From Paragordius varius (Eukaryota > Animalia > Nematomorpha), in assembly GCA_964247055.1 (NCBI GenBank), contig OZ176055.1:6634001-6698000 (forward strand): a DNA stretch of 64,000 bases, given 5' to 3'. Numbering within the stretch: the stretch's first letter is position 1; each line of letters begins with the position of its first letter. Below the pieces are notes generated by a model. It was not told the origin of the DNA. It did not search any database and saw only the letters and a list, made by a program, of their open reading frames with translations. The position numbers and the translations under genes were made by a program. This document shows positions 1 to 64,000 of the stretch, one piece after another.

Positions 1-1369
1 CTTTTTAAGATATTATCACCATATATAATTATTGGAGTTTGTTTTTGTGCATTCGCATAATCCACGAAGCATTTTAACTAATATCAACGAAAATGGTGTT
101 AAACAATTAATTACATCATTTTTTGTACGCAATGACGGGATTGTTTTCTACCTCAGATCATAAGGTTCTAATCAAGTTACTGTTTTAAAAATTGTTTTGG
201 TTAATTTAATCATCAATCCCTTTTTCCTTTATTAGACCAAAAAATTTTTAATTTTTACAGTTTACTATAATCCTGAAATCGGATAGTTTCAAAATATGAT
301 AGAAGAAGCAAACATTGATACTAAATCAATGCTTTGCATTTTCCAGCCATTAATTACAATTATTGGCCTGTTTAGCGATTGAAAAAAATAACACTTTATT
401 ATATTTTTTTCAGGTGGGAGAATAGTAAACAATATTTGAAATTGGTTTTGGTCAAAATTTATTTTTCCTATATTAGATAAATATCTAGAATTTCGCATTT
501 TTCAATGTTTCGAATTCATATATCCAAAACACGATTGAAACAAATAGACATTTAAATCATTAAGTAAAAATTTTCTGGTAAATTCTAATTTGAAAGCTTT
601 GTAATAATTATTTATATTTTTTAATCATATGTGCCTGTTGTATTCGCGAATTTAAAAAATTAAAGAAAAAATGGGAAAAGTTTGAGATGTGGATTTTATT
701 ACAATTAAACATTTAAAAAAATATCATGCATTTATAAGGGAAAAATCATATTTTTTAGATGCTAAAAATTTTAAGATATTTGAATCCAAACGGCGCGAGG
801 CATAAAATTACCCCAAAAGGTCATGAAGTTTTGATGCAGCCTGCTTTGTAGATGCAATAAAATATACCTATGGCTATTTAAAATCCTAGAAAAAAAGAGT
901 TATTCTAGAATATTCGCAATTAAATACCTTCATATATTAATATTTATGTATTAATGAAAATATAACCTCTCACATGAATGAAGTAAAATTCAGTTTTGAA
1001 ATTTTGATATCCATTATTTTTAAGTAATGGCACAATTTGAACATGATATAATATATTTTTCGTAAATGCAAATCTAATAATTCTTTTGGTCTAAAATGTA
1101 TCACAAGGTGAAAATATTACCGACAATTCTGAAATTGAACTTAGTACAGGTCCAAAAATTACTTTAATGTATCCATTAAGGATATTGTTAAATATAAGGC
1201 GTAAATAGCGGCCATTTGCAACCAAATTTGCTGTAAGGTTTCGTATTTTCAACATATTTTCTACACAGTTTGTAAAAAAATTGTTATATTATATTTTGAG
1301 CTTGATTGGTTAAAACATTTTAAATTTGGTTGACCTATAACGATCTTTACCAATGTCTTAAAACTATGT

Positions 1370-1375
<6 letters not shown>

Positions 1376-1408
<33 letters not shown>
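1376..1408. repeat. (TA)n microsatellite; similar tracts at about 1563-1588, 4948-4970, 26093-26110, 47840-47868, 54123-54144, 58638-58659
   Basis: Directly visible alternating TA runs. Confidence 0.9.
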
Positions 1409-1413
<5 letters not shown>

Positions 1414-1563
1414 CTTAAATGAGTTATTATAGCTAATATAAACTGGATGCTGTGAAATAGAAATTAAAGTGTCAACTAAATAAAATCCTATAGTGTTAGC
1501 AACTAGTTTCGCATTTTTGAACACTCTACAACTATTTGAATGTTTACTTATCAAATATGTATG

Positions 1564-1595
<32 letters not shown>

Positions 1596-1872
1596 TTTTT
1601 GGTATAATTTCATTCCGTGGTAAGAACTTAAATTAGATTATATTTAATTTTAAAATGATGAACAAACATACCAATCCAAATTTTATTGGATTGAAAATGC
1701 GCATCATTAAATTTTATATTTCGTTCAATTAAACGAAATCTTAGATATATTAAAAAAAATAAATTAATGTATATAATAATATTTATTAGGCAAGACAGAA
1801 TCGTTAAAATGCTTTTATAATTAAATGATAAATTTTTGTGTGCTCGCCTGAATTGTCCAATTATAAATAAAT

Positions 1873-2084
1873 TAGGGGATCCAACACGCAGCTTGCGAAA
1901 AATTTGGAATATGCACCTAAAATATAAGCGATCTAATTTTTAAACAAATTTTTTTTAATGTGTTTGCATTTACAAGTTTTATGTTTTAAATCTAAAAGAT
2001 TTATAGTGCTCATATATATTTCAAAAGCGGCCCCCCTGTTCCTTTAAGTCAGAAATGGTGCCCGTGAAGCCTTGGATACTCCTG
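1873..2084. mobile_element. Degenerate hAT-like MITE
   Basis: Imperfect termini TAGGGGATCCAA ... TTGGATACTCCTG resemble hAT-type CAGGGGTNTCCAA ends. No TSD recovered. Confidence 0.4.
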
Positions 2085-3139
2085 TTTTGCCAATAAATTT
2101 TTTATGATCCCGATTCGTCACAAGTATGTAATGTATTCTGTTATGTTATTTTCAATAAACCTTATTGTCAGACATATTTCGCCATTATAAAGCTATCGAA
2201 ATTTGAGTATTCGTATATATGTGATAGTTTTATGTTATAAGATCGTTATAGCTATCCCAGGTCAACTAACATATTTAATCCTCTTTTGAAAATTTCTCAA
2301 CAAAAATAAATAGTTTATTCATTTTGTTTATAACCAAAAATACCTTGCTAAATCCGGTGAATTTTATTCTTTGATAAAATAAAACGGACTAAATTATTTC
2401 TTGATTAAATTATACGGTAAATTATATTCTTTGAAATACTTTAATATTACATTTGCCTTCATTAAAAAATTATTAAGATTAATACACTTTTAATTTTATG
2501 GTAAAAAATTATATTAACAAACCGCTCTAAAATACTAACTAAAAATACGTTTAAAATCGGGGGGTATATAAAAATATCTAATAAAATATATTATTTTGAT
2601 AAGAAATATATCAGTCATGGTGCTTGACCCTTAGTGATTTAAAGGGTTTTACACTTTTGTGGTAAGTGTTTTATAGCAGAAAAAAGAAAAATTTGTTGAG
2701 CAGTTTTAGTTAAATAAAATTTATTTGTTGAAAGCTAACCATTTCATTTTAAAAATATCACTAAAATATATAACAAACTACCTATAAAGAACAAAACAAT
2801 ATTTTAATTTAATATTTTTACTCCGAAAGTCTCAAATTTTCTTTATACAATGGGCAGTTATATCTTAAATAAAAAGTGTAGAGAATGCGTGATAAAATTT
2901 TATATATATATGCTAAATTTGAGGTTAAAAACCTTTTTTTGAAAAAATAAATAGTTAAATTTTGGTGAAGCGAATTTTATGGTTATTTGAAAGCATGGTC
3001 GGTATAAAATATTTGATGATGAACACTGTTATCACATAGAAATTGTATTTTAATAATCGTTCGTCTCTATTTAAAATATAAATGTGTTTTTTTACAAAAA
3101 TTTACACAAACTTAAAAGCAATCAAACTTTAACTAACTG

Positions 3140-3570
3140 TGAGGTGCTAATGAATGTTCAGCATCTTTGAATTATATAGAAAATTTTTTAGAACATCTTA
3201 AAGCGTTTTTATACCCTTTCCATCGGCCTCAAATGTTTTAGGTAAGCATCAACAAAGTTTCGCTATAAATCAAAATTTAACATATCAAATTTTTATCGCG
3301 CAATGAAGGCATTTTTTGTTTTAAGAAAACTAGCCCATTTTAGAAAGGCGAAAACATTTGGGATTTTTGGAGCCCATATCTAAAAATTAATTATCTTAAA
3401 TGTTGTTTTGCTTTTGTATTTTAGTGATATTTTTGGATGGAATGAAGCATTTAGCTTTCGCCAAAAATAATTAATTTTTTTGGGCATATGTAATTTCCTG
3501 ATATAAAGCAATTAAACAAAAGTGATAACTTTCTTATATCATTCGTAAGGGCCAAAACCAAAAGGATCAT
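3140..3570 (+). repeat. Dispersed repeat, copy 1 (direct copy at about 16500-16945)
   Basis: Collinear shared blocks: aatgttcagcatc, cttaaagcg.tttt, ggcctcaaa, tagtgatatttt, tcatt.gtaa.gg.caaaacca. Confidence 0.6.
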
Positions 3571-3589
3571 GATAGTCCTAATAAACAAC

Positions 3590-4396
3590 CTAAAGAATAT
3601 ATATATTAATCTGGATATTTTTTTGCGCATACCATGTAAAAAATGCTTCCAATATTATTGATATTATACCTATGACATTGCCTGATAGATTGGATATTTT
3701 TATATTACAAAGTTCTGCGTTACATATATGTGAATTTAAAATGGTGTAATTAATGGTTCCAATATCATTCAAACATCTAAAAATAAAACGCATATAAATA
3801 TGCTAGTTAGAAGTATCATAAGATTGGTTATAATGAATTTATTAGCATACAACCGCAACCGTCTTAATGGTCAAATTTTAATTGCATACAAAATTTTAAT
3901 TAAAATTTAGACTCCCTCCCCCTCAATCATGACCTTCTTTTTAAATACCAGTGCTTAAAATTCATTTGCTCATGCTTACGGTTTTTAAAGTTTAAATTTT
4001 AAAATTTGCTATAATTAACATCATTGTTTAACAAATTATATTTTTTGATTTAAAAGTTAGTATTGTATTTCAAAACCCCTATATTTTTTATAACAGTGGG
4101 TTAACATATAAATATAGATGAGTGCACATTCGATGCAAAGCTCCCTATCGTAGATTACTTTCAAAATCAATTTTTTTATATAAAGATATATTACCCGTAA
4201 ATATTAGATGTATTTCGTTCAACGTATTTTAAACAAAATGATTTAGAGTAACATACATGAGTAGGACAGTTAGAACAGTAACAACCTACATAAAACATTA
4301 AGCAATATAATAACTTGTGGATTCCAAAGTGTGCTTTAGAAAAGTCAACGATAAGGTTAATATAATTGTTATGTAACTTTTGCAATATTTTTCCAT
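3590..4396 (-). CDS. Small Cys-rich three-finger (activin type I receptor ectodomain / Ly6-like) membrane protein; exons 4396-4315, 4285-4195, 3776-3590 (3' end uncertain)
   Basis: Phase-consistent splicing (29-nt intron 4286-4314; intron 3777-4194) gives MEKYCKSYITIILTLSLTFLKHTLESTS-CYCSNCPTHVCYSKSFCLKYVERNTSNIYG-CLNDIGTINYTILNSHICNAELCN-IKISNLSGNVIGIISIILEAFFTW...: signal-peptide-like N-terminus, CxC..C..C..C..GC..CxxxxCN cysteine pattern, then a hydrophobic segment. Confidence 0.5.
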
Positions 4397-4838
4397 CGCA
4401 TTAAAACAAAAGTAAATGATTGAACGAAATGCACAAGTAAGCAAATATTAAGTACGCAGGCAAAAAATTTATACGCAAAGTTTATTTTAAAAAATAAAAA
4501 TTTATTATATTGATTAATATTATTATATGATATACACATTAATGAAAGATATATAAATACATTGTTATCTATATATGTTTAAAAGAACATTTTTATACGT
4601 TATTAATCAAACTTACAACTTACACACTTTATATATATAAGGTAATGTGAATATCAATATATCAATATTAACAATAAAGTCAAAACTAAAATGCACATAT
4701 TATTATTGAATTTTGTAGGATTTCGCCTAAATTACCTTTTTAGAAAACTCAAACATTAGGCTAGGATGAAAATAAAAAATGCTATTTGCAAACCATATAT
4801 CAATCAAATAATAATTAATGCGAAATTATTGAATCTTC

Positions 4839-13390
<8,552 letters not shown>

Positions 13391-13989
13391 AAGAGAGAGC
13401 TTTACCAAAATCAGCTGAAATTTTTAACCATTTGTTTTATATTTTCTTTGTCTGCGGTTTATAATTTGCAGTAAAGGTGTATAAATTATTTTTATTTTAT
13501 TGGTTTATAAACGAAAATATAGGTTAACTTCTGTCCACAGATACAATAAGTTTTATTTTATACTATTGTCACAAAATGGAGCGGTATTAGGAAATACATT
13601 TTCCACACACAAAAGCAAATTTTTGATAAAAGCTTATTACTTTGCTAAAAATATCATAAAATGCATTAAATATAAGTAATACTTCACACTTTTATTTTAC
13701 GAAAATTTTGGGGTTTTCTACAAAAGTATTAAACAAATAAAAGTTGGTTTTGGTTAAAAATTAATTATTTTGCCCTTCTCTCATGTATTAATTATAAATT
13801 TATAATTTTTGCAGTTTTGTCTAGAGTGAACAGCAGATAGTATAATCGACAAATAAGAATTCCCTGGTAAATTTCGCTTGAAAGTTTTCCAAATTAATTG
13901 TTTTGACTTTGCATGTTATATTGGTAAAAAAATAAAGAAATGATGCAAAAAGTTTGAGTGAGGATTTTTTATGATTTTAATTTTAAAAC

Positions 13990-15955
13990 TTCGATTCAAA
14001 TTGGGGTATCTAAATACCCCAGACTAAATTTAAATTAAAATTTTTAAAAAACTACTGAAGGAAACGGTCCCAATTTAAATTTATGCTTCGATCCTGATAA
14101 ATATTATATAAATATGCCAAAATATCTTGATAAAACTTAGTTTTGAAAAAAAATTCATCTCAAACTACTTCGACGCCATTTTTATTTTACAAAAATTTTG
14201 CAAAATATCGTCTTCATTTAATTTTAGGCATAAAACTAAAGCTTATTTTTCATTTTTACATCACATTGATAGAAATAGAAAAAGCGGTTTATTTTGTATT
14301 ATTTTTTAATTTTTTCCATTGCACACATGTCACGGTGACCAAATTCTTACCTTTCGATTTTAGCTTAAAATAAGTATTATCAAGTATTTTTGAATAAAAT
14401 TTTTAATATATTTCGGTTTCTTAATGATATATAAGTGCAAAATTTTATCATGGTTTCGATTGCCTCCATACTTTTTAAAGTATTAGATTTTAAACAGGGC
14501 TGGGATATCCAACTACCCCAATTTGAATCGAAGGACTAAAATGAGTGTGTTGTATCCAAGTGTTAAAAAATAAATTCTTCGTATCATGTGCCAAAAAGGC
14601 TAAAGAAAGCATATTCTCTTTGGCGTGCTACAAATATTTTTTAAGATTTATAAATTTTCAATGGTTTTAGGGTAAAAAAAGACCCATTTATAAAATTTGT
14701 GAGCATCAAAATTCCTAAATATTTACCCCAATAACACTTTATTACCTTTCACTTTTTTGTCTGAATTTACATATTGGGGTGGTTTAATATCTCTGAACTC
14801 AAATTTGTGAAACACTAAGTTTTGACAGTTATTTTAGTTATAATTTATTATCAACATTGCTTTCATGAATTATCACTAGGATACAACATATTCATTTCAA
14901 TCCTTCGATTCAAATTAGGGGAATTGTGAACCCCAGGCCTGTTTAAAATAAAATACTTTAAAAAATATGGAAGGAATCAAAACCATGGCAAAATTTTGCA
15001 CTTATATAACATGGATAAACCGAAACTAATAAAAAAATTTATTCAAATTGATTTTCCCCATTTTAATGTAATACCCAATATAAAAATTTAGTCAACGTAA
15101 CATGTGTGCATCGGCTAAATTGAAAAAAATACAAAAAAAACACTTTTTCTAAACTATCAATGGTAGATGTAATTTCAATAAAAAATTAACTTTAAATTTA
15201 TTTTTAAAATTAAATGAATACGATGTTTTGCAAAAAATTTTAAAATAAAAATGGCTTCGAGGTAGTTTGACATGGAACTTTTTTTATATAATTTTTATTA
15301 CAATATAAGCATAAATTTAAATTGGGACCGTTTCCTTCAGTAGTTTCTTAAACTTGGATACAACACATTCATTTTAGTCCTTAATTAGGGTAGTATACCT
15401 CAGGCCTGTTTAAAATTAAATTTTTCAGAAAATATGGAAGGAATTGAAACCATGGCAAAATTTTGCACTTATATATCATTGAGAAACCGAAATATATAAA
15501 AAAAATTTTTCAAAAATACTTGATTTTTAAGCTAAAATCGAAAGGTAAAAATTTGGTCACCGTGCATGTGTGCAATGGTAAAAATTAAAATACAAATAAA
15601 CCGCTTTTTCTATTTCCATCAATGTGATGTAATTTAAATAAAAAATTCATCTTTTATTTTACCCTTAAAATTAAATGAGATATTTTGCAAAAATTTTGTA
15701 AAATAAAAATGGCGTCGAAGCAGTTTGACATGGAACCTTTTTTAAAAAAACAAAATTTTATTTAGATATTTTGGCATATTTATATAAATTTTTATTAGGA
15801 TAGAAGCCTAAATTTAAATTGCCGTTTCATTCAGTAGGTTTTGAAAAACCTTAAATCAAATTTAATCTGGGGTATTTAGATTGAATCGAAGTGTTCAAAA
15901 TATTAATCGCAATTCACTCTGGGGTATTTAGAGACTCCAATTTGAATCGAACTGT
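13990..15955. mobile_element. Composite foldback / long inverted-repeat element upstream of CUL1
   Basis: About 14040-14480 is the reverse complement of both about 14940-15345 and about 15400-15850 (two tandem copies, each starting CAGGCCTGTTTAAAAT). The motif TTCGATTCAAATT.GGG or its complement recurs at about 13990, 14515, 14905 and 15935. Confidence 0.8.
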
Positions 15956-16499
15956 TAAATAAAAAGGTTTATTTTACAGTTTTGTGGCTTCTAGAATCTA
16001 AAATTGGAACAGATTCAAAACACTGAAATGAGCTGTGATGATATCAAATTTTCCAAGTAAGTCGGCACCTTTTTAAATTTAGTATTATTATTTCTAACCA
16101 TAATATACATTTATCCTGTTACATTGGCATTCAAAAAAAATTATAAATGGCGGCGAAAAAATTTAAGATGAGGATTTTAATTTGTGTATGTACCTAATAG
16201 GCTAAAAAGGCATGTTTTTAAATTCCGGTTAATACCTTTAATTTAAGTTATTCGAATTTCATATCGCTCTGGGATATAAAACTACCCGAAAAGCTAATGG
16301 ACTGTTATGAGCTAGTCTCTATATATAAACGCGAAAATGTTGAGATTTCGTGAAGAGAATTTTTAATTATAAGATTATGACATTACAAAAAAATATTTTT
16401 GAATTTACGTATACTTTGGTTATCCATATTTTAAAACCTGTATTTTATGGTATTTCGGAACATGAAAACGGTATAATATTCACCACAATTATAAAGTAA

Positions 16500-16945
16500 A
16501 CGAAGGAAGTGAAATGTTCAGCATCAGTATTTATTAAAAATAAGTTTTATAAATTCTTAAAGCGCTTTTATTCCCTTTACATCTGGCCTCAAAAAGGTAT
16601 GTAGTACGCTTCAATTTGCTTAAAACTATATTTTTAAAAAAGTATCAATATTTAGCATATATTTAAAATTTTTATGGCGTGCTGGCTTTTTGCGTTTGTA
16701 AGACTATAAAGGGTTAAAAAATACGTTTATTTCGGAGCTCATCTAACAAATAAAATATAAAAAATATTGTTTTGCTTTTAACATATATTATGATAAACTT
16801 TAGTGATATTTTTAGAATGAAGAATTTATTACTTAAAATTTGATAAATGCACAATATTTGCCATTTTCTGATATGGAGTACTTACCACAAAGGTATAAAT
16901 AACTTACCTAAATCATTTGTAACGGCAAAACCAAGAGCACCAGGA
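16500..16945 (+). repeat. Dispersed repeat, copy 2 (see 3140-3570)
   Basis: Collinear similarity to 3140-3570. Confidence 0.6.
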
Positions 16946-16948
16946 TAA

Positions 16949-17835
16949 CACTAGACGACAAATTTTGACTTTTTTTAACTGCCATTCTTAAAAATTTAAA
17001 ATTTATTTCATCAAAATATATAAATAGAATATAAAAAAAAGAGCCCAAAAACTGTATCTTTCGAATGGTAGTTGGTCATTTAAATCAATCTGTAAAAGTT
17101 ATTTGGGTTCATATTGTCAAAATTCCAACTCTTAAATAAGTCAAAAATTGTAACTGACAAACTAATTTTATTTTACCATAGTAAAAAATTTGAAAAAATA
17201 TTAATCAAAAAGCTGTTGGTTATTTTTAATAAAAATTATCATTATCAATATTTTTTACCTACTGAATTCTTAACAGAAAATTTTTTACTAATCGTTAAAT
17301 TTGTTTTTACTCTTTGAAATTTCGAAATTATAATCCTCCTAAAGAAAAATTAATATTGATTAGATGGTAAATTTTTTAAAAACAAAAAAAATAAAAAAAT
17401 AGCTGTTATGAATGGCATAATAGCAATAAATAGGTGTTATAATCGAAACTTTCCTGTTTATCTTTTTTGGACATTCATTGCCATCTAGACAAATATTGAG
17501 CCATTTTCATTCATTAGTTTTAAAAATATATTAATTAAGAAAACGCTATCGCTTCGCGGGTTTGTCACTTCCTATTTCCAATATTAACCATGGATATAAA
17601 TATTAGTATGCATTTTATAGAGTTTACTCTTAATGCTATATTACAAATGGGTATTTGTTTTATGTTTTCTAAGAAAAACAATATTTAGCAAAATTTTGAT
17701 AAAGAGGGAGCATAACTTAAAAAATTATACAAAATTTTTGGGTGGAATTATAATTTTTGTTTCCGATATACTGTTTAATTGATTGTAAATATCAGAAAAT
17801 TTAACTCGAGTGGCAGAAAAATTTGTTGTCTAGTG
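16949..17835. mobile_element. Non-autonomous TIR element (CACTAGAC.ACAAATTT ends), uninterrupted copy
   Basis: TIRs CACTAGACGACAAATTTT ... AAAATTTGTTGTCTAGTG; the body is the reverse complement of 27785-28276 plus 30322-30945. Confidence 0.75.
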
Positions 17836-17987
17836 TATTCGAATACAAATTAAACTAAAAAAAATTCCATATTTGTAATTTATATACAAAGCTCTGGGAT
17901 CAAGAATTGCCCAAAGGTAAACTAACAGAAAAGTGAAAAAGTGTTAACTCAAAAGACGATTATAAAGAATTTTATGAGTGTTATGAC

Positions 17988-19197
17988 ACATTGCGCAGCA
18001 AAAAATATAGGGTCATGAATCATATATCATTCGATAGCTAAAGGTTTCTGGATATAAATATCATAACAATATATGCGGTTAAATATTAGGAAAAAAGATT
18101 ATTTAAATTTTTCTTTTATCAGCCAAAATCAAAATATCGCATCTTTATCGCGCATTAGGTCAAATATAATTTAATACAATAGATGATAATGTGTAAACTA
18201 AATTTTATTAGTTTAAATATAGCATAAAGATTGAACGCAAAATATTATCAATAAAGATTTTACATTTTTTCTGAGGGTACTAGAAATACCAGAACATATA
18301 AGCTAAAAAATCTCACTTTGGTGTCAAATTAATCATAAAACTTGTTAATGTGCGGTAAAATATTCATTTTTTAATAAATTATCATATAATAACTCTATAT
18401 ATATAGTTTACCCAATTATAGCCTTAAAAAATGTTTCGATGTGCACGAAAGCAGAGATTGCTTACTATTTTTACAAAACTTTTATTATGTATATTACAAA
18501 TACCTTCTCCATACAATTTGATGCAGAAAAAAGATTTATAATCGCAATTGATATCGGAAATTTTTTACTAAATTTGGTTATATATTTTTGCGCCATTTTC
18601 GCCTTTAACACCGGCTTTAGGGCATAAAAATTCCCCAAATCAAAAAATGAGTAGACTGATCTTTATTGCATTGAATTGGATGAAAAGATATTTATAATAT
18701 ATTAAATTAAAAATTATACCCTGCTTCCGCTTTGATGCAAATTCTCAAAAAATTATTTGTTTTTATATAAGGCCTAAATTTTTTGTAGGCCATTTGGGTA
18801 AACTCTATTGTAGAATTAATATATGATTGTTTTAATATAATCATTTACCGCATATTATTAATTATTAGAATTTGAAATAAAAGGGCTTTTTTGCTTAAAT
18901 TCTTGTAAGTCTTTCTAAGACCCTCCCAAAAAGTATTAAATTTTTAGTAATAATATTTTGTGTGTAAAATTATTGCTATAAATAAAATTGAATTGACACC
19001 ATTTATCTATGTTAATTTTAACGTGACCAAATATGAGATAATGCGATTTTTCGTTTTTGGTTAATAACAGAAAATTCTAAATATTTTTTTTATTTTAATC
19101 GCATATACATCATATCAATATTCATACTGAAACTTTTAGTCAAATGATATATAATTCATTAACCTTTATTTTTGATTCCCATTTTTGCCGCACAGTG
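17988..19197. mobile_element. Degenerate non-autonomous element with CAC...GTG termini and long imperfect TIRs
   Basis: CACATTGCGCAGCAAAAAAT at the left and ATTTTTGCCGCACAGTG at the right; 17990-18150 is an imperfect inverted match to 19030-19197; related sequence at about 21170-21320. Confidence 0.4.
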
Positions 19198-22072
19198 AAA
19201 TTTAATCTCTGATTCTTTAACTTAAAAAATAATAAATGAAAACTATTTTGACCAAAATAAGAATATTAAATATTAATTTAGAAAAAACGTATTAATTCCC
19301 AAAAGCTGTCAAAATATAAATAAAATCATTCTAAATTTTTTAAAATCCCCATATCAAACCTTCTGCTGTCATATCTACCTAATACGTTTTCGGTAAAACG
19401 TTAGTTTAATTTAATAATTACCATAGGGGGCCGGTGAATTTTTGCTTATATTAATAATTATGAATTAGCTAAAATATATAACTAAATAGTGTTGAAAAAA
19501 GTTATAGATACTATTTTAGCGCCATTTCTATTTCAAATTTTTTTGTAAAATATCATGCTTTTTGAATTACCGGTTAATACTAATGTTATTGCGCGCATTA
19601 TTTTGGACAAAACACACAGAAAAGACCGTTAAATTGGCAATATTTCAGGTCATTCACTCATTTAATGTTGTATTACAGATTTAACCATAAAATTTAGATA
19701 AAACTTATATTTTGGATCAATGTTTGAGAAGTGCAAACCCTTTGAAATCAATTCGATATAGTCCATATTTTCTAAAAAAATTTGGGTCGTCAACCACTCT
19801 AGGTATCGGAAGACACGGTAAGATTTGATTATAGTGTGGATGTGCATATGAAAATTTTTTATATTTTTAAAACAAAATTAATTAATCAAATTTGATTAAC
19901 TATATATGAAAACTTTTGATATTTTGGATGATTTATTTTAATTTTTTATGTATGTTTCATTGGATTTTCCGTTTATCTAATTTATCAACTAACCCTTATA
20001 AAAAATTAGACCATAACAATATAATTTTAAACATGGGATAACTTACAACATCGTTCTTATTTATTAGATAAAAAAATCTCATATTTATTTCAATTCTGAA
20101 GTGAGCATAGCTCCAAAACCTGATGAAATAAACAGAGGATTTAGAATCAAATATCAAAAATTTACTGCTAAACTGCAATCTGAAAGCTCTTCTTTTAAGT
20201 TTTACATTTACTTGCATTTGTGTTTAGTGATTTAAAAAATCCAAAGAAAAAAATGGCGGTTAAAAAGTTTGAGATGATGATTTTTTTAAAAAAAATATTG
20301 AAGTAAGCATCTAAAAGCCTAAATAATGTATCCCTTTTAATTTGTCTTAATAAATTAAAAACTTTTTAGATCTTCGAATTATGAAACTATTTCATTTAAT
20401 AGTTATAAGAATCGGATTAACGATAAATACCGTTCGCATGCTGAAAAACAATTATTTTAATTTTCATCATAGGCGAAATCGAAATATTGCATTTTTTTCT
20501 TCATATTTGGTCGGAAAAAAATTAAAGCCAGTTAAATAATATTTATTAATACGTATGATGAAGACCCTAAACTCTAAATATTGTTTAAAATTTTTGATGC
20601 AAGATCTTTGAAAGGCCACAATAATTGAGAAATTGCGATTTCCTCAAAAATTAATATTATATAATTTATTTTATACCTAATATAAATATTAATTAGGCAA
20701 TATATCTCATTCATTAAAAAATGAATTAGCTATTATGAATTTTTTTAAGTAATTTGCATCGTAGCGGGAGTAGTGTATAATTTAACAAAACTTCTAATAT
20801 TTACATATATAATATAAATTTGCCTATACAATGCAGAAAATTTTGATATAGGATATTTTTTATGCTCGAAAGTTGTGATTAAATATTTGCGCCATGTTTT
20901 TGATCTCAGGTTTCAGGTAAAAAATAGGTTGAGGCCATAAGTCTCGAATGGTATTTATAGACTGGCAACGGGTTTTACCGCTACGATGCCTCTTATATAG
21001 AGCTTTTGTAATTTTTTAACGCAATTTATTAACACCTTATATATTTATATATAGTGAGTATACGATTGTTTAAAATACCGCATAATCGTATTTTGCATAT
21101 CTCCTAAAGATTGATTTTTTAATTTCTTGCGGTTTTTCAAGGACATATTAAAACTTTTATCCGATCTAATCGAGAAAAATGCCATTTTTTAACAACAGAA
21201 AAATTTAAATTAATTTTTTTATTATTTTAACCCATTTATCATTGCGATATCATTTGTTTTCTATAAAATTATATATTATTTCACAAACATACGTTTTTTG
21301 ATACCTCTTTTTGTCGCACATTATAGTATCAAAATAAACCTATCTACAAATAAAGATGACAATAATATTTATTGCCAGCAAGGTGTAAATTGATTCGTGA
21401 ATGCAGGATATGTCCTTCAGATCAGGTGTGCCCAACGAGCGGCCGTGATTTGTGGGCCCATAGAAAAAATTTGAAAAATATTAAATAATATCAGATTGCA
21501 AATTTCCAAATTTTTGTCAAAATTAAATATCTAAAATTAATATAATTTTTCGTTTATAATATTACATTTAAAATATTTTTCTTATAGCTAATGCTCAAAT
21601 TTTATGAACATCAGTGATACTTCGATAAAGACTTCGATTAAATATTTAGAAATACCACTTTTTAATCTACTGATTCTTAAGGCTGAAAATATTTCTTTTA
21701 AGCGGTTTTTGGCAACGGCATAATACCAATAATTTGAAAAATAAATACTGGTTTTATTCTTAACTTTTTGGCATTAATTTTTATTAAGCTCATTAATTTT
21801 ATTATCTTTAAGCGGCCATTATATTATTTAAGTTGAAAATGTAGCCATATAGTCAAATGTGTTAATCCTATCTTGTCATTATATTCTGCGTTGATCATCG
21901 GTATCTTATGAACCTATTGCATTTTTTATCCAATTACGATATATATATAAAATATAAATTAATTATTAAAAAAAGTGGATTTAAATTTATTATTAAAGTA
22001 TATAATTTGTTGATAAAATCTAAAACTAAATTGACATTGACTATGATTGTATATAAATATGTGCGTGTTAAA

Positions 22073-23005
22073 CTATTTAAATGATTTATCCAAATGAAGG
22101 GATTCAACCGTTTTATCCAAATCTGTTTCGTACATCATTTCATAAAGGGTTTTGATATAATTTTCTTCTTCGGTGAATTCGGGACGACCAGAGAGTAAAG
22201 CGGCGCGCTGCAGTAAAAAAGTTTTAAAATTTGGAAATTTCAATTTTATATGGGAAATTAAATCAGGATTAGCCTTAACTATAGTAACCATGGCATTAAT
22301 AATATGTTCATGCGATATATCATGTTCCAAATCAATAAAATTATGTATGAGCCGTTCCAACAACGGTTTGCAATCTAATTGTGATTTGAATTGTGAATTC
22401 TCCATAGCCATATACAAGGTTAATAATGTGGCTTTAATGCGAATCTTAGATGTTGTACTTTGAAGACAGTTAAGTAAAAATGACAATCCATCTTCTGTAT
22501 TGATAAACTGATCCTGAAGCGTTTCATTACCCCTAAGGAGAGACGATAAGGCATAAAGAGCTTTGATTTTTGTATCATCATGACTACTAGAGGATTTTAT
22601 TATAGATATTAATTTGTGGAGTATATTTAACGATTTTGTTGAGTTTTGGCAATCAACATGATTTTGAACTAATTCAGATATAAAATCACAGGCGCTTTTT
22701 TGTAAGTCTTGATCATGCATATCAAGAATTTGGGATAAGTATTCCATCCCACCCATCCCAGTAAATATTTTTGCTTCATCATAATTTTCAATTAATTCCA
22801 TAGTTTGGGGTAGAAACGTTTTTAGTTCCGATAAACGACTAGGATTATGCATTATTTGATCAAATTGTTCGAGTTTTTCTCTAACAGCTTTAGCCGGATG
22901 ATTTTGCATTTTATCCAAGATATGAGCAAGGGCTTTGTTTCGTTCCTCATCCGTTTCTTTACCCTCGGGTGGATTTTTTGTATTTGGTACTGGGACTAAA
23001 GCCAT
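22073..23005 (-). CDS. HSPBP1: Hsp70-binding protein 1 / Fes1-like nucleotide exchange factor (intronless, 310 aa)
   Basis: Single ORF with ARM-repeat-type motifs: ELIENYDEAKIFTGMGG, ACDFISELVQNHVDCQ, KIKALYALSSLLRGN, KIRIKATLL. Confidence 0.88.
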   Translation of the reverse strand: MALVPVPNTKNPPEGKETDEERNKALAHILDKMQNHPAKAVREKLEQFDQIMHNPSRLSELKTFLPQTMELIENYDEAKIFTGMGGMEYLSQILDMHDQDLQKSACDFISELVQNHVDCQNSTKSLNILHKLISIIKSSSSHDDTKIKALYALSSLLRGNETLQDQFINTEDGLSFLLNCLQSTTSKIRIKATLLTLYMAMENSQFKSQLDCKPLLERLIHNFIDLEHDISHEHIINAMVTIVKANPDLISHIKLKFPNFKTFLLQRAALLSGRPEFTEEENYIKTLYEMMYETDLDKTVESLHLDKSFK

Positions 23006-23068
23006 GACAAGTTAAAATATATTATTTGTGCGCATAGTTATACCCATCTGACTTCCATCTCATTTGAA
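23006..23068. promoter_or_regulatory. Putative bidirectional promoter, HSPBP1/NACA (63 bp ATG to ATG)
   Basis: Divergent start codons at 23005 and 23069; contains TAGTTATACC (23035-23044). Confidence 0.55.
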
Positions 23069-25254
<2,186 letters not shown>

Positions 25255-26369
25255 ATGGAAGACTATTGCAGGAAACACTATTATACCTTTTCTTATGTGC
25301 ATTCTCGTTAAAATCATGTATTTTTTCTCATGAACATAAAGCTATACTTTGACTTATCTTATTCACACATTAATTACCCAATAAATTTGTTTGTATATCT
25401 TTTATCTCTTACAAATCATTTAATGTTTTCTACAAAGACGTTACGTTACAATTAATATTTAAAATGGGTTACATTTTTTATGAATCTCCTATAAAAAAGT
25501 GTTGTTTTGTAAATTATAACTATTAAAGTCCAAAACCCATATTTCAACACAATATAAAGAAACAGCTGATTTTAAAATAAACTTTGGGTATAATGTAATT
25601 TAAAAGCTTTTCATTGCTACTTAACATTTTATGACTATAATATACATTTATTTGCCTGTTTGATTAATAAACAAATTTAAACAAGAAATGGGCGGCGAAT
25701 AAGTTGAAATTAGGATTTTTTTCCGATTTTGGGTTTTTAAAAAATTTTTTTTTGAATCACACATCAAAAAAGGCATATTTTTAAATTTGACCCATTGCTT
25801 TTAATTTGAATTTTAAATGGTCCGGGGTATAAAACTACCCCTAAATAATGAAGCGGCGTATAACAAGCAAGTTTATTTTTATTTAATAAAATTATAATAC
25901 AGTGGATTCACCCATGAGATTGTAAATATAAGCAGCGTATATTTGCCAATCAGCTCATGGTGATCATTATGCACTTTTCCGTTTATATTTAGGTCCTCGT
26001 TATTTTTTATTCGCGCAATGAGTGTAATATTTAATAAGCCAAAAACAGTATAAATTATTAATTTTTGAATATATTTGTAAATAAAACACACACATATATA
26101 TATATATATATTATTCGTAAAACCTGAATAATAAGTGAAATTTAATTTTAACTCTCAAAAAAAATCAATGTGCGGATTATGAGCTAGAACAAAATGGTTT
26201 AAATTATTTTTTCTATATAGTGTGAGATTCTAATCAACAAATTTTATTAATTGGGTACATACATAGTTTATTTAGATATGAATACGAATGTTTGTACCAA
26301 AAAATAAAGTTAAATCAACCTTATTTAAAATTAATAAAAAAATTTAAATATATAACAAAACCAAAATAT

Positions 26370-27009
26370 TATGTACAGGAAAAAAGCCTACAATTATAAT
26401 AGAAGGAGTAGAAATAGAAATAGTTAAATAGTTAACGTTTTTGGGCGCAATAATTTCAGAGGATGGGTCTTCAACTCCTGACATCAGAAAGAGAATAGGA
26501 TTGGGCAGAGAAGCGATGACCAAATTAATAAAGATTTGGAAAAACAAAAGCGTAGGAGTTGAAACCAAAAAAAGATTACTCTACTGTTTCGTTCTCCCGG
26601 TCACCACATATGGATGTGAAGTTGGACTCTCAGAAAAAGAGACAAAGAAAGGCTCATGGCTTTTGAAAGGAGCTGCTGGCGTAGGATGCTAGGATACACC
26701 TGGAAGGATAAAATTAAGAATGGAAATCTAATTTCAGAAATAAAACCTAAAACAAACATACTGGGAATAATTCTAAAAAGAAAGTTAACATATTTTGGTC
26801 ATGTCATGCGATCGAATTCTCTGGAGAAAGATACAATGTTTGGGAAGGTAGAAGGGCAAAGGAAACGAGGCCGACCACCGATGAGGTGGTTTGATATGAT
26901 AAAAGAAGAGACCAAAATGACACTGAAAGAGCTCAATATAGCGGTTAAAGATAGAAAAAAATGGAAAGAAATAGTTAAAACTATATCCAAAAAGTCGTTT
27001 ACGACTTAG
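26370..27009 (+). mobile_element. 5'-truncated RTE-clade non-LTR retrotransposon (RT C-terminus; one stop, one frameshift)
   Basis: FLGAIISEDGSSTPDIRKRIGLGR...TYGCE / AFERSCWRRMLGYTWKDKIKN / KRKLTYFGHVMR / GKVEGQRKRGRPPMRWFD are typical of the RTE 3' end. Confidence 0.9.
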
Positions 27010-27362
27010 GAAAAACCAACCAGCTAATTTTATTACAACAATATATCGCTGGCTACTTTTGAACTTTTTTGGTCATCCACAACAGTGTCTTTCATATGCC
27101 AGTAGTAATAAAATTATTTTGTTTATTAAAACCTTTTTTTCCACAAATTATATAACTATTTGTAATATTTAAAAATAAATGTTAGACAATTATACCAAAT
27201 TACTTACCTTGTAATTATAATAAATCATATGTAGTTAATCATTAAATAAAACGACCATCAACATAAATTAAACGCTTTTAGAAATAATATAATTTCATAT
27301 TAATAATTAATTCCCAGTATCATATCAAATATATACATTTATTTAGCTACTTATAATATGTA

Positions 27363-30300
27363 TTATAGCGTTTTAAGGTAATCACAGTAGGTGTTAAAGG
27401 ACACTTGTGCAACATTTTCACAAAATTCTTGGTCTGAGCCCTCAACAAACTGTTTCAGACTTATGTAAAGTGGTTTAGTTGGATCATATTGATTCCTACG
27501 GTTTCGTTTAAGGAAACCATGTCTTTCCTTTATCCTAGATGTGCGGGCCGTTAAAATATTTGGCCAATGTAGGATAGTGGATTTGGGTATGTGCATATAC
27601 AGTGTTAGATAATTCCAATTGGTCACAAGACGTTCTCGTCCTAAAACAACGTTAAAATGAAGGTCATTTATCAAATAAAGTTTAAAAAACGACCGTCATG
27701 TTAAAATTATGGATGTGAATCAAAACTGTTTATTCGTTCATAGGGTAATTGATATTCTCTTAGAAATTTATAAAAATCTAATTACACTGGACAACAAATT
27801 TTTCTGCCACTCGAGTTTTTTGCATTTTCCGATATTTAGTATCATTTTAACAGTAAATCTGAAATAAAAATTATAACTCATTGGAAGAATTTTGTATATT
27901 TGATTTTTTTGATTATGCGCCCTCTTTATCAAAATTTTACTAAAAAATGTTTCTCTTTAAAATTATACAAGTAATGCCCATTTGTAATATATCATTCGAA
28001 AGAGTAATAAAAACTCTATAAAATGCATATTAATATTTATTACATCGACAGTTAATATTGGACACAAAGAGCGACAAACGCGCGAAGCGAGAGAATTTTT
28101 TTTAATTATTATATTTGTAAATTAATGGATGAAAATAGCTCAAACTTGATGGTGATGAATGTCCAAAAAAAGATTACACAAGAAAGTTTTTTTGATTAAA
28201 ACATAATTAATTGCTTTTAGGTCACTCAAAACAGCCATTTTTAAGTTTTTTGTTTTTTAAAAATTATCATCTAATCCAGTGATACTCAAACCGCGGCCCG
28301 CGGGCCGCATGCGGCCCTAAGAGTGTTTTAAAATTGCCCTATGGCCATATTGATACTAAAATTATTTTTTTTATTTATGAAATTTTAAAATACACATAAT
28401 CGGATTTTCACTCATTTTAATATTAATTTATTTTATTTAGATTAATTTTGGTAATTTTTATTTTTACCCAATTGTAAACGTAGAAAAATTTCCCTGCATT
28501 AAAATGATTTCAAAATTTTGGAACACGTTGTTTTTGTTTCTGCATTCTATTTTCTTTTACATTTTAAAATTATAGCATTCTTTTTTTGCATTTTAGCAAT
28601 CCTTTCACCCAATGCATATACTTATTCTTTTCATTGCTATCCTGCATCATTTTATATAACTCACATCATTAAATTTTAATCTGTTTTTTTATTGCATAAT
28701 TCAAATGTACAAAATATTTAAACATAAATTCAAAGGATGACATCTAATGCTAAAAAACGTAAATTATCCGATGATAATCGCTCCTTTTAAAAAGAGAATG
28801 GGAAGAAAAATTCTTTGTCGTTTTAAATTAAAATGTCACCTGCCTTATATGTAAGGGTAACCTAATTATACAATATTGAGAAACGAAAATATTAAAAGAT
28901 TTAGGAATTATACCAGGAAGAAAAATCTTTTATGTCCATGGCTTTCTTACAGGAAAAGCTGTAACATTAGCTTCGTATGAAATTTGCTATTTAGGAAAAA
29001 ATATGAAACCGTTTACTGATTGCCAACTTATAGAAGAATGTCTAATAAATGGTTGCAGTTTTTTATTTGATAAATTTATTAATAAAGATCAAATCATGAG
29101 CCAAATTAAAAAACTTCAACTTTCTGATTCAACATGCGATCGAGGCATTATCTAAATATATTTATTGGCTCTGAAAAACTGTAAATATTTTAGAATTGCT
29201 ATTGATTGAGCACTGATATTAGTTCAGCTCCACAGTGTGCGCTCTGGTGAGATTTTGCAACGACAACATAATCAACGGGGAATATTTATTTTTTTTACCA
29301 ATATGTAATACCACGAAAGAGAGTGATTTTCTCGAATAATTAGCACTTTTTTCGATAATAATAATACTAATTAAAAAATGGTTTCGATCTGCACAGATGG
29401 CTGTCCCTCTATGATTGGAAACAAAGGATTTACTCCTCTTTTGAAAAACAAATATAATTTGCTAAATATTTAATCATTTCACTGCTTTATTCATCAGCAA
29501 AACCTGGTTTCGAGTGTAAAAATGAATACTCAATTCAGTAATTTAAAGGGTTGTGGATATACTAAACCACAGGGACAGAGAATTGTGCCGTAAATTCAAA
29601 AACCATTTGAAAGATATCCACGTGAGTTTGATGATACTCTCTTGTATACTGTTAGATGGTTAAGCCTTAGCAAAGTATTATATAAATTTTTTGTTTTAAG
29701 ACATGAAATATAATTTATAAATGATAACAGAAAGTTTGACGAGGAAATTAATAGTGACAAATGGTGGGAGCAACCTAAGCATTTCGGCTTTGATCAGGTG
29801 CTATCATTGAAAAATTCGTAGATTTTATGATTCCAATATGGAGGCTATATTCAAGGAGAATCGTAAATTAGATATATTTGTAGAGTTTTTTTGCCAAATA
29901 AATATGAAAATATAAATGTGCTCAAGTTATCCTAACTGTTTTCCCTACGCTTACACGTTTGAGACGGCATAATTAAAGATGAAGTATGTCAAGAATACAT
30001 AGAAATCGCTTAACCGATGATCATATGGGCGACGTATTAAGATTGGCCTGTCATGAGGCTAAACCAAATTTGTCAAAAATTATTGGTTATATCAAAATAA
30101 ATGTTGTTATCAAAATATTTTAATTTTATAAACTTAATGGTGAAAACGAGTTTTTAGCTGAATTACATCCGCAAAAAAATCATTGTGCTGATTTAAAGTA
30201 TATGTGCATATGTGTCAAATATCTATATGATATTTGCCAGTATAAAGTTCATGGCCCTCGAAAAAAAAATATATTTAATTTGGCCCGTGAAATTATTTTG

Positions 30301-33300
30301 GTGAGTACCACTGATCTAATCTATATTAATTTATTTTCTTTACGAGGCTGATAATTTCGAAATTTTAAAGATAAAAACAAAGTTTAAGGTATTTTCAATC
30401 TTTTATAGTCATTAAGTGATAAATTTACAGCAACTATGCATATTAGTATCCATTAGGTAAAATATTTATGATAATAATAATTTTTAGTAAAAAAGCAAAC
30501 CAAAAGCTTTTTCAAACATTTTTTTTTAAATTAAATACTAGTATAACCCTAATAATTATATTAAAATAATTTATATGGTTTTCAAATTTATTTGTCTGTG
30601 AAAATTCTTGACTTATTTAAAGATTGAAAATTTCGACCATTTAAATCCAAATAACTTTTATATCCGATTGATTTAAATGACTTACTACCATTTATAAGAT
30701 GCAGTTTTTTGCGCTCTTTTGAATGATATAAAATACATGGCTTCATATATATAACTTTTAATATTCGAAATTTCGAGTTTAATGTTAAATCGGGGCAAAA
30801 ATTATCGATAAACTCTAATATAAAAAAATTCTTGCATGCTAGACCAATTTTCTTTTCAGATATACTAATTATGTACTTTAATGAAATAAATTTCAAATTT
30901 ACAAGAATGGCAGTTAAAAAAGTTAAAATTTGTTGATTAGTTTTATCCTAATACTGCTTTAATAAACATTAATGTACAGGCTATGCTAGAAAATATATTT
31001 TAATAAAATCAAATAGATAAAAAATATATAAAAAAATTGTATTAAAAAGGGAAAAAAATGGTACGTTTCAAACCGCGGTTCTAATTTAAAAAACGTTTAC
31101 CAAAAATCTAATGGCTTTGATTACTTAAAAACAGCTCCGGTTTAGATCACGGATGTTAATTTTGATATTTTTACAAAAATAAAAGATAAAAAATAATTAG
31201 TACGAACCCTTTTATGTAGGTTTATCGCTTTTACCCTTAAATACCATACGGTTCAAGCGTTTATTTGCTTATTTAAGAATATTTTATCCTTATACTGATG
31301 ATATTTAATTTAATATATTAAAATACTTACCTAAAGTGAACACACTCGGGTATTGTTTGAATGCCGTTTGTACCTCATCCTTGGACATGTCAAATTCTTT
31401 ATTGCATGTTAAGGCATTTAATTTAATTAGCTGGAAATCGTGTTCTATGATAGAGGGTAAACCCAAAAAAGCTTTTCGCACATCTTTTGCTGTAATGTCA
31501 AACAGTTTTTGAATCTTACCTAAAATTAATAATTGTGTAATAAACTACATGATTAGAAATTTTAAAAATTTTTACGCGTATATCGGTAACAGAATGTTTC
31601 CTAGAGAGTGAATTCAAAATCTATTGAATAAGGAAATCTTTTTATTTTTTAAGTATAATTTTGCCTATATAAGACAGCATATTTTAAAATATTTTTTTGC
31701 AAAAAATATTCCGTTAATTAATTATATTCTTAGATAATTCAAATCTAAAAATTTGAATATATTTTCGCCTAAACCTATTCTTAGTCAAAAGACAGAATCA
31801 AAAGTTTAATCCATTATGATATTTATAGAAAAAGATTATTTATCTTATTATTTAAATAATTCTTTATTCATATTTTAAAAATAACTTAATTGAAACGCCT
31901 ATTTTGGGGTATGAAACCGGAACGAGGTTGTTTCTCAAAAATTTATAAATGGAACCTGAATAGTTATTTTGAAGCGGTATCAAAGGTTTTTTTATTCAAA
32001 TTGAATTAAAACTTTCATGGAAACCAAAATTTTACTAAATTTTTTAAGAGGTTTGTGTTATAATTTCAAGACTAAGAACTTAACAGTGAAATGAACGAAA
32101 ATGTAAAAGTACAAATATGTTGATTGATCTTATAATATATAATTTAAATTCATAGGAAAGTTTAAACTTCAAAAAAACTCTTATCAAGAATATGATTTTT
32201 CCACCATTAATGTTTGGTTCTTTGAATGATTTTGTTCAAATATTAATATATAACTTTCGTTATCACATTAGAAAATACTATGGACCTTGTTTAAATATAA
32301 AAATTTAATTTGTAACTAATGCCAATAAGTAATTTATAATAAATATTTAGCAGCGTATGCCAGCCAAAGAAACAGGCCATTTCAACAGAGATATATTCAA
32401 AAATATTAAGACTTCTTTTGGTTTTAGTTCCAAATATTATAAACGGTTACAAAAAAACTTTGCAGGCTTCGATTTTATTTCAAGTGATTCCATTTAACTT
32501 TGACCAGTTTTGATTTTAATAATGTTATATTAATATAATACATAGATCACAAAATTAATAACACACACTTGTGATTTCAATCAAAAATAAAAAACAAGAC
32601 ATTTTTTAACCCCTGTAAATCAGTGATTATCAAACCGCGGCCCTAAAAGTGCCTTTTTGTGCTAAATGTTTATTATTTTTTAAGCATTAATTCTAAGTAT
32701 AAATGTCTGCATATGTTTCATAGATTCATTCAAAAAATTTTTTGGTATTATATGATGCACGGCCTAGAGACAAAAAATATTTTATTTGGCCCTTAAAATT
32801 TTTTTGGTGATTACCACTGCTTTAAACGATCCCGTATCCATAAAATTAATATTACTGTTTTAATCAGTGGGTTAATCTAAAATTTTATATATCTTTTCGA
32901 TCTGCCGGTTAATTATATTTTTGTAAGCGAAATTATATTTCTTATAACATAAATATCAATCATACCCAATCTTCCATCCAGATCAGTGGTAGTTAGGTTC
33001 AAAACTGTGGGAAATTTTGTTATGAGGTAAGTTATGTCAGCTTCACTAAACTTTTTGTGCAATAAATAATTTATTCGAATTTTTAAATCTTCCAAACTTT
33101 GCTGAAACAAATGGGGATTGTTGGTAATTATATGGCCAAAATCTAAGGGTGACACATTACACCCTATCAAAAATGCTAAATGAGGTTTGATATCCCGTTC
33201 ATAATCGTATTGAATAATTTTTATGGGAACATCCGGTAATTTATCAAATGCAGATAAATTTACTCCCATAATCAGGAGCTTTTGTAGGGTAACATTCTCA

Positions 33301-33461
33301 TAAACAAATTTTGCAAGGTTTGCGGATTTGTTGAATGGTAATAATTCATATGTAATTGGAGATGATGGATTTTCAAATCTCAATTCGATGGTATTTTTTG
33401 AGGACTTTAAGCTTGATAATAACTTGCATGAAGTGGAAAAAATATTTTTTAAATTTAACAT
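27363..33461 (-). CDS. MTERF3: Mitochondrial transcription termination factor 3; exons 33461-32966, 31519-31331, 27640-27363 (320 aa)
   Basis: TLQKLLIMGVNLS, YDYERDIKPHLAFL, ITNNPHLFQQSLEDLKIRINYLLHKKFS, LDGRLG; C-terminus IKERHGFLKRNRRNQYDPTKPLYISL...FCENVAQVSFNTYCDYLKTL* matches the MTERF3 end. Confidence 0.92.
27785..30945. mobile_element. Second copy of the 16949-17835 element, opposite orientation, split by a hAT insertion
   Basis: Starts CACTGGACAACAAATTTTTCTGCCACTCGAG; collinear reverse-complement match to 16949-17835 on both sides of the hAT element. Confidence 0.75.
28277..30313 (+). mobile_element. Decayed hAT (SPIN/Charlie/GTF2IRD2-like) DNA transposon, about 2.0 kb
   Basis: TIRs CAGTGATACTCA / TGAGTACCACTG; perfect 8-bp TSD ATCTAATC (28269-28276, 30314-30321); subterminal GCGGCCCGCGGGCCGCATGCGGCCC; transposase relics KRKLSDDNRSF, ICTDGCPSMIG, HCFIHQQNL, VRWLSLSKVL broken by stops and frameshifts. 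Confidence 0.92.
32621..32819 (+). mobile_element. 199-bp MITE derived from the hAT family at 28277
   Basis: Same termini, CAGTGATTATCAAACCGCGGCCCTA ... TTTGGCCC...GGTGATTACCACTG; flanks CTGTAAAT / CTTTAAAC (6 of 8 match). Confidence 0.8.
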
Positions 33462-33515
33462 CTTTCTTTCACATGGTATAACTAAAATATGATCGTCGCG
33501 TAGTAGTGAGTAAAA
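33462..33515. promoter_or_regulatory. Putative bidirectional promoter, MTERF3/PP4R3 (54 bp ATG to ATG)
   Basis: Divergent start codons at 33461 and 33516; contains GGTATAACTA (33475-33484). Confidence 0.55.
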
Positions 33516-36500
33516 ATGTCAGATGAATTTCTTTACCGTGTAAAAGTTTTCAAGTTGCTCGGTGAACAAAAGCAATGGATTGATAAGGGCATGGGATATG
33601 TTAAATTTTGTAATCAAATAACGGTAGATGGAAGCGATATATATAAGTTTATGGTGCTGTCAGACAAATCGAACGGTAACATTTATTATAAGGGTTTTAG
33701 ATTTACTAATCCTTGATCAGCCTATAATAAGGAATATTTTATTTGCAAAGCAAGATCAAACTCTAATATCTTGGACCCATGAAAAAGAAGATATTTCATT
33801 GAGTTTTCAAAGTGAAAACATTAGAAACGATATTTTTAACCAAATTGTAGAGGTACAACCATAAATTATATAATTTTTAGTATCAAAAATTATTGGATCA
33901 AACAATTGAACTAGATGCTATTAAAAATAAATTGAATCAAAATGAAAACAACTCATCTTTGCTGCCAAACACGCTCGAATCTTTTAGCCCTAATAAAAAT
34001 TATTTTGAGGGATTCGAATTAGGAACCACCGAGGATATTAAAGTATCCCCTAACTCTGATTCTGTAATGGAGGAAATAAAGGCATCCGATTCCCAGCAAT
34101 CTATTCTGCCAAACCCAAATATTGATAAATATGAATTTAATGATCATGATGATAATAGTGATCAAATTGAATCTACATCATATACCCGAAAAATATCGAG
34201 TGTCTCTAAGTATCCCTCTCTGAGGCGTATGCGCTTAGCTGCAGCATCAGAAAATTCCACAAATTTATCTTCTAATATAGATCAATTATCTGCCCAAAAA
34301 TCAGTTATAACTCCGAATCCAGAATCAAACGAGGAAAACGTTTCAAGATTTTCTGAACGTATTATAACAACATCCAAAATTAATTTTTCAACAATTTTTA
34401 TATCTCATCAACATCATACTCAAACTACCATAAATTGTTTGTCCGATAAAGTTTCGGATATCGAGAAAATTGATAAAGATTTGGATTCGGAATTAATTAA
34501 AGGTGAATTGATTATTTTCATATACCATAAAATATTTAATTCCAACATTATTTTTAGATTCAATAAAAATTATTTTAGCCGTGATTCAGGTGTACTATCA
34601 TTTTTTATCGCAAAATTTTATTTATCCAGTTTGTAAATATTTTTGGTTAAAAAAATAAAATAAGTCTAGACAGGCACCGATGGTTACATTGTGGAGAGTT
34701 GAGTGCGTTATAGATTTCCAAAACTATTTAAAAAAATAATTTATAAACTGCATTTTGCCATTTTAACTCAATCAAATTATACCGAAAAATTTAATTAATT
34801 TTATTCATAATCTTTTTATTAATCCAACTAATTTATTTAAAATTTTATACTACATTTTGCCATTCAATAACTAATACTAACTTAAAATTTTTTTAATGAA
34901 CTTTATGAATTCAAAATTTTCTAGCAAATTCGGAAGATTTAGCTGGCGAGGAATCTGACGAGGGAGAAGAAATTGAGGATGTGGACGACGAGGAAGAGGA
35001 CGAGGAGGAGGAGGAAGACGCCCTCGAGGATACAAATGAGGAATCATCAGCTGATAATGCTAACAACACAGCTGATACATTATTGTTGTCGTCGTCGTCT
35101 GCTCTACATTGTGATGACAAAAATGATTACCTATATGGTAATAATTTTTTATAATGAGAAAAACCAACCATATTTAATTTTAATATCTTCGTTGCCAAAT
35201 TGTATAATATTGAATTTCAAATTCGCTGTTGAAAATTTAAAATTAGCATTTATACTGTTGAATTACCCTTATTTCGTCTTTGAAACTTAACCCTGAACAA
35301 TTTGAATCCATCCTTATAATGAATATATTGTTTTAAGGTTAAATTCATTTATTTGGTACACAGAAGGAGTAATACCCTAGAATCTAAAAAAATTTTTATG
35401 GTGAATTTAATGTTTGAGGGTAAATTTGAAATCTTGAAGGATGAAAATGAAATGTTCAAGGGTTATTTGAATTATTCATATGTGAAATTAATATCAACAA
35501 CTCGAATCATTGTCTTTTTTGGAACTGTATGTCGTGAAAAAAACGGTCTCAAAATCTGTTTTATAACCGGCAAACTACGAAAAATATGATTTTTTTACAC
35601 TTTGTTGACCTTTTTTATCATTGTTTTTTATTGCACCTGAAAAGTAAAAATATTTACAATCGAGGAAATAAAGATAAATTTTTGGTTTATTTAATTGAAA
35701 TAATTACATAAATTTAAAAATGGAACCGAAATCCGAAACACTTGACCGAGAAATAATTGGAATCCGAACTTTTTATTGTTATCGAACGATTCTAGTTTCA
35801 ATTCCTGATATGAATATACAAGGTTAGAATAACTAATAAAACGAGCAGGGAAATCGCTTGAATTATTTTATTGGCCTAGTCTTGCAGTTTTTGTATAGAA
35901 CTTAAAGTTTTTCCTAATTTTTTAGTTACTTAAAATTAGGGGAATTATATAAAAATTATTTTTTGAGTAAATCTTAAATTTTGTTGACTTTATACCATAT
36001 TCATTTTTTCCGATTCCAAGTTGTTATAATAGATATATGAGTTATTAAATTTGTTTGTTTAATAATGGACAAACTTTTCTACCCCATACGATACTGTATT
36101 TTATTTTATTAATGCAGACAATAATGACGATGAAGATGATGACGAAATAACCCTATCTTTGGGCTGTTCCGATAAAACTACGTCATCCCTTTATAATACA
36201 CCTAATATTAACACTAATAATACATTATCATCACTAAGCTTGCATTCTACGCTAACTCATAAAATAAACACCACTTCTACCATTCAACAAAATTCTTCGT
36301 CTTCTATACTGCTAAATACCACCAACAGTCATGCTGCTAGTGTTAAATCATTACTGCTACCCGAATGTACTATCGCTAATTTAGGGGCCATTGAAACAGT
36401 TATAGCGGATCATGTCGGGTTTAGCGGTACACCCGGTTTCCATGCAATCCAAGCCGGGAAACGTGAGAATTTAGCTTCGGCCCTTGAGTCGACAGGGTAT

Positions 36501-39500
36501 GTCACATCGCTGCTAGAAACATTCCGTATGTGTGAGGATATTGAAGATTTAAACGCTTTACATACTCTATTTCGAATAGTGAAAGGTCTGTTTTTGTTGA
36601 ATCGAAATTCGGTCCTGGAATTACTGCTGGCTGATGATGCAATCCTTGATGTTCTTGGTTGCCTTGAATACGATCCAAATTATCATTACAGCACTTCAAA
36701 TATTCCAAATGTGAATCATGTTAATAGTGTTGCTGATGGACCTACTAATAATATCCATAAAGATTCTGATGGCAATATTATCCTAATGAAAGAAAAGAAC
36801 AGTAACACTTCATCCAAACAAACAAATAATTCGTTAGCATCTAAGAAAGAATCTATTTCTGATAACACAAAAGGTAAAAGTATGGATGAAACTGTGTCAT
36901 CAAAAGAGTCCATTAAACCAGAACTGAATAGTAGTAATACCACAATTGGGAGTGTCAATGAAACTACTGAAACGCAATTTATGGAATGTGATAGCTCTGA
37001 TACAATAATAATTGATTCATCAACCCCATCAAATAGCAGCAATGAAATGAATGTTATTGGTCAAACAATTATAGAATCTACCGGAAAAAGCGAGAGTGAA
37101 AATTGCAATATAACGCTAATAAATGTTACAAAAAACATAACCTCTTCATCGAACCAATCGGAGCATTTAGAAGTCTTGGGATCAACAGAAGCGTCATGTG
37201 AAATTGACGGTTCCGTTAATGGTATGATGTTTTATTAATTTATACATATATTTTATAGTATAGAATGGACCAACCCCTCCATAATGAGTTCCCCCCCCCC
37301 CGCTTTTTTTATTTTTGGATTTTCATATACACGTTTATAAAGTAATTATCTCATGCATTCTGATTTTAAGTAGGTACTAGTTATTTAAGTTATATTCGTT
37401 TAAAGTTAAATAAACCTTCCCACAAATTTACTAGATTTTGTGGGTATTTTGTTACGCTCATACCAAAAACAATTTTGAAATATAATTATCTTCTCAAATT
37501 TATACAGAACAATATTTTATCATTAAAATTGTTAATTATTTGAAAATATTTAAATCTCAAAAAAGGGGGATCTTGATTCTTATATTTGACCGTGTATGTT
37601 TCCCGTCAATCGGTATCTATATAACGGGGGTCCATTGCATTAGTTTTGGAGCTAAATATATTATTAATTTGTATGACATAAAAAAATTTTTGGATTGAAA
37701 TTCAGTTGAGTTTATTAATTTATTCACTGTTTATGCGCCCAGATACCGACGACAATATTAAAGAGACTCATACGTTTGCTAAAGACGTCTCAAAGACTGA
37801 AAACAATTCAGATCATCTGTCATTAACAAACACACAACAATCCCCAACTGAAAATGATAAATTAACTGTTGTCGTCAATCCACAATTACCCAAATTCCAT
37901 CACAGAACTTACATTTGTCAAGATGTACGGTATATGGAAGCCATTCCAATCAGTAATCCAGAATTGCTTAAACGCATTCATCAAACTTACCGTGCCCAAT
38001 ATATTATGGATGTTGTCCTTCCCTTGAGTAATAATAGCGCAAACGCAGCTCAAACTGCTGCGGTTAATTCAAACGGCAACAATGTTGCTAAAAGTAACAA
38101 TTCAACAACGAATAGTAGCCCATTTTCTTCGTTTTTCTTAGATGATAATAGCAATACTACTAATAATTCAACAATGGGTTTTGGTGGTTTTGGTTTTGGA
38201 GCAAATACTCCAAACACAAATATTTTATCGGCTCTTAGCTCATTCATATATTTCAATAAAATGGAAATTGTGAATTTTATACAGGTACGTGATTGAGCAA
38301 AAATTGACATTTTTTTGCGGTGGATATAATAAAAAGGGGGAGAAAAAATATATATTTATGATTTAATTTATAGATTGATGGGACACTTTTAAATACATAT
38401 TTGATACTTAGTTTATGTATGGTTACCTTTTGATTAAGTCAAAACTTAAAATGTCATTTTTTTAAAAAAAAATATGTCTAATTATAATCACAACGTTTTT
38501 GAGGTTAATTTTATGCTTTGACAAAATTCTAACCATTTATTTTTTTTGAATTTATATTATATCCAGGGTAAAATAAGTTTTATTTTATTAAATTTCATTT
38601 TTAATTATTATGCTTTATAGGAGGACAACAATATCATACAAGATGTGTTTGAACGACTAACCTCTGAAACATGTACAGCAGAACAAAAGAAAAATTTAAT
38701 TCTTTTCTTTAAGGAATTATGCGTTTTCTCCCAATCGTTACAAAATCAAAATAAAGATTTCTTTTTTAAAGTATGTTTTAAATTTAATATAACTTACCCA
38801 ATCATAAGAGAAATGAAATTGTCATTTTTTAATTAATACCGGTATCAGCCTTGAAAACTAACCGAAACCGTTTCTTGTATATTTTTTAAATTTTGTTCCT
38901 TTGGGTGTTTTTTCCATTAAGAAATATTCCTTTTATATGGCTATTTGGTATAATTATATCTTGTTTTAACTTATTTATACTAGGCACTCTATAGAATTAA
39001 ATTGTATAAATTTTATGATACAAATATTATTTAACTAGATTAGATACCATATAAAGTTGTTGACAATGATTTGTGAAAAATTACATAATTATATCATATA
39101 AGATTTATCATTTAGTTTTATTCACATTCATTTTTAACCATTCAAAAGTCAGTTAATAATTAGGCCTGTTTTGAAAAATTTTACATAAATTATAGGAGAA
39201 AGGGATCGCATTAATTACCTAATAACAATTAAAAATGCTTATAATGGTAAAAATCATCATTCTTGTAAAAATTTACCGAAACATATAATTTTTTTACATT
39301 TTAACCGCGGTTAGGTACAAAACCGCCCGCTTTAGTTATTGGTAGCTAATAATTTAAAACATTTAATAAAAGTTTTTTTGATTTAACAAAACCCGTATTG
39401 CAATTTATATTTTTTTTGTGACAAAAAAAACATTGAAAAGGTATTGATGCAAAAAGGTATACTTTCCGTAATGGAAACACTCCTACCTTGTGACGATGAC

Positions 39501-42500
39501 ACATCCCGCAATGCTATAATAGATATTCTTTGGTTTTTGGTTGAATATAATCCTGGTCAGATTCGAGAATTTATTCTGAAAGAATGCCAAACAGATCAAG
39601 ATGAAGTATGCTACTCTAAAAAATATAAATTAATTGTGGCTTTTTGATTTTTTGATTGAAAAGTGGCTACAAAACTCTTTTTCTTGTTAAATGGCTTATA
39701 TAAAAAACTTTCATTGATAATTGACTAATTTCTGAGTATTATTGATTAAAAGTTAAGTAGTAACCTATTTTTGTTTTTTTTTAAATTATAACATTATAAA
39801 AATTTTTTTTTGATAGGATTCCTATTTTTTGAATGTTTTGGTGGAACAAATGATTTGTGATCCCGATCCAGAGCTTGGAAATGCCTTACAAATTTCGATT
39901 ATGCTTAAAACTATAGCAGATCCTGAAAACATGGCCTCATCTCTTAATGTAATATAGCCCATCTTAATTTTTCTTTCTGTCGAATAAATTGGGTAAAGTT
40001 TGAAGATTAAACACTAAAAATTAATATTTTTTGGAAATGACCAGAACTTGAATATTTCTAACCACTAACCTATTGTTTTGGTTAAAAGAGGCAATATAGT
40101 AAATTGGTACACACTCAATTTTATATTTCATATTTGTTAACATTTATGGTTAAAAATATTTAGGTATATATAGTTTCTTCCAAAAAAATCATTTACTATA
40201 TTATGATATTTCCTTAATTATAACATTTTTTAACATAATAATAAAATTAAAGTCAAAAAATAGTGTATAGAAATTTTTTTACATAATCTTTTTCTGGTCA
40301 TATTAGAAAAGTGAAAAAACTGAATTTTTGAGTTTCTTTTACAAATATAACATGCACGTGTTGATTGCTCCACTTTTGGCTCATACTACGGAAGATAAAT
40401 TGGGAAAAGGTAGTTTTATTTAGCTTTTTAAATAAATTTAGTAATTACTTTTTAAATCTTTTATTGAATTTTACGAAAAAATTAGTTATAGATTTATGTT
40501 AATTATCTAAAATAAATATTTTTTAGATGATTACCGTACCGCACTATTACTCAGTATAATATTGGAGGTTGTTACATTCTATGTTTCGCATCACACCATC
40601 CATTCCAAAAATTATTTTATAAGCAAGGATATTTTGAGGCGAACCCTGATACTTTTACGATCTAAACATCATTTCCTTGTTTTATGTATGATTCTATTCA
40701 CTTCATTTTACTTTTACTAACGTTAACATATGTAACTATTATTAGTTTACTTTTAAAATTTTAGTAAACATATATGAATTAGTACCGTTTTTCAAACAAA
40801 CTTAGCTAAGTTTTAAAAATATGACTTTTTTTAATTTTTCGAAAAGTAACGCACACATTGCTATTATATGGCTTTTTTGCTTATTCTTCCCATTTTATTA
40901 TAAAAAGTAGCTACTACCTGCCAGTTTTTTTTTTGAAAAGTCCATGTGGAATCGGAACCGTTAAATTTACACAACACTGAAATTGTTATGGATCCTATTT
41001 TTTTATTTTAATAAACAAGACAAACTGAATTTACTGTTGATACTAAATTTATAATGTATAATCTCTAGGTGCATTACGTCTCCTCCGAACTATTGTAGGA
41101 CTTAAAGACGAATTTTATAATCGTTATATTATACGGTCCAACCTTTTTTCCCCAGTTTTCGAAACGTTCAAACGAAATGGATCTCGTTACAATCTTTTAC
41201 ATTCGGCTATTTTGGAGTTGTTTGATTTCCTTAATTCAGTAATTCATTAAAAATTATTCTAAGAATTTTTTTCATAAACACAGCCACACACCTATAAACT
41301 TTGATATCTTAAATAATTGTAAATATATTGTTGAGTGTGAATTTACATCTTTTATCTGCAACCTAACATAGGTTATAACAAAAATCAATTTTTAAAAAAT
41401 ATTTTGTTGTCTTTAAAATTTTATTTTTTACTGCATCTATTTACCGTTAAAACATGATATTTATTGTGTTACACTATAGGAGGATATAAAATCTCTACTA
41501 AATCATACAGTGGATTCATTTTTTGAGACATATAATCTTGGGAAATTGACCTATACAGATGTATTTACCCGATTAAAAAAACGATATGACCTATACAAAT
41601 TGGGTACGACGTTACCCTCTTTCCATGGTCCGCAACAACAGCAAACGCATACAACTGGCAATGCTAATTTATATTCCTTACATTACAATATGAATCAAAA
41701 CGCAAATAATAACCAATCTATGGGTCCATTATCAAATACCCTAAATTCTGGGAATAACAATTCTGCTACATCAAGTTTTCTATCCTCCAATCATGATGAT
41801 TTTGGGTAATTCCTTTTTTTTGTCAATCTAAAATTTTATGTTCTCAGTTGGGGAAAAAGAATTTTTCCAAAAATAGTATTTTATTATTGAAAATTGAGTA
41901 CAATTGAATATAAGGCGTAAAATATAAAAATGAAAGTTTAATATGGAGGAAAAATTTATAATTGATATTTTTAAATGAATAATATAATTAGAATTTTAAT
42001 TTTTATATAGTATTGAGGGGTTGATGTTTTTTACATTTAATTGCCTTATGAAAACTTTTAAAACGTCTCCTATTTCCTTTTATTGTGATATTTTTGTTTT
42101 ATTTTTACTTTTGAACAAAGACTCGTGGTAATCGAAAATTTATTATTTAAATAAATTGGATTTGTGTTAAATTTAAATAATAATTTCAATTAATCAGTTG
42201 TTATAATTTTTTTTAATCATTTCATTTTATTAGTAACGTGTTAATGAACATGGATGATGAATTATCATCAGAAAATAATGGGGAGAATTTTGACACTGCT
42301 TCAAGCACAGATCATATGTTTTCTACATCTCCTTCCATAAATAGTACGGCAAAGGGTGGCGATTTTTTTAGTTCTGCAAGTCCTACAACCTTGTTCAAGG
42401 ATAGGTAAAATATTTGGTTTTTACAGTTTTTATTATTAACTTTTTTCTGAGTTTTTCAATGGAAAATAAAAATTTTTTGGTGAATTAATTGTATTAATTA

Positions 42501-45500
42501 TATTATAATGTCTTGTTTAGAGATCCAGTTTTACATCAAACATCCTCAATGCTTAATTCGGCATCGACTAGTTTTCAACTTTCAGATCTATATAGCAATA
42601 ATACATTTAACCAAGGTTGCGTGTTATTTTATTTATTATCGGATCTGTTGAATACTTTTGTTTTTATAAAAACAAAATATTTTTTTATTATAATAATTGT
42701 ATGTATTTTAGCCAAAAATAACTTAAATAATTTTGATTTAAGTTTATTTTTAGGCGCTTTTTTAATAAGCTCTTATTTATGGTTGATTATATAATAATTT
42801 TTAGTTAAAAGTATTAGCAAATATTTTTTTAACAATAATTTAATACGAACTTATAGTCAATTTAATAGTTTTATGTTTTGCCTTTACATACACTGTGAGT
42901 AATTATACATTGCAACTTCTTTTCTAATATATTTCGAAATAGCATATACAGCAAAGATCATTTTTATTAGCTGATGGTAGTAAAAAACGAAACTTAAAGC
43001 TAATAGTAATTCCCTTTGCTGTATATGTTATCTTGAATTATATTTGGGTGAAAAACTAGCATCAATGCATTTTCGCTCCATACTGTATTATGTTGAAAAA
43101 TTTCATTTTCTAACATACCATTTACACTTTAAATTCACACTTAAATAATTCATATTCACCTTAAAAATAAATTATATGTTTTCAAGATAATATATTTTAA
43201 ATATGAATTATATCTTTTGGCATGGGTTTATAATTTTTTCAATATTATGTTAATTTTAAACGGAATTTCTTTTTTTAATAATATAAAAAAATATAGGTAA
43301 TTTTACATAACAACACTTTTAAGGTGAATTTGAATCCTTCAAGGGTATATATGTTTAAAACAGAGTTGTTTTTTTTATTTAGAAATTTCAGCGACTCACA
43401 CCCCAGTGGTGGTAGATGAAAGTGAGATTGAAAGGAGACGCGAGGAAGATTGGTTTGATGCCGAAGATTATAATAATGAATATGTGAGTACAACAACATC
43501 ATCCACTTCATCCAATTCAAATTCTGCTGATGTGTCCAATAATAATGTCGCAACTGAACAACCATCGTTTTTTAACAATGCTTTCGTTGAAATAAAAAAT
43601 TCTACTAAACTTACTATTAATGCAGACAAAGAACCCGGAAACGCAAATTTAGATAAAGAGAATAAGGACAATAATAGCTTTGCCAACATAAATATTGGTA
43701 TAATTAGTTATTTTTATATATATAACATACGGTTTGTTTATATTATGGAATTTGGTCGTGTATTAATACTAAAAAGTGTCGAAAACTCGGATCAAATATA
43801 AATATCTATTGAATTTGTTTTGATGAATTAAATATTTTATTATATCTTGCATTTTACTTTGAAAAAATTATACGCCGAATATGCTTGCAAAGTTAAAAAA
43901 GTAATTAATTCATTTTATAAAATTTTAGATTTCATTATCTTTTTAATATATCAATGTTTACATTAATATTTATAGAAACATCCAGTAGCTTGTTGTACAC
44001 AAACACATCTCAAAAATCCACTGGGCAATGGCTTACAAATTCTTTTTCTGATGTTACCACGAACGATGAAAAATTTGGTAATTTTAAAACCTTTTTTTCT
44101 ATGAATTTTTTACATTTTACAAGTCCATGAAATTTTGCAATGAAATCATAAATATGTTGGCTAACTTATTTTTGCTGGTTTTATTGCTTAAAAACTCGAT
44201 GATTCATAATGAAAATTTTTAAAAAAATACTATTATTGAATAAAATTTCCACGTTTGCAACTTTGGTTGCTTTTCATGCACATTAATGCCGGTCATTTCA
44301 TTTTATTATTGGGCAATTGGTAATACAGTAGCCTATGGGTAAAAAACAATAAATAGTTGAAATTACAATTTTATCCTATCTTACAACATATAAAATTTTA
44401 TTTAATAATGGACAAAATTTGTTTTATATCATCAAGCTATATTGTATTACCAATTACCCATCAATAATGTTAATTGATCAACATTAATGTGCATACTATA
44501 TATATACCATTTACAATTCAAATTCACCCTCAAATAAAATATATGTTTTTAGATTAAAAATTACCCAATATTTTTATATATTTTTAAAAAATCAAAATTT
44601 TGTTTTAAATTTAAATAATACTGAAAAAATAATAAACTATGCCATAAACATATATTTCTCATTAATAATGAGTTATATTAGTTCGAAAACACATAATTTA
44701 TTTTTAGGGTGAATTTGAATTGTTCAAGGGTGAATTTGAATTGTTTAAGGGTGAACTTGACCTGTAAATGGTATATATATTGTTTTATATCAAGGTGGAT
44801 TATTTAATGATGAAACTATTGTTGAATCATCGCAAACAATGCTTATTACCTCAACCACAACAGTCAATAAAACATCTTTATCACTTTCCACCTCCAATAT
44901 TAATTCAAAAGACAATATTTTATCTAAACATCAAACAACAACCGTATTAAGAGATGACAAAATCGTGGGTAGTGCCTTATTACAAAGATCTCATTCATTT
45001 GCTTCAATTAAACCGGGCGGCTTATTGGGACCTGCAGAAGATTTGTCCTTATTAACAGATAAAAAAGAATTTATTGAACCCCCTACATCGAAACGAAAAA
45101 GTATGGAGGAAGGTGGTATGTTTGAAACCAATATTACGCAACAACAAAGGACAATTTCCAATTTTTCGGTCAAAAAATTACACATTTCCCTCCCTAATTT
45201 ATTAACAAACACCACCCCCACCACCAGTTGTAATGAATCCACTAAACCTATGGTTTCAACTACGCATAATAATACTTCCGTGAATGCTAAATCTTTAAGC
45301 AATATACCAAACATACAATATAAGGTAGGCGTCGATTTATTTTAAATATTTTTTTCGGTAATATTTTTTCAATATTTATTATGCTACAGTTACTCATATA
45401 GTGTTATTAGATTACCCTTTCATGGTTATACTATACCATTTAAAGCTCAAATTCACCTTTAAACACTTCAAGTTCACTCTTAAATCAAAAATTATCCATA

Positions 45501-45807
45501 TTTTCATAAAATAAAACTTTAGAATTTACATAATACAGAAAAACTTGATAAACAGTGCCTGAAAAAAAATAATTTATATTAATAATGAGTTACAGAACAG
45601 CCCAACAACACAAATATATTTTTAGGGTGAATTTGAAGTATTTAAATGTTTAATATAAGGTGTAAATACTATATAAGAATTTTTTTTAACGGATTTTAAA
45701 CATTTTTTAATTGACATTAATTAACATTGTAGGTTTCGCCATTGCCATCGTTGGTGGATTATTCATTAGATGACGATGATGACGAAGAAGAGGAAAAAGA
45801 TAAATGA
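33516..45807 (+). CDS. PPP4R3: Protein phosphatase 4 regulatory subunit 3 (SMEK/Falafel/Psy2), multi-exon with large low-complexity insertions
   Basis: EVH1-like [23 protein letters not shown] / KQDQTLISW / LSFQ; [13 protein letters not shown]; [10 protein letters not shown]; [17 protein letters not shown]; [13 protein letters not shown]; [10 protein letters not shown]; EFLSFFYKY; [12 protein letters not shown]; [13 protein letters not shown]; EEDWFDAED; C-terminus [19 protein letters not shown]. Confidence 0.93.
43114..43350. mobile_element. MITE family with CCATTTACA TIR and 21-bp subterminal repeats, degenerate copy
   Basis: taccatttaca...aaattcac at the left; aaggtgaatttgaatccttcaagggt at the right. 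Confidence 0.55.
44507..44771. mobile_element. MITE, best copy: TA-flanked TIR CCATTTACA...TGTAAATGG with tandem GGGTGAATTTGAATTGTT(C/T)AA
   Basis: Perfect 9-bp TIR flanked by TA; about 2.6 copies of a 21-bp unit at the right end and one inverted copy at the left. Confidence 0.8.
45436..45650. mobile_element. Degenerate copy of the same MITE family
   Basis: ccatttaaagctcaaattcacc...attaataatgagtt...tttttagggtgaatttgaa. Confidence 0.55.
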
Positions 45808-46399
45808 AATATAATAGCGTTTATGGTAAAGGTATTTTTAAGGAACTCTATAAAAAATAATTTTTAGTCTCCGTGTTTTACCATTTAAGATGAAATATTA
45901 TAAATCATTTTTTTGTTCAAACTTTTTTTTATCTGATGCAAAATTTCGTATTCTAAAAGGATGAATTAAAATTTAGATAATATGTATATTTTTACAAGAA
46001 GATTCAAATGAATAACCAACGAATACTCCATTTATTATAAAAATTAATTTGATTGCTCTTATAATTTTTATCTATATATATATGTTTTAGCCTCAAGTTT
46101 TACGTTGGAAAATGTGGTTGGTTCGAATAAAGCTCCATAGATCTTAACACTTTTATCCTTCAATTACCCATTTATATAATCCAATCTTATTATTTATACG
46201 ATACTATTATTATAAATTTTATGCGTGTTTTTACATTGTTTCTTATTATATGTTTCGACACAATATTCGTTTTAGAAAATGTGTATTATCTTATTTATTT
46301 GTCGAATTATATATGATGATTTACACATAACTCATCATATTACTGTTATAATATGCATGTTTATCGATCATGTATGATGTTCTGATTGATGATACATAA

Positions 46400-47836
46400 T
46401 TATAAATAAAATTTTCTTCGATTTTTTTCCATGACGTGTCTCTATGTAGATATAATATACATAAAACAAAATAAATTTATTTATAAACAAATCGTTATTT
46501 AATACAATATTTAATATTTTGGGGGAAAAAATAACTATATGTTAATTAAATTTAGACGATTTATAAAGTAACATAATTATTTACCTTTAACATCCAATCA
46601 TATTCTTTGTTTGAAGGATCATATAAACCGCGTTGGACAAATTGCAATCGTAATGTTATCCGGGGTCCTAATTCATTTAATGATACCCTTTCCCCATTTT
46701 TAAATTGATACCTATAGTTTTTTATAAACATTAACAATTCCAACTTCAATTAATATCACAAATTCATAATTACAGTCATGTATCCTTTATTTTATCATTT
46801 TTTTTTCGTTGAATGGGTATAAATATTTGGTAGAGGATGGAAAAAACAAGAGCTCTATGGTAATTATCATATATTTTAATGAATATGATATTGTAAATAC
46901 CATAGAGCTCTTGTTTTTTTCATTCTTTACCAAATATTTATACCCATTTAACGAAAAAAAAATTTTGATATATTAAAGGATACATGGCTGTATATAAAAT
47001 TTTAAATAATATTGAGCAATTTAAATATTGCCAGATAGCATTATTAATTTCTCGATGCGTAAAATGTTGGCAAAGAAAATTATTTTTAGGTACAAAGCTG
47101 TATTAATGGTGATGGACACTTTCTTTAATGTTATAGCAAGTGTGATGTTAAAGTATAAATGTAAAATAGTTGGTGGGAAATTAGATTTTAATATAATTTT
47201 TTTATGAATTGAATACTATGTTAATGAGGATTTTGAATGTAATTTATTAATGATTGATTTTGATATATTTTTAAATTTTTTCTCAAATATGGGATGAAAT
47301 ATGATGTGTTTTACTATTGTTTAGGGGTTATCGATTAAAACTAATAAGTGATTGGTTTTTGCTATTTTGGTGATTTCAATATATTTTGAAAAAAAATCGT
47401 ATATGGGATGAATTAGGATGTTTTAAATATTTTTTAAGGGGTAGATTAAAACCAATAAGTGGTTTCATAATTTTGATACATTTGTAAGTTTTACAAAATT
47501 TTAAGATTAATTAGTATATTTTTAATATATGGGGTCATCGATTCTAATTGATAAATTGCTTTTAAAAAATAACAAAATAGCAAAAACCAATCACTTATTG
47601 GTTTTAATCGATACCCTTAATATAGAACATCCTATTTTATCCCATATTTACGAAAAAAAATTAGAAATATAAAAATCAACAAAATAGCAAAAACCAATCC
47701 CTTATTGGTTTTAATCGATAACCCTAAAACAATATTACATCCTACTTCATCTCATGTTTAAAAAAATATTTAAAAATATATCAAAATCATTCACTATAAT
47801 CAATCATTGAATGACAATTAATATTCTAATTAACAC

Positions 47837-47873
<37 letters not shown>

Positions 47874-48510
47874 CATTAATATCTAGATTTTCTTTCAAAA
47901 TAACCCAATTTCCCACTAAGTTACATTTAACATTACACTAGCTATAACATAAAAAAAGTTCACTATAAAGTCCATCAACCTCAATACAGATGTGTACCTA
48001 AAAATAATTATCTTGCCCACATTTTAAGCATCGAAAATTTAATAATGCTATCTGGCATTATTAAATTTAAAGTTGGCAATCTTTTTTTTACTCATACTAT
48101 AATCCGACTCATAATCAAAACAAATAATATTTACATTTTTAAAATTTTTTAAAACATTGGTTATTTTTAAAAGCGGTGACAGTCAGACACAAAATGTATT
48201 TAATCAAGCCTAATTCTATATATTTATATATATATACCATTTACAATTCAAATTCACCCTTGAACAATTCCAATTTACCCTTGAACAAATCTAATTCGCC
48301 CTAAAAATAAATTATATGTTTTCGGGCTAATATAACTCATCATTAATATGAAATATATTTTTACGACATAGTTTATTATTTTTTAAGCATTATATAAATT
48401 TTAACCAGAATTTGATATTTTAAAAATATTATAAAATAAAAGTAATTTTTAATCTTAAAAAACACACAATTTATTTTAGGGTAAATTAGAATTGTTTTAG
48501 AGTGAATTTG

Positions 48511-48567
<57 letters not shown>

Positions 48568-50723
48568 CCTATGATGTCGCAAAAATATATAGTCTCTTTG
48601 ATTATGGATTGTGAATAAACGTCGATGTTCAAAGTTTGGTGTTTGTGGGAAAAGGACGGCAAACATTGCACCCACAGTTTGACCCAATGGAGTGGTCAAG
48701 TTGGAAATTACGACCTCAGGGTTATCCATATACCGTTTACTACGGTGCTATTGAAATCATATAAATATATATCTGGCAATATTTTATAAAAAAACTAGGC
48801 ATATGACTCACACTATATATATAATGTAATTGAAAAGATAAAACATAAGCGTTAAAATATTCTCATTATTATATCCAAAAAAACAATTTTAAAGGGGTGA
48901 AATTAATTAAATTATTTTAAAAAAACTGGTTCAATACTAAGGATGACGACCTTACTTAGGCCAAACTACTAAAATAGAATATGTTGAAAATAAAAAGGAT
49001 TGGAAAAAATTTATAGAGTTAAAATTAAAATTATTCGGACAAAACGTGAAAATATAAAGAATGTTTTTCTAAAAGACAACCAAACTTTTTATGATTTATT
49101 TCAATATAACTCATTGTTTTAAATGGAAAAGTGTTAAATAGAGAGATATAAAACTAACACAATATATTTTATATTTTACAATAACTAAATAGCTTATATT
49201 AGAAAATTAGGTGTTGTCATTTAGATAAAAATATTTGTCTTTATATTTTTACGTTTTGTCCGTATAGTTTTAATTTTTCTGTAAAAATTTATCTCAATTT
49301 AGATACCTTTAATTTTGATATACAGCTTTATTGAGAATATAAACAAAATATATAAATATATGAAAACCTTAAAATGCTTTGAAAGTTTATAATTGAGTAT
49401 TTTGAAGTGGACAGTTGGCCCGTCCGGAAGGTGGCATAACAGTAAGGAATCTGTAATATATAATCAATCTCTCTACATATAATCGAATTTCTTAAATTTG
49501 GAGTAGGAGTAAAATTTGTAAAATGTACCAATTAAAACTCACAATAATATATAAAAATTAAATTTAAAGTACACAAGCCCAATTTTATTATATTATTTGC
49601 TTTATAAACCAATTTACACTGAATATAAGCCTTAAATTTAAATCAACCTATTATAATAGAAGTATTTAAAATAATTTATTGTTAAACATTAACTACTCTT
49701 AATTAATTAGGCCCGACTAAATGGTAAAAATGGTCAGCTTAACAGATGCTGGCAAAAAAGAAAATCATAAATAATATACTGAAAATAATTTTAAGATTAA
49801 AACTGGAATCATTTTCGCAAAAAAGGGAAATCGTTCCTAACAGTTTCAAGTTAATTTTAATCACTTAAAATTTTACGATGTTTAATTTTATCCAAATCAT
49901 AAAATCACCGTTTTAGATTCGCAGAGAAAAATAGCACACATTTACATAAGAATTTTGTGATTTGGTATATATGCTATTTTTAAATTTTGATAATTTAACC
50001 ATAATTTGCACTCTAAAATAATAAGGAATTATATATAAAAGAAAATTATTTGGGAAACCAGAGCAGTCTCAAACCCTAATAATTGTCATAATAAAAAAAG
50101 AAATATATTTAAAATTGTATTATAAAATTTAAATGCTTACTTGGCTCTTTCCTATCATCGTTTATAAAAAGGACATCCGTGAATCCTTTTTCAACAGCTT
50201 TCTTAATCATAAACTGTAGACTAACCTTTTTGCGTTTATAAAATTTTGCGTTTGGTATTAGATTTGCTAAATCACGGCAAAGTTTATGAGTGGTCTATGG
50301 TATGTATGTAATTTATATAATTAATTTATTTATAAAAAAATGCGAATATATACCGTAAAAGGTCTAAAACTTGATGTTATTGCAATATTGGGAGTGGTTA
50401 AATTTGCAAAATATTGATCAAATTTGCCTTTATTGAATTCGTATGACTATACAATAAGTGGGAAAAACTACTTTTTGTTCTGCTTCGGTAACCTCCTCAT
50501 GTACTCTGAGTGTTTCAATTGTGTGTGGAGTTGATTTTTCACCCTATATAGTTTAAAGATATATATTGGCAAGTCTTACCTTTGCTTTACGTTCCTGTCT
50601 CAGCTTTTTATTTTTTTTCTAAAAAAAATTATATAAATAATTAACCTTTTCCGCTTTTTGCTTCTCTTCAAACAATTGCCTTCGTCGAATTTTATTTTTA
50701 ACTTCCGATATATTGCTGTCCAT
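46400..50723 (-). CDS. RPF1: Ribosome production factor 1 (Brix domain); exons 50723-50646, 50618-50580, 50543-50472, 50446-50354, 50294-50141, about 49450-49368, 48747-48569, 46711-46585, 46441-46400
   Basis: SEVKNKIRR, TPHTIETLR, GFTDVLFINDDRKEPN, LCHLPDGPTVHFK, PEVVISNLTTPLG, HNQRDYIFLRHHR, sigma70-like LNELGPRITLRL, RHVMEKNRRKFYL*. Confidence 0.92.
46771..46992. mobile_element. Near-perfect hairpin MITE (TA-CAGTCATG...CATGGCTG-TA)
   Basis: Arms of about 93 bp (46771-46863 vs 46898-46992) are reverse complements with few mismatches; TA flanks suggest a Tc1/mariner/pogo origin. Confidence 0.85.
47015..48075. mobile_element. About 1-kb foldback element with internal subrepeats
   Basis: tgccagatagcattatt...(47029) vs aataatgctatctggca (48041). 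Inner arms 47200-47460 vs 47570-47820 carry duplicated AATAGCAAAAACCAATC.CTTATTGGTTTTAATCGATA blocks. Confidence 0.8.
48237..48513. mobile_element. CCATTTACA MITE family copy, opposite orientation to 44507-44771; right TIR replaced by (TA)n
   Basis: ccatttacaattcaaattcacccttgaacaatt... with three left 21-bp repeats; body is the reverse complement of 44507-44771. Confidence 0.75.
48514..48563. repeat. (TA)25 microsatellite abutting an RPF1 5' splice site
   Basis: Perfect TA run ending 3 nt from the GT donor at 48568-48567. Confidence 0.95.
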
Positions 50724-50749
50724 GCTCTAGCAAGTCTTTATTTTTTTAC
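50724..50749. promoter_or_regulatory. 26-bp spacer between the divergent RPF1 and COQ5 start codons
   Basis: CAT at 50721-50723 and ATG at 50750-50752. Confidence 0.5.
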
Positions 50750-51649
50750 ATGCATTTAAACAAATGTCGTAGTATTCAAAATTTTATTATCAAACGATTT
50801 TTATCAGAACCCCCTTATAAAAAGGATGCCTTCGTCAACTTCGGTTATAAAATGATGGATGAACAACAAAAATTTGACAATGTTAATAAAGTTTTCAGCA
50901 ATGTTGCCTCCAAATACGACATTATGAATGATTATATGAGTTTAGGCATTCACCGAATATGGAAAAATATATTTGTGGATGAGCTTTTTCCTGTTGAGGG
51001 TGGCTCCTATTTAGATGTGGCTGGAGGTACTGGGGATATAGCTTTCCGTATTTACGATTACATTCAAAAGCGCACTAAACCTATCCTAAATCCACATTTA
51101 TTAAATCAAGAATCGAGAAACGATCAAAACGACCATTCTTCCACTCTCATATCCATAGTCGATATTAATAATCAAATGTTGGAATATGGGAAAAGCAAAT
51201 GCCATCAAGTATATGGATCAAATTCTAAAACTCAAGCCTGTTTTAATTGGCATTGTATGGATGCCGAAAATTTAGGATTTGACGATAATTTCTTTGATGC
51301 TTATACAATTTCATTTGGGATTCGTAATTGTGTTCATCCACAAAGGGTTCTTCATGAAGCCTATCGAGTTTTAAAACCTGGTGGACGTTTTCTTTGTTTG
51401 GAATTCGGTAAGGTGAATTTTCCACCTCTGGCTAAATTGTACAAATTTTATTCATTCAATATTATTCCTGTTCTGGGTCATCTTATTGCAGGAGATTGGG
51501 AATCTTACCAATACTTAGTTGAAAGTATTGAAAAGTTTCCTTCTCAGCCTGAGTTTCGAAACATGATTGAGCAAGCCCGCTTTGATTGTGTGACTCAACG
51601 TGAACTATCCGGTGGTATAGCTGTAATCAGTTCAGGATTTAAAATTTGA
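50750..51649 (+). CDS. COQ5: Ubiquinone biosynthesis C-methyltransferase COQ5 (intronless, 299 aa)
   Basis: VFSNVASKYDIMNDYMSLGIHRIWK, SAM motif LDVAGGTGDIAF, DAENLGFDDNFFDAYTISFGIRN, EAYRVLKPGGRFLCLEF, YQYLVESIEKFP; basic transit-peptide-like N-terminus. Confidence 0.96.
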   Translation: MHLNKCRSIQNFIIKRFLSEPPYKKDAFVNFGYKMMDEQQKFDNVNKVFSNVASKYDIMNDYMSLGIHRIWKNIFVDELFPVEGGSYLDVAGGTGDIAFRIYDYIQKRTKPILNPHLLNQESRNDQNDHSSTLISIVDINNQMLEYGKSKCHQVYGSNSKTQACFNWHCMDAENLGFDDNFFDAYTISFGIRNCVHPQRVLHEAYRVLKPGGRFLCLEFGKVNFPPLAKLYKFYSFNIIPVLGHLIAGDWESYQYLVESIEKFPSQPEFRNMIEQARFDCVTQRELSGGIAVISSGFKI

Positions 51650-51899
51650 TTGCAATTTTTTATAATAAATATATATATTGTATGGATTAAAAAATGGATC
51701 GGATTTTGTGAATGTCAAATGTGTATTATTATTTTGTTGGTTCCTAACGGCACCGATTGCGCGCTGGGCCATTAAAAGTAATCATTTCAAAATGGTTTCT
51801 TTTTATAAAAAACGTTACTAAATTTTTCCAATATTTTAGTTAAGTCGTACTTTTGACTTTTAGGAGTTTTCGATTGCCGATTAAAATTAAAAATGTATT

Positions 51900-54000
51900 T
51901 TTACGCTAAGCGTAGCAGTGCCTCTTTTTAATGTAGTCCTTTAGCTCAACTCCATCTGTTGGGTTTTTTAAAAAATAAAACTACCCAAAAATTCTGTCTT
52001 TTAGTTTTATTACAAAAAAATGAGTCCAAACGAATCGCGTGTGGTGTATTCTCGGTTTAGTTAAGTTTAATTTTATAAAGATGTTTTAAGAGAGGTTTTT
52101 ACAAGAATTAAAAAATGATTCAAAAAAGTATTTAATCCATTGGCCGCATGAAAATGTAATGGCCTAATTTAGAATTAAAAAATTCTATCCAGAAAGTCGT
52201 TCAATATCATGATTAATCGAGGTGGAGATGTATACATTGCTATACGAATTAATCGAAACTTAATATTTGCCTTTATAAAGGGGACTAATGATTTGTGGTC
52301 TTAACTGTATTCTTTAAAATAGCAAAAAATTTGGTTGGCTTTTCGCAAGAAACGCTAATTTTAGATGAAGTGCGGCTGAGGATGCTAATTAAAAAGCTGG
52401 TTTAACGATGATCGGTACATTTATAAATAAACAATGAATATTTATTATTAATGCAGAAAACTACCTTATATTTGCAGGCTTTAAAAAACCTTATTTTTAC
52501 ATGGTCTAATTCAAAAAGTTTACAAAGATCGGCGTATTTATAACGATGTTTGCGGGAAAATGCTTTAACAATTTACGTTTTAATTAGATTGTAACTTATA
52601 ATAGTTTATTTATCATATAGATGCGCCAATAAATATTTATTTTCAGAAACCTTAGTTATACTACATAATACCAAGTGTAGTCATAAGTTTGTACCGGTTT
52701 TGGTAAAAGAAACATTTAATTTTAAAAAGAAATCAATGTATATCTTATTCAATATATTCATCGACTTCTACACATTTAGCCCATTCAGGTTAATAAGGAA
52801 TGCCAGCCCGAACAACGGATTGACTTTTGCAGAATACCATCGCCAAGCCCTTTTCCAACGCCTTTGACATTATTGAAGTGTTGCTCTCTTAGGATGTACC
52901 CTAGGTTCACTAGTTTTGCTGTGTGAGACGGAGCATTATTATGTAGCGAAATCCCTTTGCCATGTCTTCAGCCTCTGGTGGTTTTTCGATTATCCTAGTT
53001 CAAATTAATCATTTGTTAGTGATAGCGTTGTATATTAAGGGTTTCACCGGGTTTTACTGGTTTTGAAACTTTATACCCAATATCGCATCGATCCCAACTG
53101 AGACAGAGCACAGTCTTCCTGCCGAAGCGATTTGGCATTGGTGTTGGCTTTTCAAGTTTAAATCCACGATTATTCCGCCTTGGGGTTTACAAAATAATGG
53201 CATTTCTCAACTACCGTCCCAATTCGTTGCAAAAATTATTTCATGACGTTTTAGCCGAATTTCGTCAGTCACTCCTTGATTTTCGATTTGACATTAGTGC
53301 AAATTGTCTGGGGTTCATCATTGTTTTTTACCGTTGAGTTTGAGTTGAATCATTATCGAATAATTGTACTCCAGCGTTTATTCGTCGTGGGTCTACCAGA
53401 GCGAACACTCTTTAACATAAAATTACCAGTTTTAATATTTTAAACCCTTGTTTTTAATGTGTTAATCGATAGAGCATTTCACCATATGTTTCTGCCAGCA
53501 AACGATAACTTTCAACAGCCTTTTTCTTATTGGCAAGGCATGTCGCGAATGTTTTTTTTTTCAATCACAAAATTCGAAATGATTTATGAATTATAAAAAT
53601 AAGATGCTAGTGTGTGGCGGACTTAACTTGTGTGTTTGTATTATGTCAGATCAAAATGGGGTTTGTACCCCGGTACCTATCGCAAACGTCTTCTGTACGT
53701 TAAACCGGTAGTGACGTAATACAACTGGTATTTATGTCCTAGATCAATTTAATACAAAGATTTTTCTAATTTTGTGCGAAAATGGCTCTATATAAATTGC
53801 AATAAAACTTATGGTACAGATAGGCATATACACTTGTAATGAAATATCAATCAAAACAAAAATACAAAACATGGAAAGTTATATTAAATAGCGGTGTATG
53901 TTTGAACTAAATAAACTATATAATAGGAAATTGTGTAAATATTTGGTTATATCATGATAAAAAAACATTTTAATTATATATCTAAATGTAAAAATATTGC
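51900..54000 (+). mobile_element. Possible highly decayed Copia-like LTR retrotransposon remnant interrupted by the mariner
   Basis: Only weak relics: KGTNDL (cf. YLKGT.D.GL), LVGF, and beyond the mariner CENGSI*IA / RHIHL (cf. CDNQSAI / KHIDI). No LTRs found. Confidence 0.3.
52671..53728 (-). mobile_element. Decayed, internally deleted Mos1-like mariner (about 1.06 kb)
   Basis: TA-flanked degenerate TIRs (ccaagtgtagtcataagtttgtaccggttt / aaaccggtagtgacgtaatacaactgg). Minus-strand relics KKAVESYRLLAETYGE, KTGNF...RSGRP, PNRFGRKTVLC, KPGETLNIQRY, LHNNAPSHTAKLV, EWAKCVEVDEYIE*. Confidence 0.9.
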
Positions 54001-56209
54001 GTAAAAATCATCCCCTACAGGTCTTAAATTTAAATTTAGCCAAATAAATAATATTCGTTTTCGACCTTTTTTATATTAACAATTTTATTAAAGTTGAGGA
54101 ATCTCGTCCGGCTAAAACGAAAATATATATATATATATATATATACCAATTATATAATCATATTAAAGTCGATGTTTTGGAATTATTTACACTTCATTAC
54201 CTTTTTTGCCAAACGATTAATTGGAGTTTCGAGCCCCAGAGTTAAAATTTGTCATGTTTTAAAAATTGTTTTAATTAAAATTTAATTATCAAACAGTAAT
54301 CTCCTTTGGATAAAAAACTTATATTATTTTAGGTTTTAACTTCTACAGTTAAAATTGGGATAGCCCGAAATCCGATTGAAACAACAGCTGATTTTTAAGT
54401 GTACATGTCAAAATTTGCTGCTAAAGCGTAATTAACCTTAATAAATTAATTATTTACATTTATAATCATAATGGACAGTTTTTTGCCCGTTGAATTGGAT
54501 TTTAAAATTGCGGCGATAAAGTTTATGATGACATATTAGAATTCTATATTTAAAAAAAATTAATCTTCCGCTAAAAACTTAAGAATGCATATTTTTATGG
54601 TTTACTATCTTAATTACTTTTTAAGATTCGAATTGATTATCGCTCTAAAGGAAAAAATTACCTCTAATTAATTGTAAAAATATTATAATCATTTTTCACA
54701 TGTACCATAAGAAGGCTTCAACATAAAACTTATATTATTCTTAAATTATTACGGCTCTAATGCATGCACTTAATCTCATATTTTGTTTTTCCATTATTCC
54801 TCGCATTTCCCATTGCATAAATTAATAAAACAAAGCCCATAAATTGTCACAAATGGTTGGCTTATGACAAATATTAGATTGCTACAGTCTTAAGGAAATC
54901 AATAATTTTGACACACGAGGCTAACACATTGTGGGGGGAAAAGCACTCAAGTTCATACTTCTTCTCCTTAAAATTTCTGTGGAAATTTATAGTTCTGGGC
55001 ACAAAAGGAGATATAAAGTGTTGCTTTCAATTTTCGCATTAAGTAATATTAATCATTTGAGTATTTTATGTGTTAAATTCCATGGAAAAAAAATCAATAA
55101 CGTCCAACAGAAGTTAACACATTTTAAGATAATAATGTAATTGGGAATTTTATCTCATAATATATCATAAATGATTTTTAATTTAAAATGACTTCTAAAA
55201 TTAAGGTAAGAGAATGGTGATTGTAAATTTTTACTTTATAATTAACATCTTGTTGATTAGAGATATGGAAAGGTGCGATATGGACACAACGATCGAGTTA
55301 GGCGTCGGAAAATCCTTACGTTCTCTTTTAGAAACAAAAATGTTACTAAAGATAATTATTGTTTGAGATTTTATCTTTTACATACAAAGGTTAAAATTGA
55401 TGAGCTTATCATTCATATTTTTCCTAACAGATAGGTGTAATAAGGTTTTAAGTTTGACTTTAAGGAACAATTTTTCTATGAAAATTGCTTTTTTATTATC
55501 ATGTCAAAGAATCAAATATAAATTTTCGGCTTTTTTACAAGTGGCAGCATTTTTATAATATATTATAATTTAGTTAGTTAAATAAAAATATATCCTATTT
55601 ACTCCAAAATCGATTACAAAATTAATCAAAATTTTTTTATTTTATTGATTGATATCCATACCTTATTATCATGATAATTACACCTTTTAACAATAACACT
55701 GAACAGTATAATAAAATAATAACATATATTAATATTTAAATCACCATATATACATTATTTTTCCATTTATATTTTCCAAAAACGTGTCACCTTTACTGCT
55801 CTCCTTATTATAATAGAAATTAAATGTATTGTTTCAAGTCATTCGATCATGATGAAGAGGATCTTATAATTATAAGTTAAGCATTTGATTTGAGGATAAA
55901 ATCATTCACCTTTTTTGTGATCTTGTTTTCAGATTTTTTATGTGTCCCGAAACTTATTTAATTAGGCCATATATTAATTTATATATTTCTTATATGTACA
56001 GATTAATTCCATGAAATCATTTCTTTATACCAAGTATTTCCATAAAATTTCAGTCCATTAGTTATCTGCGTTAATCTATGGCATTTATTATTTTTGCTTC
56101 AAAATCTCTTGAGACACTTTAACACATTCTTAACAATAAAAAATATTTTTTTTCATTATATGGTTTATTCTTATATCTCTTGATTAGCCCTTTATAAAAC
56201 TCTGTTTTA

Positions 56210-57667
56210 ATGAAGAAAAAACCAAAATTATTTAAATACATTCACCACCGATTCATGAATTCGAACACTGCTAAAAGTCAGTTGAAAACATCTTTAAATC
56301 AAACGAACAATATTATAGAAAGTTATTACGATCCTTCAACTTTACCCATTTATGAATTGGGTTGTTGGTCTACGAACAAAAATTGTAATATTAATAATAA
56401 ATCAGCTTGGATACCTTTGACTAAATGTTCTTTCAAATTAAATAAACTCTATAACGTCTGGCACAAAGTTTTGAAAAAAAGTAAAGACACTGCAAACAGA
56501 GATCATAATAATACGGTTGTCCTTAGACCAGGTAATGTTAAAAGACGTCGCAATAATCCCGAAAATCAAACTCTTTGCCCCAAACAAAATGGTCACTCCA
56601 AATTTTATATTCCGACATCCAAGGTGTCGTCTTTAGAGACGCAAAAATTAAATGTAGATTCTTGTTGTAACACCAATTCTTTCATATACTATCAAACGAA
56701 TTATCATCCTCAACTAAGCCCTGATAACATTGATTCAAAAAATGTCGAATCATATGCCAATTATTTAAACGCCCCCTCCATTATCGAAAATGTCAATTTA
56801 TCATATGGTTCATACAATGATAATTATTGTTGTTATGATAATGAAAGTATTTACGATTTTAATGAGTATTATTTATGCATGACAAAAGTCTTAAAAACTA
56901 AATATTCTTCTACCACTAGCGGTCAAGCAAGAGATGATGCAGGATACAGTATTGACCATAATAATTTATGCTTAAACGATGAATATGAGTCACAAAATAT
57001 TTATCAAACTATAGATAATGTAAAGTGTAATAACTTGAAACAGATTGAGTGTAAAATAGTTAAAGAATATGGCTCAGAAAAAGGACAGAATTATATTAGC
57101 CAATCTTTATTAATAAACGATGAAACAAAGATTGATAAAAATTTTGATGGTAATTACCAATACGTTAGCAAAAATGAAGCTTTTGAGTCGAATAATAGCA
57201 AAAATATTGGTAATATCATGCAGAGGAGTCAAATAAAAACTTGTCCATGGTTAATAAATGACGTCTTAGTAAATAAGAAACAGCAAACTAAAAGAAATGT
57301 CATGGATGATAATGATGATGGTACATTACTTAGCATGACAAAGGAGAGACTTGACAATTTTACAGAGAATTTAGAAGATTCTGGATTTTATGAATCTGAT
57401 ACCCTAGTCACCAAAATATCGTCAAACATATTTATGTCGCAACTAATCTTGTTACCAAATAACAAAAACTTTCCCCCCGAGAAAACCATGGAAAAAATTG
57501 TCATAACTCCCACAGTTAACAACTTATTGGAGGATATCTTTAAAAATTTTCAAACCTTAATAAAAACACAAAGCGTTACTATCCATGCTCTAACACTATA
57601 CAAATGCCAAATAGTGAGAAATCGAGATTTCTTACGATCAAAACAAATCATAATTAATGCTTATTAA
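56210..57667 (+). CDS. Uncharacterised Asn/Ser/Tyr-rich 485-aa ORF (may be one large exon of a spliced gene)
   Basis: A 1458-nt stop-free frame in very AT-rich DNA is unlikely by chance; no domain recognised. Confidence 0.65.
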   Translation: MKKKPKLFKYIHHRFMNSNTAKSQLKTSLNQTNNIIESYYDPSTLPIYELGCWSTNKNCNINNKSAWIPLTKCSFKLNKLYNVWHKVLKKSKDTANRDHNNTVVLRPGNVKRRRNNPENQTLCPKQNGHSKFYIPTSKVSSLETQKLNVDSCCNTNSFIYYQTNYHPQLSPDNIDSKNVESYANYLNAPSIIENVNLSYGSYNDNYCCYDNESIYDFNEYYLCMTKVLKTKYSSTTSGQARDDAGYSIDHNNLCLNDEYESQNIYQTIDNVKCNNLKQIECKIVKEYGSEKGQNYISQSLLINDETKIDKNFDGNYQYVSKNEAFESNNSKNIGNIMQRSQIKTCPWLINDVLVNKKQQTKRNVMDDNDDGTLLSMTKERLDNFTENLEDSGFYESDTLVTKISSNIFMSQLILLPNNKNFPPEKTMEKIVITPTVNNLLEDIFKNFQTLIKTQSVTIHALTLYKCQIVRNRDFLRSKQIIINAY

Positions 57668-58186
57668 TTGTGTACAAAAGGGCATTAATCGTTCAATGAT
57701 TATCATTATATATTTATTGTTTAAATATATGTATCTCTCTATTTCTATATATAATATATTATTTATATATCCATATATGAGGTGTTGCCTTTTCAAGTGC
57801 ATTGCGCATAGTGTAATAATGGAAAACAATAAATAATTATAATTTAATATGAATAAATCATATTTATAAATTAATAAGTTATTAAACCATTAAAAAATCA
57901 CGTAAATTGGAAAAATGATTAGGATAACAAATTCGTAAAAAGAGTTTTGCATTGGATTTCCAGAACCAACAAATGATGTATAAAAATATTTACACAACTA
58001 TTTTTTTTCTATATTATATAAAAAACCCTGAGATTCTATTGGCCAAAATTCAACATAAAACATATCTAATTTGTTCCAAAAAGTATAAAAAAATGATGTG
58101 TCGTTAAAATATATATCGCATAGTTCAAAATCTGAGTATTGAATAACAACGGGTAAAATTAAAATCCATTTTTTTATCAAAAAAAA

Positions 58187-61100
58187 TTAATAATTTATCG
58201 TATTTTTCTTGGCATATCCCAAAAGCTGTAATTTATCTCGTATGGCATTATAAACCTTGGGATCATCTATGGTTACAGGGATCTACGATATAAAAAGAAT
58301 TTATTACAAGTTCTGTGGAAAAAACCTTTGCACCATAAATATTATTATTATACGGACAAAACTTTAAAATATAAAGACAAATATTTATCTTCAAAACACG
58401 CTGTACTTCTTTAACTTAAATAACTCATTGTTTTAATTTTAAATTATGAAATAGAAATGTATTTTGGTAACACAATCAATATTATACAATTGTAATAAAA
58501 TAATTTTATAGGAAAAATTTAGGTTTAAAAAATTGAAGAAAAAAATAGTGTTTATATTTTTACATTTTTTCCGTATAATATCCAATTTTTACTGTATAGG
58601 TATTATTGGTTTGGCCCAGTTATTGGGATTAATTATATATTATATATATATATATATATTATGCAAAAAAAAGTGTTTACATCAAAGGGTTTATCCATAG
58701 CCAACGCTGCCATCGTATGCCTTGAAGTTTTTCCCGAACGCGTTTTAGCTAACTTAGGAACGATACAGACCAGCTTTAACGAAACGACCGGTCCCATCAC
58801 ATCTCTCACAATACGAATCGTGTCATCGGATATTTGTTTGTCTGATTTGGTGACACCTATTATAATTAGGAGTTAAAATTACCATTAAAAGATATTGTAC
58901 AATTTATTGTTGTCATATATAAGCCTTAAACATTTTTCTTTACAAGACATTTCTTGATGATAAACTAAATTATAATGATATTAGATAGTTAGAAAATTTT
59001 AGTTGGTACCATGTTTGGGCACACAAATAGCTAATGGTAGTTGACCTTTAAGTGAATCCGGGATGGGTACAACAGCGCATTCTGCTAAATCCTTATTTTC
59101 AAGAATGGCCTGCGTTATGTAAAAAATATATTAAATATTTCTAGTTGTGGAAGTAAGTAAGTGTTGGTAATAATAAATAATTTACCAATCAAATTCAAAA
59201 TTTGACATATAAAAAATATCGTTTCTTTCTTTTATAGAAAACTACATAGTTTAAAAACTATAAAAACCTCTTCGATCGCCCCCGTTGAAAGTCGATGTCC
59301 GGCCACATTTATAACGTCATCGAATCGGGACATTACTGAAATCATTTGGGCAGAATCCATGGAACCGGCATCATACGTATCATAATATCCCTAATAAAAA
59401 ATAAATACTAAAAACTGAAATTATACGCTAATAAAAATATAGACAAATTTTTTTTAAATTAATTGATTATAAGTTATCAATAGTATGGTTGTCTTTGTAA
59501 AAAAACTATGCAATTAAATAATTATTTATTAATTTTATAAAATTAACTAGCGTAAATCTCGTGCTGCTACCCAGCCAGAGGAAGTCCTTCGGACTTGGGG
59601 GGGGATTTCGAAGTTTGTATGAATGGGTCTACCGGCTTTCCGGTAGCAGATCCCAAAATTACATGAGGAATCAGTTTTTAGCGGGTAGCTCCTTACCCAG
59701 CAGCTATCATCAAAGCAACGCCTGACTAAATTTTTTGCCTTTTAACAGGCAATACGAAAAATCCTGATTTTTTACAGTCTCATACCTTGGGCAAAAAATA
59801 CAATCAAAAAATTATTTTTGTGGACTTTGTTTTTTTTTTAAAAAAATGGCATTTTACGGGGGTAGCGGTAAAAAGAGGGCATAAATCCTAAAAGTGACTC
59901 GACTATGTTCGGCGCAATCGAAAATAAGTAAACAAAAATCATATTTGAAATAGAATGGTCCAACACGTTCTCCAGAAAATTGTCTCAAAGACACGATTTT
60001 TGTGGACTTCTGTTTAAAAAAACCGTTTTACACACGGGGTGGGCCCGAACTGGGGGCCTATTTCAAAAAAGGGCGAAGCTATTGTCGGGGCATTCATTAA
60101 TGATTATATTTTTTTGAAGTTTGGATTTGAATGGGTCTACCTTTTTTTGTTGTACCAGATCACAAAGCCAGCATTTACCATTTTTATAAATATATAGATT
60201 ACAAATACCATAGATATGATAAAATTAAAAAAATGGAAATAAATAAAATTAATGTATCTTTACGGGATAGTTTGAGAAATACAAATCTTGGTATCGGTCA
60301 TCAGCTCTCCAGAGAGTACTCATGAACCCGGGAGGTAAGGGTTGCTTTATTAGTATTCGTCCCAAATTTTCATCAAACTCATCAGTTTTTTCAGGGCTAG
60401 TACTGGTATTTACAACATTTTCGGTGTGATTTTTGTGTTTATTATTTTGTGAAGTCAAAGTAGTTTCCAACTCAGACGCAGTTTTCGACAAGGGAGGTGT
60501 ATTTGTGATTTGAACATTCCATCCTGGCACAGCTTTTCCCGTACTCCCTCGAGGTATGATGATTTCACCGGTTTCGGGATTCCTTACTTGTGGATCTTGC
60601 AAACCCATACAACACGATGTTACTGGCCAGCCAAGTTCTATATATATAATGATGTTAAATTATTATCAGCTATTGATTAAATTTTAGTGGAATACTATTA
60701 ACGAAGAGTTTCACATAATATTATTTCACAGAGATTATCAATCGAATTAATAGATTTCGTTTTGATAGAAACTAACTTAAAACTAAATGTTTAGAGTATT
60801 ATATCAAAATCATAAAAAATATAAATTTGAGAAAAAATAATTACCAGTTTGCCACCAATGATCGACAACAGGCACACCGAATTTGTCTCGTGTCCATTCA
60901 AGCGTTTCATAATCACAATGCTCCCCAGCTAAAAAGATACCTTTTAATCTGCATATTTATTATAAAATTAAAAAATAGTTTTAAAGTAAACCTAGTAAAA
61001 ACTCAAACAAACTAAACATAACGAAAATCATATCTATAGCATGTTATATTTATTCATTAATAAAATTCTAAGACAATTTTAATTAAGGCTTGCAGAATTA

Positions 61101-63472
61101 TATTTTATCAAATAAAATACGTACTTTGATAATTTGTATTTTTTGCCATGTACTGCATCAGGATCCTATAATTTTAAATTAGATCTCGTATTAATTAAAA
61201 TACGATTCTTGATTATACTTATGCATATAAAATAAATTTTTTTAAAAAAAATCAAATCAACCTCTCTCCGTATAGCACGTAGCGCAGTCGGAGCAGTAAA
61301 CATATTTTCAACACCATGCTGAGCACATATGCGAAAATAGGCTCCTGCATCCGGGGTACTTATTGGTTTACCCTATTGTTATATAAAAATAATGTCAATA
61401 GAACATTATAAAATAAATACTGCGGAATTAAATATACTAAACAAATTACTTCATATATAAGGGTTGTGTTTCGATTCAACAATGGTCCATAACAAGCATA
61501 AGAATGGCCTACGACCCATCCTAAATCTGAGGCTGACCAGTACACTGAACCGGGACGGCTGTTATAAATGTGTTCCATGGACCATTTCAAGCCCACGGCA
61601 TAACCCGCACTAGGGCGTACGATTCCCTGAATACACATAATAGTCTTGAGAAAAAAAATAAAAACTAAATTTCTTTTTAGATTGGTGGAATTAACGAAAT
61701 GCAGTGGCGATTTGGACAACAAGAAATGAAAAGGATAAATGGTTTTAATGTTGACAAAAAAGGTAAATAAAAAGAAGAATTGACCCACCAAAATATATAC
61801 TGGTTTATTTAGATAATTTTATCAAGATAAGAGCATAAATTTAAATTAGAATTCAAGGTTTTCGAAGTTTTTATATTTACTAAAGTTAGTCCGTAAATTT
61901 TTCGCGGACCGCTGGCGTACTGTTTGGACACCTGTGATATGATACTCAAACTTATTATGTAAAAATAAAAAAATTGGAGGATAGGGGCATCGATCCCCTT
62001 ACCTCTCGCATGCTAAGCGAGCGCTCTACCATATGAGCTAATCCCCCGATACACAAATGAGTAAAGATACCTGCATATAAATTCTAAATTAATATTGCAA
62101 ACGATGTGGAGGTCGTAGCAAAATATTTTCCAATTTTCGTTTATGGTCACGAGATTCTGTGGATAAAAATTTTAATTGAATAAAAAATTTTCGATTTTAA
62201 CTCATTTTACGACTATCTTACCATCGATTCTTGTCGTGATTCAAGCGAATAATAAAAATAATTCCCAAACGGCTAGCTGTGATAAGAGGCAATTTAAAAA
62301 TACCATGCTCAAAAAATTTAAGTTTAGGCCAACAAATATTTATATTAAAATAAAAATATACCAGGTTTATTCATATAGTTGGAAACTTTATTATAATCGC
62401 TACCTAGCTACGGATTTTAACCAAACTGGTTAAAACTATATTTAAAAAATTATTTAAACGACAACACTCCACACGAGACCACGTTGTCTCTAAAAACCAT
62501 ATAAATTGACCCAGGTGTGAAAAATAAATAAATAAAAGTTTTTGTGGACCGTGGTGAGCGGAGTTTAGTCTAATACATTAAATTAAAAATAAATTTGACC
62601 GTTTTATTATTTAAAAAAATTCATATAAAAATTTGGAAAAAAATATATTAATAATGTTAACATAGGGGTATCCAAAAAAGGGTGTCTTTGGCATGCCCTC
62701 TACGGAGGTAGGGAAAATGATAAAAACATACTTAATATAAAATTTATTGATTATAATCATTACCGAAACAAGTTTAAAAGGTTAATATATTTTTTGCTGA
62801 TTTTGTGCTTAATATAGTTCAAAATTACTTTTGGGTCACCCGTCGTTCCTGAAGTGTACAATATATACAATGGGTGTTCGCCAGGTAATGGAATGCAATC
62901 AATAGGTGGATGGCCAGAAACTTCGGTGGCCCAATCGGCATCAAATTTATTGTTGAATACATTTTTTTCTATTCCTTCAACCTGATGTTTATCCTAAAAA
63001 ATAATTATGAACCTATGTAAAATTACATGTAATAATATGATAAAGGGTCCCAACTGTTTATAAAAAACATACTTTAGGGGGATCTTTCCGTTGAAATATG
63101 AGACATTTAATGGGTGGCTGTTGGGAAAGTTTGATGGCTTGATCCATGATTGGTTTATAGGGGACAATGTGGGATGGTTCTATACCATACGTGGCGGTAA
63201 GTATAACTTTGGGCTAATTTCACAAATTTATATTGGGATGAGACATATTTTTTTAAATAATTATATATGGTTAAAATAAATACATTGGCATGCTTTATAC
63301 GGACTGAAAGTTCTTTAGCACCGAAACCGCCAAAAACTAGCGAGTGTATTGCACCGATCCTAGCACTAGCTAACATACCAATCACGGCCTGAGGAATCAT
63401 GGGCATGTATATGAGTATGCGATCGCCCGGTTCCACCCCACAACGTTTGAGGTAACCGGCAAGAGCACTTAC
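58187..63472 (-). CDS. ACSS3: Acyl-CoA synthetase short-chain family member 3 (propionyl-CoA synthetase), 5' part outside the window
   Basis: [33 protein letters not shown]-binding [78 protein letters not shown]; exons splice in phase. Confidence 0.92.
61961..61973 (-). terminator. Pol III terminator (T7-A-T5) after tRNA-Ala
   Basis: T-run begins 1 nt after the discriminator base on the minus strand. Confidence 0.85.
61975..62047 (-). tRNA. tRNA-Ala-AGC: tRNA-Ala (anticodon AGC), 73 nt, in an ACSS3 intron
   Basis: GGGGGATTAGCTCATATGGTAGAGCGCTCGCTTAGCATGCGAGAGGTAAGGGGATCGATGCCCCTATCCTCCA: 7-bp acceptor stem with the G3:U70 alanine identity pair, anticodon stem CTCGC/GCGAG around TTAGCAT. Confidence 0.97.
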
Positions 63473-64000
63473 CTTTAAACACATATTGATTTATATAATA
63501 CTCCCAGAGACTAAAATAGTACCGCCAAGACTTCAAATTAAAAATATATGTTTGTATCCTTGTTTTAAGTTTGAGTGTATAAATTTAATTAGTCCATAAA
63601 AATATGTTGTTTTACAAATGTTTTGAAAAAAAAAGGATTTGATTGTAAATAACAAATAATATCAGTCATTCGAACCGGGACCATTATTTGGTTTTGGGAA
63701 TTTTTCTAAACCTTTTGGTTTCTAAAAGTTAAAAAAAATTATTATCAATTAGCCTCGCTTTTTAGCATTTTTTTATTTTTTACATTAAAAAAAATATATT
63801 CCTTAGATGTTAAAATAATATTGGGTTTTTAATGATTCTTGTGCTTATCATTAGGCAATTTGTAGATTTAAAAAAATATAAACCAAATTAAAACGATTTG
63901 ACCAAAAAAGAGGCTAGACAGAAACCATTTTTCCTTAAAAAACCATAAGACTATTTTGTCTGAAACAGTTTTTTAGAAATATATGTTGGATCAGAACCGA

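Follow-up and report, generated by a model that had tools for sequence, protein, structure and literature searches.

The window analyzed here, a stretch of 64,000 nucleotides, belongs to the very AT-rich, 110.6-Mb genome of a hairworm-type animal and contains, in head-to-head orientation, RPF1 (ribosome production factor 1, a Brix-domain protein of ribosome assembly) and the ubiquinone gene COQ5. The RPF1 start codon lies at 50723 to 50721 on the minus strand (CAT on the plus strand at 50721 to 50723) and opens a reading frame that begins with MDSNISEVKNKIRRR; the COQ5 start codon lies at 50750 to 50752 on the plus strand and opens a 299-codon reading frame (50750 to 51649). The two genes are read apart on opposite strands, RPF1 from 50723 and COQ5 from 50750, and direct reading of positions 50721 to 50752 bore out the claim of an earlier note that the start codons are only 26 bp apart. 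The spacer holds a CTAG (50727 to 50730) and a T-rich run immediately before the COQ5 ATG. In the whole 110.6-Mb genome the locus is unique and each gene is present as a single copy; therefore, expression of both genes must come from here. The features of the locus are as follows.

50724 to 50749, no strand: spacer between the two start codons, exactly 26 bp (direct reading)
50750 to 51649, plus strand: COQ5 (2-methoxy-6-polyprenyl-1,4-benzoquinol C-methyltransferase), single exon, 299 codons plus stop
51665 to 51670, plus strand: AATAAA, likely COQ5 poly(A) signal, 16 nt past the stop codon (direct reading)
50646 to 50723, minus strand: RPF1 exon 1, 26 codons, MDSNISEVKNKIRRRQLFEEKQKAEK, with a GT donor at 50645 to 50644
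50619 to 50645, minus strand: RPF1 intron 1, 27 nt, GT..TAG, the frame being continuous from exon 1 to exon 2
50580 to 50618, minus strand: RPF1 exon 2, 13 codons, KKNKKLRQERKAK, predicted from frame and splice sites
50544 to 50579, minus strand: RPF1 intron 2, 36 nt
50472 to 50543, minus strand: RPF1 exon 3, 24 codons
50447 to 50471, minus strand: RPF1 intron 3, 25 nt
50354 to 50446, minus strand: RPF1 exon 4, 31 codons
50112 to 50294, minus strand: open frame with RPF1 exon 5, matching human RPF1 residues 156–206 (E 3.5e-8)
49302 to 49463, minus strand: open frame with RPF1 exon 6, matching human RPF1 residues 206–233 (E 0.0027)
48568 to 48747, minus strand: open frame with RPF1 exon 7, matching human RPF1 residues 244–294 (E 1.9e-15)
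46564 to 46749, minus strand: open frame with RPF1 exon 8, matching human RPF1 residues 288–337 (E 6.8e-9)

The COQ5 product matched the Pfam Ubie_methyltran profile (PF01209; 2.2e-73, profile positions 8–233 of 233) and the yeast Coq5 structure 4obw (2e-51). The match is full-length and includes the SAM-binding glycine-rich motif of the UbiE/COQ5 family; residues D89, A91, and G92–D96 are invariant in an alignment of eight COQ5 proteins. A look-up of the exact protein returned no matching record. Because F31 and G32 are also invariant in the eight proteins and lie upstream of Met35/36, the coding sequence must reach upstream of residue 35. Between an in-frame TAA (50699 to 50701) and the conserved block the sole ATG is that at 50750, and the protein has no other Met until residue 35, as had been noted previously. 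The roughly 29 residues preceding the conserved FGY block are basic, with the first acidic residue at position 20; this stretch is a candidate mitochondrial presequence, with the composition expected of one. The COQ5 orthologue of Gordionus is likewise intronless, has a presequence of similar length, and starts at the equivalent place. The 3' end of COQ5 also looks compact, with AATAAA only 16 nt after the stop codon.

The RPF1 exons, which were searched one by one and not as a joined protein, are collinear with human RPF1, and exons 5 through 8 match residues 156–337 of the human protein in order. Exon 7 also matched yeast Rpf1 at 3.1e-15 and IMP4 at only 2.4e-4; among the Brix proteins compared over exons 5–8, IMP4 and SSF1 scored far below RPF1. 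The exon 8 frame gave a weak match to Pfam Brix. Exon 3 searched alone did not recover RPF1, being too short and divergent, and exon 4 searched alone, also too short, had no significant PDB match. The three short introns are T-rich ahead of their TAG, and the larger introns are approximately 0.6–1.8 kb. The RPF1 ATG has A at −3 and G at +4 and is preceded, at a distance of 6 nt, by a TAG in the same frame (50729 to 50727, minus strand). Homology and the in-frame upstream stops support both starts, as does the fact that neither gene offers a second usable ATG; this agrees with the earlier note, in which both N termini looked required. Because both start codons stand, the 26 bp between them leave no room for two conventional leaders plus a promoter, a point on which we agree with the earlier note.

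The sequence in and around the spacer contains the following elements.

50722 to 50730, plus strand: two-codon mini-uORF, ATG CTC TAG (direct reading)
50738 to 50755, minus strand: upstream ATGs (direct reading)
50701 to 50715, plus strand: ETS-like ACTTCCG (CGGAAGT on the RPF1 strand) followed by TATA-like ATATATT (direct reading)
50753 to 50761, minus strand: TATA-like GTTTAAATG, within COQ5 codons 2–4, 30–38 nt ahead of the RPF1 ATG

The explanation that we favor, at somewhat better than even chances, is that a single miniature promoter region drives divergent transcription of RPF1 and COQ5, both of them functional housekeeping genes present in single copy, with true ATGs and very short leaders. 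Transcription start sites, leader lengths, and promoter elements are inferred. Both annotated ATGs would be the true starts, each mRNA leader would be about 26–30 nt or less, and each transcription start site would fall in the 26-bp spacer or at its edge. Because a Pol II pre-initiation complex occupies several tens of base pairs, the sequence that places it at either gene must extend into the opening codons of the other, and those codons would double as coding sequence and as the partner's promoter. Such an arrangement is an extreme case of an ordinary shared (bidirectional) promoter, not a new kind of system. The 26-bp spacing of the ATGs implies that the transcription start sites would be no more than 1 kb apart, barring a 5'-UTR intron or trans-splicing.

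The upstream ATGs point to short leaders. COQ5 has one on its sense strand at −28, and RPF1 has two on its own, at −28 and −32. Upstream ATGs are avoided in most eukaryotes, and if they are avoided here, the leaders must be shorter than these distances. The mini-uORF would fall in the COQ5 leader only if the COQ5 start site were upstream of 50722. On the minus strand, the ATG at 50755–53 opens a five-codon uORF ending in TAA at 50740–38, and that at 50751–49 is followed immediately by TAA; these would fall in the RPF1 leader only if its start site were inside COQ5 codons 1–2 or beyond.

Several points count against short leaders. The COQ5 ATG context is poor (T at −3, C at +4), which on a very short leader would favor leakage of scanning ribosomes to Met35/36. 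Given the size of the complex, a steric clash would be expected between divergent initiation complexes whose start sites are no more than 26 bp apart. Comparison also gives no support: in Gordionus, the nearest recorded relative, the check on spacing that had been proposed showed that RPF1 and COQ5 are not neighbors, with no RPF1 exons within 10 kb of COQ5 and no close head-to-head partner of COQ5 visible. TISU-type short-leader mRNAs of mammals have a SAASATGGCGGC-like context around the ATG; judged by eye, neither start here shows this context apart from the ATG itself and, in RPF1, the G at +4.

The earlier note had called the spacing extreme. RPF1–COQ5 does have the shortest spacer among the divergent pairs nearby, which number at least four, but it has company: three others examined within 264 kb have ATG-to-ATG spacers of 42, 54, and 63 bp. 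It is therefore the far end of a local tendency toward tiny 5' regions and not an isolated oddity. With four pairs in 264 kb, we suggest that tiny 5' regions are a habit of this genome. Pfam identified mTERF and SRP receptor beta as partners in the sister pairs; in the 63-, 54-, and 42-bp pairs, neither Pfam nor NCBIfam matched the gene on the plus strand. Direct reading of the four pairs showed sense-strand upstream ATGs 7–35 nt away from seven of the eight start codons. A count of divergent ORF pairs against reversed sequence was not informative, because the control lacked long ORFs.

The earlier note offered two options for RPF1–COQ5, transcripts that are almost leaderless or starts within the other gene, and these are also the readings that lead here. 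In its broadest form, the first would hold that Pol II genes in this hairworm-type lineage are routinely near-leaderless (less than about 15 nt), with micro-promoter elements in the neighbor's first codons; we put this forward tentatively and rather doubt it. A TATA-containing word, GGTATAACTA, begins 39–41 nt upstream of an ATG in two of the sister pairs, which predicts a start site some 10 nt ahead of that ATG. GGTATAACTA was rejected as a promoter word for the genome at large: it had 346 matches versus 865 for the reversed control and thus was not over-represented. Many of its matches fall in one tandem array of about 10 kb. A TATA at a fixed position was rejected as well. TATAWA seemed enriched at −40 to −31 when the window was included, but in an independent 200 kb a test for its enrichment at −42 to −28 was not significant; the same test gave no statistical support for the TATA-like GTTTAAATG. 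Routine near-leaderless transcription would amount to protist-like 5' compaction beside kilobase introns and micro-introns of 25–27 nt in the same genes.

In the second leading reading, transcription is divergent and crossed: each start site would lie deep in exon 1 of the partner, so that leaders would measure at least 40 nt, the mRNAs would be mutually antisense at their 5' ends, and each leader would contain one or two tiny uORFs to be passed by reinitiation. Crossed starts would separate the two initiation complexes and so avoid a steric clash, and overlapping head-to-head pairs are a recognized class in mammals (PMC1487180). All the upstream ATGs near the spacer are closed within 1–5 codons, ahead of the main ATG, which fits reinitiation, although this reading requires that upstream ATGs be tolerated in both leaders. 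The ETS-like and TATA-like words at 50701 to 50715, candidate elements of a COQ5 promoter, fall within the coding sequence of RPF1 (codons 3–8), 35–49 nt upstream of the COQ5 ATG. CGGAAGT occurs nine times in 264 kb, three of these within 80 bp of a candidate start versus 0.5 expected; this mild enrichment is a weak, post hoc lead, as is the motif evidence for crossed starts in general. On balance, we consider crossed starts unlikely.

Spliced-leader (SL) trans-splicing would allow both transcripts to start upstream, inside the partner gene, with the outron removed at the shared CTAG, so that each mature mRNA would consist of a capped foreign leader plus 19 nt (COQ5) or 3 nt (RPF1). Read on either strand, the CTAG does end in an AG acceptor, separated from the ATG by 19 nt for COQ5 and by 3 nt for RPF1, and SL1 is in wide use in nematodes, a related phylum (PMC7986045). 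Against this, the tracts ahead of both AGs are poor, that on the RPF1 strand being purine-rich. Among the sister pairs, the 42-bp spacer of one gene is free of AG throughout, and a second gene lacks AG in the 40 nt before its ATG. The Rfam SL1 model (RF00198) had no match among 50 candidates scored. Three of the four genome matches to the nematode SL1 22-mer were inspected, and none was followed by a GT donor; two were repeat copies and the third an unrelated site taken for coding, and none was an SL RNA gene. Thus, no nematode-type SL RNA gene, with leader, GT donor, and Sm site, was found among the sequences inspected. A literature search on nematomorphs with spliced leaders, operons, or UTR length found no paper linking them; nematomorphs are not connected to spliced leaders in the literature searched, and PMC7986045 does not include them. 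We regard trans-splicing here as very unlikely.

Still less likely is an intron in a 5' UTR that would place one promoter far away (for example, with the RPF1 start site beyond COQ5 and COQ5 nested in the first RPF1 intron) or that would be a micro-intron of 23 nt. In the latter variant, removal of a minus-strand GT..AG segment at 50749 to 50727 would bring the ATG at 50755–53 into frame and add three residues, and the two start codons would share the palindrome ATGCAT. The AG of the CTAG is located just upstream of both ATGs, RPF1 has introns of 25 and 27 nt, and by direct reading the candidate starts with GTAAAA, ends with TAG, and restores the frame. However, it is A-rich, in contrast to the T-rich stretch before the TAG in the three short RPF1 introns; GT..AG at such spacing is not rare by chance; and a de novo scan for short introns was too noisy to provide a scoring model (1407 matches versus 1005 in reversed sequence). 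The micro-intron would also keep the RPF1 start site inside COQ5 coding sequence, so the puzzle would stay. Both of these escape routes, trans-splicing and a 5'-UTR intron, are weakened.

Least likely of all is a wrong start codon, with COQ5 starting at Met35/36 (a spacer of 128 bp) or RPF1 having another first exon: the COQ5 ATG context is weak, exon 1 matches human RPF1 residues 53–69 only weakly (E 5.7), and human RPF1 has about 50 additional N-terminal residues ahead of the aligned motif, but COQ5 F31 and G32 lie upstream of Met35 behind 29 basic, presequence-like residues, the Gordionus start is at the equivalent position, and exons 2–4 of RPF1 contain no Met, so that a start at the exon 5 Met would remove the beginning of the Brix domain; yeast Rpf1, too, starts at the motif of exon 1.

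If few-nucleotide leaders or crossed starts in coding exons are correct, this genome would provide an animal model for the minimal DNA of a bidirectional Pol II promoter and for coding sequence that doubles as core promoter, and would indicate that evolution can make 5' regions compact without doing the same to introns and genome. Hairworm pairs of this kind will be annotated wrongly by gene finders that insist on a UTR or on space between genes.

Among known systems, nematode SL1 genes with outrons belong to a related phylum and, like this locus, combine very tight packing of genes with an AG near the ATG; they differ from it in that no SL1-type gene was found here, the acceptor contexts are poor, and sister spacers lack an AG. 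Head-to-head genes are defined by transcription start sites no more than 1 kb apart, with overlapping and non-overlapping subclasses, and most mammalian bidirectional pairs have start sites 1–400 bp apart, with a peak at 101–200 bp (PMC1487180). As in animal housekeeping bidirectional promoters, two divergent protein-coding housekeeping genes share one short upstream region at RPF1–COQ5. The mammalian distances are between start sites of transcription, whereas here the ATGs themselves are 26 bp apart, and leaders and promoter must fit in, or spill from, a space smaller than the footprint of one initiation complex. Giardia, microsporidia, and Entamoeba have AT-rich initiators, leaders only a few nucleotides long, and promoters that touch or run into neighboring genes, in genomes that are compact throughout and nearly intron-free. 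Unlike those reduced protists, the genome here is that of an animal and is 110.6 Mb in size, and RPF1 itself has introns of approximately 0.6–1.8 kb.

RPF1 and COQ5 lie head-to-head, and the 26 bp that the earlier note had counted between their start codons was exact, in coordinates and number, on direct reading:

50646–50723, minus strand: RPF1 exon 1, a short exon (ATG at 50723, GT donor after 50646)
50724–50749: spacer between the two ATGs, 26 bp
50750–51649, plus strand: COQ5, a single ORF of 299 codons (ATG at 50750)

A genome-wide search (assembly of 110.6 Mb in 44 contigs) found RPF1 and COQ5 each single-copy and the locus unique; therefore, these must be the working copies. An AATAAA lies 16 nt past the COQ5 stop (51647–51670), and the COQ5 3′ UTR may be similar in compactness to the 5′ region.

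Three other close divergent pairs were found in the 264 kb (G+C approximately 27%) made up of the window and the 200 kb that follow it on assembly contig C6, the last of them (locus L008) in those 200 kb:

23005 (minus) and 23069 (plus): starts of a 310-codon ORF and an ORF; spacer 63 bp
33461 (minus) and 33516 (plus): starts of an mTERF-domain ORF (Pfam) and an ORF; spacer 54 bp
L008:25 (minus) and L008:68 (plus): starts of SRP receptor beta (PF09439, 9e-16) and a 217-codon ORF; spacer 42 bp

RPF1-COQ5 is the tightest of the four, and four such pairs in 264 kb suggest that tiny divergent spacers are a habit of this genome. Plus-strand partners of the sister pairs gave no family hit; they may resemble the N-termini of SMEK/PP4R3 and ABHD17. 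Near the middle of each of the three sister spacers is a partly palindromic, CpG-containing word (TGCGCA at 23029–23034, TCGTCGCG at 33493–33500, and ACGCGT at L008:46–51), of a kind rare in a 27% G+C genome. These words are possible candidates for shared factor-binding sites; the 26-bp RPF1-COQ5 spacer contains no CpG-containing palindromic word.

The simplest reading of the RPF1-COQ5 arrangement is that both mRNAs would have very short leaders. Upstream of the COQ5 start is a plus-strand ATG (50722–50724) followed by CTC TAG, and upstream of RPF1 are minus-strand ATGs at 50755–50753 (a five-codon uORF) and 50751–50749 (TAA directly after); a transcription start site (TSS) beyond them would load the leaders with tiny uORFs. 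For the eight start codons in these four pairs, the closest ATG upstream was 7 to 65 nt away (35 nt or less in seven), so near that short leaders fit, provided that upstream ATGs are avoided. In two sister pairs the TATA-containing word GGTATAACTA begins 39–41 nt before an ATG; because the usual TATA-to-TSS spacing is approximately 30 bp, leaders of approximately 10 nt are predicted. The 26-bp spacer leaves no room for a TATA-type element upstream of either TSS, so each gene's polymerase-positioning DNA would have to lie among the first codons of the other. Candidate elements at these positions are:

50701–50715: ACTTCCG and ATATATT, inside RPF1 codons 3–8
50761–50753, minus strand: GTTTAAATG, inside COQ5 codons 2–4

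Statistics did not back these candidates: an enrichment of TATAWA at −42 to −28 vanished in the independent 200 kb, and GGTATAACTA was not over-represented genome-wide. Of nine occurrences in the 264 kb of the ETS-like word CGGAAGT, which was picked post hoc, three lay within 80 bp of a candidate start (0.5 expected). At 50701–50707 it is encoded by RPF1 codons Ser-Glu-Val, with Ser as TCG, the codon used for 9.5% of the serines in this genome's long ORFs. On assembly contig C2 (approximately 1.81–2.61 Mb), GGTATAACTA recurs every 8–15 kb, mostly at approximately 10 kb, in long same-strand blocks whose orientation switches several times. This pattern suggests a large tandem array in inverted blocks, perhaps rDNA.

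Crossed, overlapping 5′ ends of RPF1 and COQ5 are an unlikely alternative: they would relieve the steric clash of two initiation complexes and belong to a known class of head-to-head pairs (PMC1487180), but the mini-uORFs would have to be tolerated. Spliced-leader trans-splicing is very improbable. The CTAG at 50727–50730 supplies an AG on both strands; however, both acceptor tracts are weak, the spacer of one sister gene contains no AG, and an Rfam SL1 search that scored 50 candidates gave no match. Two of three inspected matches to the SL1 22-mer were repeat copies and none of the three was followed by a GT donor, and we found no paper tying hairworms to spliced leaders; they are absent from the taxon list in PMC7986045. 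The repeat family (L022:1501–1548, contig C4:5338835; L024:1501–1548, C2:14191890) carries a 22-mer 2–3 positions off nematode SL1; as an SL RNA gene it was ruled out by the TCGAAGG that follows instead of a GT donor, but a pattern-based search could take it for SL1 in error.

We consider an intron in a 5′ UTR very improbable. One variant places a 23-nt GT..AG intron at 50749–50727 of the RPF1 strand; its removal would bring the ATG of an ATGCAT palindrome in frame. This candidate is A-rich, unlike RPF1's own 25- to 36-nt introns, and a short-intron model proved too noisy to score it. RPF1 introns 1–3 are 27, 36, and 25 nt (50447–50645, minus strand), and those further along the gene measure approximately 0.6–1.8 kb.

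The alignments speak against a wrong start codon for COQ5 or RPF1, which we consider very improbable. The COQ5 ORF matched Pfam Ubie_methyltran (2.2e-73) and yeast Coq5 (4obw; 2e-51). Alignment with seven animal COQ5 proteins showed F31 and G32 to be invariant, upstream of Met35/36; therefore, COQ5 translation must start upstream of residue 35, and 50750 is the sole ATG between an in-frame TAA (50699–50701) and this conserved block. The 29-residue stretch ahead of the block is basic and free of acidic residues up to position 20, in keeping with a putative mitochondrial presequence. The nearest COQ5 protein on record, from the horsehair worm Gordionus sp. (63% identity; other animals approximately 50%), is likewise encoded without introns and has a presequence of roughly equal length; on this similarity we treat the genome as that of a hairworm-type animal.

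RPF1 exons, searched singly, were collinear with human RPF1:

exon 1: residues 53–69, weak (E 5.7)
exon 5: residues 156–206 (3.5e-8)
exon 6: residues 206–233
exon 7: residues 244–294 (1.9e-15; IMP4 only 2.4e-4)
exon 8: residues 288–337 (6.8e-9)

Exons 2–4, delimited from frame and splice sites, lack Met. The RPF1 ATG is preceded by a TAG two codons earlier and is flanked by A (−3) and G (+4). Yeast Rpf1 presumably starts at the same motif as exon 1. The earlier view that both N-termini look required is supported.

Conservation of the arrangement in a relative, which the earlier note proposed checking, was not borne out at the Gordionus COQ5 locus (L001): no RPF1 exon was found within 10 kb, and no close divergent partner was seen beside the gene. 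We infer that the RPF1-COQ5 adjacency is not ancient. Upstream of the Gordionus COQ5 ATG are a short tandem repeat with units like TTACCTGTCAATTCTCAGTT (at 40–120 nt; L001:9880–9960) and a GGGTATAAAA word (at approximately 140 nt); this 5′ region appears more conventional. Gordionus has a G+C content of 26.9% (10.1101/2023.06.26.546503).

Judged by its sequence, RPF1-COQ5 is a head-to-head gene pair of known kind, with a putative shared promoter region. The more novel possibility, which we entertain tentatively, is that near-leaderless mRNAs and promoters embedded in neighbours' codons may occur genome-wide, alongside long introns. In mammalian head-to-head pairs the distance peaks at 101–200 bp (PMC1487180), measured between TSSs, whereas the 26 bp of RPF1-COQ5 are measured between ATGs; so compared, the spacing is, as first proposed, extreme for an animal.
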